A stretch of 58,690 bases of DNA from Labilibaculum sp. (GTDB taxonomy: Bacteria; Bacteroidota; Bacteroidia; Bacteroidales; Marinifilaceae). Made by a program: the position numbers and the translations under genes. Every line of letters begins with the position of its first letter. Position 1 is the stretch's first letter. The stretch lies in assembly GCA_032125735.1 (NCBI GenBank), contig JAQBBZ010000051.1:1-58690 (forward strand). Reading direction: 5' to 3'. Under the pieces are notes generated by a model. The model had not been told where the DNA came from. It saw only the letters and a list, made by a program, of their open reading frames with translations, and made no database searches. Shown piece by piece: positions 1 through 58,690 of the stretch.

Positions 1-344
1 AAAATTACAAATATGGGACTGGTATTGGCAAGGAATGAAACTACAGCCGGGTTTTCAGTTAGTTTTATCGAGAGAAAGAAAGCACACATGGATATTACTT
101 CCGAACATCCGATTAGGAATAAAATGAATTTCGATTTTTTAGGTAAGGAGCTTAGTTTTTTTCTATCGGTAAAAAAATAGTAGTACAGGTAATTGTATAG
201 CAGGGCAAAGGCAAACCATAACACACCAAACGAGGCCAGGCTAACATCCTTCATCGCCAGTTTGCTAAAAATATATATGTTCGAAAAGCTAATGGTGGCC
301 AATAAAGCCAAAGCACTCCCCTTAAATTTACTACTCAGTACCAT
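1..344 (-). CDS. DMT/EamA family transporter, 5' part only (runs off the window start)
   Basis: Not in the ORF track. Manual translation from ATG at 344 gives MVLSSKFKGSALALLATISFSNIYIFSKLAMKDVSLASFGVLWFAFALL...FFLSIKLTENPAVVSFLANTSPIFVI, open to the edge. The hydrophobic helices and the 'vsflantsPif' motif are EamA-like. Confidence 0.8.
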   Translation of the reverse strand, partial: MVLSSKFKGSALALLATISFSNIYIFSKLAMKDVSLASFGVLWFAFALLYNYLYYYFFTDRKKLSSLPKKSKFILFLIGCSEVISMCAFFLSIKLTENPAVVSFLANTSPIFVI

Positions 345-597
345 CTTCTTAAAATATTTTATCTGCACACAAATGTATTGAATTTTGACAATTCAGAACA
401 GGTCATAAATCATATATTATTTCACTCATCTTACTAAGATGAATGCAGGTTTGATATGGAGAAAAGAGACTTGCTTTATTTGTAAAAGAAAGTGTTCGTA
501 TTCTGAAACAGAATAATTTTTTTTTAGAATAAAAACCCATTAATTGAAGACTGGGTTTAATAAATATTGTAATTTGTAGAAGGAAAGTATACGATCT

Positions 598-849
598 GAA
601 AAATATTCCAGGAATAAAGAGTCGGGTAATATAGGATTTTAGATGATAATTATAAGTTATTAATGAAATAGCTATGATTCTGATAATAATAGTAATAAAT
701 TGGAATAGAAAACTATAAGATATGAGAGAGAAAGTTAATCAGGGGAAAGTGAATAACAGCGATGGGAATTAAAAAACAAACAAAAGAAGAGTGATTGTTT
801 CAGAAGGGAAAACGGATGTTTTTGGAATGAAAATAAAATCAGCCTGAAG
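598..849 (+). repeat. Degenerate 21-nt-phased non-coding array upstream of the 872 ORF
   Basis: GA begins 9 of 12 consecutive 21-nt registers (598, 619, 682, 703, 724, 745, 766, 808, 829). The other three (640, 661, 787) start TA, TA, AA. The region is purine-rich and has stops in the four frames translated by hand. Confidence 0.45.
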
Positions 850-871
850 ACTAAATAAAATCGATACCAAC

Positions 872-1570
872 ATGGGGAAAATGTACAATAAGTTTCGTTT
901 GGAAGAGCTTCCGGTTGTGGCAGATCTTCTTCTGCAGTTAATGAATCGCGACCGGCATTATTTTGCTTCTTTTTCTTCGGAGTTTAATGATGCTTACATT
1001 ACTGATGTGCGGACTCAGATTTTGAGAATACAGAATCTCATCCCTGCACAAACAATAAGTGCCGAAAAATCGAAACTAACCAGCCTTCGTTATCAGGTAA
1101 TGGGGGAGATCATGTATATTCTGGATCGGATTGATGCTTACGTTCGGCGTGCATCCGATCAATTAAATGTGCATGCGGATGATTTTGGAATAAGGGAAGC
1201 AAAACAAGATTTGAAAAGGAAAAATGTGGAAGGGAGTTTGATGAGGATAAAAGAGGTGGAACAAAATATTTCACTCAATTTGCAGGCTCTTCAGATAAAG
1301 GGATACAAAATAGAGTTGGGAGACGAACTTCTGGAATCAACGGAAAAAATGGCTGAAATGAATTTGCTGAAAGTAGAAATGATAAGCCGGAGAAAACAAT
1401 TGGTCATTCAGAATCACACTCAATATCAGTTGCTGTGGAATTATATTCTCGAGATTTCCGACATCGGAAAATTGGTGATGCGCCTGGAGCAAGCCAAGGC
1501 CAACGAATATAAGTTCTGCAACTTGTTAAAACACATCAGAAAACCGGCAACTGTATTAGATGTTTCTTAA
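872..1570 (+). CDS. Uncharacterised, probably all-helical Bacteroidota protein
   Basis: 232 aa ORF with amphipathic helical pattern and motifs EELPV...RD...F..FS..F, DFG and EYKF..L. It resembles a hypothetical family I recall from Bacteroidota. No catalytic motif recognised. Confidence 0.75.
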   Translation: MGKMYNKFRLEELPVVADLLLQLMNRDRHYFASFSSEFNDAYITDVRTQILRIQNLIPAQTISAEKSKLTSLRYQVMGEIMYILDRIDAYVRRASDQLNVHADDFGIREAKQDLKRKNVEGSLMRIKEVEQNISLNLQALQIKGYKIELGDELLESTEKMAEMNLLKVEMISRRKQLVIQNHTQYQLLWNYILEISDIGKLVMRLEQAKANEYKFCNLLKHIRKPATVLDVS

Positions 1571-1630
1571 GCCCCAGAGCATTTTGAAAAGGAAGAAAAG
1601 TAAGAGAATTCAGATATTCTTAATATATTC

Positions 1631-1942
1631 GTGCGCATGATAATTCATTTGCTATTAGCTGCTCTTTCAACCTTTGTTTTAAATATTCCTTTTGGTTACA
1701 TCAGACAAGGGTTTAAAAAATTCGCTGTAATGTGGTTTGTTTGCATTCATGCACCTATTCCTTTTGTTATTCTGTTTCGGCATTTATTCGGTTTGGGCTT
1801 TCAGCTATATACTTATCCTATAATGGTTAGTGCTTTCTTTTTAGGACAGTTTGCCGGAAAAAAAATTAGAATTAGAAGAGATGAAAAAAAAGGATTTTCG
1901 CAAGAACTACAAGTTAAAGACATAAAAAAAGACCAACTCTAA
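1631..1942 (+). CDS. Small membrane protein of unknown function (alternative ATG at 1637)
   Basis: 103 aa with about 3 hydrophobic segments and motif NIPFG..R...KKF...WF..IHAPIPF. Confidence 0.75.
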   Translation: MRMIIHLLLAALSTFVLNIPFGYIRQGFKKFAVMWFVCIHAPIPFVILFRHLFGLGFQLYTYPIMVSAFFLGQFAGKKIRIRRDEKKGFSQELQVKDIKKDQL

Positions 1943-1954
1943 AGCTGGCCTTTC
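1924..1954 (-). terminator. Intrinsic terminator of pgi
   Basis: Minus strand reads AAAGGCCAGC-TTTAGA-GTTGGTCTTT followed by a T-run, just after the pgi stop. Confidence 0.6.
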
Positions 1955-1976
1955 ATCTATTGTATTGAAATTGTGA

Positions 1977-3317
1977 CTATAATTTCTCTTTGATTTTTTT
2001 CGTTTCCTCTTCGAAACCTGGTTTCTCAAGCAAAGCAAACATGTTGCTTTTGTATGCTTCAACACCTGGCTGGTCAAATGGATTTACATCTAAAATGTAA
2101 CCACTAACCCCACAAGCAATTTCAAAAAAGTATATTAATTCTCCCAAGTAGAATTCATTCAACTGAGGCATTTCAATTCTTAAATTTGGAACACCACCAT
2201 CAACGTGAGCCAATTGAGTTCCTAATTCGGCCATTTTATTAACCGCATCAATACGTCTTCCTGCCAAAAAGTTCAAGCCATCCAGGTTGTCTTTGTCTTT
2301 AGGAATAATTACGGTATGGTTTGGTTTCGCTATTGAAATAACCGTTTCGAAAATAGTGCGCTGTCCTTCCTGAATGTATTGTCCCATGGAGTGTAAATCA
2401 CTCGTAAAATCAACACTGGCAGGAAAAATACCTTTGTTTTCTTTTCCTTCACTTTCTCCGTAAAGTTGCTTCCACCATTCAGCTACATTGTGCAATTTTG
2501 GGTTGTAATTCGCAAGAATTTCAATTCCTTTCCCTTTTGCATAAAGAGCATTTCTGCTAGCAGCATACAATAATGCAGGATTTTCTTCAAAAGGCGTTGC
2601 TAATGCATATTTCTGCATCGATTTAGCGCCTTTTACCAATTCTTTGATATCGTTACCTGCAACTGCGATAGGAAGTAATCCTACTGGAGTTAAAACAGAG
2701 AATCGACCGCCTACATCATCCGGAATTACAAACGTTTTGTATCCTTCCTGAACTGCAAGAGTTCTAAGTGCACCTTTAGATGCATCGGTAATTGCGATAA
2801 TTCTTTCACGAGCTTCTTCTTTGCCTACATTCTCTTCCAGCAGTTCTTTTAACAGACGAAAGGCAATAGCAGGTTCGGTAGTAGTTCCCGATTTAGAAAT
2901 AACACAGATTCCAAAATCAAGGTCTTTTAAAATATCCATCAATTCAAATAGATAATCCTCGCTGATGTTTTGGCCTGCATACAATACAAGTGGATTGTCA
3001 TTGCCTGTATTTAGTTGGTCGAAACTATGAGCCAAAGCATCATTTACAGCTTTTGCACCCAGGTAAGATCCACCAATACCAATAACCACAAGTACTTCTA
3101 CTTTTTCTTTAAGAGATAAAGCCGTTGCTTCGATGTCGTTCAGCTCCTCTTCTGTAATCTGAGAAGGTAAATCTACCCAGCCCACAAAATCATTTCCCTT
3201 ACCGGTTCCTTCTTGAAGAGCAGTTAAATGTTTTTCACTCTCATCCTTAAATTTGAAAATCTCTTCCTTGCTTACGAAGTTTAAAGATTTTTCAAAGCTC
3301 AACTTGATGTGTTCCAT
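1977..3317 (-). CDS. pgi: Glucose-6-phosphate isomerase
   Basis: Motifs [33 protein letters not shown] and [14 protein letters not shown] at 3317 preferred over TTG at 3326. Confidence 0.97.
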
Positions 3318-3527
3318 TGTTTTCAAATTAAGTTATAAAATCCAGATCTGTCAGAACCGATACCCCCTCAGAGCGAAAGACAGAAATGGGTTTAATGTGT
3401 ATAATTAATTAAACGTATTCAAACTAAAATAATTGATGAATGTTTTTTTTATGATCCATTCATACAATGAGTTGCTTTTAATATTGCAAAGTTTTTCAAA
3501 AGATAAATTTACAATAGAAAAGTAATT

Positions 3528-4523
3528 TTAACGTAATTCTTCTGTTAATAATTTGATTTCCATTGCTGGAGATATTTTTTCGTACAGAATATTATAAACA
3601 GCCATGGTAATAGGCATGTGAACCTTGTAGATCTCATTAATTTCTTTAATACAACTAACGGCGTAATATCCTTCGGCAATCATGTGCATTTCTAATTGAG
3701 CAAATTTTACAGAATATCCTTTTCCAATCATGGTTCCAAAAGTTCTGTTTCTACTAAATTGAGAATAGCAAGTAACCAATAAATCACCTAAATACGCTGA
3801 GCTTTTGATATCTCTTGTGATGGGATGTACTGTATCTACAAAACGTTTAATTTCTTGAATTGCGTTAGAGATTAACACGGCTTGAAAATTATCACCATAA
3901 CGAAGTCCGTGACAAATACCCGATGCAACAGCAATAACGTTTTTCAGAACAGCAGAATATTCGGTTCCGTAAATATCATCTGAAATTGATGTTTTAATAT
4001 ATGCACACTCCAGATTTAATGCTAAATTTCTTGCTCTTTTTGTATTCTGAGAAGCAATGGTTAAGTATGATAATCGTTCCAATGCAACTTCTTCCGCATG
4101 ACAAGGTCCGGAAATGACTCCGATGTTATCAATGGGCACATTGTATTTTACGTTTAAGAATTCTCCAATAATCATGTTTTCATCGGGAACAATTCCTTTA
4201 ATAGCCGAAACAACAAATTTATCTTCGAAGCTAACCGTAAGGTTCTTAAGTGCATTTTTTAAGAAGGCTGAGGGTATTGCAAATATAATGACGTCGGAAT
4301 TCGTAACAATTTCGTCAATATTAGAAGAGAAATTGATTTTGTCGATATCAAATTTGGCACTTGTAATGTAACGTGGATTGTGACCTAATTGCTTGAATTG
4401 TTCAATGGTATCCGGATTACGCATGTACCAGTTGATTCCGGGTAGATTTTCCATAAGGATTTTTGCAAGGGCTGTTGCCCAACTACCGCCTCCAATTATG
4501 GCAAATTTTAATGATTTGTTCAT
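3528..4523 (-). CDS. gpsA: NAD(P)H-dependent glycerol-3-phosphate dehydrogenase
   Basis: Rossmann GGGSWATA, plus SGPCHAEEV, LKNVIA and GDLLVTCYSQFSRNR motifs. Confidence 0.95.
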   Translation of the reverse strand: MNKSLKFAIIGGGSWATALAKILMENLPGINWYMRNPDTIEQFKQLGHNPRYITSAKFDIDKINFSSNIDEIVTNSDVIIFAIPSAFLKNALKNLTVSFEDKFVVSAIKGIVPDENMIIGEFLNVKYNVPIDNIGVISGPCHAEEVALERLSYLTIASQNTKRARNLALNLECAYIKTSISDDIYGTEYSAVLKNVIAVASGICHGLRYGDNFQAVLISNAIQEIKRFVDTVHPITRDIKSSAYLGDLLVTCYSQFSRNRTFGTMIGKGYSVKFAQLEMHMIAEGYYAVSCIKEINEIYKVHMPITMAVYNILYEKISPAMEIKLLTEELR

Positions 4524-4590
4524 GAATTTATAGATAAGTCTGTGTTAATAGAGAATTATTTCTGTAACTATCAGATCTCTAATTTACTAA

Positions 4591-4627
4591 ATATCGGAGG
4601 AAGGGAGAAATTCCCGACCTCCGATAT
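4591..4627 (-). terminator. Strong hairpin downstream of lysS (terminator or processing stem)
   Basis: ATATCGGAGG..GGGA-GAAAT-TCCC..CCTCCGATAT inverted repeat; the U-tail is weak. Confidence 0.5.
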
Positions 4628-4648
4628 GGAAATATTTTTAAGAGAGGC

Positions 4649-6370
4649 TTACGATAACCACTCTGCAACGTCTTCCTGACTTGGGTTTTTCAATCCCATT
4701 TTTAGTTTTTTATTCCAGCCACAAATATCTTGGTGAAGTTTTGTTGACTTCTCTTCCTTTAAAGAGCGAACGGTTTGAAAACCAGCCTTACGAATAATTG
4801 GCATCCACTCCACAGCAATACCCAATTCGATAAATTTTTCATCGCTGTCAACAGTCGCTTTCTTCTCTGGTCTCATTTGAGGGAAGAACAATACATCCTG
4901 AATAGATTGAGAGTTGGTCATCAACATGGTAAGACGATCGATACCAATTCCCATACCTGATGTAGGAGGCATACCATATTCAAGTGCGCGAACAAAGTCC
5001 ATATCAATAAACATGGCTTCATCATCACCCTTTTCACTTAGTTTATTTTGATCCTGAAAACGCTCTAGCTGATCAATTGGATCATTTAGCTCCGAATAGG
5101 CATTACAAAGCTCTTTTCCATTCACCATCAACTCGAAACGTTCGGTTAATTCAGGATTATCTCTGTGTTTTTTACAAAGCGGTGACATCTCAACAGGATA
5201 ATCAGTAATGAAAGTTGGCTGAATGTAATTTCCTTCACATTTTTCACCAAAAATTTCATCAATTAATTTTCCTTTTCCCATGGTTTCATTCGCTTCGATA
5301 TTTAGTTTTTTACAAACTTCACGAAGTTGAACATCATTCATTCCATTGATATCTATTCCTGTAAACTCAAGAATAGAATCCATCATTGTAATACGTTTAT
5401 ACGGACGTTTGAAATCAATCTCCTTATCGCCAACTGTAAGTTTGGTTTTTCCGTGAAGATCCATTGCAACCTTTTCAATCATTTCTTCCGTAAAGTCCAT
5501 CATCCAGTTGTAATCCTTATAGGCAACATAGATTTCCATGACTGTAAATTCAGGATTGTGAGTACGATCCATTCCCTCGTTACGGAAATCTTTCGCAAAC
5601 TCGTAAACTCCATCGAATCCACCAACGATCAATCTTTTCAGGTAAAGCTCGTTAGCAACACGCATATACAATGGAATATCCAATGCATTGTGATGTGTTT
5701 CGAACGGACGAGCAGAAGCTCCACCAGGAATCGCCTGTAGGATTGGTGTTTCCACCTCTAAATAATCTTTGCTGTTGAAAAGCTCGCGCATCGAATTGAT
5801 GATCTTTGTTCTTTTCAAGAAAACATCCTTAACAGCTGGGTTTACGACCAAATCAACATATCGTTGACGGTAACGCATTTCAGGATCGGTAAAAGCATCG
5901 TATATTTTTCCATCTTTTTCCTTCACAACAGGAAGCGGACGAATAGATTTTGAAAGAATAGTTATTTCGGTAGCATGAACCGAAGTTTCACCTACTTGTG
6001 TAACAAATACGTAACCCTTAATTCCAATAAAATCACCAATATCCATCAATTTTTTGAATACTGTGTTATAAAGAGTTTTATCCTCATCCGGGCAAATATC
6101 ATCTCTGGTAATGTATACTTGTATTCTTCCCTTTGAATCTTGAAGTTCAAGAAAGGAAGCCTTACCCATAATTCGTCTACTCATGATTCTACCTGCAATA
6201 CAAACCTCTTGAAGGTTTTTCTTTTCAGGATCGAAATCTTTCAGTATATCTGAAGAATAGTTGTTTACATGATATTGTGCTGCAGGAAATGGATTGATAC
6301 CCAAAGACTGCATTTCTTTAAGGGAATTCCTTCTAATGATTTCTTGTTCACTAAGTTCTAACGCATTCAT
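4649..6370 (-). CDS. lysS: Lysine--tRNA ligase (class II) with short C-terminal extension
   Basis: Motifs RYRQRYVDL, FRNEG..THNPEF and GMPPTSGMGIGIDRL. Start moved to ATG 6370 because a TATCTTTG promoter box lies at 6399-6406. Confidence 0.97.
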   Translation of the reverse strand: MNALELSEQEIIRRNSLKEMQSLGINPFPAAQYHVNNYSSDILKDFDPEKKNLQEVCIAGRIMSRRIMGKASFLELQDSKGRIQVYITRDDICPDEDKTLYNTVFKKLMDIGDFIGIKGYVFVTQVGETSVHATEITILSKSIRPLPVVKEKDGKIYDAFTDPEMRYRQRYVDLVVNPAVKDVFLKRTKIINSMRELFNSKDYLEVETPILQAIPGGASARPFETHHNALDIPLYMRVANELYLKRLIVGGFDGVYEFAKDFRNEGMDRTHNPEFTVMEIYVAYKDYNWMMDFTEEMIEKVAMDLHGKTKLTVGDKEIDFKRPYKRITMMDSILEFTGIDINGMNDVQLREVCKKLNIEANETMGKGKLIDEIFGEKCEGNYIQPTFITDYPVEMSPLCKKHRDNPELTERFELMVNGKELCNAYSELNDPIDQLERFQDQNKLSEKGDDEAMFIDMDFVRALEYGMPPTSGMGIGIDRLTMLMTNSQSIQDVLFFPQMRPEKKATVDSDEKFIELGIAVEWMPIIRKAGFQTVRSLKEEKSTKLHQDICGWNKKLKMGLKNPSQEDVAEWLS

Positions 6371-6398
6371 CTTAATCTCAATAAAGTTTATTCGGATG

Positions 6399-6406
6399 CA
6401 AAGATA
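6399..6406 (-). promoter_or_regulatory. Bacteroidota sigma-A -7 box of lysS
   Basis: TATCTTTG matches TAnnTTTG, about 30 nt upstream of the ATG. Confidence 0.65.
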
Positions 6407-6894
6407 ATATAATCTGTCCAAATAATTAATTTCAACTGCTTTACTTATAGGTTTTGATGCCAATTTAACGAGTAAATCACCAAAGAATTCGCTGTATGTC
6501 GTTAATTGAAGCAGGTAGGAAGTTTTAAAAAACAGGATTCATTTTTCCTGATTAAGGAAGCTTTACTATTTGAACAGGAAAATGTGTTGCAACTGATACT
6601 ATTGTAAAGCGAATAATAATTGTTAATATTGCATGAAATTAAGAGTATTTAGATTGAATAAGAATAGTAAGGCACTCATGTAAGAACCAAAAACATGAGG
6701 TATTTCATGAAAAATTAAATTGTTTCGAATACCTTTGCATTGTTTCAGATTTATTGAGAAATTAAATTTTATTGTCGTGTTTTTATTGTTGAAAATCAGT
6801 TGGTTGTTAGTGGTTTCGATAGCCTGTAAATCATGCAGGGAAAACAAAACTGATTATGATATTGAATCATCAGGAAAAATTAAGCATTAGTTAA

Positions 6895-7764
6895 ATGGAG
6901 ACAAGAAGAAAGCCGGATTGGTTGAAAATACAGTTGCCTAAGGGTGACGATTATGCATATGTGAATGGGATTGTTAAGGAGAATGGTTTACATACTATTT
7001 GTTCGAGCGGGAAATGCCCAAATGTTGGTGAATGTTGGGGGAATGGAACTGCCACTTTTATGATTTTAGGGAATATTTGCACAAGAGCTTGTAAATTTTG
7101 TAATGTTCCGACAGGAAAGCCACTGGAGGCCGATTGGAATGAACCTAAAAGATTAGCTCGTTCTATTAAATTAATGAGCCTGAAACATGCAGTAATTACT
7201 TCTGTAGATCGTGATGATATGGAAGATGGCGGATCAAAAATTTGGGCAGAAACTATTAAAGCGATCAAAGAAATCACTCCGGAAACTACACTTGAGGTTT
7301 TAATTCCCGATTTTAATGGGAAAGAGGAAGATATTCAAAGAGTGATTGATATGAATCCCGAGGTGATCTCTCACAATTTGGAAACTGTTCGCAGATTAAC
7401 CCGCGAAGTTCGAAGTAAGGCAAAATACGACCTTAGTTTAAAGGTTTTAAAGCAAATTGCTGATTCGGGAATTGTTACTAAATCAGGAATCATGCTTGGT
7501 TTGGGTGAAAAAGAAGAGGAGATTTATCAGGTTATGGATGACTTGATTGAAGTGGGAGTTAGAGTGATGACTATTGGTCAGTATTTGCAACCAACAAAGA
7601 ATCATTTGGAAGTTCAGGAATATATAACTCCTGAGGTATTCAAAAAATACGAAACTGTTGGTTTGGAGAAAGGTTTTGCATTTGTAGAGAGTACTCCATT
7701 AGTACGATCTTCGTATCATGCCGAGCGACATGTGAATGCGTTAAACTTAAAAAAGAGTTTATAA
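6895..7764 (+). CDS. lipA: Lipoyl synthase
   Basis: CxxxxCPNxxEC, radical SAM CTRACKFC and C-terminal VRSSYHA motifs. Confidence 0.97.
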   Translation: METRRKPDWLKIQLPKGDDYAYVNGIVKENGLHTICSSGKCPNVGECWGNGTATFMILGNICTRACKFCNVPTGKPLEADWNEPKRLARSIKLMSLKHAVITSVDRDDMEDGGSKIWAETIKAIKEITPETTLEVLIPDFNGKEEDIQRVIDMNPEVISHNLETVRRLTREVRSKAKYDLSLKVLKQIADSGIVTKSGIMLGLGEKEEEIYQVMDDLIEVGVRVMTIGQYLQPTKNHLEVQEYITPEVFKKYETVGLEKGFAFVESTPLVRSSYHAERHVNALNLKKSL

Positions 7765-7765
7765 A

Positions 7766-8470
7766 ATGATTAAGACTATATTTCGCGATCTGGGATCAAT
7801 TGATTATAAAGAAGCATGGGATTATCAGGAGAAATTGTTTGATGAGGTTTTAGCATCTAAACAGGCAAATGCTGATCTTCCTGCCGAGCAAAAGAATTTA
7901 TCGAATAACTACCTGCTGTTTTGCGAACATCCTCATGTTTATACTCTTGGGAAAAGTGGGAAAGAACAAAATATGCTTTTGGATTTGCTGCAATTACAAG
8001 CAAAAGAGGCAAGTTTTCATAAAATAAACCGTGGTGGTGATATAACCTATCACGGTCCGGGTCAGATTGTAGGTTATCCAATATTAAATTTGGAAACCTA
8101 CGATATGGGAATTAAAAAATACATCGAAACCTTAGAGCAAGCTGTAATTGATTGTATTGCTGATTATGGAATTGCAGGAACCCGATTAGACGGGGCCACT
8201 GGTGTTTGGCTGGATGTTGGAAAACCTACCGTTCGTAAGATTTGTGCGATTGGAGTTCGAATTAGCCGATGGGTAAGTATGCACGGTTTTGCATTCAATG
8301 TAAATACCGATTTGAAATATTTCGAGTACATTAATCCATGTGGTTTTGTGGATAAAGGAGTGACATCATTAAAAAAAGAATTGGGCAAAGAGCTTGATAT
8401 AGAAGAAGTAAAACATAATTTAAAGGGCCATATCAGTAAACTGTTTGATATGACGCTTGAAATTGACTAA
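7766..8470 (+). CDS. lipB: Lipoyl(octanoyl) transferase
   Basis: EHPHVYTLG, RGGDITYHGPGQ, KICAIG, HGFAFN and PCG motifs. Confidence 0.97.
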   Translation: MIKTIFRDLGSIDYKEAWDYQEKLFDEVLASKQANADLPAEQKNLSNNYLLFCEHPHVYTLGKSGKEQNMLLDLLQLQAKEASFHKINRGGDITYHGPGQIVGYPILNLETYDMGIKKYIETLEQAVIDCIADYGIAGTRLDGATGVWLDVGKPTVRKICAIGVRISRWVSMHGFAFNVNTDLKYFEYINPCGFVDKGVTSLKKELGKELDIEEVKHNLKGHISKLFDMTLEID

Positions 8471-8492
8471 TTTAGCTTGCCAAATTCAGATT

Positions 8493-10202
8493 ATGGAAAA
8501 AAGATGGGTAATCAATAAGCCGGGAGATGAAGAGACGGTTACAACACTTATGGATTCACTTGGTGTTGACCGTTTAGTCGCCGACTTGCTGGTACAGCGT
8601 GGGATTACTACATTCGATTCAGCTAAAAAATTTTTTCGTCCAAGCCTTGACGATCTGCATGATCCTTTTCTAATGAAAGACATGGATAAGGCTGTGGAAA
8701 GAGTAGAGACAGCAATTCAAAAACAGGAAAGAGTTATGATCTATGGTGATTATGACGTAGATGGAACTACATCTGTCTCTCTTGTTTATACCTATCTTAA
8801 AAAACACTTCGATTTTATAGATTATTATATTCCTGATCGTTACTCTGAAGGATATGGAGTTTCGAAAACAGGTATCGATTATGCTGCTGAAAATAAATTC
8901 AGCTTGATAATTGCCTTGGACTGTGGTATTAAAGCAGTCGAGAAAATAGCTTACGCGAAAGAAAAAGGGATTGATTTTATCGTTTGTGATCATCATACAC
9001 CAGGTGATATTCTGCCTGAGGCTATTGCAGTTCTGGATCCTAAAAGATTGGATTGCGATTATCCTTGTGATGCGTTATCGGGTTGCGGAGTTGGCTTTAA
9101 GTTAATGCAAGGAATGGCTCAGAAAATGGAATGGCCATTTGAGGAGTTGATCCCATTACTGGATTTAGTGGCTGTTAGTATCGCTTCGGATATTGTTCCT
9201 ATTACTGATGAAAACAGAGTGCTTGCTCATTTTGGTTTGATACAATTGAATAACTTTCCACGCCTAGGCCTCAAAACAATTCTGAATTTGGCTGGAGTTG
9301 ATAAAGACTTAACGGTAAACGATATCGTTTTTAAAGTTGGGCCAAGAATTAATGCTGCCGGAAGAATTCAATCGGGCAATAGAGCCGTACAATTATTAAT
9401 TGCAGACACCGAGGAATCGGCTATCTTAATAGGTGACAGTATTAATGTAATGAATGAAGATCGCAAAGAATTGGATCACAACATTACTGATGAAGCATTA
9501 GAAAGAGTCGCAAAAAGCAGTGCTCTTCTTGCTAAAAAAAGTACTGTTCTTTTCGATCGTAATTGGAACAAAGGAGTGATAGGAATTGTTGCTTCACGAA
9601 TGATTGAGAATTACTATAAACCGACCGTCATTCTAACCGAATCGAATGGCTTTGCTACAGGTAGTGCACGTTCTGTTGATGGCTTTGATTTATACAATGC
9701 AATTTCGGATTGTAGTGATTTGTTGGAAAATTTTGGTGGACACAAATACGCAGCAGGTCTGACCATGAAACTAGAGAACGTAGTAGAGTTTCAAAAACGT
9801 TTCGAGGATTATGTGGTGAATAATATTACGGAGGACATGTTAGTGCCTCAGGTTAAGATCGATGCAAACATAAAGTTGTCTGATATTACACCGAAGTTTT
9901 ATCGGATAATTAAGCAGTTCGAACCCTTCGGTCCAAAGAATATGACTCCGATTTTTGTAAGCGAACAAGTTCTCGATTATGGTTACAGTCGCCCGGTAGG
10001 TAGAAATAAAGAGCATCTTAAGCTCTCTGTTGTTGATGATATTCGAGAAGGAGACGTTAAAGCTGGGATTGCTTTTTCAATGGGAGATTTATATACGAAA
10101 ATTTCAAGTGGTGTACCTTTTGATGTTTGTTACTCGCTTCAGGAGAATGAATACATGGGGAAAGTAGAGACTCAGTTAATGGTTCGGGATATCAAATTTT
10201 AA
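8493..10202 (+). CDS. recJ: Single-stranded-DNA exonuclease RecJ
   Basis: GDYDVDG, DCG, DHH, PRINAAGR and GGHKYAAG motifs. ATG at 8493 preferred. Confidence 0.96.
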   Translation: MEKRWVINKPGDEETVTTLMDSLGVDRLVADLLVQRGITTFDSAKKFFRPSLDDLHDPFLMKDMDKAVERVETAIQKQERVMIYGDYDVDGTTSVSLVYTYLKKHFDFIDYYIPDRYSEGYGVSKTGIDYAAENKFSLIIALDCGIKAVEKIAYAKEKGIDFIVCDHHTPGDILPEAIAVLDPKRLDCDYPCDALSGCGVGFKLMQGMAQKMEWPFEELIPLLDLVAVSIASDIVPITDENRVLAHFGLIQLNNFPRLGLKTILNLAGVDKDLTVNDIVFKVGPRINAAGRIQSGNRAVQLLIADTEESAILIGDSINVMNEDRKELDHNITDEALERVAKSSALLAKKSTVLFDRNWNKGVIGIVASRMIENYYKPTVILTESNGFATGSARSVDGFDLYNAISDCSDLLENFGGHKYAAGLTMKLENVVEFQKRFEDYVVNNITEDMLVPQVKIDANIKLSDITPKFYRIIKQFEPFGPKNMTPIFVSEQVLDYGYSRPVGRNKEHLKLSVVDDIREGDVKAGIAFSMGDLYTKISSGVPFDVCYSLQENEYMGKVETQLMVRDIKF

Positions 10203-10416
10203 GAAATATTTTTAATTCTTAATTTGAGTTAACAGGGGGAGAGAAATGACTTCTGTATTATTCAATCTCGAAAATTATTTGCACATCCGTAAGGTTTTTT
10301 ATTAGGATCGCTTGAGTGTTTGATGCGCTTAGATTTATCACACATTGTATTTGACTATAATGAGGGAACCCTTCCTCGAACTCACTATTCGGATTTGTTC
10401 TTCAAGGCAAGCTTAT

Positions 10417-10424
10417 TATATTTG
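10417..10424 (+). promoter_or_regulatory. Sigma-A -7 box of the uracil permease gene
   Basis: TATATTTG about 30 nt upstream of ATG 10456. Confidence 0.6.
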
Positions 10425-10455
10425 CGACAATTTGTAAAAAATCTAAACCTATTTT

Positions 10456-11688
10456 ATGATCCTATCTCAAGAAACCAGCGTACCGAACTTTGATAACCCC
10501 GCGAAAAGAATTATTATCGGGATTCAGTTCTTATTTGTTGCTTTTGGAGCAACAGTGCTCGTCCCTTTATTAGTCGGTATTGACCCATCAGTCGCATTAT
10601 TTACAGCAGGAATCGGAACCTTGATTTTTCATTTAATCACAAAAGGTAAAGTTCCTGTTTTTTTAGGCAGTAGTTTTGCATTTATTGCCCCAATTGTAGC
10701 TGCTACAGAATTGTATGGCTTGCCAGGAGCGCTTTCAGGCCTAATTGCAGTAGGTTTAGTTTATGGTGTTGTTTCGGCTGTAATTAAAGTATGGGGCTTA
10801 CGTGTTATCGAGAAAGTTTTCCCTGCTATTGTAGTTGGGCCGGTAATCATGATCATTGGACTTTCGTTGGCTCCGGTAGCTGTGAATATGGCGAAAACAA
10901 ACTGGATTATTTCCTCCGCGGCTTTATTAACGGCTGTTGTTATCGTTGTTTATAGCAAAGGGATGATTAAGCTGATTCCTATTTTTGTGGGAATTATTGT
11001 AGGTTATGTCCTTTCTGTAGTACTGGGGAAAGTTGATTTTACCCCAATTCAAGATGCAGCATGGTTTGCATTGCCAGATTTTGTTCGTCCGGAATTAAAC
11101 TGGGGTGCTGTATTATATATGCTTCCTGTTGCATTTGCACCAATTATTGAACACGTAGGTGATATGTATGCTATTGGAGGAGTGGCAGGTAAGAAATTTG
11201 TTAAAGATCCAGGATTGCATAGAACACTTCTTGGTGATGGTATTGCAACAGCTTTCGCTGGATTTTTTGGAGGACCGCCTAATACAACTTATTCTGAAGT
11301 AACTGGTGCTATCGCATTAACAAAAGTGACTGATCCTAGAGTATTGAGAATTGCAGCAATTACTGCAGTTGTATTTTCTTTGATCGGAAAGGTTAGTGCA
11401 TTCCTAAAAACAATTCCACAGGCAGTATTGGGTGGTATTATGCTGTTGTTATTTGGTATGATTGCCAGTATTGGAATTAAAACATTAATTGATGCCAAGA
11501 CAGATTTCACCAAAACTAGAAATCAGGTGATTATTTCTATTGTATTAACAGTAGGAATTGGTGGAGCACAAATTTCATACGGAACTTTCTCTTTGGCAGG
11601 AATTGGTCTTGCTTCTTTGGTTGGTGTTATTTTGAATTTGATTTTACCAGATACTTCCAGACCCATAAAAGGGAGTAAGGTGAAGTAA
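10456..11688 (+). CDS. uraA: Uracil/xanthine permease (NCS2, UraA-like)
   Basis: QFLFVAFGATVLVP, GSSFAF, EHVGD and PNTTYSE motifs; multi-TM. Confidence 0.88.
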   Translation: MILSQETSVPNFDNPAKRIIIGIQFLFVAFGATVLVPLLVGIDPSVALFTAGIGTLIFHLITKGKVPVFLGSSFAFIAPIVAATELYGLPGALSGLIAVGLVYGVVSAVIKVWGLRVIEKVFPAIVVGPVIMIIGLSLAPVAVNMAKTNWIISSAALLTAVVIVVYSKGMIKLIPIFVGIIVGYVLSVVLGKVDFTPIQDAAWFALPDFVRPELNWGAVLYMLPVAFAPIIEHVGDMYAIGGVAGKKFVKDPGLHRTLLGDGIATAFAGFFGGPPNTTYSEVTGAIALTKVTDPRVLRIAAITAVVFSLIGKVSAFLKTIPQAVLGGIMLLLFGMIASIGIKTLIDAKTDFTKTRNQVIISIVLTVGIGGAQISYGTFSLAGIGLASLVGVILNLILPDTSRPIKGSKVK

Positions 11689-11719
11689 TGTTGAATATTC
11701 AACTCACATAGATATAAAC

Positions 11720-11745
11720 AAAAAGCCCCAAATTGGGGCTTTTTT
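11720..11745. terminator. Bidirectional intrinsic terminator
   Basis: AAAAAGCCCCAA-A-TTGGGGCTTTTT between convergent genes. Confidence 0.85.
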
Positions 11746-11793
11746 GCTTACTATTACTAACTAACTAACTAATGCACCAAGAAACTGATTGGT

Positions 11794-12669
11794 TTATTTT
11801 TTTTCTCTGAAAGAATACCTTCCAAATTCGAAATTTGTAGTCTCGTTATTACGGATGTAAAATCCCTTATTGTCACACATTCCATCGCCAAAATTATAAA
11901 GTGCAATTTCATCTTCAACTTGAAATTCCGTTTCCCCGGATAAAATGAACTCGCATGAGCGACTTATTAACAATGCTGTTGATATCTTTGAAGTGTATTC
12001 TCTATTTTCAGAATTGATTCCATAACATTCCCCGGAAATTAAAAATTGATCATCCCAAGGGTTTTCGGGTGTAGAAAATCCTTCTACCCAGTCTTTGGTT
12101 TTTGTACCTGAAATGCTGTATTGTAATCCATTTGCAGAAGTGAAAACAATACTGTCGTATGAAATGGTAAAGCTTAGCTGATCAAATTCGTTGAAGCCAT
12201 TCGAAATAATTTCAATACTACCTTCTATCTTCATATCATTAATACAAAAATCCTGAAATTGAATAAATTGACGAGCCTGACTCGTTGTAAACCTCCCTGA
12301 AATTTCGTTGTGAATTTGTCCGCGTTTTAATCTGCCTAAATGATCGGTATGATTGCTCGATCCATAATCGATACTTATGGTTTTTGTGGAAGTTTGAGAA
12401 TCTTCGTTATCAGCTACTGAAATGGCTGGAATTGAATCTCGTTTTGTGATGTCCTTTGTGTTTGTTCCATAATCGGCAGCGATCACATTTTTTTCAACCT
12501 CGCAAAGCAGGTCTTCTAAAATGCAATTCACCATGGCATTTTCTTCAATATTCACCGCATTGGTAATTTGAATTTCCATATTCATTTCATCCTCTGACGT
12601 TGCACATGACAGTGTTCCTAGTAAAATAAGAAATCCCCAACCTATTAATCTCTTCGTCCTCATATCCAT
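11794..12669 (-). CDS. Hypothetical lipoprotein
   Basis: Signal peptide with lipobox TLSC. Motifs IDYG, R.GQI, DD.F.ISG and C-terminal FGDG.CDN. Confidence 0.8.
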   Translation of the reverse strand: MDMRTKRLIGWGFLILLGTLSCATSEDEMNMEIQITNAVNIEENAMVNCILEDLLCEVEKNVIAADYGTNTKDITKRDSIPAISVADNEDSQTSTKTISIDYGSSNHTDHLGRLKRGQIHNEISGRFTTSQARQFIQFQDFCINDMKIEGSIEIISNGFNEFDQLSFTISYDSIVFTSANGLQYSISGTKTKDWVEGFSTPENPWDDQFLISGECYGINSENREYTSKISTALLISRSCEFILSGETEFQVEDEIALYNFGDGMCDNKGFYIRNNETTNFEFGRYSFREKK

Positions 12670-12816
12670 CTCCTTATTTATTTCAACCTATATTCTTAAA
12701 CGAATAAAAACAAATAAAGTTTGGATGAAGTGATTTTTGGTGGTGATTAAAAGCTTTAAATTGATGATTAAATGACATGTGCGATTTCTACTCTTTGAGG
12801 CCGAGATGTGAACGGC

Positions 12817-12849
12817 AAAAAAAAATCCCTCATACATTGTATGAGGGAT
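12817..12849 (-). terminator. Intrinsic terminator after the NCS2 permease
   Basis: ATCCCTCATACA-T-TGTATGAGGGAT with a T-run on the minus strand. Confidence 0.8.
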
Positions 12850-12874
12850 GGGGAATATTTTGTGAATAGCTTAT

Positions 12875-14197
12875 TTACTCGCCGATATTGTAAACGTACT
12901 TTAATACAAATATAAAGGCAATGCAAACCATCGCAACATTTAGTTCTTTGTAACGACCTGTTAGCACTTTTAAGATAACGTAAGAAAGCATACCGAATGC
13001 AATACCTTCCGCGATGCTGTATGTAAGAGGCATCATGATCATGGTAAGGAAAGCTGGAATGAATTCTGAGTAATCATCAAAGTCAATCTTGGTGATTGGA
13101 CTCATCATGAAAATACCGATGATTACAAGAACTGATGAACTTGCAGCAGCAGGAATCATGGTGAAAAGTGGTGTGAAGAATAAGGCTAGGAAGAACATGA
13201 ATGCTACAACCAAAGAGGTCATACCTGTTTTTCCACCTTCAGCTACACCAGCAGCACTTTCAACGTAAGTTGTCACTGTTGATGTTCCTAAAACCGCACC
13301 TACTGTTGTACCTATGGCATCAGCAAAAAGAGCTTGTTTAACGCGAGGCACTCTTCCTTCTGCATCCAAAAGGTTAGCTTTCGAAGATACACCTACAAGA
13401 GTTCCTACAGTGTCGAACATATCAACAAATAGGAAAACGAATAGAATAGAAACAAACTGCCAGGAAAGAATTTCTTCGAATCCAACAAATTTGAAAAAGA
13501 TAGGTTCTAATGATGGAGGTAGACTTACAAGACCACCTTCTTTAGGAAGATTTGTAATATCTATTCCAGGAATCAATCCAACAACAGTAACAGCAAGAAG
13601 ACCAATTAAAATTGCACCTTTTACATTGCGTATTAAAAGAACACCAATGATGATGATCCCTAAAATACAAAGCAATGCTCCTGGAGAATGAAGATTACCC
13701 AAGTGAACTGGAATTCCTTGTCCTGGAACAATGATTGCAACATCTCTGTGCGCTAATCCGATAAAAGCAATAAACAAACCAATACCTACAGATATAGCGT
13801 GCTTAATATTGGTTGGAATTGAATTGATAATGGCTTCGCGTACATTAAAGAAAGTAAGCAAAAGGAAAATGAGACCTTCAGCAAATACAGCTGTAAGAGC
13901 CAATTGCCAGCTACATCCCATTACACCGCAAACGGTAAATGCGAAAAATGCATTTAGTCCCATTCCTGGAGCCAAAGCAAATGGAAGCTTAGCAACCAAG
14001 GCCATAACTAGGGTTGCAATAACTGCTGATAATGCAGTTGCTGTCATAACGGCACCATAATCCATTCCTGCAACAGATAGAAAATATGGGTTTACAGCAA
14101 GAATATATGCCATTGTAGCAAATGTGGTTAAACCTGCGACAATCTCTGTCTTCATGTTTGAACCTTGCCCTGTGATATTAAAAAACTTATCTAACAT
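12875..14197 (-). CDS. NCS2 family purine permease (AzgA/PbuG-like)
   Basis: MAYILAVNP, APGMGLNAFF, DMFDTVGT and TTYVESAAGV motifs. Confidence 0.92.
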   Translation of the reverse strand: MLDKFFNITGQGSNMKTEIVAGLTTFATMAYILAVNPYFLSVAGMDYGAVMTATALSAVIATLVMALVAKLPFALAPGMGLNAFFAFTVCGVMGCSWQLALTAVFAEGLIFLLLTFFNVREAIINSIPTNIKHAISVGIGLFIAFIGLAHRDVAIIVPGQGIPVHLGNLHSPGALLCILGIIIIGVLLIRNVKGAILIGLLAVTVVGLIPGIDITNLPKEGGLVSLPPSLEPIFFKFVGFEEILSWQFVSILFVFLFVDMFDTVGTLVGVSSKANLLDAEGRVPRVKQALFADAIGTTVGAVLGTSTVTTYVESAAGVAEGGKTGMTSLVVAFMFFLALFFTPLFTMIPAAASSSVLVIIGIFMMSPITKIDFDDYSEFIPAFLTMIMMPLTYSIAEGIAFGMLSYVILKVLTGRYKELNVAMVCIAFIFVLKYVYNIGE

Positions 14198-14224
14198 GAT
14201 TGTTTGATTTTAATTCGGTTTGAA

Positions 14225-14878
14225 TTAGAAATTCCATTTTAATGCAAGGGTAGGACGAACTTTAAAGTCGTCACCAGCAAAATTGTTTGAGATCTCTACC
14301 TCGCTACCGATTGATAGGTTTTCTGTTGCGTTGTACCAGATTTGAGGCTCTGTTAAGAATACAGTGTTATCAGATAAACCATTTTCTGTCCAAAGATCAG
14401 CAAATCCTGAGAAAGTCATTTTACCTTCTAAGAAGTTTACATACCAAGTTCCAGTGATTTGGAAGTTTGCTTCACCTGCATCTTTAATTGCTTTGTAACC
14501 TGCATAAGTTGAGAAACCAGATTTTGCACCACCTTTAGCATAGTTTAAACCAAAAATCCAAGCATTGTTAATTGTGTAACCAAAATCTCCAAATGGAGTT
14601 TCTGCATTTCCAACACCACCGTTATATTCAACGTGAATACCGAAAGGCATTTTTTCCGTCTTCAATACACGGGCAATCTCGAAATAACCTTGGTTAATTC
14701 CATTTTCTGCATCGTAATCAAAATCTACGAAAGTAAAAGTGTTACCCCATTTGTCCATTTTAAACATTTCGAAAGTAGAAGTAAATTGATCTCTGTCGAA
14801 ATCGCGGTGCAACTGAAAATTTTGCGCATTCACTGCGAAAGAAGTTAGAATAGCGAAGATTACAAGTAATTTTTTCAT
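14225..14878 (-). CDS. DUF5020-like outer-membrane beta-barrel (Tsx-like nucleoside channel candidate)
   Basis: Signal peptide, QNFQLHRDF, DKWGNTFTFVDFDY, EPQIWYN and a terminal aromatic (KWNF). Confidence 0.8.
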   Translation of the reverse strand: MKKLLVIFAILTSFAVNAQNFQLHRDFDRDQFTSTFEMFKMDKWGNTFTFVDFDYDAENGINQGYFEIARVLKTEKMPFGIHVEYNGGVGNAETPFGDFGYTINNAWIFGLNYAKGGAKSGFSTYAGYKAIKDAGEANFQITGTWYVNFLEGKMTFSGFADLWTENGLSDNTVFLTEPQIWYNATENLSIGSEVEISNNFAGDDFKVRPTLALKWNF

Positions 14879-14934
14879 TTTAAAATGATTGTTTAGTTTT
14901 AAAAATAGTAGTTGCTAAAAATAAAAATGGTTGT

Positions 14935-15573
14935 TTAATTCTTTAAAATATCGTTAAGATGATTGACCACAATGGGGCAACCTGTCTGTTTTAATTTTGT
15001 AATGGATTGATGTCCTGCTGCAATTAATATGCAATTGCAGCCTAATTCCTGAGCAACTTCGTAATCGTGAGTTGTGTCACCTAAAAGGCAAATATCTTTC
15101 GGACTTAGTTGATGATTTTTGATCATTTTTATTCCATTCTCAATTTTCGAACTGGCATAAATATTATCAATCCCGGAAATCTCAGAGAAAAAATTGCCAA
15201 TATCTTCGGTTTTAACCGAATTGTTCAGCATATTTTGCTCCATCGCCGATAAGATAAATTGTTGTTTACCTAAAGATGAAAAGTGAGAGAGAAGCTGTAT
15301 TGCTTCAGGAAATATATTTGATTTTGGTAATAGTGATGTGTACAGAGAAATAAATTCTTTTGCGACCACAACCCAATCTTCTTTTTCAAAATCGAAGCCA
15401 ACAGATTCGTAATAGTTCTTTACCGGGAAAGTGAAAACCTCTCTGTAGCTTTCTGCGCTTAGTAATGGAAGTTTTCTTTTTGATAGCATTTCATTAATGC
15501 TCTGAAGACCAATAGATAAATCATCCAAAAGAGTTCCGTTGTAATCCCAAATTATAGCTTTACTGTCTATCAT
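14935..15573 (-). CDS. HAD family phosphatase
   Basis: WDYNGTL motif I and GDTTHD motif IV. The start overlaps the ybaK stop (ATGA). Confidence 0.88.
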   Translation of the reverse strand: MIDSKAIIWDYNGTLLDDLSIGLQSINEMLSKRKLPLLSAESYREVFTFPVKNYYESVGFDFEKEDWVVVAKEFISLYTSLLPKSNIFPEAIQLLSHFSSLGKQQFILSAMEQNMLNNSVKTEDIGNFFSEISGIDNIYASSKIENGIKMIKNHQLSPKDICLLGDTTHDYEVAQELGCNCILIAAGHQSITKLKQTGCPIVVNHLNDILKN

Positions 15574-16058
15574 GCTGTTTGGGATTTAAGGGTAGATATT
15601 ATTCCAGTTGTTGCACCAGATACTTTTAGTAAATCTTGAGGATTTAGCTTTAGTTGCTTACCTCTGATGCCGGCACTAATTAAGATGTGTTCAAGATCAA
15701 ATGCACTTATATCCATAAAGATAGGGTAATCTTTTTTCATTCCCAACGGAGAACAACCACCACGAATGTAGCCAGTAAGTTCCTGAATGTTTTTCATGGG
15801 AACCATAGCACATTTTTTATTGCCACTAAGAGTTGCGAATGCTTTAAGATCTAGTTCGGAGGCTCCGGGAATACAAGCGACAATTGTGCCTGTTTTATCT
15901 CCGGTAAGAACAAGAGTTTTGAAGATGAACTGAATATGTTGACCTGTTTTTTCGGCTACGCGTTCTGCACCCAATTCTATTGGATCCACATCGTAATCGA
16001 TTATTTCATATTCAATTTTTGCCCGATCTAGAATGCGGGCTGCATTTGTCTTCTTCAT
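15570..16058 (-). CDS. ybaK: Cys-tRNA(Pro) deacylase
   Basis: KTNAAR, IFKTL, TGYIRGGCSPLG and SAGIRG motifs. Confidence 0.93.
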   Translation of the reverse strand: MKKTNAARILDRAKIEYEIIDYDVDPIELGAERVAEKTGQHIQFIFKTLVLTGDKTGTIVACIPGASELDLKAFATLSGNKKCAMVPMKNIQELTGYIRGGCSPLGMKKDYPIFMDISAFDLEHILISAGIRGKQLKLNPQDLLKVSGATTGIISTLKSQTA

Positions 16059-16422
16059 CCTTTTGTTTTTTGGCCAGTTAAAAAAACAATTGCTTTTTTA
16101 CCGGAAACTACCAGTTTCCCAGATGATACTTTTGTAATACGGCGCAAAAATAGTAAAATTTTTAAATTTCAAAGTTTAAAACTCTGTTGTCTGGTTTTAA
16201 AAAACTGATATATGTCAGGAACAAAGGTTTGCGGAAGGAATCAAAACTGTTGTTTTAATTCAGTAAGAATTAAAATTAGATGTGAAAATGAAAGAGAATC
16301 ATATGGTTGAGGTGTTTTGTTACAAAATGATGACAATTTTCACCTTAGCGAAAAAGCAAGGTGAAGGTAGTATCCTTATTTTGTTTTATCTTTAAAAGAT
16401 TGAAATCCAAAACTCAAATATT

Positions 16423-17316
16423 GTGAAAGTAATCGAATCGCATGTTGTTCCAGAAAACATAGGAGAGATTCGTCTACAGGATTATGCTCCTACAATTTTT
16501 ATTTCTATTTCGTCTCAACAAGGAATGAAGAAGGCCATTAAGAAGAAAATGGTTCTTGTTGATGGTGTTGTGGCTTCTACTGGATTGTGGGTGGAGCAAG
16601 GACAGCGAATTGAATTGTGCGATTTAGAGTTGCCTCCTGCAAAAGTGTATAAATTGCGATTCAAAGTTGTTTATGAGGACGAACATATTGCCGTAATCAA
16701 CAAGCCGGCAGGAATTTCGGTAAGTGGAAATTTGTTTCGAACCGTACAGAATGCTTTGCCTTTTAATCTGAAAATATCATCATGTAACGATGCATTGCCG
16801 GTTTTTAGGCCGGTTCATCGTTTGGATAATCCTACTTGCGGATTGTTGTTGATTGCTAAAACATCTCAGGCAATTGGCGCTTTGGGAGCACAGTTTCAGA
16901 ATAGAACTATTACTAAGCGCTACACGGGAGTGGTTATTGGCAGTTTGCCTGATAAAGGAAAAATTGATATGCCTGTTGATGGAAAGGAGGCTGTGAGTTC
17001 ATTCAAGGTAATTCGTCGAAATAATTCAATTCGGAATCAAAGCTTAAGTATGGTTCATTTGTTTCCCAAAACGGGAAGAACTCATCAGCTAAGAATTCAT
17101 ATGGCAGGAATGGGAACTCCAATTCTTGGAGATAAATTGTATGGAAGTGAAGGCGAGATTTTGCAGAAGAAAGGATTGTTTTTAAGTGCAACCGGACTGC
17201 AGTTTACTCATCCATTTACAAATGAGATGATGGATCTATCGATAGATCCACCGTATAAATTCGGACGTTTTATGCAAATGGAAGAAATGCGTTGGGAGAA
17301 ATACAAAGAAGAATAG
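16423..17316 (+). CDS. RluA family pseudouridine synthase
   Basis: INKPAG, VHRLD, TGRTHQLRIH and ILGDKLYG motifs. Confidence 0.93.
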   Translation: MKVIESHVVPENIGEIRLQDYAPTIFISISSQQGMKKAIKKKMVLVDGVVASTGLWVEQGQRIELCDLELPPAKVYKLRFKVVYEDEHIAVINKPAGISVSGNLFRTVQNALPFNLKISSCNDALPVFRPVHRLDNPTCGLLLIAKTSQAIGALGAQFQNRTITKRYTGVVIGSLPDKGKIDMPVDGKEAVSSFKVIRRNNSIRNQSLSMVHLFPKTGRTHQLRIHMAGMGTPILGDKLYGSEGEILQKKGLFLSATGLQFTHPFTNEMMDLSIDPPYKFGRFMQMEEMRWEKYKEE

Positions 17317-17328
17317 AATCTTATATAA

Positions 17329-17802
17329 TTACTCGTAGAATGCTTCTATTCCAGGATACCCAAACTTTTTCTTAGCCATTTCGGTTGGGAATACCATGTA
17401 TTGCACCTCGGCTTCGGAACAAATGTTCCCGTTTTCATCCAAAATTTCAGCATAAATATTGGCAAATTTCTTTTCTTGAGAAATTAAGCGAGCTCGTACT
17501 GTTAGTAATCCTTTATCTGTAAAAGCAGAAGCTCTGAATTTTGCATTCAAGCCAGTAGTTACTCCACTTGTTTGACATTTAATAAATACTACCCAGCAGG
17601 CAATCTCATCGAGAATAGTGGTTTGAATACCTCCGTGTAACACATTTTTGAAACCAGCGAAATGAGCTTTCGGATCCCAGTTTGAGATGATGAAATCACC
17701 ATCTTCCATGAATTCCATTTGCAGACCTTGTTCATTCTTTGGAGAGCAACCGAAGCAGTTTCCGTTTTCGGTTTCGAGATAGGGATTGATTATTTTTTTC
17801 AT
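17329..17802 (-). CDS. PaaI/hotdog-fold thioesterase
   Basis: CFGC and LHGGIQTTILDE motifs. Confidence 0.88.
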   Translation of the reverse strand: MKKIINPYLETENGNCFGCSPKNEQGLQMEFMEDGDFIISNWDPKAHFAGFKNVLHGGIQTTILDEIACWVVFIKCQTSGVTTGLNAKFRASAFTDKGLLTVRARLISQEKKFANIYAEILDENGNICSEAEVQYMVFPTEMAKKKFGYPGIEAFYE

Positions 17803-17866
17803 GTTTTTTTGATTTTCGGACTCGAAAGTAAGAAAGGATTCTTGAATACCGAAATTATCTTAACAT

Positions 17867-19906
17867 TTAAAAATGATATTTGAGCAGTAATTTAATTTCT
17901 GATTTTGTGTTGCCATTGATTTCGGAGTTGCCAGAGCCAATTTTTGATTGGTTGGAATATTTTGTTTGAGCATATTTCACGTATAGCTTGAAATTCCTGT
18001 TTAGTTCCCAGTTACAATTGAAATAAAAACGATTTCCTTTTAGATAGTAAGCAGGCACTGAGTAGGCATAAAGAATGTCATTTTCGTATGCGTAAATTCT
18101 TGAATTAAACGATTCAGTGTCGAATAAGGCGTAACGAAGATTTATGGAAATAGGTTTATTTGTAAAGTGATAGATTAAATCTTGATAGACCAGATAACCA
18201 GTCTCGTTTACATTTTGCTTTTGGAATTGTGCAATTTCAATTCGGTTTCTAATTTCCCAATTCTCATTAATTTTTGCTGATAAATGCAGCCGGTATTGAT
18301 TTTTATTCTGAATTGCAAGACTTTTTATGATGTCGGAGTTATTATTCATCGGTTTGTTTTCCTGTTTGTACCTGAAATAAACCGAAACAGAATTGTTAGG
18401 AGTGAATTCAAGTTGAGAGAAATATTCATGTCCTTCGCTGGGCGAATTGGCTGAATATCTTAACCAAGGGAATTGAAACTGATCGTAATAAGCTTTTACA
18501 GTCCATTTTGGATATGGATGAAATTCCACGCCCATGTAAAAACCTTCTTCGTTTTGAGTTTTGCTTTGTTCTGCAAATGCATTTGAAAAAAGGGCATGAT
18601 AATCGGGATCGTATTTTCGGTAAATCAGTTCAAAATTTAATTGTGGATGAGCTTGTATGTTTGCGCCTTGCAGTATTGCTCTACCACCAGATTTGCTTTG
18701 TGCGATTTCTCCAAATAAGTGTATCGATCGAAATTGACTTTCGTAGTAAAGACTAATATTGCGGTTTTCATTTCCTCTAAAACTGTAGTAATTGTAGGGT
18801 GCATCGGCTCCTTTTATCTCAGGAGAGTATTTAGATTGCAGGAATGATATTCCCATCTCAATTTTATTCAAATTGACCGATAGGTAGGATCCCAACAACA
18901 TTTCTTCCAAATTGTGTTTTTTAGTAAATTCGGAGCTGTTTCGATGAAAACCAGTGTTTACGATGCTTGATATAAAAGGATTAATAGAGTCCGAATCAAG
19001 ACTGCCATCCTTCTTTTTGTAGGAAGTAAATACTGCAAGGTTCATATTTTTAAGAGGTTCGAGCAGTATCGATATTCCACGATGGAATTGATTTTCATCG
19101 GTAGATTTATAGCTTTTTATTCCTTGAGATTTGTTTGCGTTATGAGTTGTTAAGGAGGATTTTCCACCACCCAATCCAGACCACAGACTTAATCCTTGTC
19201 CAAATTTCACCTGATAATCACCCAGGTTTACCTGCTTTAAAATGCCTTTGGAATTGTATTGAATGTAAGCAGAGTAGAAATCGAAGCCATTCTTATTTTC
19301 TCCCTCAAAAAATGGTTCCCCTTTGTCTTTTTCGGAAGTGAAACCAAACGAAATTTTATTTTGAGCTGAAGTATATTGGTAGCGGGTGTAGTATTTCCAT
19401 GGACTCCCAAGATATTTTGAGTTTACGTTCTCTGTAATGTAGCCTTTCTCTTCTTCAATTGTTCTTTCTGATTTTAGGAGCAGAATATGCTTTGCTTTTT
19501 TTCTTGCGTTAAGTGTGTCTTGTGATATTTGTTTTAGGCTAATAAAAGGAGCAATGTTTCTAATAATTTCAGAAGAAAACCCAGGTATTAACTGTAATTC
19601 ATAAAGACTAAATATTTGGCCTGTACTTTCTCGGTATTTTATAAAACTATTGATTTGATTCTTATTGAGAATAAATAGTTTGTCTAGATCACTTTCATTC
19701 GCATTATTTAAATTAATTGGATCAATTAAAAGCTTGTTCAATTCGTCCAATAGATTGGAATAGTCTAATTCTTCATCATTTTGTTCTGCAATTGCTTCAA
19801 TTAAATTTTCAATCAAATCATTTTCTGATGCAGTGTTTTGCGATCTGGATATCAATGCAAAACAAACTAAACTCAAGAGAAGAATGAATTTTTTTGAGTG
19901 ATTCAT
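17867..19906 (-). CDS. Outer-membrane protein with N-terminal ComEA-like helix-hairpin-helix domain
   Basis: Signal peptide; PINLNNA...YR...G...LYELQLIPGF HhH region; EKDKGE, GDYQVKFGQGL and YAYENDILY barrel motifs; terminal F. Confidence 0.85.
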   Translation of the reverse strand: MNHSKKFILLLSLVCFALISRSQNTASENDLIENLIEAIAEQNDEELDYSNLLDELNKLLIDPINLNNANESDLDKLFILNKNQINSFIKYRESTGQIFSLYELQLIPGFSSEIIRNIAPFISLKQISQDTLNARKKAKHILLLKSERTIEEEKGYITENVNSKYLGSPWKYYTRYQYTSAQNKISFGFTSEKDKGEPFFEGENKNGFDFYSAYIQYNSKGILKQVNLGDYQVKFGQGLSLWSGLGGGKSSLTTHNANKSQGIKSYKSTDENQFHRGISILLEPLKNMNLAVFTSYKKKDGSLDSDSINPFISSIVNTGFHRNSSEFTKKHNLEEMLLGSYLSVNLNKIEMGISFLQSKYSPEIKGADAPYNYYSFRGNENRNISLYYESQFRSIHLFGEIAQSKSGGRAILQGANIQAHPQLNFELIYRKYDPDYHALFSNAFAEQSKTQNEEGFYMGVEFHPYPKWTVKAYYDQFQFPWLRYSANSPSEGHEYFSQLEFTPNNSVSVYFRYKQENKPMNNNSDIIKSLAIQNKNQYRLHLSAKINENWEIRNRIEIAQFQKQNVNETGYLVYQDLIYHFTNKPISINLRYALFDTESFNSRIYAYENDILYAYSVPAYYLKGNRFYFNCNWELNRNFKLYVKYAQTKYSNQSKIGSGNSEINGNTKSEIKLLLKYHF

Positions 19907-19915
19907 AAGTGCAAA

Positions 19916-20728
19916 TTAAAATGATATGTTGATATCTGCAGAAGGGGAATATCCCAATACCGGATGTCGGGAAAATGAAATGTTTGATTTAATAATTTTG
20001 TAAGAGAATCCAATTCCCAGACTAATGGAATTGGGATGATTGTGCACACCAGCTCGTAAGGATATTTTTTCAGTTATTTCATATTCAATACCAAATTTGG
20101 TTCTCATGTCTTGATCCAAGTCTTTTTCAATTTCAGATGTAATAATTGTTTGATCTGATAATTTCCACGAAAGTCCAAATCTAGCAATACAAGGAATTTT
20201 ATCTTCGTAATCTAAGGTCGTGAAATTTGTTTGGCTTGGGTTGAAAATATGAAATCCCAAATGGATGTCGGGGAATATTTCCGCAAGAATTCCTGCTTCA
20301 AAAGTGTATTTGCTTTGTGACCCATAGGATTGATTCAATTCTTTTCGGATTTGATCAAATTGCAATCCTGCCCAAAAGTGTTTTCCTAAGGCACGAGAAT
20401 AAGCGACACCAATTTTTGATTCTTTATATAGATTGAAACCAAATTGCTTGTAAGTCATGCTAAAAGTTCCAAGCTTGGTAGGATAGTTTAAATGAAAAGC
20501 TTTGGTGCTTAATTCTTTTGTTTCAAACCGATTTTCGTAGTAGGCACCAAAAGATTTTTTATCCAATTTGGCCAATATTGCCTGGTTGTGGAAGCCTGCC
20601 CAATTATCTAATAATGCAACACTGGAATTCCCCATGGCATGAGATCGAGCACCAGCTAAATGATTTTCATTTGATGCAGCTAAATGAATTGGGAATAAAA
20701 TAAGAACTAGCAGATAAGTTTTTTTCAT
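19916..20728 (-). CDS. Outer-membrane beta-barrel protein (PorV/PorP-like)
   Basis: Signal peptide, GARSHAMG, NQA.L, LRAG, C-terminal HPVLG.S and terminal F. Confidence 0.7.
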   Translation of the reverse strand: MKKTYLLVLILFPIHLAASNENHLAGARSHAMGNSSVALLDNWAGFHNQAILAKLDKKSFGAYYENRFETKELSTKAFHLNYPTKLGTFSMTYKQFGFNLYKESKIGVAYSRALGKHFWAGLQFDQIRKELNQSYGSQSKYTFEAGILAEIFPDIHLGFHIFNPSQTNFTTLDYEDKIPCIARFGLSWKLSDQTIITSEIEKDLDQDMRTKFGIEYEITEKISLRAGVHNHPNSISLGIGFSYKIIKSNISFSRHPVLGYSPSADINISF

Positions 20729-20840
20729 GTGGGTGTTAATGTTTAGGTCACATAGTTAAAATGCATTGGTTGTATGTGTTGATATGTTACAACAATTTCT
20801 ATTAGTAAACAAAACTATTCCAGTGTTAAATGTAATAAAA

Positions 20841-20874
20841 AAAACCACAAGACATAATTATGTCTTGTGGTTTT
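20841..20874. terminator. Perfect 34-bp palindrome, likely purE terminator
   Basis: AAAACCACAAGACATAA/TTATGTCTTGTGGTTTT with an A-run on the left. Confidence 0.8.
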
Positions 20875-20900
20875 GTAAAATAAAATAATTGTATTGTGTT

Positions 20901-21407
20901 CTAGTTGGTCTTGAATTCGTATTTTATAGAAGATAATTCTTCGTTAGCTTTTACCATTTTTTCTTTAAGACTTTCTTTGAAGGTGATAAGCACTTTTTGT
21001 AATTCATGATCACCAATCGCAAGCATTTGTCCGGCAAGAATACCTGCATTCATTGCACCATTTATACCAACTGTTGCAACAGGAATTCCGGGAGGCATTT
21101 GTACAATGCTCAAAAGTGCATCCATGCCATCTAAAGACGCATTAATTGGCACTCCAATTACAGGGATAGGAGTCATTGCAGCAATTACTCCAGGTAGGTG
21201 AGCTGCCATTCCGGCACCTGCAATAATGACTTTTATTCCCCTGTCGAATGCACCTTTTGCAAATTTTTCAACTTCTTCAGGTGTTCTGTGAGCAGATAAT
21301 GCGTGAATCTCAAAAGGGATTTTAAAATCATTTAAGACTTTGGCGGCTTTTTCCATAACCGGAAGGTCGGATGTGCTTCCCATTATGATACTTACTTTTG
21401 CTTTCAT
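20901..21407 (-). CDS. purE: N5-carboxyaminoimidazole ribonucleotide mutase
   Basis: MGSTSD, SAHRTP, AGMAAHLPG and VQMPPGIPVATV motifs. Confidence 0.97.
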   Translation of the reverse strand: MKAKVSIIMGSTSDLPVMEKAAKVLNDFKIPFEIHALSAHRTPEEVEKFAKGAFDRGIKVIIAGAGMAAHLPGVIAAMTPIPVIGVPINASLDGMDALLSIVQMPPGIPVATVGINGAMNAGILAGQMLAIGDHELQKVLITFKESLKEKMVKANEELSSIKYEFKTN

Positions 21408-21700
21408 GTGGTTTTATTCGTGGATTTAATAAATAAAATGACAAAAAATCGTACTTTTGCAGCAAAAATAAAGGAATTGTTTTAATTCCAATGTTGCTTG
21501 CATTGCTTGCTACTTTTTCAAACGTAAAATTGAAAAAAATATATGTATGTAACACTGTTGAATTGAAACATTTTTTATTCTATATTTTTAGAGAGATACA
21601 CATTTTACTAACGATATTTTAGGGCATTGCCTTAAACGCCCGATATTTCAAGGGTTTCCTTGTTGGGGGAGATCGGACAACTAAGACAAAAATTGAATCA

Positions 21701-22243
21701 ATGAAAACTGTAAAACTTCTGGATCGAGAATTTAGAGTGTCTATTCCTGCTGAGGATATTGACAAGGTAATTGCTCAAATGGCTGAAAAAATGAATAAGG
21801 ATCTTGCGGGAACTAATCCTTTATTTATTTGTATATTAAATGGATCTTTCATGTTCGCTTCGGATTTGATGAAGCAGATAACTGTTGAAAATGCTCAAAT
21901 TACATTTATGAGATTGTCTTCATACGAAGGTATGGGAACAACAGGTAAGGTGAAAAAACTAATGGGTTTTACTGAGGATTTAAAAGACAGAACGGTTGTT
22001 TTGTTAGAAGATATTGTTGATACAGGAATTACGATTACAAATACACTCGAGGAAATAAAACATTACGAAGCTAAAGAAGTTTTGATTGCAACCATGTTGT
22101 TTAAACCAGATGCTTTGATTCGAGATGTAAAATTGAATTACGTAGGTATGGAAATACCGAACGATTTTATTGTTGGCAGAGGATTGGATTATGATGGAAT
22201 GGGTAGAAACCTTCCGGATGTATATACTGTAATCGAAAAATAA
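21701..22243 (+). CDS. hpt: Hypoxanthine phosphoribosyltransferase
   Basis: LNGSFMF, PRPP loop VVLLEDIVDTG, GLDY..GRNL. Confidence 0.95.
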   Translation: MKTVKLLDREFRVSIPAEDIDKVIAQMAEKMNKDLAGTNPLFICILNGSFMFASDLMKQITVENAQITFMRLSSYEGMGTTGKVKKLMGFTEDLKDRTVVLLEDIVDTGITITNTLEEIKHYEAKEVLIATMLFKPDALIRDVKLNYVGMEIPNDFIVGRGLDYDGMGRNLPDVYTVIEK

Positions 22244-22861
22244 ATGTTGAATATTGTTTTGTTTGGACCTCCAGGTTCTGGAAAGGGAACGCAGTCCAAA
22301 TTGCTTCAGGAAAAATATGGGTTAATTCACCTTTCTACGGGTGATGTGTGCAGAGATGAGATTAAGCTGGCAACACCAGAAGGTTTAGAAGCAAAAAGAT
22401 TGATTGATGGAGGTAATTTTTTTCCAGATAAATTGGCATATCGAATTGTTGAGAAGTTTTTAGACAGCAACAAGGTAGCTAAAGGTTTTGTGTACGATGG
22501 AATGCCACGTCACGAGGGGCAGATTGATGTGTTTGATGGAATGCTTGCCAAACGAAACAGTGTTGTTGATGTTGTTATTGAATTAAAAGTTGAAGAAGAA
22601 GAAGTTATTCAACGACTTTTGAAAAGAGGTGAATCTTCTGGTCGACCAGATGATGGAGGACGGGAAGTGATTGAAAAACGCCTAAGAATTTACGAAGATG
22701 TTACTGCTCCAATTGCAATGAGATATAAAGAAAAGGGTGTTTATCACTCAATCGATGCAATTGGATCATTAGATAATGTACTTGAACGAATAAGTGTCCT
22801 GCTTGAGAAATGTATGGCAGAGAAATTGGTTTCGGTTGATACAATAGAAAGAAAAATATAA
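22244..22861 (+). CDS. adk: Adenylate kinase (short LID)
   Basis: [20 protein letters not shown] and GRPDD motifs. Confidence 0.93.
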
Positions 22862-22865
22862 TATT

Positions 22866-23858
22866 ATGGCTGGGTCTAATTTTGTTGATTACGTAAAAAT
22901 ATTTTGCCGTTCGGGTGCCGGAGGAGCTGGGTCTACTCACCTTTTTAGAGATAAGTTGACCATGACTGGTGGTCCTGATGGTGGTGATGGAGGTCGAGGA
23001 GGACATGTTGTTATACGTGCGAACAAACAACTTTGGACTTTGGTGCATTTGAAGTTTAGTCGTCACGTATTCTCTGGTGATGGTGGTGATGGGGGTGCTA
23101 GTCGAAGCTCGGGTAAAGAAGGAGAGGATAAAGTGATTGAAGTGCCTTTAGGTACAATTGCTCGAGATGCTGAAACGGGTGAAGTTATTTTTGATGTAAC
23201 AGAACATGGTGAAGAGAAAATCTTGGTGAAAGGTGGTCGTGGAGGTCTGGGAAACTGGAATTTCCGATCTTCAACAAATCAAACACCACGTTATGCTCAA
23301 ACTGGAGAAGATAGAGTTGAACGCCCGGTTATATTAGAATTGAAAGTTCTTGCAGATGTTGGTTTAGTTGGTTTCCCAAGTGTTGGTAAATCTACATTAC
23401 TATCTGTAGTTTCCGCGGCTAAACCAAAAATAGCTGATTATCCGTTTACCACATTAGTTCCAAATCTGGGTATTGTATCTTACCGTGATAATCAGTCATT
23501 TGTAATGGCAGATATTCCTGGAATTATCGAAGGTGCGCATGAAGGTCGTGGACTTGGCTTGCGATTTTTGCGACACATTGAGCGAAATTCGGTACTCCTT
23601 TTTATGGTAGCTGCCGATAGTAAGGATATTCATGATGAATACAAGATTTTGTTGAACGAGTTAGAGCAATTTAATCCGGAACTTCTTGATAAACAACGTT
23701 TGTTAGCGATAACGAAATCGGATATGTTGGATCAGGAATTGATTGATGAAATGGAGCAGGATTTACCTGAAATTCCACATGTGTTTATTTCTTCTGTAGC
23801 TCAAAAAGGGCTAATGGAACTGAAAGATATGATTTGGAAAGCGATCAATCAGGAATAA
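22866..23858 (+). CDS. obgE: GTPase ObgE
   Basis: Gly-rich N-terminus [30 protein letters not shown] and TKSD. Confidence 0.97.
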
Positions 23859-23892
23859 CATACTGTAATTTGTATCTTTAAATACTTACATG

Positions 23893-23932
23893 CTTCTTTT
23901 TCCATTTATGATGGGAAAAGAAGTTTTTTTTT
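23893..23932 (+). terminator. Terminator of hpt-adk-obgE
   Basis: CTTCTTTTTCCAT-TTATG-ATGGGAAAAGAAG followed by a T-run. Confidence 0.75.
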
Positions 23933-24158
23933 GAAATAATTTGCTTTGATTGCGATCTTGTCTGCACGTAAATTTTACAGCATCTCAGCTTTCTTTAATT
24001 CCTAATTGGAAATATCAATGATAAGTGGAATGAAAATTTTCAGACTGAATTTTATTTGTGTTTGTTCTGAATTACTTCATATCGGAGTTTCTTTTTTCGT
24101 TGATTTTTAATGAAATAGGAATTGCCTTATCTGAAGAATATGACATTAAGTAAGAGCG

Positions 24159-24179
24159 TATCAACAGACTGTTGATAAC
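24159..24179. promoter_or_regulatory. Inverted DnaA-box-like pair upstream of parE
   Basis: TATCAACAG-A-CTGTTGATAAC, about 30 nt upstream of the TATATTTG box at 24208-24215. Confidence 0.45.
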
Positions 24180-24232
24180 CTACTTTCAAATGAATCGTTC
24201 TTTTAACTATATTTGTAAAAACGCGATTTTTC

Positions 24233-26065
24233 ATGACTGCACAATATTCTGAAGACTCAATCCGCACATTAGATTGGAAAGAACACATTCGTAAACGTCC
24301 TGGTATGTATATTGGGAAGCTTGGCGATGGATCTTCTCATGATGACGGTATTTATATTTTATTAAAAGAAGTAATTGATAACTCTATCGATGAGTTTGCC
24401 ATGGGAGTTGGTAAATCAATTGAAGTTAGTATTACAGACAGGAATGTAACTGTTCGTGACTACGGACGAGGTATTCCATTGGGAAAGTTGATTGATGTCA
24501 CTTCCAAAATGAACACAGGGGCAAAATACGACTCGGAAGTATTTAAAAAATCGGTTGGTCTTAATGGTGTCGGAATAAAAGCAGTAAATGCTTTGTCCGA
24601 TCAATTCATTATTGAATCATTTCGAGAAGGAGAGGTTAAGAAAGCTGTTTTCTCGAGAGGTGTTCTTGTTCAGGAAGATGAGATTCAAGCCACCGAGGAA
24701 AAAAATGGTGTTAAAATTGTGTTTCATCCTGATGAGGAGTTGTTTTCAAACTTTAGATACATCTCAGAATACATAGAGAATCTACTTAAAAACTACGTTT
24801 ATCTAAACACAGGCTTATCTATTTATTTTAATGGGCAAAGATTCTTCTCAAAAAATGGATTGCTTGATCTTTTGAATGAAAATATGAACTCCGAAGGTTT
24901 GTATGACATTATTCATTTGAAGGGTGAGGATATTGAAGTTGCTATGACCCATGGCCGACAATATGGAGAGGAGTATTACTCATTTGTAAACGGACAGCAT
25001 ACAACGCAAGGAGGAACACATCTTGTCGCTTTTAGAGAAGCATTGGTTAAAGGAGTTCGTGATTTTTTCAAGAAAGATTTCGATACTTCGGATATTCGAA
25101 CTTCAATTATTGCGGCAATAAGTATAAAAGTTCAGGAACCAGTTTTTGAATCTCAAACAAAAACAAAACTGGGTTCTAAAGATATTGGTCCAGAAGGACC
25201 ATCGGTTCGGAATTTCATAATGGATTTCGTGACTTCAAATTTGGATAATTATCTTCATAAAAATCCAAGTGTTGCAGAATCTATATACCAGAAAATTATA
25301 GAATCAGAAAAAGAAAGAAAGGCCATTTCGGGTATTAAAAAGATGGCCAAAGAAAGGGCTAAAACGGCAAATTTGCACAACAAAAAATTGCGGGATTGTC
25401 GTGTCCATTTTGATAGTAAACATGAACGAAAATCAGAGGCTTCCCTTTTCATCACAGAGGGTGATTCTGCTAGTGGATCAATAACCAAATCTCGTGATGT
25501 GAACACTCAGGCTGTTTTTAGCTTAAAGGGGAAACCACTAAATTCATATGGCTTAACCAAAAAGATTGTTTACGAGAATGAAGAATTTAATCTGCTGCAA
25601 GCAGCATTAAATATCGAGGATGGCTTAGAAGGTTTACGTTATAATAATGTAGTTATTGCTACTGATGCTGATGTGGACGGAATGCATATTCGTTTGCTTT
25701 TGATTACCTTCTTTTTGCAATTTTTTCCCGATATCGTTCGAAGCGGCCATCTATATATTTTGCAAACTCCGCTTTTTCGGGTTCGAAATAAAAAAACAAC
25801 ACACTATTGTTACTCCGAAGAAGAGAGAGTGAAAGCGATGAAAAGTGTAGGTGCTAACCCTGAGATAACTAGATTTAAAGGTTTGGGAGAAATTTCTCCA
25901 GATGAATTTAAACACTTTATTGGCAAGGATATTAGGCTTGATCCTGTTGTAATGAAAAAAGATGATTCAGTACCCGATATGTTGGAATTTTACATGGGGA
26001 AAAATACTCCCCTAAGACAGGAGTTTATCATCAGTAATCTTCATGTTGAAAGAGATGAATTATAA
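24233..26065 (+). CDS. parE: DNA topoisomerase IV subunit B
   Basis: [32 protein letters not shown] and RFKGLGE motifs; short Bacteroidota type paired with parC. Confidence 0.92.
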
Positions 26066-26115
26066 CCAATTTTCATCAGTCTATTTTTTAGAATTAAATA
26101 AACCCAAATACCTCT

Positions 26116-28719
26116 ATGAATAACGACGAGTCAAATGATATGGAAATCCCGGAAGAGATGGAAAATGATGTGAATGGCGTGCACTCCGAAGCAATGAGGA
26201 ATGTGACATATCTTTCTGGGATGTATCAAAGTTGGTTTCTGGATTATGCATCCTATGTAATTTTAGAACGTGCGGTACCTTATGTGAATGATGGATTAAA
26301 GCCTGTTCAGCGGAGAATCTTGCATGCCATGAAGCAATTGGATGATGGAAGATACAATAAGGTGGCCAATATAATTGGTAATACCATGCAGTATCATCCT
26401 CATGGAGATGCTTCTATTGGAGATGCTCTTGTTCAACTGGGACAAAAAGATTTATTAATTGACATGCAGGGGAATTGGGGAAATATCCTTACCGGTGATT
26501 CTGCTGCAGCACCAAGATATATTGAAGCACGATTATCCAAATTTGCTTTGGAGGTTCTTTTTAATGCCAAAACGACTACTTGGAAACAGTCTTACGATGG
26601 TCGTAATAAAGAACCAATAACGCTACCGGTTAAATTTCCACTTTTGTTGGCGCAGGGCGTTGAAGGAATTGCTGTAGGACTTGCATCAAAAATATTACCA
26701 CATAATTTTCTTGAATTAATTGATGCTTGTGTAGCTTATTTAAATAAGGAGGAATTTGAGCTTTATCCCGATTTTCCTACGGCAGGTATGGTTGATGTAA
26801 GTCGTTATAATGATGGCTTGCGTGGTGGTGCGGTTAAAGTGAGAGCAAGAATTGAAAAGTTTGATAGTCGCACCTTAAAAATAATTGAAATACCATTTGG
26901 AAAAACGACTTCAAGCGTAATTGAGTCCATTATCAAAGCAAATGATAAAGGAAAAATTAAGATCAAAAAGATTGATGATAATACTGCGGAGTTTGTTGAG
27001 ATTCTGATCCACTTGGCAAGTGGAATTTCTTCTGATAATACCATTGATGCTTTATATGCTTTCACCGATTGTGAAATTTCTATCTCGCCTAATGCATGTA
27101 TTGTTGAGAATGATAAGCCGATGTTTATCGGGGTTGCTGAGATTTTACGACGGGCGGCCGATAATACGGTAGCTTTACTAAAGTTGGAGCTTGAAATACG
27201 CAAAAATGAACTCGAAGAGTCGTGGCATTATGCCTCTTTGGAACGAATTTTTATTGAAAACAGGATATATCGGGATATTGAAGAGTGCGAGACTTGGGAA
27301 GAGGTTATTGAAACTATTGATACTGGGTTAAAACCTTTTACTGCAAATTTAATGCGTGCTGTAACTCGTGATGATGTTGTTCGATTAACAGAAATCAAAA
27401 TCAAGAGAATTTCTAAATTCGATATCAATAAAGCGAAAGATTTGATTCAAGCTATCGAAGATGAAATTGCCGAAATAGAAGTTCATCTGGCGAATATAAT
27501 TCCTTTCACAATTAAGTACTTTAAATCCATAAAGAAAAAGTACGGACTTGGACGTGAAAGGAAAACAGAAATTAGAAGTTTTGAAAATATTGTAGCTACT
27601 AAGGTTGTGGTTGCCAATGAAAAATTATACGTAAATAGAGAAGAAGGATTTATTGGTACTAGCTTAAAAAAAGATGAGTACTTGTGTGATTGTTCTGATA
27701 TTGATGATGTTATAATTTTCAGAAAAGACGGTACTTACTTTGTCACTAAAGTAGCTGATAAGTGTTTTGTTGGAAAGAATCTATTGCACATAGCGGTATT
27801 TGGAAGGAATGATAAACGAACCATTTATAATGTTGCTTATCGCGATGGAAAATCTGGAAGCAATTACATAAAACGTTTTTCGGTTACCAGTATTACCCGT
27901 GATAAAGAATACGATATTACCAAATCAACAGAAGGTTCACGTATTCTGTATTTTAGTTCCAATCCAAACGGGGAAGCAGAAGTAATTCGAGTGGTTTTAA
28001 AACCAAAGGCTCGTTTGAAGAAAACAGTATTTGAATTTGACTTCGCAGAATTGGCAGTTAAAGGACGTGCTTCAATGGGGAATATATTAACCAGGAACGA
28101 CGTTCATAAGATTACCTTGAAACAGGAGGGAGTTTCCACCTTAGGAGGGCGGAAAATATGGTTTGATCCGGATGTTTTACGCATAAATACAGATCAAAGA
28201 GGTGATTTTATTGGAGAATTTACTGGTGATGAAAAAATACTGGTTATAACCAGGCCAGCCTCATTTCATTTTACGAGCTTCGATTTAAGTAATCACTATC
28301 CAGACAATATCAGTATTATTGAAAAATACGATGACGAAAAGCTTTGGTCAGCAGTATTTTTTGATGCCGATCAAGGGTATTATTACCTAAAACGCTTTAC
28401 CATGGAAGGGAATGGCAAAGAGGTGAGTTTCTTGGGAGAGAATTCTGAAAATAAATTGATTTGTTTAACTGATGAGCAGTATCCAAGATTCGATATTTCG
28501 TATGGCGGGAAAAATGCAGATCGTCCCAATGAAATTATTGATGGCGATGAGTTTATTGGTGTAAAATCATACAAAGCACGAGGAAAGCGTTTGTCCATAT
28601 ACGAAATTTTGGATATCAAAGAAATTGAGCCTTTACCGCGAGAAGAGGAGAATGAAAATGATGATATTGAAATTGTGGAAGGCATAGCTGTTGATGTTGT
28701 TGAGGATAGTCAGGATTAA
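26116..28719 (+). CDS. parC: DNA topoisomerase IV subunit A
   Basis: DGLKPVQRR, YHPHGD and catalytic AAPRY motifs. Confidence 0.92.
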   Translation: MNNDESNDMEIPEEMENDVNGVHSEAMRNVTYLSGMYQSWFLDYASYVILERAVPYVNDGLKPVQRRILHAMKQLDDGRYNKVANIIGNTMQYHPHGDASIGDALVQLGQKDLLIDMQGNWGNILTGDSAAAPRYIEARLSKFALEVLFNAKTTTWKQSYDGRNKEPITLPVKFPLLLAQGVEGIAVGLASKILPHNFLELIDACVAYLNKEEFELYPDFPTAGMVDVSRYNDGLRGGAVKVRARIEKFDSRTLKIIEIPFGKTTSSVIESIIKANDKGKIKIKKIDDNTAEFVEILIHLASGISSDNTIDALYAFTDCEISISPNACIVENDKPMFIGVAEILRRAADNTVALLKLELEIRKNELEESWHYASLERIFIENRIYRDIEECETWEEVIETIDTGLKPFTANLMRAVTRDDVVRLTEIKIKRISKFDINKAKDLIQAIEDEIAEIEVHLANIIPFTIKYFKSIKKKYGLGRERKTEIRSFENIVATKVVVANEKLYVNREEGFIGTSLKKDEYLCDCSDIDDVIIFRKDGTYFVTKVADKCFVGKNLLHIAVFGRNDKRTIYNVAYRDGKSGSNYIKRFSVTSITRDKEYDITKSTEGSRILYFSSNPNGEAEVIRVVLKPKARLKKTVFEFDFAELAVKGRASMGNILTRNDVHKITLKQEGVSTLGGRKIWFDPDVLRINTDQRGDFIGEFTGDEKILVITRPASFHFTSFDLSNHYPDNISIIEKYDDEKLWSAVFFDADQGYYYLKRFTMEGNGKEVSFLGENSENKLICLTDEQYPRFDISYGGKNADRPNEIIDGDEFIGVKSYKARGKRLSIYEILDIKEIEPLPREEENENDDIEIVEGIAVDVVEDSQD

Positions 28720-28767
28720 TTTTCTTTTTGTGGGAATAATTTTTTCCCGCTAATTTAAAGTTTAGCA

Positions 28768-29280
28768 ATGAAGATTTTTTTGATTGGATATATGGGATGT
28801 GGAAAATCACGCTGGGGTAAGATTGTTGCCGAGCATTATGGTTTTCGTTTTGTCGATCTGGATACCCTTATTGAAGAAAGGGAGAAGTTAAGCGTTCCTG
28901 AAATTTTCGAGAAACTTGGAGAGTCTGGTTTTCGTGAACGAGAGTATGAGGCGTTACAGTCAATTTCCGAGGGCGAAAATTTGATCGTAGCAACAGGTGG
29001 AGGTGCTCCATGTTTCAATAATAATATGGAGGAAATGAATCGCATGGGAACTACATTATTCATAGAATGTAGTCCCGAACTACTTCGGGATCGAATTACT
29101 GAGTCAGATACAGAGCGTCCTTTAGTGAAGAATTTTTCTCAGGATGATCTGTTGAATTACATTATTAGACACTTAAATAACAGAATGCCTTTTTATGAGC
29201 AATCACATTACAAATTGGTCTCTGGGAATTTAGAATTGGATGATTTTACGACAATTCTAGATTCTATTATAAATCCGTAA
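28768..29280 (+). CDS. aroK: Shikimate kinase
   Basis: GYMGCGKS, DLD, ATGGG and RPL motifs. Confidence 0.92.
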   Translation: MKIFLIGYMGCGKSRWGKIVAEHYGFRFVDLDTLIEEREKLSVPEIFEKLGESGFREREYEALQSISEGENLIVATGGGAPCFNNNMEEMNRMGTTLFIECSPELLRDRITESDTERPLVKNFSQDDLLNYIIRHLNNRMPFYEQSHYKLVSGNLELDDFTTILDSIINP

Positions 29281-29920
29281 GTTGAGCAATTTCAAAATCG
29301 TTTAAGCTATCCAGAACTTTATTCGAAATAATAAATTTGTTCAAGTTAGACGCATCCTTTTCGGGAATCGCAATGCATTTCATTCCTGCAGCAAGTGCGG
29401 ATATTACACCATTTAAAGAATCCTCAAAAACAACACATTCCGAAGGGTGAATTCCAAGCATATCAGCTGTGCTAATAAAAACCTGTGGATGAGGTTTGCC
29501 ATACTTTTCAAATTCTGCAGAGTGAACGACTTCAAAATACTCGTGAAGTTCTAATTTGTCCAAAACGGCAGAAATAATCTTCATTTTTGAAGATGAGGCG
29601 AGTCCAATTTTAAAGGAAGCTTTTCTAAGATTCTGCAAGGTTTTAGTTACGCCGGGTAAACATGCTCCTTGTTCCAATACTAAGCGAATAACATTCTCAA
29701 CAATATCTTCTACAACCGTTTCTTTCGAAACATGATTCCAAGGTGTCATCTTATACATTACTTCAACGACCTCATCTATTCTCTTACCCATAAACTGTTC
29801 AAACATTTTTTTGTTTACATCGAGTCCAATTGAAGTGAATACTTTTGTTTCGCTCTCTTGCCAGAATGGTTCTGAATTTATCAGAAGGCCATCCATATCA
29901 AAAATTACTGCTTTAATCAT
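29267..29920 (-). CDS. HAD sugar-phosphatase (HxpB/YniC-like)
   Basis: FDMDGLLINSEP, KPHP and FEDS motifs; TACTTTTG promoter box at 29943-29950. Confidence 0.88.
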   Translation of the reverse strand: MIKAVIFDMDGLLINSEPFWQESETKVFTSIGLDVNKKMFEQFMGKRIDEVVEVMYKMTPWNHVSKETVVEDIVENVIRLVLEQGACLPGVTKTLQNLRKASFKIGLASSSKMKIISAVLDKLELHEYFEVVHSAEFEKYGKPHPQVFISTADMLGIHPSECVVFEDSLNGVISALAAGMKCIAIPEKDASNLNKFIISNKVLDSLNDFEIAQLTDL

Positions 29921-30090
29921 AGTTCTGCGTTGAATTAGGGTGCAAAAGTACTGATTTTCATTAAATGATAAAGAAAGAGCAAAATTGCATCATATTATTT
30001 ACTGTTAATAATTGTTAAATCAGGAATAGATCAGTCGGATAGATAGCCTTTTTTTTAAATTTGCTGGAAAGAAAACTGATTTTCTCTTAT

Positions 30091-31020
30091 ATGGATATTG
30101 TAGTTGAACATTTAACCAAAAGATATGGTCCTCAAAAGGCTGTAGATAATGTGTCATTTCGTGTAAAAGCAGGTGAGGTATTAGGTTTTCTTGGTCCAAA
30201 CGGAGCAGGTAAAACGACTACCATGAAAGCAATTTCCTGTTTTATTAAACCGGAAGAAGGAGATATATTGGTTGGTGGATACTCTATTCACGAGCATCCT
30301 GAAATCATTAAGAAAAACATTGGATATTTGGCTGAAAATAATCCATTGTATCAGGAAATGAATATTATTGATTTTTTGGAATTCATTGCGAAACTTCACG
30401 GGATACCGAAATATTTGATTCCTGAACGGATATTGGATATGATAAGGACTTGTGGTTTGGAAGGCGAAAAACATAAATTGATAGGGGAGCTTTCCAAGGG
30501 CTATCAGCAAAGAGTTGGATTGGCTCAGGCCTTAATTCATGATCCGGATATTTTGATTCTTGATGAGCCTACAACAGGACTGGATCCAAATCAGATTGTT
30601 GAGATTCGTGAGCTGATAAAGCGTATTGGAAAAGAAAAAACAGTTATCTTAAGTTCACATATCTTGGCAGAAGTTGAGGCTACCTGCGATCGCATTTTGA
30701 TTATCAACAATGGTAGAATTGTTGTGGATGGAACGGCTGCTGAATTAAGAAAACAGGCTCAAGGAAATGAAATATTGAAATTGGGTGTGCAAGGAGGAGA
30801 AGTAAATGATATTTTTGATCATTTATTAGAGATTGAAACAATCGATTCTGTTGATGTGATTGATGCTGATAGGCGATTATTTGAGATTCAATCTTTACCC
30901 GGTACGTCTTCTGTTAAGGCAATATTTGACACTTGTGTTCAAAATAAGTATTACATCAGTGAGTTGACTCCAACAGAAACAAAATTGGAGGACATATTCC
31001 GTCAATTAACCCTTCATTAG
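30091..31020 (+). CDS. gldA: ABC transporter ATPase (GldA-like)
   Basis: GPNGAGKTT, LSKGYQQR, LDEPTTGLDPNQ. ATG at 30091 preferred; context with GldF/G-like genes. Confidence 0.75.
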   Translation: MDIVVEHLTKRYGPQKAVDNVSFRVKAGEVLGFLGPNGAGKTTTMKAISCFIKPEEGDILVGGYSIHEHPEIIKKNIGYLAENNPLYQEMNIIDFLEFIAKLHGIPKYLIPERILDMIRTCGLEGEKHKLIGELSKGYQQRVGLAQALIHDPDILILDEPTTGLDPNQIVEIRELIKRIGKEKTVILSSHILAEVEATCDRILIINNGRIVVDGTAAELRKQAQGNEILKLGVQGGEVNDIFDHLLEIETIDSVDVIDADRRLFEIQSLPGTSSVKAIFDTCVQNKYYISELTPTETKLEDIFRQLTLH

Positions 31021-31026
31021 ATCTTT

Positions 31027-31746
31027 ATGATGCAAATTGTACACATTGCCAGCCGAGAGCTTAGTACTTTTTTTGATTCATTAACAGCCTATGTCCTGAT
31101 TGTAATTTTTTTAGGCTTTAGTGGGTTCTTCACATGGGTGTACGGCGCTGACGTTTTTTTTGTTGGTCAGGCCAACCTTAACACATTTTTTACTGTTGCC
31201 TACTGGAGTTTATTTGTTTTTATTCCTGCCCTTACGATGAGATCAATTGCCGGAGAGTTAAAAGCAGGAACTCTTGAACTTCTGCTTACAAAGCCTGTGA
31301 GCGATTGGCAATTAATTCTGGGTAAGTTTCTATCCATCTTTCTTTTAATTGTTATCGCACTGGCTCCTACAGTTATTTATTATTTTACATTGTGGGCAAT
31401 TGGTCCTGTTGATCATTCTGCAATCTTATTGGGATATGTGGGTTTATTGTTCATGAGTATGGTTTATATCAGCATTGGATTGCTTGCATCATGTGTTGCT
31501 TCGAATCCAATTATTGCATCTTTAGTTGCCTTATCAATAGGTATTTTCTTTCATATAATATTCGATGTCCTGGCCTCCAATTTTGTTGGTTTCTTCGGGC
31601 GTTTTTTTAGTTATATGAGTCTTTCAACTCATTTTGAATCGATATCCAGGGGGGTTGTTGATACAAAAGATCTGATTTACTTCTTATCGATAGTGTTTTT
31701 TTGTCTCTTTACGTCAAAAATGATTTTGTCAAATCGCAATCTGTAA
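31027..31746 (+). CDS. gldF: ABC-2 permease (GldF-like)
   Basis: PALTMRSIAGE..GTLELLLTKP and GVVDTKDLIYF motifs. Confidence 0.75.
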   Translation: MMQIVHIASRELSTFFDSLTAYVLIVIFLGFSGFFTWVYGADVFFVGQANLNTFFTVAYWSLFVFIPALTMRSIAGELKAGTLELLLTKPVSDWQLILGKFLSIFLLIVIALAPTVIYYFTLWAIGPVDHSAILLGYVGLLFMSMVYISIGLLASCVASNPIIASLVALSIGIFFHIIFDVLASNFVGFFGRFFSYMSLSTHFESISRGVVDTKDLIYFLSIVFFCLFTSKMILSNRNL

Positions 31747-31756
31747 ATCCTGTTTT

Positions 31757-33271
31757 ATGACTAAAAGAAAAAATTTAATATACAGCAGTTTAGTTGTTGC
31801 AGGTCTTTTGATCATCCTGAATATCATTTCTTCGGTTTTTTTCTTTCGAGCCGATTTTACTGAAGATAAGAGATATACCTTAGATCGCGCAACCAAACGT
31901 ATTCTAAGAGAGGTAGATATACCTATTATAATAACATTGTATGTCTCTGAGAATTTACCTCCTGATGTTAATAGAACTGTACAAGATCTAAAAAACCTTC
32001 TAACGGAATACAATAACTACAGCAAGAAAAAAATTGATTTTGAATTTGTCAATCCAAATGCAAATGAGGAATTGGAGCAAGAGGCTATTGATGCTGGAAT
32101 CCATCCAGTGCCGCTGGAAGTTCGGGAGAAAGATCAGATCAAAGTGCAAAGGGTTTTTCTGGGGATGTCTATTCAGGTCGGAGATAAATCTGAAATTATT
32201 CCATTAATTAAACCTGGAATAGTGATGGAGTATACTTTGTCGACCTTAATTAAAAGATTGACCATTAAGAATAAAGCTAAGATTGGATATATCGTTGGAC
32301 ATGGTGAACCTGGGCTAGAAAATTTAGATCAAGCGATGACGGAATTGTCTATCCTTTACGATGTTAAACCAATACATTTATTATCAGAGCCTAATCTTTC
32401 CGATTACAAATCTTTACTTCTAATTGGACCCATGGCTACCATTTCGTCTACACAATTGGGGCGGTTGGATAAGTACTTGGCTGACGGAGGTAATCTATTT
32501 GTGGCTATTGAACGTGTGAATGGCATGTTGAATGATGGAATTGGAATTTCTGTAAATACAGGTCTGGAAACATGGTTACAATCCAAAGGGGTATACGTAG
32601 ACGATTCTTTTATTGTTGATAAGAAATGTGGTACTGTAACTGTTCAGCAGCAGGGATATTTTTCGTATCCACAGCAAATTAATTTCCCTTTTCTACCTGT
32701 TGTATCAAAATTCGCGAACCATACCATTACAGACGGTATTGAAACTGTTGTATTTCAATTTGCCAGTCCAATAAGTTTTATGGGCGATAGTACCTTAAAT
32801 TATCAGCCACTTGCTTTTACGTCTGACATTTCGGGTAAATTAAAAGCACCTATTAGTTTTAATATTGGACGGGCTTGGCGAGCACAGGATTTTCTTTATC
32901 CTGATTTAACGGTTGCGGCAACTATTAGCGGAAATATGGGAGGAGAGAAAGATGCTCGGATTTGTATTGTAGGTGATGGAAATTTTATTGTAAATGGGCA
33001 AGGTTCTAATAAGATCGCTATACAGAAGGATAATATAAATTTTTTCGCAAATGCCGTGGATTGGCTTAGCGATGATACAGGATTGATGTCGCTGAGAACA
33101 AAAGGTGTTTTATCTCGTCCTTTAAATGAAATTACTGAAGGGAGGGTGTTTTTCTTGAAATACCTTAATTTTTTACTTCCATTAGTTTTGGTGATTGCTT
33201 ATGGTTTATTTCGATTTGAACGCAGAAGAAGCAATCGAACTAAAAGAATGAAACCTGGTTTTATTAAGTAG
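31757..33271 (+). CDS. gldG: GldG-like ABC accessory protein
   Basis: DFTEDKRYTL, GHGE, NAVDWL..D.GL..LR; N- and C-terminal TM helices. Confidence 0.75.
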   Translation: MTKRKNLIYSSLVVAGLLIILNIISSVFFFRADFTEDKRYTLDRATKRILREVDIPIIITLYVSENLPPDVNRTVQDLKNLLTEYNNYSKKKIDFEFVNPNANEELEQEAIDAGIHPVPLEVREKDQIKVQRVFLGMSIQVGDKSEIIPLIKPGIVMEYTLSTLIKRLTIKNKAKIGYIVGHGEPGLENLDQAMTELSILYDVKPIHLLSEPNLSDYKSLLLIGPMATISSTQLGRLDKYLADGGNLFVAIERVNGMLNDGIGISVNTGLETWLQSKGVYVDDSFIVDKKCGTVTVQQQGYFSYPQQINFPFLPVVSKFANHTITDGIETVVFQFASPISFMGDSTLNYQPLAFTSDISGKLKAPISFNIGRAWRAQDFLYPDLTVAATISGNMGGEKDARICIVGDGNFIVNGQGSNKIAIQKDNINFFANAVDWLSDDTGLMSLRTKGVLSRPLNEITEGRVFFLKYLNFLLPLVLVIAYGLFRFERRRSNRTKRMKPGFIK

Positions 33272-33289
33272 GAATTGTGGGAGAGAGGT

Positions 33290-33386
33290 TTTATCCCGGC
33301 TTCTGGTAATTCCGGGAAAGAATGTACCAGAAGCTAATTAGCATATCAATAAATCGGGATAAACAAATCAGGTCAAGCCTGATTTT
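33290..33386 (+). other. Nested stem-loop structure plus terminator after gldG
   Basis: TTTATCCCG/CGGGATAAA encloses GCTTCTGGTA/TACCAGAAGC, then AAATCAGG/CCTGATTT with a T-tail. Confidence 0.5.
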
Positions 33387-33590
33387 ATTTATTAGGAGCA
33401 ATTTAATAATATATTTCATTCTGATCAAAATTATTTTAATTGCGGAATGGTGTTTATTGTGTCTAATAAGTCTTTTGTCAATAAAATCAGAGCGTATAGC
33501 ATTTTAACTTTGTGCTATTTAGATAGTTTAAAGATAATATAGCGATCGTTCTGTTAACAAAAAGCATGGAGTTGTTAATAAAGAAACACA

Positions 33591-33619
33591 AAAAAAACGA
33601 AGCGGTAACTTCGTTTTTT
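33591..33619. terminator. Terminator after mltD
   Basis: AAAAAACGAAG-CGGTAA-CTTCGTTTTTT. Confidence 0.75.
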
Positions 33620-33642
33620 ATATGTTATGATGTAATTCTGTT

Positions 33643-35340
33643 TTAACTTTTTGGTTTTATTCTCAGTTTTTGACCAACCTTTAGATTATTCGCATTTTTA
33701 ATGTTGTTGATCTCCATGATGTCGGAGTTTGAAATTCCTGGGAATTTTTTAGCAATAGTCCATAAATTATCTCCGCCCTTAACTGTGTAATATACGTAAG
33801 ATCCGTTAGTAAGTTGTGGAGCTGGTTTCTCGCTTGCCTGAGTCGATGCAACTGTTTTTCCTAGAGTTGCTTGTTTTTGACTGTAACTCATTGTATTAAA
33901 ATCATTATAGTAGGATTCTTTTCCTTCAGGAACATATATAACTAGTTTTTGACCAACCTTAATCAAGTTTCTTCTTACGTTATTCCAGTAGCTAAGATCT
34001 GATGTTCTAACGTGAAACCAAGAAGATATAAGACCCATGGCATCACCCGATTTTACTTTGTAGTAAACCTTAGCTTTGTCCTTAGGAGTAACATGAGCAA
34101 ATTTATGGTAACGATCATTAGGATTTACCACCTTGTCTTTCATGCTAAAGTAAAACTCCTTTTTATAGGCAAAAATAGAATCTTGATTGTCAATGAATTT
34201 AGTACTGTACTGCAGTGGTAATTTTAATGCATAACCATTTTTAGATACAGGTATAATGTCTGCTCTGTATTGTGGGTTCAATTCTCTTAATTGTTCCTTT
34301 GAAATATTGATTACATTTGCAATCTGATCAAAGTGAAGTTGTTCACTAATTAGCAGTGTGTCGCATGCAACAGGTAAATTTGATGGTTGTGCGAATATTG
34401 CATGCTCTTTGTGATAATTAAAAGTATAAATAGCTGCTATAAATGCAGGCACATATCCTCTTGTCTCTTTTGGTAGATGGAAATAAATGTCCCAGTAGTT
34501 TTTCTTGCCACCACTTCGTCTAATTGCTTTATTTACATTACCTGGCCCGCAGTTGTAAGCCGCAATTACCAAATGCCAATTGCCGTAAACTTTGTACATG
34601 TCCTTCAAGTACTTCACCGCAGCATAACTAGCTTTAACAGGATCTCTTCGCTCATCAACAAAGGTGTTGATGTCGAGTTTGTACATTCTGCCGGTTCCAT
34701 ACATAAATTGCCATAAACCACTTGCTCCTGCTCTCGAAAGTGCTTGCGGGTTTAGGGCCGATTCAATAATTGGTAAATATTTTAATTCCTGAGGCAGACC
34801 TTCTTTATCCAGAATTTCTTCGAAAATAGGGAAATAGTATTCCGATAACCCCAACATCTTTTCTACCTGAGATCTTCTTCTTTGCGAATACAATTCAATG
34901 TAGTTTCGTACGATTTTATTGTACGATAAATCGATTAAAGAAGGAATTTGTGCTAATCGGTTTATGTAAATAGAATCTGGGATTTGTTCTGTCGGAATTT
35001 GAATAGAGTCCTGGTTGAATGTTCTTGTTTTAAAAGTGTTCTCTGCGTACCATCTATAAACCATACTGTCTAAGTAGTTAGAGAAAGTACCGTTGATGCT
35101 GTCGTTTATATCCCATCGAACATCAACCGGATTCATTTCAAAAAAAGGCAAGGTATCTTTTTCAACTTCATTAAGTGTCATTTCATCTTCCGTTAGTACT
35201 GTATCAATTGTAGAAAGACTTACTTGTTCTGTTTCTGATTCCTTATTTGAAAGTTGTTCTGAACTTGGATGCTTGATTGTACTACAAGCCAATGTTGTCC
35301 CTAAAAAAATAAGGGGTAAAATATATGTGTTTCTTTTCAT
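33643..35340 (-). CDS. mltD: Lytic transglycosylase with LysM domains (MltD-like lipoprotein)
   Basis: Lipobox LAC, IESALNP, GLWQFM, AAYNCG and ETRGYV motifs; two LysM repeats. Confidence 0.88.
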   Translation of the reverse strand: MKRNTYILPLIFLGTTLACSTIKHPSSEQLSNKESETEQVSLSTIDTVLTEDEMTLNEVEKDTLPFFEMNPVDVRWDINDSINGTFSNYLDSMVYRWYAENTFKTRTFNQDSIQIPTEQIPDSIYINRLAQIPSLIDLSYNKIVRNYIELYSQRRRSQVEKMLGLSEYYFPIFEEILDKEGLPQELKYLPIIESALNPQALSRAGASGLWQFMYGTGRMYKLDINTFVDERRDPVKASYAAVKYLKDMYKVYGNWHLVIAAYNCGPGNVNKAIRRSGGKKNYWDIYFHLPKETRGYVPAFIAAIYTFNYHKEHAIFAQPSNLPVACDTLLISEQLHFDQIANVINISKEQLRELNPQYRADIIPVSKNGYALKLPLQYSTKFIDNQDSIFAYKKEFYFSMKDKVVNPNDRYHKFAHVTPKDKAKVYYKVKSGDAMGLISSWFHVRTSDLSYWNNVRRNLIKVGQKLVIYVPEGKESYYNDFNTMSYSQKQATLGKTVASTQASEKPAPQLTNGSYVYYTVKGGDNLWTIAKKFPGISNSDIMEINNIKNANNLKVGQKLRIKPKS

Positions 35341-35350
35341 ACGTGTTTGT

Positions 35351-36010
35351 TTAAAAAGTAATTTGGCATCTAAAGCCTAGAGAGTTGCCTGAAAAAGCAG
35401 AGTAGGTGACCGCTGGTTCTACTCTAATAGTCAAGTCATCGTTCACATTAAAATTGGTAAAATGTGCATCCACCGTAGCGTCAATGATATTTAATACGTA
35501 AACTCCGGCCAAAATGATATAGGTAAGATCACGATCGTGCTTGTATGAGTCTTTTCCATTCTTAAAAAAGGTCTTGTAATTATTATCTTGACTCACAGTT
35601 GTCTTCTCAAAATCTACATTCTTAAATATATTTTCAAAACTTTTTGAAGTTGGCTCTTCAATTGGATTTGTAGGGTTTTTTCCTTGATATTTAAAATCGT
35701 AATACGCAGAAAAGTCCTTATATCCAGATTTGTATTTTTTATAATTTTGAGTGTTCCAATTAATTGCGTAAATATTCAAACCAATCCCAATATATAAAAT
35801 AGGAATCTTCCAATACTTTTTGTTGTAAGCCTGACCTAAACCAGGAAATATTACAGAGTACATGGTTGCTTTATGTGGAGAGCGAACCTTAACATACGAT
35901 TCAACAGATACTGTATCAGCTTCTAATCGCTGAGAGAGTGCGTTTTTACTTCCTCCAAGCAAAATAAGAGAGATCAGCCCAAGGAAAATAATCAGGCGCA
36001 AATTATTCAA
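35351..36010 (-). CDS. DUF5683-like membrane protein
   Basis: P.KA..YS...PGLGQAYNKKYWKIP and NIIDATVDAH motifs; sits next to parB. Confidence 0.8.
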   Translation of the reverse strand: MNNLRLIIFLGLISLILLGGSKNALSQRLEADTVSVESYVKVRSPHKATMYSVIFPGLGQAYNKKYWKIPILYIGIGLNIYAINWNTQNYKKYKSGYKDFSAYYDFKYQGKNPTNPIEEPTSKSFENIFKNVDFEKTTVSQDNNYKTFFKNGKDSYKHDRDLTYIILAGVYVLNIIDATVDAHFTNFNVNDDLTIRVEPAVTYSAFSGNSLGFRCQITF

Positions 36011-36039
36011 TGTTTATTTTTTTTAAAGTTTCAACTAAC

Positions 36040-36918
36040 TTATGATTTCATTTGATCCAAAACAGCGAGAATACGTTCTAAATCATCATCAGATTTAAAT
36101 GGAATAATGATTTTTCCTTTGCCGTTTTTTGTGCGTTTAAGATCAACTTTTGCACTAAAATGATTGGCTAAGTGATCTTTCAAAGATTCATACTCTTTAG
36201 GAAGCGATTCCGCTTTCTCGGGAGCAGGTTTTTCTTCAGTTTTACTATTGAAAGTACGAACCAACTCTTCAACTTTTCGAACTGAAAAATCATTTTCAAC
36301 GGTTATTTGAAAAATTTCAAGTTGAGTTCTTGGATCATCAACATTGACCAATGCCCGCGCATGGCCCATAAGTAGTTTTTTCTCGCGAATTCCTTTTTGG
36401 ATTTCAGCAGGTAGTCTAAGTAGTCGTAAATAGTTGGAGATGGTAGAGCGCTTTTTACCAACACGATCTGATAAACTTTCCTGTGTTAGCTTGCACTCGT
36501 CAATTAATCTTTGGTAACTAATGGCAATTTCAATGGAATCAAGATCCTCACGTTGGATATTTTCAACCAAAGCAAGTTCCAGCATTTTATCATCTTCAGC
36601 CAATCGAACGTAAGCAGGAATTCTGGTTAGTCCTGCAATTTTCGCTGCACGATAACGTCTTTCTCCGGCAATAAGCTGGTAGGAGTTATTATGAATTTTC
36701 CGAACCGTGATCGGCTGAACAATTCCTAATTCTTTAATAGATTGGGCCAATTCATTTAAAGCTTCCACATCAAATTTGGTTCTTGGCTGATAGGGATTTG
36801 CTTCAATTTTGGAGATATCGATTTCGTTACTTAAATCTCTTTCAGGTCTTGCCTGAACATCATCGATATCATTAATTAGTGCTCCTAATCCTCTTCCTAA
36901 TGCGCTTTTTTTTGCCAT
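36040..36918 (-). CDS. parB: Chromosome partition protein ParB
   Basis: LGRGLGAL, NPYQPR, GERRYRA, ENIQREDL and an HTH. Confidence 0.96.
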   Translation of the reverse strand: MAKKSALGRGLGALINDIDDVQARPERDLSNEIDISKIEANPYQPRTKFDVEALNELAQSIKELGIVQPITVRKIHNNSYQLIAGERRYRAAKIAGLTRIPAYVRLAEDDKMLELALVENIQREDLDSIEIAISYQRLIDECKLTQESLSDRVGKKRSTISNYLRLLRLPAEIQKGIREKKLLMGHARALVNVDDPRTQLEIFQITVENDFSVRKVEELVRTFNSKTEEKPAPEKAESLPKEYESLKDHLANHFSAKVDLKRTKNGKGKIIIPFKSDDDLERILAVLDQMKS

Positions 36919-36933
36919 CTTACTGTATCAATA

Positions 36934-37749
36934 TTATTCGCTAATGAGTTTTGTTGTGCTGCTTTCTTTTACGCCTGATTTCGTCATCTTGTTATTTTTC
37001 AATAACTCACGAGCCATATTTAAGTAATTAACTGCTCCAGCCGATTCTGCATCGTAAAGAATTGCGGGTTTTCCGAAACTTGGAGCTTCACCTAACTTGG
37101 TGTTACGTTGAATAATCGTTTCGAAAACCATATCCTGAAAGTGCTTTTTAACTTCACTAACCACCTGGTTTGATAATCGTAAACGGCTATCGTACATTGT
37201 CAAAAGAAATCCTTCAATTTCTAATTCAGTATTTAAACGATTCTGAATGATTTTAATTGTATTCAGAAGTTTACCTAAACCTTCTAATGCAAAATATTCA
37301 CACTGAACAGGAATGATGATTGAATTCGCAGCTGTTAGCGCATTCACGGTAATTAGACCTAGTGAAGGCGAACAGTCAATTAAAATAAAATCATAATCAG
37401 GACTTAATTTCTCAAGAACCTTCGATAAGATTTGCTCTCTATTTGCAAGATTCAACATTTCAATTTCAGCACCTACCAAGTCAATATGCGAAGGAAGAAT
37501 ATCAAATCCCTTAATCTCGCTATTAAGAATGGCTTCTTTGGGTTCGATTCCATCGATAATACATTCGTAAATGCTTTTTTCGATGTTTCGAACATCAAAA
37601 CCAATGCCTGAGGTAGAATTTGCTTGTGGATCCGCATCTACAATCAAAACCTTATACTCCAAAACAGCAAGACTTGAAGCAAGATTTATTGCTGTTGTTG
37701 TTTTCCCAACCCCTCCTTTTTGGTTTGCAATCGCGATTATTTTAGCCAT
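36934..37749 (-). CDS. parA: Chromosome partition ATPase ParA/Soj
   Basis: NQKGGVGKTT, DADPQAN, DCSPSLG and QCEYFALEG motifs. ATG at 37749; TATCTTTG box at 37797-37804. Confidence 0.96.
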   Translation of the reverse strand: MAKIIAIANQKGGVGKTTTAINLASSLAVLEYKVLIVDADPQANSTSGIGFDVRNIEKSIYECIIDGIEPKEAILNSEIKGFDILPSHIDLVGAEIEMLNLANREQILSKVLEKLSPDYDFILIDCSPSLGLITVNALTAANSIIIPVQCEYFALEGLGKLLNTIKIIQNRLNTELEIEGFLLTMYDSRLRLSNQVVSEVKKHFQDMVFETIIQRNTKLGEAPSFGKPAILYDAESAGAVNYLNMARELLKNNKMTKSGVKESSTTKLISE

Positions 37750-37863
37750 AAACAATTCTAATTACATTGTTTTATATTATAAATATGATCTTGTTTCAAA
37801 GATACTATTTTAAAACACATTTAAAATTTTGATATCATCTAAAAATAGTAACAAAGGCAAGTG

Positions 37864-37892
37864 ACTTATCAACATATTTATTGTTGATAAGT
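37864..37892. promoter_or_regulatory. Inverted DnaA-box-like pair upstream of parA
   Basis: Perfect 11-bp inverted repeat ACTTATCAACA-N7-TGTTGATAAGT. TTATCAACA is one mismatch from TTATCCACA. Confidence 0.55.
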
Positions 37893-37964
37893 TAATATCT
37901 CATGAAAGCAAAACTCCTTACGGATGAGCATTTTTCATAATAGGAAGATAGCTTGGTTATTTTT

Positions 37965-38966
37965 TTAAAGCTTGTCGATTATCCTAATACTCTCAGCCAA
38001 AAGTTGATCTTTGTTTATTGGAACAACTACGGGGATTTCGCAAACAATTCCTCCTGCCAAGTTCGATATTGCTGCAATTTCTCTTGCACTCATACCAGCT
38101 GCTAAACACAAGGTAGCTACGCTAATAACAGTATCTCCAGCTCCCGAAACATCAGCAATTTGCCTTACTACGGCAGGAATGTGTTCATATGTTTTTTCAT
38201 TACTGATAAAAACACCCAACTCAGATAATGTGATGAATAGTTTTTTAATGCCCATTTCATTTTGAAACTTTTTAGCTTCATCAAATAATCCTTGAATATC
38301 TCCTTTCTCAAGAAGAAGATTGGAACCTTCTACGAATTCTTTGAAATTTGGTTTGAAAAGGCTTACATTTTTATAATCGTTGTAATGACGCTTTTTAGGA
38401 TCGACAGCTACAGGAATTGCTTTTTTATTAGCAAGATCGGTAATTTCCTCAATCAGATTTTTTGTGATCACACCTTTGTCGTAATCTTCAAAAATTATCG
38501 CATGAATCTCATGTTTATCGACTAAACTTTTAATGTGATCAATGAATTCAATCTCTATTTCATCAGCCAATTCATGAGTATCTTCTTCATCAACCCGAAT
38601 AAGGTGTTGATTGTTGCTAATGAAGCGGGTTTTTACCGTTGTTTTGCGTTTGTTGCTAACAACTATTCCATATTGTTCTTCTTGTATCTCTGTTAAAAGA
38701 TTTAGAAATTCCTTTCCTTTTTCATCGTCCCCAATCACCGAACATAGAATAGGATTTGCCCCTAACGATTTGATATTTAGAGCCACATTTGCCGCTCCGC
38801 CTAATCTGCTTTCGCGCCTAACGCAAGAAACAATTGGTACCGGAGCTTCTGGTGATATTCGATCTACTTTACCCCAAACATAAGCGTCGACCATAACGTC
38901 GCCAATAATTAACACATTAAATTTGGAGAAGGACTTGAAGATTTGTTCTAATTCAATTTTATTCAC
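37965..38966 (-). CDS. PfkB-family kinase, heptose-7-phosphate kinase (RfaE domain I / HldA-like)
   Basis: RISPEAPVP, GGAANVA, DYDKG, VDPK, PNFKE and DVSGAGDTV motifs; no adenylyltransferase domain. Confidence 0.88.
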   Translation of the reverse strand: MNKIELEQIFKSFSKFNVLIIGDVMVDAYVWGKVDRISPEAPVPIVSCVRRESRLGGAANVALNIKSLGANPILCSVIGDDEKGKEFLNLLTEIQEEQYGIVVSNKRKTTVKTRFISNNQHLIRVDEEDTHELADEIEIEFIDHIKSLVDKHEIHAIIFEDYDKGVITKNLIEEITDLANKKAIPVAVDPKKRHYNDYKNVSLFKPNFKEFVEGSNLLLEKGDIQGLFDEAKKFQNEMGIKKLFITLSELGVFISNEKTYEHIPAVVRQIADVSGAGDTVISVATLCLAAGMSAREIAAISNLAGGIVCEIPVVVPINKDQLLAESIRIIDKL

Positions 38967-39260
38967 TATTTCCTGGTTTTTGAATTATGCTAGCAAAGAT
39001 AAACAAATTCGCGTGTTAGCGAATTTTAAGTACATCCCTTATGCATTTTTAACACTTATATAAAACTTTTAAGCCTTGGGAAACTCGTGTTTTCGTTGAT
39101 GTGCTTGTGCAGATTGTTTGAGAAGCCAGATGTTCTTATCATCTGGGAAATTGGGCTGATAATGGTTTGAAGCACTTGGTTTATGATGCACTTCGTGATG
39201 GCTTTGTAGTAAAAGCCTCTGTGTTTTTTATCGAATTAACTTATTTTTTTTTAAAAACCT

Positions 39261-39652
39261 TAAGAAGCTGTTTAAATTTGTTTTTTTTAATTTTTAGCGA
39301 AGAGAAAAGATTAGTAATGCATTAGATTTGATGCGTGTAGTGGTTCTGCTTAAAGATACTTTAACGCAGTAATGCTGCTTTTAGCTTGAGGAAAAGGATA
39401 AATTTAAAAACAGTTTCCTGGCTTAGTGGCGTTTTTGGTGATATCAGTAAAGCTTTGTTGAATTCATTAAAACCTTTGGTAAAAAGACGAAAGATTTACT
39501 GAATTTATCAAAGCTTTCGTAAAATAATGAAAGCTTTTAATAAAATTACCAAAGCTTTCGTAAAACCAGTTAAGCCTTTGATAAAAAGGTCAAAGCTTTA
39601 CTGAAATAAGCAAAGTCTTAGTGAAATCATTAAATTTTTAAACAGTTTCTAA
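39261..39652. mobile_element. MITE-like non-autonomous element with terminal inverted repeats and TAA target duplication
   Basis: TAA-GAAGCTGTTTAAA (39261-39276) ... TTTAAACAGTTTC-TAA (39637-39652): 12/13 IR match with TAA on both flanks. A third degenerate IR copy is at about 39400-39418. No transposase. Confidence 0.6.
39449..39639. repeat. Array of about ten 20/21-nt units, consensus AAAGCTTT-N2-TRAA-N6
   Basis: Units start at 39449, 39470, 39490, 39510, 39530, 39551, 39572, 39592, 39612 and (degenerate) 39632. Confidence 0.85.
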
Positions 39653-39745
39653 TTCTTTACGCTTTTTGCTTACTGTATTTAGTAAAAAGTTTATGAGGAG
39701 TAAATAACTTAGCGATTGATGTTTTCTGGATTGTACAAAGCGTTT

Positions 39746-42220
39746 TTACATCGGATCCACATCAAAATTCACTTGAATGGATTTAAATTGATCCATGCTT
39801 TTTAAATGATTTGCGTGTTGATTTAAAATCCATTTGGCTTTCGCAGGTGAACTTTTCTTTTCTATTTTTAAAAGAATATTAACGATGTAAAAGTTTTGAA
39901 TTCGATTAATAACAGGCGATTGAGGGCCAATTATACGAATGCCAAAAACTTTACGTAATGATCTGGCAAGGATTTCCGCGGCCTGATTCATTAATGTTTG
40001 ATTTTTGTGTTTCAAGCAGATGTTGATCAATCGATAGTAGGGTGGATAATAATATTCTTTTCTTTCTGCTAATTGATCATTATACATGGAGACATAATCG
40101 TTGCCAATTACATTTTTAATGATCGGGTGCTCTGGAGTGTAAGTTTGAATCAACACTTTTCCTCTTTTCTTTTTTCGGCCAGCACGACCAGAAACCTGAG
40201 CCATCATCTGAAAGCTGCGCTCGTAGGCGCGGTAATCCGGATAATTAAGCATCGAGTCGGCATTTAAAACACCAACTAAACTTACATTATCAAAATCGAG
40301 ACCTTTCGAAACCATCTGTGTGCCCACTAAAATATCGAGTTCATTGTTTTCGAATTTGTAAATGAGCTTTTCGTAGGCCATCTTTTTTCGAGTGGTATCC
40401 AAATCCATTCGTGCAATTCGTGCATCAGGAAAGAAGCCCGTTAATTCCTCTTCAATTTTTTCTGTTCCAAATCCTCTGTCTTCAATTTCGGTTGAGCTGC
40501 AATGCTCACAACTTGTTGGCGGATGAATATTGTGTGCACAGTAATGGCAAACCAATTGATTGTTGTATCGATGATAAGTTAGGCTAACCGAGCAGTTTGG
40601 ACAATGAGGAACCCATCCACAGCTTTTGCATTCCAAATAGGGAGAATATCCTCTTCTGTTCTGAAATAAAATAATTTGTTCCTTATTCTCCAGGCAATTC
40701 TCCATCATTTGCATGAGTTGAGGAGAGAACATGGATTTCATCTGTTTTTTTCGCGTTGCTTCTTTTATATCAGCAATAATTATTTCGGGCATTTCCAAAT
40801 TTTGGTGTCGCTGAAATAATTCGACCAAACCATACTTACCTGTTTTTGCATTGAAGTAAGTTTCTATTGCCGGTGTAGCAGTACCCAATAAGGTTTTTGC
40901 CTGATGCAGATGAGCCAGATAAAGAGAAGCATCGCGTGCATGATATCTGGGTGCCGGATCAAATTGTTTGTAAGTGGTTTCGTGCTCTTCATCAACAATA
41001 ATCAAACCTAAGTTTTTAAAAGGAAGGAATATTGATGATCGAACCCCAAGAATAACCTGATAGGCATTTTCAGGATCATTCTGATTGATGTTGTTGTAGA
41101 TTTCTACGCGTTCCGCATCGTTAAATTTAGAATGATAGATTCCTACTTTATTTCCAAATACAGTTCGTAAGCGGTTAATGATTTGAGTTGTTAGAGCAAT
41201 TTCGGGCAGAAGGTAAAGAACCTGTTTGCCCTGTTGCAATTGCTCTTGAATCAAATGAATGTAGATCTCGGTTTTACCGCTCGAAGTTACTCCATGCAAC
41301 AGTACACAATTCTTTTCCTCGAAATGCTTCCGTGTTTCAGTAATTGCTTTTTGTTGGTACTTATTCAATTCCTTAAGTCCCGAAGTTTCCGTTTGAGAAA
41401 GATCAATTCGATCCAGTTTCTCATGATAAATTTCAAGAATATTTTTTTCGATTAAACCTCTTAAAATTCCTTTCGATAGATCAACAGATTTTAGAAGTTT
41501 CATCACCGACACTTTCTGAGGAATTTCTTCGAAATAGTGTTTGGAAAGATTGAGGTAGGAGAGAAGAATCTCCTGTTGTTTCTTAGCTCTTTTTAAGCTG
41601 TCAATTAGTTCGCCAATTTCTGTTTCAGTGAAATCAGATGCCAGGCGAACAAATTCCTTCTTTTTCTCTTTGTAGGTGTTGATGATTTGTTCTTCGATAG
41701 AAACAGCTCCTTTTTCAAGCAATGCTTTTACTTGAGGGAGCGTATTTTTTAGTCCTGTTGCCTGATTTAAGGTGGAAATGCTTACATCTTTTGAATGCTT
41801 TAGTACATTCAGAATTTGTTCCTCGGTTTTGCTCAGAGTTTCTTGTGCCTGAAAATCTTCATTGGCAGTTATCTTGGTCTGGCTTTCCAACTTTAATCCG
41901 GAAGGGAGAGCCGCCTTAAAAACATCACCTATTGTACACTGATAGTATTGTGAAATCCAATCCCAAAAATTGAATTGAAAGGAATTAATAATTGGAAATT
42001 CATCCAGACAAGTAATAATGTCTTTGGTTGAATAATCCGTTGGAGGAGTATTGTGAATGCTTTTTACAATCGCAGTGTAGAATTTTTTACTGCCGAAAGG
42101 AACAACTACCCTTTTTCCAATGGCCACATCAGCTTTCAATTCCTCTGGAATAGAGTAGGTAAAAAGCTGGGCCAATGGAAGTGGCAGTATGATATCTGCA
42201 AATTCGGTAGTCTTGTTCAT
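39746..42220 (-). CDS. priA: Primosomal protein N' (replication restart helicase)
   Basis: GVTSSGKT, DEEH, four CxxC and QVSGRAGR motifs. ATG at 42220 supported by TAACTTTG at 42239-42246. Confidence 0.96.
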   Translation of the reverse strand: MNKTTEFADIILPLPLAQLFTYSIPEELKADVAIGKRVVVPFGSKKFYTAIVKSIHNTPPTDYSTKDIITCLDEFPIINSFQFNFWDWISQYYQCTIGDVFKAALPSGLKLESQTKITANEDFQAQETLSKTEEQILNVLKHSKDVSISTLNQATGLKNTLPQVKALLEKGAVSIEEQIINTYKEKKKEFVRLASDFTETEIGELIDSLKRAKKQQEILLSYLNLSKHYFEEIPQKVSVMKLLKSVDLSKGILRGLIEKNILEIYHEKLDRIDLSQTETSGLKELNKYQQKAITETRKHFEEKNCVLLHGVTSSGKTEIYIHLIQEQLQQGKQVLYLLPEIALTTQIINRLRTVFGNKVGIYHSKFNDAERVEIYNNINQNDPENAYQVILGVRSSIFLPFKNLGLIIVDEEHETTYKQFDPAPRYHARDASLYLAHLHQAKTLLGTATPAIETYFNAKTGKYGLVELFQRHQNLEMPEIIIADIKEATRKKQMKSMFSPQLMQMMENCLENKEQIILFQNRRGYSPYLECKSCGWVPHCPNCSVSLTYHRYNNQLVCHYCAHNIHPPTSCEHCSSTEIEDRGFGTEKIEEELTGFFPDARIARMDLDTTRKKMAYEKLIYKFENNELDILVGTQMVSKGLDFDNVSLVGVLNADSMLNYPDYRAYERSFQMMAQVSGRAGRKKKRGKVLIQTYTPEHPIIKNVIGNDYVSMYNDQLAERKEYYYPPYYRLINICLKHKNQTLMNQAAEILARSLRKVFGIRIIGPQSPVINRIQNFYIVNILLKIEKKSSPAKAKWILNQHANHLKSMDQFKSIQVNFDVDPM

Positions 42221-42332
42221 TAAAGTGTGTATTTTGCTCAAAGTTATGAGTTCTGATTAGAATCTCATCATTTGGGCATTAATTCCTGACAGGAAAAATA
42301 AGCATGAACAAAAACCACCGTTCTCGGATAAT

Positions 42333-44180
42333 TTAGATAGAAAGAATATCGTTGAGACTCAATAGAGAATCCTTCACTTTCTTTTTATTTTTAATTGCTT
42401 TGTTGAATGAAACATGCGAAACTTCACCGTTTACCATTCCTACCATGATACTCTTCTGATCATCCAGTAATGCATCAACTGCAGCAACACCTAAAGTAGA
42501 AGCCGTAACACGGTCGAAAGCCGATGGAGAACCACCTCTTTGCATGTGACCTAATACGGAAACACGGATATCGTATTCAGGATGTTCTTTCCCAATTTCC
42601 TGAGCAATTGTATAAGCTCCACCAGATTTATCACCTTCGGCTACAATTACAATACCACTCGATTTGTGTTCTTTGTACCCTTTTTCAAGGTATCTTTGCA
42701 GATCTTGAGTATGAGTTTCTCTTTCAGGAATCAAAATGGCTTCCGCTCCTGTAGCAATACCACTTCGTAAAGCAATAAAACCAGCATCACGTCCCATTAC
42801 TTCAATAAAGAATAAACGGTTGTGAGCACTCGCAGTATCACGTATCTTATCAACAGCTTCAATTACAGTATTGATAGCTGTATCGTAACCAATGGTATAA
42901 TCAGTCCCGTACAAATCATTGTCGATAGTCCCCGGAATTCCCACTACAGGGATATCATATTCCTGAGTAAAAATACGTGCTCCTGAAAATGTTCCATCTC
43001 CACCAATAACAACAAGAGCATCTATTTTGTTGGCAATCATTTGCTCGTGTGCTTTTTTTCTGCCCTCTACGGTTCTAAATTCATTACTTCTGGCCGAACG
43101 AAGAATAGTTCCTCCTCTTTGAATAATGTTGCTTACATCATGAGATTTCATTTTTTTGAATTCACCATTAATTAAGCCTTCGTATCCTTGCATTATACCT
43201 ACAACGTCAAGTTTGTTGTAGATAGCAGCACGTACAACAGCTCTGATGGCTGCATTCATTCCCGGAGCATCGCCTCCTGAAGTTAGAACTCCAATTTTCT
43301 TAATTTTAGACATGCTTAAATCGCTTTTGTTTTCAAGTTTTATTTTTTCCATTGTTTCATTCATCAGCCAGGTGGGAGTAGATGTTGCTCCACTTACACC
43401 AACCGAATTTGCGTTTAGAAACCAATCCATGTTCAGTTCATCAGGGCAAGTGATAAAGTGGCTGTTTTGATTTGTTTTTTTACATACGTCGAACAGCAAT
43501 TTTCCATTCGAACTCTTTTCCCCACTTACAAATATGATCACATCGTGTTTTTTGGCAAATTCCTCCAATAGAGGAACACGATTTGATACCTTTCGGCAAA
43601 TGGTGTCGTTGATATTAAGACTACTTTTGCATTTTTTTTTCAGATATTCTGAAATTTCAGCAAAGCCAGTAATCGTTTTTGTTGTCTGTGAAAACAATAC
43701 AACAGGTAAGTTGAAATTCACCAATTTCAGATCTTCTGTGTTTTCAACAACAATTGCTTTGCCTTCGGTTTGACCTACCAGACCGTTTACCTCTGCATGA
43801 CCTTTTTTGCCGTATATTATTATTTGTCCGTTTGATTCCAGAATCTCGCGGTACGCTTTTTTTATTTTTTTCTGCAAGTTTAAAACTACAGGACAAGAAG
43901 CATCAATAACTTCGATGTTTTGCTTTTTGGCAATTTCATAGGAGATAGGAGGCTCCCCATGTGCTCGAAATAAAACTTTTTTTCCTGATAATTTCGAAAA
44001 CTGATCGTGATTGATTGATTTTAATCCCTGAGCAGTAAGACGATCCACTTCAAGATTGTTGTGAACGATGTCACCAATACAGTAGAGTCGATTTTCCTCT
44101 TTCAGTATTTCTTCTGCTTTATTTATGGCATTTACTACACCAAAGCAGAATCCAGCGTTCGAATCTATTTCAATCTTCAT
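42333..44180 (-). CDS. ispH-pfkA: In-frame fusion of 4-hydroxy-3-methylbut-2-enyl diphosphate reductase (aa 1-289) and ATP-dependent 6-phosphofructokinase (from Met at 43313)
   Basis: IspH motifs GFCFGV, DASCP, DTIC, SSN, GATSTP. PfkA motifs TSGGDAPGMN, GGDGT, GTIDND, EVMGR. No stop at the junction. Confidence 0.9.
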   Translation of the reverse strand: MKIEIDSNAGFCFGVVNAINKAEEILKEENRLYCIGDIVHNNLEVDRLTAQGLKSINHDQFSKLSGKKVLFRAHGEPPISYEIAKKQNIEVIDASCPVVLNLQKKIKKAYREILESNGQIIIYGKKGHAEVNGLVGQTEGKAIVVENTEDLKLVNFNLPVVLFSQTTKTITGFAEISEYLKKKCKSSLNINDTICRKVSNRVPLLEEFAKKHDVIIFVSGEKSSNGKLLFDVCKKTNQNSHFITCPDELNMDWFLNANSVGVSGATSTPTWLMNETMEKIKLENKSDLSMSKIKKIGVLTSGGDAPGMNAAIRAVVRAAIYNKLDVVGIMQGYEGLINGEFKKMKSHDVSNIIQRGGTILRSARSNEFRTVEGRKKAHEQMIANKIDALVVIGGDGTFSGARIFTQEYDIPVVGIPGTIDNDLYGTDYTIGYDTAINTVIEAVDKIRDTASAHNRLFFIEVMGRDAGFIALRSGIATGAEAILIPERETHTQDLQRYLEKGYKEHKSSGIVIVAEGDKSGGAYTIAQEIGKEHPEYDIRVSVLGHMQRGGSPSAFDRVTASTLGVAAVDALLDDQKSIMVGMVNGEVSHVSFNKAIKNKKKVKDSLLSLNDILSI

Positions 44181-44202
44181 TCTCTAATTCCTATTCTGTT
44201 GA

Positions 44203-44898
44203 TTACTTAATCTCATTCATGCGATCAACAATCCAATCCAATTGTTCTTCTGGAGTCAAGTGACTGTTGTTAAGAACAATTGCATCATCAGCTTTTCGGA
44301 GCGGACTTTCATCACGATTTTCATCGATAAAATCCCTTTTCGAAACATTCTCTCTGATTTCATCCAAAGAAATATTTTCTCCTTTATCTTTTAGTTCTTT
44401 ATAGCGACGAATGGCTCTTATTTCCACATCGGCAGTCATAAATATCTTTAAATCGGCATTCGGAAATACAACTGTTCCAATGTCTCTGCCATCCATTATT
44501 ACTCCACCTTCTTTGCTCAACTCACGCTGGAAAGCCACCATTTTTTCGCGAACAAATTTGATTTTTGCGATCAAACTAACATGGTTCGAAACATCCATTT
44601 TTCGAATCTCATCTTCAATCAATTCGGCATTTAAATAAGTTTCGTGACGCTGTTTTTCAGTATTGTACTGAAAAGATATGTTTACTTGAGCGATTAAATG
44701 AGCTAACTTGTTCTCATCTACTTTGTCATTGGAAATTAAGTTGTTACGCATTGCAAAAAGAGTAACCACTCTATACATTGCACCACTATCGATATAAGTG
44801 TATCCAATTTTTTTCGCCAAATCTTTGGCAACAGTACTTTTTCCGCACGACGAATGTCCGTCAATTGCTATAATTAGTTTCTTTTCAGGTATATCCAT
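44203..44898 (-). CDS. cmk: Cytidylate kinase
   Basis: IAIDGHSSCGKST, DSGAMYR and DGRDIGTVVFP motifs; TACTTTTG box at 44936-44943. Confidence 0.96.
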   Translation of the reverse strand: MDIPEKKLIIAIDGHSSCGKSTVAKDLAKKIGYTYIDSGAMYRVVTLFAMRNNLISNDKVDENKLAHLIAQVNISFQYNTEKQRHETYLNAELIEDEIRKMDVSNHVSLIAKIKFVREKMVAFQRELSKEGGVIMDGRDIGTVVFPNADLKIFMTADVEIRAIRRYKELKDKGENISLDEIRENVSKRDFIDENRDESPLRKADDAIVLNNSHLTPEEQLDWIVDRMNEIK

Positions 44899-45047
44899 TC
44901 TATGTTATTGCTCGAATTTTTTGTGCAATTGAGTACAAAAGTATAAAGAAAATCCATCAAAATATGAGAAATGGTACTAAAAAAGAGGGGTGTGAAAGAT
45001 TACAGTTCGTTGTAAACGATTGCAATGCGCTATTTGAATTGATTATT

Positions 45048-46073
45048 TTAGAAATTAAAGTCGCTTAGGCGGGTACTTATCGAGAAATGATTGCTCGCGC
45101 CAGCTAAATGATACTTCGCAGAAGCGAAATTTACCCGGAAACGGGAAACTTTTACTCCGAATCCCCAGGTGAATCCAACGGTAGAGGTTTTTTCATCTAC
45201 TTTAAGTTCTACTCTTCGTTGAAAGTTGTAGCCTAATCGAATGCTGAAGTTTTTCGATGGCAAAAATTCAGTACCTAAAATAAGGTGTTTAAAAGCTTTG
45301 TCGGAGAAACTGTCTTTGTTTGATTTTGAAAAGGAATCGTCTTTACTATTTAATTCTGATTCGTAGCTCATGTCGAATTCTTCCAAATGGCGATAGGTGA
45401 GCGCAAAACGGAAAGGCGCGTGTTGCAGTTTAGTGCTCATTCCAATCAAAATTTCATTCGGGAGATCTTCTCGATGCGATCCGTAGTAAGCTTTTATTTG
45501 ATAGCCAAAATTTCGTGCAACAATCGAGGCTCTGAATAGTTCATTGGAGCTGTCGTAGATCAAAGCCAAATCGGCCGCCAAGCCAAAAGAGCTGTATTTC
45601 TCTAATGACGAATAGATTTGTTTAACAGAAGCTCCTACCCGAAAATTTGTATTTAATTGTCGACCATAACTAAGAATAAGGGCATAATCGGAAGCTTTAA
45701 AATTACCAGTTCGTTCTCCAAACTCGTTTGCTTCAATAAATTTTCCATAGTTCACGTAATGCATGGCTAACGAAAAGGTGCCTATCTTCGCGTAATCCTT
45801 GGTGTAGGAAGCGTATCCGTAATTAATATCTGTAATGTAATTAACGTAATTCAATGCTACATTTTGGTCTAAATCAGGATGAAGAGCTGCAGGATTATAA
45901 AAGGAATAGTCAGCATCAACATCGCCTAATGCAATTTGATCCCCCCCCATGGCAGCAACTCTGGCCGAACTTCCCAAATTCAGGAATTCGTAGATGTTCT
46001 CACCACCACTTTGAGCTTTCGTTGAAAGGCTTGTAATAAGGGAGACGAAGAATAGAATTACCGTTTTATTCAT
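45048..46073 (-). CDS. porQ: Type IX secretion system protein PorQ
   Basis: Signal peptide, YEFLN..SARVAAMGG, NPA.L, KLQHAPFR and LGYNFQRR; sits upstream of cmk as I recall for other Bacteroidota. Confidence 0.8.
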   Translation of the reverse strand: MNKTVILFFVSLITSLSTKAQSGGENIYEFLNLGSSARVAAMGGDQIALGDVDADYSFYNPAALHPDLDQNVALNYVNYITDINYGYASYTKDYAKIGTFSLAMHYVNYGKFIEANEFGERTGNFKASDYALILSYGRQLNTNFRVGASVKQIYSSLEKYSSFGLAADLALIYDSSNELFRASIVARNFGYQIKAYYGSHREDLPNEILIGMSTKLQHAPFRFALTYRHLEEFDMSYESELNSKDDSFSKSNKDSFSDKAFKHLILGTEFLPSKNFSIRLGYNFQRRVELKVDEKTSTVGFTWGFGVKVSRFRVNFASAKYHLAGASNHFSISTRLSDFNF

Positions 46074-46128
46074 GAAATTGATTGCTTATGCATTCTAAAG
46101 ATAGAAATCGGATTGAAAAGATTCTTGC

Positions 46129-46635
46129 TTACAGTAGTTCTTTTTTCTTTTTAAGGCGATCCACAACTTCAAAGACAGCGGGGCAGTAATGTGTATTTTT
46201 TAATGTGAGATCGAGTATTTGGTAAAAGCGTTTGCGATCGGTATGTGGATATTCCCGGCAAGCACGAGGGCGATTTTCATACACCATGCAATAATTGTCA
46301 GACATCAGGAACGGACAGGGAGTTTCTTTAAAAACATAGTCGTTTTCATTATCCATATACAGATATTGTTGGATGAACTGCTGAGGTTTCATTCGAAATT
46401 GTTTTGCCAAACGTTCAACGTCCTTATCGATAACAACTGGGCTAATACTTTTGCAGCAATTCGCACATTCCAAACAATCCAACTCTTCAAATACTTCATC
46501 GTGAAGCGCATGAACAATGGAGTCTAATTGTTTTGGTTGCTTCTTTTTTATTTTTGCGAACAATTCTTTGGTTGCAGGTTCGGTGATTTTTACGTTCTGC
46601 CTCAACAGCTCTAAATCGATCTTTATTTTGCTCAT
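46129..46635 (-). CDS. YkgJ family cysteine-cluster protein
   Basis: CLECANCC ... CPFL...YC.VYE.RP.ACREYP. Confidence 0.88.
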   Translation of the reverse strand: MSKIKIDLELLRQNVKITEPATKELFAKIKKKQPKQLDSIVHALHDEVFEELDCLECANCCKSISPVVIDKDVERLAKQFRMKPQQFIQQYLYMDNENDYVFKETPCPFLMSDNYCMVYENRPRACREYPHTDRKRFYQILDLTLKNTHYCPAVFEVVDRLKKKKELL

Positions 46636-47039
46636 TATTTGATTCTGTTTTTTTTAAAATTCAGTTTGCGATAAAAATAAACCGCAAATCACAATAGATA
46701 TCCTAAGCATTTACTGGAAGTTAAGGAATTTATTGAGTGCAAAAATAGCCGTAAAAATTGGAATTATATTGATGAGGCTATTGGTTTTTGTAATTCGAAT
46801 CTGATTGAAGCCATAAGTGAATAGTGTTGGTGTGAATAGGTGGAGTCATGCTTTGGTTATTGGCTGTGTGTTCGGGAGGTGTTGAAAATTAGGTGTGAAA
46901 GAGTAATTAGTAAATTGTATGCTCCAGAGCGAATATGTATATGATCATAACACGTTTTGATTTTATAGAATATCATCCTAAGTGTGAATGTTATAACTTA
47001 AATCTACAATTATACAACAACTACCGGACTTAATGCCTT

Positions 47040-47047
47040 TACATTTG
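47040..47047 (+). promoter_or_regulatory. Sigma-A -7 box of the ice-binding protein gene
   Basis: TACATTTG 40 nt upstream of the ATG. Confidence 0.55.
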
Positions 47048-47086
47048 TTCCGTGAGAATAGTTCACAAAAATGAATAAATGAAAGT

Positions 47087-47893
47087 ATGAATATTAAAAA
47101 ACTTTTTCCGATACTTGGTATAGCAGTTATTGCGTTAACAGTAGGTTGCGACAAAGATGATTCGATCGACACCAATACCAATACTGATAATCCAATAATA
47201 ATTCCGATTCAAACAACAGTACAAACTGCTGTAAACCTTAGGTCAGCCGGCGATTATGTTATTTTAGCTGGTTCCGGTATCTCAAATGTACCCGCCTCAG
47301 AAATTACAGGGAATATTGGGTTAAGCCCTGCTGCTGGGTCTTTCCTAACAGGATTTTCAGAAACACTTCCAGTTGGAGGAGCTTCTTCAGTATCTGCTCA
47401 AGTGACTGGCGGTTTGTTTGCATCCAATTATGCGGTTCCAACTCCTTCTAACTTAACAACAGCTAAAGGTGATTTAACTACTGCATACAACGATGCTGCA
47501 GGAAGAACCAGCACTGATATAGTGCTTTTAGCAGGAAATATTGGTGGACTAACATTAGCACCTGGTCTTTACAAATCAAATGGTGCACTTGAAATATCAT
47601 CAGGCAACCTTACTTTTGATGCAAAGGGAGATGCCAGTGCGGTATTTATTATTCAGATAGCATCTACATTAACAACAACATCCGGACGTCAGGTTATTCT
47701 TAGTGGAGGAGCCTTAGCATCGAACATTTTTTGGCAGGTGGGTACTTCAGCTACTATTGGAACCACCTCAATATTCAAAGGAATCATTATGGCTGATCAA
47801 TCAATATCATTAAATACAGGAGCAACTGTTAATGGTAGATTGTTAGCAAGAATAGGTGAGATAACCTTAGAAGGAAACACAATTAGTCAATAA
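47087..47893 (+). CDS. DUF3494 ice-binding lipoprotein
   Basis: Lipobox LTVGC followed by DKDD. DUF3494 motifs VNLRSAGDYVILA, TGNIGLSP, AYNDAAGR, TLAPGLYK, FIIQI, NIFWQV and GRLLA. Confidence 0.92.
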   Translation: MNIKKLFPILGIAVIALTVGCDKDDSIDTNTNTDNPIIIPIQTTVQTAVNLRSAGDYVILAGSGISNVPASEITGNIGLSPAAGSFLTGFSETLPVGGASSVSAQVTGGLFASNYAVPTPSNLTTAKGDLTTAYNDAAGRTSTDIVLLAGNIGGLTLAPGLYKSNGALEISSGNLTFDAKGDASAVFIIQIASTLTTTSGRQVILSGGALASNIFWQVGTSATIGTTSIFKGIIMADQSISLNTGATVNGRLLARIGEITLEGNTISQ

Positions 47894-47916
47894 TATTAAT
47901 TTGATGAATTAAAGAG

Positions 47917-47944
47917 GCGCTGCATACTATGCAGCGCTTTTTTT
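47917..47944 (+). terminator. Terminator of the ice-binding protein gene
   Basis: GCGCTGCATA-C-TATGCAGCGC followed by a T-run. Confidence 0.85.
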
Positions 47945-48115
47945 ATGTGACTGATAATTCAATCATTGCACTGATTCCTTTGTGGCGAAAGCGGTCATTG
48001 AAGCTCTTTACCATTCCAAACTATTATCAAAGCAATGTTTGTAAAATCATCTTACTTCCAAAGGTAATTGTTGAGTTGTAATTCAGATAATAATTTCGCT
48101 TTGCTTTCCCTTTTT

Positions 48116-48188
48116 CTTTCCTCAGGAAAACAAAACCCCTTTAAAATCAAAAGGTTTTGTTTTTTTTTAAGCAGAGAGGAAGGGATTT
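48116..48188 (-). repeat. tRNA-Ser 3'-end-like fragment plus hairpin (att-like scar), copy A
   Basis: Plus strand ...AAAACCCCTTTAAAATCAAAAGGTTTTG...GCAGAGAGGAAGGGATT; degenerate direct repeat of 49622-49692. Confidence 0.65.
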
Positions 48189-48331
48189 GGAAGGTAAGAT
48201 TAGGGTAAAAGAATGAAGCGGTACTGTGTAGATATTATAATATATGTAAGCTGTTGAGATATGGGAGTTGTTCAGACTATTATTAAATAGAATAGTATTT
48301 ATAATATGGTATTTTATCTATATATTAGATT

Positions 48332-49570
48332 ATGCTTAAATTACACAATAGAATTATTAGGATTCTTCTTGCATTTCCAAGAAGGTTTTTCCCCAAGTCT
48401 CAAACTCTAAATTTAAGATATGAAGAAGACAATGATCTCTATTTTAAATTGGTTCAAAACGCCCCGGTTGGCTTGTTTCAGACTACACCAAAAGGTCAGA
48501 TTATCAGTGTGAATCCAGCAATTTTAAAAATGTTGAAATATGATTCATTGGAGGATCTTTTAAAAAGAGATTTATCAAATGGGGGGTATGTGGACGAGGA
48601 TAAAAGAGCAGAATTTAAGCAGATATTAGAAGAAAAAGGGGAAGTTATTAATTTTCAATCGGAATGGTACACTAAAGATGGAGAAATTATTTATGTAAGA
48701 GAAGGAGCACATGCAGTAAGAGATAATTCAGGAATAATTTATAGGTATGATGGATATGTTGAGAATATTACGGATCTAATTTTGACGCAAAAGGAGTTGG
48801 TAAAGGCAAAAATAGAAGCAGAAAAATCGAATAAGTTAAAATCAGCATTTTTGACAAATATTAGTCATGAAATTCGAACACCAATGAATAGTATTTTGGG
48901 TTTCTCATACTTACTTGAAGATTCGATGTTAATCAAAGAATCACAATTAAAATATATAGCTGTCATCCGAAAAAGTGGTGAGCGAATGCTAAATACATTA
49001 AATGAACTTATTCAAATATCAAGGATAGAAACAGGATGTATTGATATTCGGATCACGGAAGTAAATATTTCTGAGAAAATGAAAGAACTTTATAATTCAT
49101 TTAAAAAGGAGACGGAAGAAAAGCACCTTAGATTTTCTTATGAAAATAATATTCAAGAGAAAGAAAACATAATACATTCGGATGAAGAGAAGTTAAGTGT
49201 TATACTCTTCAATTTAATTTCAAATGCTATTCAATACACAAACCAAGGAAGTATTAAGTTTGGGTGTGATACCAAAAATGAAGAGATTGAGTTTTATGTA
49301 ATTGATACAGGTATTGGGATTTCATCTGTAAATCAAGAGTTTGTTTTCAGCTGTTTCCAACGTGTTGAAACAGGAAAAGAATTTATTATTGAAGGGACTG
49401 GTTTAGGCTTAACTATTGCCAAAGAATATGTGGAAATGCTTGGAGGAATGATAAGAGTTAAATCGGTTGAAGGAGAAGGATCTGAGTTTCACTTTACTTT
49501 ACCGGCCAAATATGATAAGAAATCATTTCAATCCAATCACCTATCCGGCTCATCAGCCAAGATAGAATAA
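48332..49570 (+). CDS. Orphan PAS-domain sensor histidine kinase
   Basis: One PAS/PAC, H-box ISHEIRTPMN, N-box NLISNA, DTGIG and GTGLGL; no receiver domain. Confidence 0.92.
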   Translation: MLKLHNRIIRILLAFPRRFFPKSQTLNLRYEEDNDLYFKLVQNAPVGLFQTTPKGQIISVNPAILKMLKYDSLEDLLKRDLSNGGYVDEDKRAEFKQILEEKGEVINFQSEWYTKDGEIIYVREGAHAVRDNSGIIYRYDGYVENITDLILTQKELVKAKIEAEKSNKLKSAFLTNISHEIRTPMNSILGFSYLLEDSMLIKESQLKYIAVIRKSGERMLNTLNELIQISRIETGCIDIRITEVNISEKMKELYNSFKKETEEKHLRFSYENNIQEKENIIHSDEEKLSVILFNLISNAIQYTNQGSIKFGCDTKNEEIEFYVIDTGIGISSVNQEFVFSCFQRVETGKEFIIEGTGLGLTIAKEYVEMLGGMIRVKSVEGEGSEFHFTLPAKYDKKSFQSNHLSGSSAKIE

Positions 49571-49621
49571 ATGCCCTGTGTAGTTCTGCTTTAGTAAAGA
49601 GTCTTATTAATTATTGTTTTA

Positions 49622-49692
49622 CTTTCCCCTGAAAAACAAAATCTCTTGAAAATCAAGGGGATTGTTGTTTTGAAGCGGAGAGGGAGGAATCC
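49622..49692 (-). repeat. tRNA-Ser 3'-end-like fragment plus hairpin (att-like scar), copy B
   Basis: Plus strand ...AAAATCTCTTGAAAATCAAGGGGATT...GCGGAGAGGGAGGAATCC. Its reverse complement resembles the tRNA-Ser 3' end GAATCCCTCCCTCTCCGC. Confidence 0.65.
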
Positions 49693-49709
49693 TGACAATA
49701 TTGGCTTAA

Positions 49710-49940
49710 CTATTCCAAAAAACTACTGTAATCCTCAGGTGGTTCAACATCATTAACTCTAATGTAATTGTAGATCGTTTTGCTTTCATGTCCTGCAATA
49801 AGATTCAATTGTTGTATCGTTTCGGGCTTAGAAAGCGATTTGTGCAATTCTAATTAGATTTTAGCAATATAGGCATGTTGGAATTAATACAGCTTAAAAT
49901 CATCTTGTAAGCTTAGTGTTGTTGGTCTTATTTTGGATTT
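49710..49940 (-). pseudogene. C-terminal remnant of a tyrosine recombinase/integrase
   Basis: Manual translation KSKIRPTTLSLQDDFKLY*FQHAYIAKI*LELHKSLSKPETIQQLNLIAGHESKTIYNYIRVNDVEPPEDYSSFLE* shows decayed 'YSFRH', 'GH' and catalytic-Tyr segments with two internal stops. Confidence 0.75.
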
Positions 49941-49982
49941 TCACACGAATTTGTGTCAGTACTTCTGTCATGGCAAAAAACA

Positions 49983-50023
49983 AAAAAAAACGCAAACAAC
50001 AGGAATACTGTTATTTGCGTTTT
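49983..50023 (-). terminator. Terminator downstream of tRNA-His
   Basis: AAAACGCAAA.AACAG-GAATA-CTGTT.TTTGCGTTTT with an A-run on the left. Confidence 0.75.
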
Positions 50024-50028
50024 ATCTA

Positions 50029-50104
50029 GGGTGAAAGACCGGTTTCGAACCGGCGACCTCTGGTACCACAAACCAGCGCTCTAACCAACTGAGCTACATT
50101 CACC
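50029..50104 (-). tRNA. tRNA-His(GTG)
   Basis: GGTGAATGTAGCTCAGTTGGTTAGAGCGCTGGTTTGTGGTACCAGAGGTCGCCGGTTCGAAACCGGTCTTTCACCC folds as a cloverleaf with G-1 and anticodon GTG. CCA is not fully encoded. TATATTTG box at 50125-50132. Confidence 0.96.
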
Positions 50105-50239
50105 ATTTTTGCTCTATCGCGGTGCAAATATAGATAAATCTTTAATTATTCTGCAAGTCTTTTTCGAAAAAAATATAAAAAAATATTCTGAAAGGATTAT
50201 AAACTCTACCTTTGCAGGCAGTTAACTAATTTGAGAAAA

Positions 50240-50914
50240 ATGGATTTTTTTATAGATAGAAAGGAAACAGAGGAATTGTTTCAGGAAATATTCAAGAAAA
50301 TTCAAATTCTTCGTAATGGTGAGACTCACCATGAAATGAAAAAATTTGGATTGAACTACCCGAAAGCATTAGGCGCAACCATTGTGAATTTGCGTGAAAT
50401 TGGGAATGTATATCAGAAGGATCATCTTTTAGCACATAAATTGTGGACGAAAGGATTTCGGGAGTCGAAAATAGTGGCAACACTTCTTGAAGAACCTGAA
50501 AAAGTTACGGAAGAGCAACTGGAGCGATGGTTTGCAGAGATGGATTCGAATGAACTGCTTGAACAAGCAAGTATGAATTTGTTTCAGTATCTTCCAACTA
50601 TAAAGGGGTTAATTGCAACTTGGATGAAAAGCGATACTCTGGCAAAAAGGGTGTGTGCAGTAATGGTTGTTGGACATTTGGCTTTGAATCAAAAAGAGGA
50701 AAATGAGGAGCTGTTCCTGAATTTTATCGAATTACTTCCAAAGAATTTTGAGGATGCATACTTTTTTAATCAGGTGAAAAGAGCACTTGGGAAGATTGCA
50801 AGGAAAGGCGATATTGTTGTGACTAAGGTTGTTGCTTTGGTTTCTGAGTTGAAAAGGGAAGATGAGGACTGGAAAGAGATTTGGGATGATCTTCAATATG
50901 AACTTAACTTGTAG
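50240..50914 (+). CDS. DNA alkylation repair protein (AlkD-like HEAT repeat)
   Basis: NG.....M...GL.Y...LG, LA..LW....RE.KI.A motifs; TACCTTTG box at 50207-50214. Confidence 0.75.
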   Translation: MDFFIDRKETEELFQEIFKKIQILRNGETHHEMKKFGLNYPKALGATIVNLREIGNVYQKDHLLAHKLWTKGFRESKIVATLLEEPEKVTEEQLERWFAEMDSNELLEQASMNLFQYLPTIKGLIATWMKSDTLAKRVCAVMVVGHLALNQKEENEELFLNFIELLPKNFEDAYFFNQVKRALGKIARKGDIVVTKVVALVSELKREDEDWKEIWDDLQYELNL

Positions 50915-51044
50915 GGCCTATTTAAGATATTTTAAGCCTTGATATGGCTACTATATCTAGGAAAATAAAATTAAACAAAGTAAATTTGAGTCTTATTTCA
51001 GTTGAATAGTAAAAATAGATTTTAAAGATTAAGAGTTAAAACAT

Positions 51045-51794
51045 ATGGGATATTCAAAAAGTTCAAATCCTGTTCTAAGCGAAAAGATTTTTAGCGCTTC
51101 AAGAAGTGGATTGTATAGTGAAACAATGACGGTAAACGGAACCGTAAATAAAGTTGGTTTGTTACTGTTTTTCTTAGTCGCAGCAGCGAGTTACACTTGG
51201 GGAATGGCCAATGATTCTGCGGATTCATCAACGGTGATGCCATGGGTAATCGGCGGAGCAATTGTAGGATTAATTCTTGCCCTAGTTACTGCTTTTAAGC
51301 CAGTTTGGTCGCCATATACAGCTCCGTTTTATGCTTTAGCAGAAGGACTTATGTTGGGAGGTTTTTCGGCAATGATGAATGCTTCTTATCCAGGTATTGT
51401 AGTACAAGCAGTAGGTTTAACATTCGCAACTTTGTTTGCAATGCTTTTTGCCTATAAATCGGGATTAATTAAAGCAACCGAGAAATTTAAGTCGGGTGTT
51501 GTTGCAGCTACTGGTGGTATTTTTATATTTTACATGTTAAACTGGATTTTGGGAATGTTTGGCATTGGCTTAGATTTTGCAAATGGCTCTGGGTTGGTAA
51601 GTATTGGAATTAGCCTGTTTGTGGTTGTTATTGCAGCGCTTAATTTAGTTTTAGATTTCGATTTTATTGAAAAGGGTGCCGAATCCGGCGCTCCAAAATA
51701 CATGGAGTGGTATGGTGCATTTGGGCTTATAGTAACATTGGTTTGGTTGTATATTGAGTTGTTAAGATTGCTCTCGAAACTTGCCAAACGTTAA
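51045..51794 (+). CDS. Bax inhibitor-1/YccA family membrane protein
   Basis: SSNPVL, MTVNGTVNK, LVLDFD and EWYGAFGL.VTLVWLY.E.LRLL motifs. Confidence 0.9.
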   Translation: MGYSKSSNPVLSEKIFSASRSGLYSETMTVNGTVNKVGLLLFFLVAAASYTWGMANDSADSSTVMPWVIGGAIVGLILALVTAFKPVWSPYTAPFYALAEGLMLGGFSAMMNASYPGIVVQAVGLTFATLFAMLFAYKSGLIKATEKFKSGVVAATGGIFIFYMLNWILGMFGIGLDFANGSGLVSIGISLFVVVIAALNLVLDFDFIEKGAESGAPKYMEWYGAFGLIVTLVWLYIELLRLLSKLAKR

Positions 51795-51842
51795 ATTTAC
51801 AATGAAACACCAATATTACAGAACTTAAATAAAACGAATCGA

Positions 51843-53057
51843 GTGAGGATAGTTGAAGTTTTAGATCAGAAACATCGTAAAGATTTTTTAGATATTGTCA
51901 GAGTCATTTATAAAAATGACTCCAATTATGCTTGCCCATTAGATGCTGAGATTGAAGGGATCTTTGATCCGAAGGAAAATTCTTTCTTTAAACATGGAGA
52001 GGCGAGTCGTTGGATTTTATTGAATGATGAAGGAAAAGTAATTGGAAGGATTGCTGCGTTTATCAATACCAATAAAGCTTACTCTTTTGATCAGCCGACA
52101 GGTGGATGTGGCTTTTTTGAATGTGTAAATGACAAAAAGGCGGCATTTATTTTGTTTGATACGGCCAAGCAGTGGTTGACAACTCGTGGCATGGAAGCCA
52201 TGGATGGTCCTGTGAATTTTGGTGAAAATGATAATCATTGGGGACTTTTGGTGGATGGTTTTATGCCACAGGGATATGGAATGCCCTATCATCAGAAATA
52301 TTATAAAGAGTTTTTTGAGGAGTATGGCTTTAAAGTGTTCTTTGAGCAGTACAGCTATCACCTCGACAGAACGATACCTTTTCCCGAGAGATTTTGGAAG
52401 ATTGCTGAATGGGTAGCCAAAAAACCAGGATTTACTTTTGAGCATTTTACGTATGAAAAATCTGAAAAATACATTCAGGATTTAATTAGCATATACAATG
52501 AGGCATGGCAATTTCATGATAACTTCTCGCCAATTGATCCTGAAGATATTCGTAAGATGGCTCGTGATGGAAAAGGAGTTATCGACGTAGAATTTATTTG
52601 GTTTGCTTATCACGAAGGAAATCCAATCGCATTTTTTGTGATGATGCCGGATGTCAATCAGATATTAATAAAAATGGATGGTAAATTTAATTTCTGGAAC
52701 AAACTGAAATTTTTATACCATTTAAAAAAGAAAACAATTACACGTGCCCGAATTACAATTATGGGTGTGGTTCCTAAATATCAGCGCTTTGGTGTCGAGT
52801 CGGCTATTTTTTGGCACATGGAAAAGGTGTTAGAGCATAAAACTCATTATAAGGAAGTTGAACTTTCGTGGGTAGGAGACTTTAACCCGAAGATGATTGC
52901 TATTTACGAGTCGGTTGGAGGAGTTAAAATGAAGACGCATTATACGTATCGTTTGCTTTTTGACCCCACAAAACCTTTTAAACGGACACCTATTATCCCT
53001 CTGGAAAACAGAGGAAGTAAGGTAAATGAGAAAAAAGTAAGGGCCGTTGAAGAATAA
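51843..53057 (+). CDS. GNAT-family N-acetyltransferase (YghO-like)
   Basis: GRIAAF, GFFEC, GPVNF, GVVPKYQRFG and ELSWV motifs. Confidence 0.75.
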   Translation: MRIVEVLDQKHRKDFLDIVRVIYKNDSNYACPLDAEIEGIFDPKENSFFKHGEASRWILLNDEGKVIGRIAAFINTNKAYSFDQPTGGCGFFECVNDKKAAFILFDTAKQWLTTRGMEAMDGPVNFGENDNHWGLLVDGFMPQGYGMPYHQKYYKEFFEEYGFKVFFEQYSYHLDRTIPFPERFWKIAEWVAKKPGFTFEHFTYEKSEKYIQDLISIYNEAWQFHDNFSPIDPEDIRKMARDGKGVIDVEFIWFAYHEGNPIAFFVMMPDVNQILIKMDGKFNFWNKLKFLYHLKKKTITRARITIMGVVPKYQRFGVESAIFWHMEKVLEHKTHYKEVELSWVGDFNPKMIAIYESVGGVKMKTHYTYRLLFDPTKPFKRTPIIPLENRGSKVNEKKVRAVEE

Positions 53058-53143
53058 TTTATTTAATTCTTTGCAAAACGAAGAACAATATTTACCTTTG
53101 CAGCCTATTGGAAGTAGATTATAAGAAACTAAAGGATATTAAA

Positions 53144-53407
53144 ATGAAACAAGGAATACATCCGGAAAATCACCGTCTTGTAGCTTTTAAAGACATGTCG
53201 AATGATACTGTTTTTATTGGTAAGTCAACTGCAAGAACTAAAGAAACTATTGAGTTCGAAGGTATTGAGTACCCAGTTATTAAGCTTGAGATCTCTAATT
53301 CATCTCACCCTTTCTATACAGGAAAGTTGACATTAATAGATACTGCTGGTCGTGTTGATAAGTTCATGAATCGTTACAAGAAACACATGGACGGTAACAA
53401 GAAGTAA
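53144..53407 (+). CDS. rpmE2: 50S ribosomal protein L31 type B
   Basis: MKQGIHP...SHPFYTGK...GRVDKF with no Cys; TACCTTTG box at 53093-53100. Confidence 0.95.
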   Translation: MKQGIHPENHRLVAFKDMSNDTVFIGKSTARTKETIEFEGIEYPVIKLEISNSSHPFYTGKLTLIDTAGRVDKFMNRYKKHMDGNKK

Positions 53408-53431
53408 GATTAAAAAATCTATCATACTAAG

Positions 53432-53462
53432 AAAAAGCCTCGATTATTCGAGGCTTTTTTTT
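53432..53462 (+). terminator. Terminator after L31
   Basis: AAAAAGCCTCGA-TTAT-TCGAGGCTTTTTTT. Confidence 0.85.
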
Positions 53463-53508
53463 ATTTTTGATCGTACATAAAATCCTATGGATTTAAATCA
53501 CTACTACA

Positions 53509-54699
53509 ATGAATTATATTCTTTTCGATGATGGGGCCTGGAATGATCTGCGTCCTCTCACATTTACTCGTCCTGTTTCAGAGATTCGAGTTGGTATTTT
53601 AACGATTCGTGAAAAATGGGAAAAGTATTTAGCCACAAGCTTTAGTTATTCTACACAGGATTATTTATCCGTAAAATATCCGAAGTTGATTCAGGATCGA
53701 AATATGCTGATTAATGGTTCGGTTCTTCCTACCGAGGAGTTGAAAGATGCAATTATAAATTTAAAGCAAGGAGAGTATCTTTCAAATGAGAGTATTGTTT
53801 TAGCGGCTAATTTTCTTGCTGCCGATGTTGATTTGGTGAACAAAGAAGAAATTGTTGGAAAAGTAAAGATTGAGTTTGATGGGAATGTTGATCGAATTGC
53901 AATGCCATACGATATATTTGGGAGTAATGATAAGGCATTACGTGCCGATTTTGAATTGCTAACCAAAGGAAGAAAATCGCAGGCAATTAGTGAGACGGTA
54001 AATGTTATTGGTCATGAAAATATATTCCTTGAAGAGGGAGCAAAAGTAGAATTTGCAACACTGAATGCTGCCGATGGCCCAATTTATATTGGAAAGGATG
54101 CAGTTATTATGGAAGGATGTCTTGTTCGCGGTCCATTGGCCATGTGCGAGCATGCTGAGTTAAAAATGGGCGCCAAGGTTTATGGTGCGACTACATTAGG
54201 ACCATTTTGCAAATGTGGTGGAGAATTGAATAATGTTGTTTTGTTTGGTTATTCAAGTAAGGCGCATGATGGGTTTTTAGGAAATGCTGTTTTGGGTGAA
54301 TGGTGTAATATTGGCGCAGATACGAATAATTCCAATCTGAAAAATAATTATTCGGAAGTGAAGTTGTGGAATTACTCAAGCGGAAGCTTCGAAAAAACAG
54401 GCTTGCAGTTTTGTGGTACTATTATGGGAGATCACTCTAAATGTGGAATTAATACCATGTTGAATACAGGAACTGTTATTGGTGTTAGTTCAAACGTGTT
54501 TGGCGCTGGATTTCCTCGTAATTTTATTCCATCGTTTGCTATGGGAGGAAACCATGGTTTTAAAGAATACCGCTTAAATGCCACTTTCGAAGTAGCTAGT
54601 TTGGTAATGCAACGAAGAGGTTTGGAATTTGACGAAGTGGAGAAAAATATCTTAACAAGTATCTTCGAAATGACGAAAGAGTATCGAAAGTCATTTTAA
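53509..54699 (+). CDS. GlmU-like putative sugar nucleotidyl/acyltransferase (hexapeptide repeats)
   Basis: LRPLTFTRPV..R.GILTI.EKW N-terminus, left-handed beta-helix repeats and KAHDGFLG. Confidence 0.85.
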   Translation: MNYILFDDGAWNDLRPLTFTRPVSEIRVGILTIREKWEKYLATSFSYSTQDYLSVKYPKLIQDRNMLINGSVLPTEELKDAIINLKQGEYLSNESIVLAANFLAADVDLVNKEEIVGKVKIEFDGNVDRIAMPYDIFGSNDKALRADFELLTKGRKSQAISETVNVIGHENIFLEEGAKVEFATLNAADGPIYIGKDAVIMEGCLVRGPLAMCEHAELKMGAKVYGATTLGPFCKCGGELNNVVLFGYSSKAHDGFLGNAVLGEWCNIGADTNNSNLKNNYSEVKLWNYSSGSFEKTGLQFCGTIMGDHSKCGINTMLNTGTVIGVSSNVFGAGFPRNFIPSFAMGGNHGFKEYRLNATFEVASLVMQRRGLEFDEVEKNILTSIFEMTKEYRKSF

Positions 54700-54853
54700 A
54701 ATAAAACTTATTATATGGAGATGAATTCTTTCTGTTAAATGATAGAGTTGATTTTTTTTTGGCATAGCTATTGCCAAGTAAGAAGTAACCAATTTATTTT
54801 GGTGAGGACGGACATTTTGTCATTTAAAATATGATAAAAGATGTTTTCCTTTA

Positions 54854-57337
54854 GTGAATAATGAGAACATGATAACCGAAAGTATGAGTAGAAAGATTGA
54901 AATCAATATAAGTGATATGGCCTTGACGAATATGATGGATGAAGATTCAGATTTTATTCCAATTATAACTGATGAGGACGAAAATGCGCTGGATGAACTT
55001 GTAGTTCCTGACAATTTGCCAATTTTACCTCTTCGAAACACAGTGCTTTTTCCTGGAGTAGTGATTCCTATTTCGGTTGGAAGAGAAAAATCGTTGAAAT
55101 TAGTTCGGGAAGTATATAGTAACAAGGGACTGCTTGGTGCTGTGACTCAAATTGATTTGAGTGTTGAAGATCCACACTTTGATGATGTATATAAGATTGG
55201 AACTGTTGCACAAATTATTAAGATTCTTGAAATGCCTGATGGTTCTACCACGGTTATTTTACAGGGTAAGAAGAGATTTGAGTTGGAGGAAATGATTTCA
55301 GAGAAACCATATCACATTGCGAAGGTTAAAACTTTGAAAGATATTCGCCCAGAGGAAGAAGACAATGAGTTTAAGGCTCTTATTTCTTCCGTGAAGGATA
55401 TGGCAGTTAAAGTGATTAAATTGTCTCCACACATTCCTAATGAGGCTAGTTTTGCCATCAAGAATATTGAAGGGTCTTCGTTTTTGATCAACTTTATTTC
55501 TAGTAATGCTGAGATCAAACACAATCAAAAGCAAAAATTGCTGGAAATTGATGAAATTGCTGGTAGAGCAATGAAACTTTTGGAATTATTGGTCCGGGAA
55601 ATTCAAGTTCTGGAGTTAAAGGATGATATCCAGACGAAGGTGAAAACCGATATGGATCAGCAACAAAGAGAATATTTGCTGCACCAACAAATGAAAACGA
55701 TTCAGGATGAATTGGGCGGTGGTCCAGGCGATCAGGATGTAGAGGAGTTGGAGGAGAGAGCACTAAGTAAAAAATGGACAGAGGAGGTTGCTGCAGTTTT
55801 TGATAAAGAATTGAATAAACTTCAACGCCTAAATCCTGCATCAGCAGAATATTCGGTTCAATTAAACTATTTAGAGGAGCTGCTTGATTTACCTTGGAGC
55901 GAATGCACCGTGGATAATTTTGATTTGAAACGAGCACAAAAAATACTGGATCAGGATCACTTTGGTTTAGAAATAGTAAAGGATAGAATCATTGAGCATT
56001 TGGCTGTATTAAAACTGAAAGGGGATTTGAAATCTCCAATTCTATGTTTATACGGACCTCCGGGAGTTGGTAAAACATCTTTAGGAAAATCAATTGCGAG
56101 AGCTCTGGATAGAAAATATGCCAGAATGTCTTTAGGAGGTTTGCACGATGAGGCAGAAATTCGTGGTCACAGAAAGACGTATATAGGCGCAATGCCAGGA
56201 AGAATTATTCAGGGAATGAAAAAAGCGGGTTCATCAAATCCTGTTTTTATTTTGGATGAGATTGATAAAGTAAGTAATGATTTTAGAGGAGATCCATCTT
56301 CGGCTTTGCTTGAAGTTCTTGATCCTGAGCAGAATGGTGCTTTTCACGATAATTTTTTGGATATAGATTACGATTTATCGAATGTGATGTTTATTGCAAC
56401 GGCTAATAATGTTGGCGCAATTTCGGCTCCGCTTCGCGATCGTATGGAAATGATTGACGTGAGTGGTTATATTCAGGAGGAGAAAGTTCAGATTGCCAAG
56501 AGCCATTTGATTCCAAAGCAAATGGAAAATCATGGAATTACGGCTAAGAATATTAAATTATCGAAGGAAGTAATTGCTGAAATAATCGATAAATATACTC
56601 GTGAGTCGGGTGTGAGAGCATTGGATCAGCGAATTGCTAAACTGATGAGACGTATTGCGCGTAAGGTGGCAATGGAAGAGGAGTTCGATATTAATGTAAA
56701 GATTGAGGATTTAAAAGAGCCTTTGGGCGCACCAATCTTTAGCAGAGATAAATATCAGGGGAATGAATTTGCTGGTGTGGTTACTGGTTTGGCCTGGACT
56801 TCGGTTGGAGGTGAAATTTTATACATAGAATCGAGTTTATCTGCTGGAAAAGGGAAGTTGACTCTTACAGGAAACTTGGGCGATGTGATGAAAGAATCAG
56901 CACTACTGGCACAGGAATATTTGAGAGCACACTGTGGAGCATTGGAAATTAAAAAGGAATCTTTTGAGGAATGGAATCTCCATGTACATGTTCCTGAAGG
57001 AGCAATTCCAAAAGATGGACCTTCGGCTGGTGTGACCATGGTAACTGCTATGGCTTCAATTTTTACTCAGCGTAAAGTGAAGAAGCATTTAGCCATGACT
57101 GGTGAAATTACACTTCGGGGAAAAGTTTTGCCGGTTGGGGGTATTAAGGAAAAGATTCTTGCTGCCAAAAGAGCTGGAATTAAAGAGATTATTCTTTGTA
57201 GGGAAAATCAAAAAGACATCGAAGAGATTAAGGATATTTATTTGAAAGGATTAAAATTCCACTTTGTAGATGAAATTATGGAGGTTTTGGATATTGCCTT
57301 AATGAAACAAAAGGTAGACAATCCAATAAAAATATAA
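54854..57337 (+). CDS. lon: ATP-dependent protease La (start uncertain)
   Basis: [25 protein letters not shown], catalytic PKDGPSAG and GGIKEK. Confidence 0.97.
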
Positions 57338-57353
57338 TTAGTACAAAATTATG

Positions 57354-57382
57354 AAAAGACTTTCGAAAGAAAGTCTTTTTTT
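57354..57382 (+). terminator. Terminator after lon
   Basis: AAAAGACTTTC-GAAA-GAAAGTCTTTTTTT. Confidence 0.85.
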
Positions 57383-57520
57383 ATTTCTGGATATTTGATA
57401 CCATAAAAATTCTTACTTTTAAGCTGTAATACCAATGGATATTATATTTAAAAAGCGAATATACATTGGTTATTTTAATCTCTATTTCGATACACAACCG
57501 ACAACAATTATCGTCTACCT

Positions 57521-58621
57521 ATGAATGAAAAAGGAAAATATTTTATTGTAGCTCTCGGATTAATTATATTGGGCTTATTGTTCTGGTATTTCAGTAATAT
57601 CGTAGCTTACGTTTTAATTTCGGTTGTTCTTTCTTTTATTGGACGTCCGATTGTTGATTTTTTAAACGGATTGAAAATTAGGAAATTGAGAGTTCCTTCA
57701 GCTCTTTCGGCCGGTATAACTCTTGTTTTATTGTGGTTTGTTATGGTCATGTTTTTTCGAACATTCATACCAATGATAGCATCGCAGGCACAAGATTTAT
57801 CCAATATAGATGTGGATGCTGCGGTACAAAGTCTTGAAGAACCAATACAAAAAATAGAAGCTTTTGTTGTTAAATATTCGGCCAATGGCGAAACTTTTAA
57901 CCTCAAAGCAGTTATAGCTAAAAATATTTCTTCTGTTGTAAAAGTGTCTGATGTCTCTGATATTTTTGGCTCACTCATTGGTACATTAGGAAATGCTTTT
58001 ATCGCTTTATTTTCTATTTCATTTATCACTTTCTTCTTTTTGAAAGACAGCAGTTTGTTTACCGAGGGAGTTGTGGTTATGGTTCCAGCTAGCAATGAAG
58101 ATGGGGTTCGTCATGTATTGGATTCCATAAAAAATCTGCTAATGCGATATTTTGTTGGATTATTTTTCGAAGTGATACTGGTTGGCTTTATGGTGACAAT
58201 CGGCTTAACCATTGTTGGCTTACCATTTGGTACCGCCGTTGTTATTGGTTTATTTGCCGGAATAATGAATGTAATCCCTTATATTGGGCCAATTATAGGA
58301 GCTTGTTTTGGAATGATTATTGGCATTGCAACCAATTTAAATGTTGATTTTTACACCGAAATTATTCCTCTTCTAGGATATATGGCAATTGTATTTGGGA
58401 CAGTTCAAATCATCGATAATATTTTGTTTCAACCACTAATTTATTCCAACAGCGTAAATGCGCATCCGCTTGAAATCTTTATTGTGATTATTATGGCTGG
58501 AAGTATGGCGGGAATTATAGGTATGATGCTGGCAATTCCAGCTTACACTATTTTGCGTGTTATCGCCAAAGAATTCTTCAACAAATACAGGTTTGTTAAG
58601 AAGCTGACTGAGAAGATATAA
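57521..58621 (+). CDS. AI-2E family transporter
   Basis: Multi-TM with IPYIGP, Q.IDN...QP and HPL..F....AG...G..GM..AIP motifs. Confidence 0.9.
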   Translation: MNEKGKYFIVALGLIILGLLFWYFSNIVAYVLISVVLSFIGRPIVDFLNGLKIRKLRVPSALSAGITLVLLWFVMVMFFRTFIPMIASQAQDLSNIDVDAAVQSLEEPIQKIEAFVVKYSANGETFNLKAVIAKNISSVVKVSDVSDIFGSLIGTLGNAFIALFSISFITFFFLKDSSLFTEGVVVMVPASNEDGVRHVLDSIKNLLMRYFVGLFFEVILVGFMVTIGLTIVGLPFGTAVVIGLFAGIMNVIPYIGPIIGACFGMIIGIATNLNVDFYTEIIPLLGYMAIVFGTVQIIDNILFQPLIYSNSVNAHPLEIFIVIIMAGSMAGIIGMMLAIPAYTILRVIAKEFFNKYRFVKKLTEKI

Positions 58622-58690
58622 GTTAATTGTAAATGAGTAATTATAAATTAAGAATGAGATATTACCATATTTTTTTTAAGAATATTCTTC

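Follow-up and report, generated by a model that had tools for sequence, protein, structure and literature searches.

A nine-unit 20/21-bp array within a composite IS5-type miniature element of Labilibaculum, and related arrays beside small-gene families

Arrays of repeats bound by small proteins are familiar from the centromeres and operators of plasmids (R388 StbA/stbDR, pSK1 Par, ParR/parC and TubR/tubC). In REP/RAYT systems a gene is flanked by its own repeat type, of which orphan copies lie across the genome, and type III toxin–antitoxin loci are laid out in the order array, terminator, toxin gene. Within the IS5 family of insertion sequences, a 3-bp TWA target is the mark of the IS1031 group. 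Miniature elements (MITEs) with IS5-family terminal inverted repeats (TIRs) that enclose imperfect tandem repeats have been described from Porphyromonas gingivalis as BrickBuilt and MITE464/PgRS; in the available part of that report the repeat measures 23 nt, or 41 nt in PgRS (PMC4596501). The combination of a MITE with a minisatellite is therefore of an already known kind. For TIGR-Tas, VIPR and CRISPR arrays, periods of 18, 5 and 60–79 nt (also 10, 8 and 7 nt) are given in an entropy-based array survey, the available main text of which names no 20–21-nt class (bioRxiv 10.64898/2026.10.21.760802). As far as the same text describes it, the survey discarded clusters that had a period that was a multiple of 3 together with a lag-3 peak, and this filter might have hidden 21-nt arrays. 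No prior description of gene-coupled 20–21-bp arrays was found in the literature searched, which lacked most subscription papers.

The window, i.e. the whole stretch of DNA that was analysed (58,690 nt), belongs to a Labilibaculum genome designated G000, of which C51, C64, C261 and C367 are contigs. The array is flanked by priA and the gene for a PfkB-family kinase; parA and parB lie farther out. The features are as follows.

37965..38966, − strand: PfkB-family kinase, flanking host gene (Pfam PF00294), which we take to be 'rfaE-like'
39261..39263, + strand: left target-site duplication, TAA (from the sequence; flanks without the element align continuously with genome G002)
39264..39279, + strand: left TIR, IS5-type (the same motif adjoins IS5-family transposases at loci L199 and L228)
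39264..39417, + strand: simple MITE body, about 155 bp, with an internal right TIR at 39400–39417 (four other near-full copies in G000; many in relatives)
39423..39448, + strand: degenerate first unit, the start of which may be a decayed left TIR, to judge by resemblance (alignment of four copies)
39449..39631, no strand assigned: nine 20/21-bp units, each a dyad site A-NN-AAAGCTTT-NN-T plus an A-rich spacer (chain scan; 75% match to the C64 array)
39632..39649, + strand: right TIR of the composite (repeat family D12; paired-TIR comparison)
39650..39652, + strand: right target-site duplication, TAA (from the sequence)
39746..42241, − strand: priA, flanking host gene (Pfam PriA domains)

The stretches at 39060–39260 and 39653–39745 form an accessory segment common to only G002 and G006 among the genomes examined; in these two it runs on into a different 21/42-bp array, which has apparently been mostly deleted in the window. 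Beyond priA, a single 615-aa open reading frame (42333–44180, − strand) is a fusion of IspH (LytB) and 6-phosphofructokinase, the junction of which is open in frame in all five relatives tested (616–623 aa), and an ice-binding-like protein (PF11999, E = 3e-72) is encoded at 47087–47893 on the + strand.

The nine units start at 39449, 39470, 39490, 39510, 39530, 39551, 39572, 39592 and 39612 and are thus spaced by 21, 20, 20, 20, 21, 21, 20 and 20 bp. When TRF was run on the window, periods of 21 and 41 for this array gave the top scores among 29 rows. Chains of at least four units were found four times in the real genome (one each on C51, C64 and C367; the fourth, on C261, is unrelated) and not once under the same rule in a 4.27-Mb order-3 Markov simulation. 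The longest stop-free frame across the array is 45 aa. The array is thus confirmed as real, and the sequence-only reading of this DNA, which had written out the same nine units with mixed 20/21 spacing and had called them non-coding, was right on both counts. Its further 'degenerate unit' at 39632 is actually the right TIR of the MITE.

The composite element measures 386 bp (39264–39649) and is flanked on both sides by TAA. It has paired TIRs, a target-site duplication with a matching empty site, dispersed copies and no coding capacity, and it shares its TIR with autonomous IS5 elements of other Bacteroidota, since the TIR adjoins IS5 transposases (NF033580, NF033578) at two loci, L199 and L228. 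The intergenic DNA around the array matched 14 of 41 genomes, and it did so as two pieces: a repeat of about 160 bp with inverted ends, with about ten matches per genome in three relatives, and the array itself together with a further right end that comes after it. The element is absent from the priA site in all ten relatives examined, and the empty-site alignment with G002 is continuous across the flanks. A copy of the composite at G006:100.4 kb has TTA on both sides and an internal deletion; another insertion, with TTA ends, is common to G006:997.6 kb and C367, and the C367 copy is probably a deletion derivative of it. Because these two represent one insertion, the copies occupy three sites and not four. 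Among the four copies the linkers are 90–95% identical in register, with biased third and third-last bases and a biased central A-run, so the linkers are not 'free', as they had been called. The TIR pattern was found at at least 124 loci, mostly elements of 160–200 bp, and among the 80 matches listed with titles almost all were from Bacteroidota. A transposase with a matching TIR was not found in G000 (three queries; genome 92% complete), G002 or G006, and G004 contains IS5, but without this TIR. An apparently greater conservation of the array half than of the MITE half shrank to 90% versus 87% on global alignment and was discarded. It is very probable that the array is cargo of an IS5-type miniature element, which likely moved it to its present site; the transposase for this, an IS5 enzyme, would have acted in trans. 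Other mobile DNA was seen in passing: a 1.8-kb insertion sequence with about 14 near-identical copies in G004 (L330–L333), and, across 11 genomes, an intergenic hot spot at which several sorts of small repeats and MITEs have inserted (L334–L344), presumably between genes for GH97 and a tricorn-like protease.

On C64, about 70–110 bp downstream of a gene for a 162-aa protein and after a terminator-like hairpin, lies an array that matches the one in the window at 75% identity over 187 bp. The window array may accordingly be described as an orphan copy of a repeat type native just downstream of this gene, probably captured from such a gene-linked locus. Linker agreement between the two arrays was 0.59 in register, against 0.42–0.60 off register, i.e. 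the register is lost; as it stands at 0.90–0.95 among the composites, core and spacing outlast the linkers. Scanning the genome and its relatives for genes that accompany other copies, as had been proposed, thus led to a small helical gene family as the home of the repeat; this family and the enclosing MITE had both been missed when the letters alone were read. The presence of the array at the priA site is likely incidental; at the most, it could act there as a decoy for the C64 protein.

The 162-aa protein (family A) had no significant match in Pfam, NCBIfam, PHROGs, PDB sequences or three fold searches; no ribbon–helix–helix (RHH) or helix–turn–helix (HTH) fold was matched either, the best hit scoring Z 6.2 (52 residues, rmsd 3.0). 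The predicted structure consists of helices throughout and includes one of 55 residues (pLDDT 88). Family A matches occurred in 31 of 97 genomes of the taxonomic family and in 25 of 301 of a phylum sample, with up to six matches in a single genome; a search of clusters formed at 50% identity retrieved 4,324 of them (E up to 0.001). Among named homologues of a linked protein, those from Labilibaculum and Marinifilum are nearest; the Atlas neighbours are all hypothetical and the gene neighbours appear unrelated on inspection. Conserved residues are R42, K47, K51, K58, Y122, K126, K130 and R146, seven of them basic; with a median pI of 5.6 (5.4 for the PQLLE family described below) the proteins are nonetheless acidic overall.

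Sixty family A loci were assembled (30 from one genome search, 29 of the 30 from a second, with the C64 duplicate omitted, and one more); some of the loci are kin, and in three the gene is broken. A signal at 20/21 bp (z >= 4) was present downstream of 32 of the 60 and upstream of two; in the 20–22-bp band these counts were 35 and two, and in the control bands of 16–18 and 23–25 bp they were zero on both sides. The background for the 20/21-bp signal was 49 of 649 intergenic regions of G000, and 25 of the 60 loci remained under the threshold. Unit sequences vary by clade and the period is constant, so the spacing near two helical turns that had been noted in the window holds while the units differ. 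The AAAGCTTT unit is found on a single branch of the protein tree (five of 26 rows, one change, support 85/94); as kin are not independent, this co-clustering may be simple co-inheritance. In G084 a AAAGCTTT array is present, although no family A gene there is closer than 37%. The empty-site search yielded few orthologues of the C64 cassette site. At L347 (G009:C38) the family A gene is broken and the array is only a short displaced remnant (z 3.8), which suggests joint decay of gene and array. At L144 and L145 (G083 and G081) an enlarged, homogenized AAAGCTTT array lies within the junction of two open reading frames, and no MITE ends were seen.

Coupling of this kind is not confined to family A. 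An unbiased period scan of the non-coding DNA of G000 gave 109 calls, of which 80 fell at 20–21.5 or 40.5–42 bp and seven at 14 bp. A targeted scan of the same genome gave 78 arrays, 76 of them non-coding, with a median of nine units and with neighbours that include PQLLE (NF052641) and DUF6261 genes. Spacings measured in 15 arrays were 20 bp (87 times), 21 bp (63) and 22 bp (four). PQLLE loci carried an array upstream in 25 of 29 cases and downstream in none (one of 30 loci gave no hit). Each of two small-gene families is thus coupled to a 20–22-bp array, on a side characteristic of the family. Three of the 25 PQLLE arrays (those of the genes at L101:686–1759, L116 and L118) read in frame as a low-complexity N-terminal extension. 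Across five helical families 16 of 32 genes in G000 had an array within 500 bp, a figure in which the counts for families C to E are circular because these families were seeded from array neighbours; for DUF6261-like genes the proportion was three of 15. Compared by hhalign, family A had no detectable homology with any of the four other families, and PQLLE proved to be internally duplicated (hhalign probability 97.9) and weakly related to family E. A BAR domain was considered for PQLLE and rejected, the best match (Z 9.9, rmsd 3.4, 100 residues aligned) being in the range expected of helical bundles. A recognizable DNA-binding fold was found neither in family A nor in PQLLE.

A family gene or its remnant lay within 900 bp of 19 of the 76 G000 arrays, and a TIR of the composite MITE lay near two of the 76. 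When similar arrays were clustered, seven of the 16 clusters held a gene-linked member together with orphans. Different arrays recur at the same intergenic site at priA in G002, G006 and G022, and two array types recur upstream of glyS. Samples of 400 kb from other genomes, taken to assess co-occurrence at the genome level, gave counts too small to judge by: two arrays in 99 gaps (G004), none in 66 (G058) and none in 75 (G107).

In 96 linkers from nine arrays, the two flanks of the core have mirror-image base frequencies, and pairing was detected neither within the linkers (p 0.81–0.88) nor across the core (p 0.58–0.71); the base preferences are therefore dyad-symmetric without pairing. The median dyad ratio was 0.78 in family A (n = 26, dyad-like) versus 0.38 in PQLLE (n = 25, directional). 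Core and variable columns were compared after L040/L087, L034/L033 and L120/L127 had been left out of the totals as non-orthologous or redundant. Core constraint was strong in PQLLE (59/487 changes in core versus 168/484 in variable columns, six pairs), not significant in family A (76/565 versus 109/679, p = 0.20, seven pairs); between the four copies of the composite it was not apparent (7/72 in the core and 13/84 elsewhere). The helical repeat of B-DNA is about 10.5 bp, and a dyad site every 20–21 bp would fit a dimer on one face of the helix.

The reading that we tentatively prefer, at a little under an even chance, is that the array works as a double-stranded DNA platform for the protein of the neighbouring gene, with one site per two helical turns. 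The family A protein would bind the array on one helix face, likely as a dimer or higher oligomer, and once coated the array would most probably serve to regulate or maintain the cassette of gene and array. For this reading speak the family-specific side of the arrays in two families with control bands at zero, the locked period, the restriction of the AAAGCTTT unit to one protein clade, the mirror-image base frequencies without covariation, the core constraint in PQLLE and the conserved basic residues of family A. Against it stand the net acidity of both families, their lack of a recognizable DNA-binding fold, the core comparisons in family A and among the composite copies, the 25 of 60 family A loci under the threshold, the G000 arrays remote from a family gene and the array of G084. 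The earlier suggestion of a protein-loading platform survives in this form as the best model; the iteron or centromere role attached to it does not. A parS, iteron or origin platform serving the nearby parAB or replication is extremely unlikely: parA and parB do lie 1.5–3.2 kb from the element, but parAB and priA are conserved in relatives without the array, none of seven loose parS-like matches is on the window contig, where the 16-bp palindrome has no match at two mismatches, and no DnaA box lies at 37–43 kb. The link of the array to parAB was rejected, the linkage not being conserved and the site being empty in all ten relatives. Intrinsically bent DNA is only slightly less improbable; 13 A/T tracts have a phase coherence of 0.69 at 10.2 bp, but this falls to 0.33 at 10.5 bp and many arrays of the class are without A-tracts. 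The arrays might also be decayed coding repeats, 21 nt making a heptad, and so relics of low-complexity peptide extensions such as those of the three PQLLE genes. Of 26 family A arrays, seven have a stop-free frame where base shuffles predict 1.8 (a comparison inflated by the repeats), which points the same way; against it, the mean period is below 20.9 in 32 of 74 G000 arrays, stops interrupt all gene-strand frames in 19 of the 26 family A arrays and the window array, with its mixed spacing, has the short frame given above, and we consider this origin very unlikely.

Two further readings carry more weight, although we hold each to be unlikely. In one, a transcribed repeated RNA would serve the helical protein as a sponge, as an array resembling a type III antitoxin or as a TIGR/VIPR-like guide through its NN positions. 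A fixed motif with near-random NN positions, a folding z of −5.1 on both strands and the directional, purine-rich PQLLE arrays (median 0.65 on the gene strand) speak for it. The folding score, however, follows from the palindromic units, since shuffled unit orders fold as well as the real order in 14 of 14 tests; the linkers and core do not pair, none of 20 listed Rfam matches reached the gathering score, promoter-like sites are at chance level and in family A a terminator-like hairpin stands between gene and array. The processed repeat RNA that had been put forward from the letters alone is thus, as a structured RNA, unsupported by the pairing and unit-shuffle tests. In the other, the array would be a neutral minisatellite without a partner, expanded by slippage and hitch-hiking in MITEs and mobile gene cassettes in the manner of BrickBuilt. 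This would accord with the array being MITE cargo, with higher-order duplications of 41, 62 and 83 bp in several arrays, with the weakness of the core constraint both in family A and between copies of the composite and with the orphan status of most G000 arrays; it is opposed by a period locked at 20–22 bp across unrelated unit sequences and by the opposite, family-specific gene sides in two families without detectable homology.

A wider proposal is possible but somewhat more doubtful than the platform reading itself: Bacteroidota may have a hitherto undescribed multi-copy class of modules in which small all-helical families (family A, PQLLE, some DUF6261 and others) are each coupled on a fixed side to their own array of about nine sites at intervals of two helical turns, each protein reading its own unit and coating the array, and orphan arrays spreading the platforms. 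The window copy alone is a passenger; the class is large, with about 76 arrays in one genome, and gives families annotated as 'hypothetical' or DUF a concrete candidate ligand. If the module class is real, it would constitute a naturally diversified set of orthogonal protein–DNA pairs with a new fold. Were binding specific, the system would be a new sequence-diversified, phase-locked protein–DNA system and a source of orthogonal labels or repressors, and MITEs would be a route for moving binding platforms.

Compared with known systems, the window element resembles IS5-family MITEs in its TIR pair, 3-bp duplication, lack of an open reading frame and many copies, and differs in carrying cargo, probably captured, and a second right TIR. 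With REP/RAYT the arrays share a gene-linked repeat type with orphan copies throughout the genome, but there is no HUH nuclease, and the units stand in tandem at a locked period instead of forming hairpin pairs. Family A has the order gene, hairpin, array and no toxin Pfam, unlike a type III toxin–antitoxin locus. TIGR-Tas, VIPR and CRISPR arrays likewise alternate a fixed motif with variable bases beside a conserved protein, as far as the available text of the survey describes them, but the period here is 20–21, and when a unit is copied its variable bases go with it; the fold searches made with genes next to the present arrays gave no match to Tas, Vipr or Cas. The StbA, Par, ParR and TubR systems are alike in having a small protein gene beside phased direct repeats and suggest a similar working model, whereas the present arrays are chromosomal (no phage record and one weak plasmid record were found) and solitary, occur with several paralogues that have different units, and have neither an NTPase partner nor an RHH/HTH match. 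BrickBuilt, as described in the available part of its report, resembles the window element as an intergenic, non-coding MITE of Bacteroidota with IS5-family TIRs and common partial copies (PMC4596501). The window element differs from it in its TIR, in a 20/21-bp unit with a dyad core and in a consistent 3-bp TWA duplication, and its repeat type can be traced to a gene-linked array, whereas the same part of the BrickBuilt report mentions no partner gene (PMC4596501).
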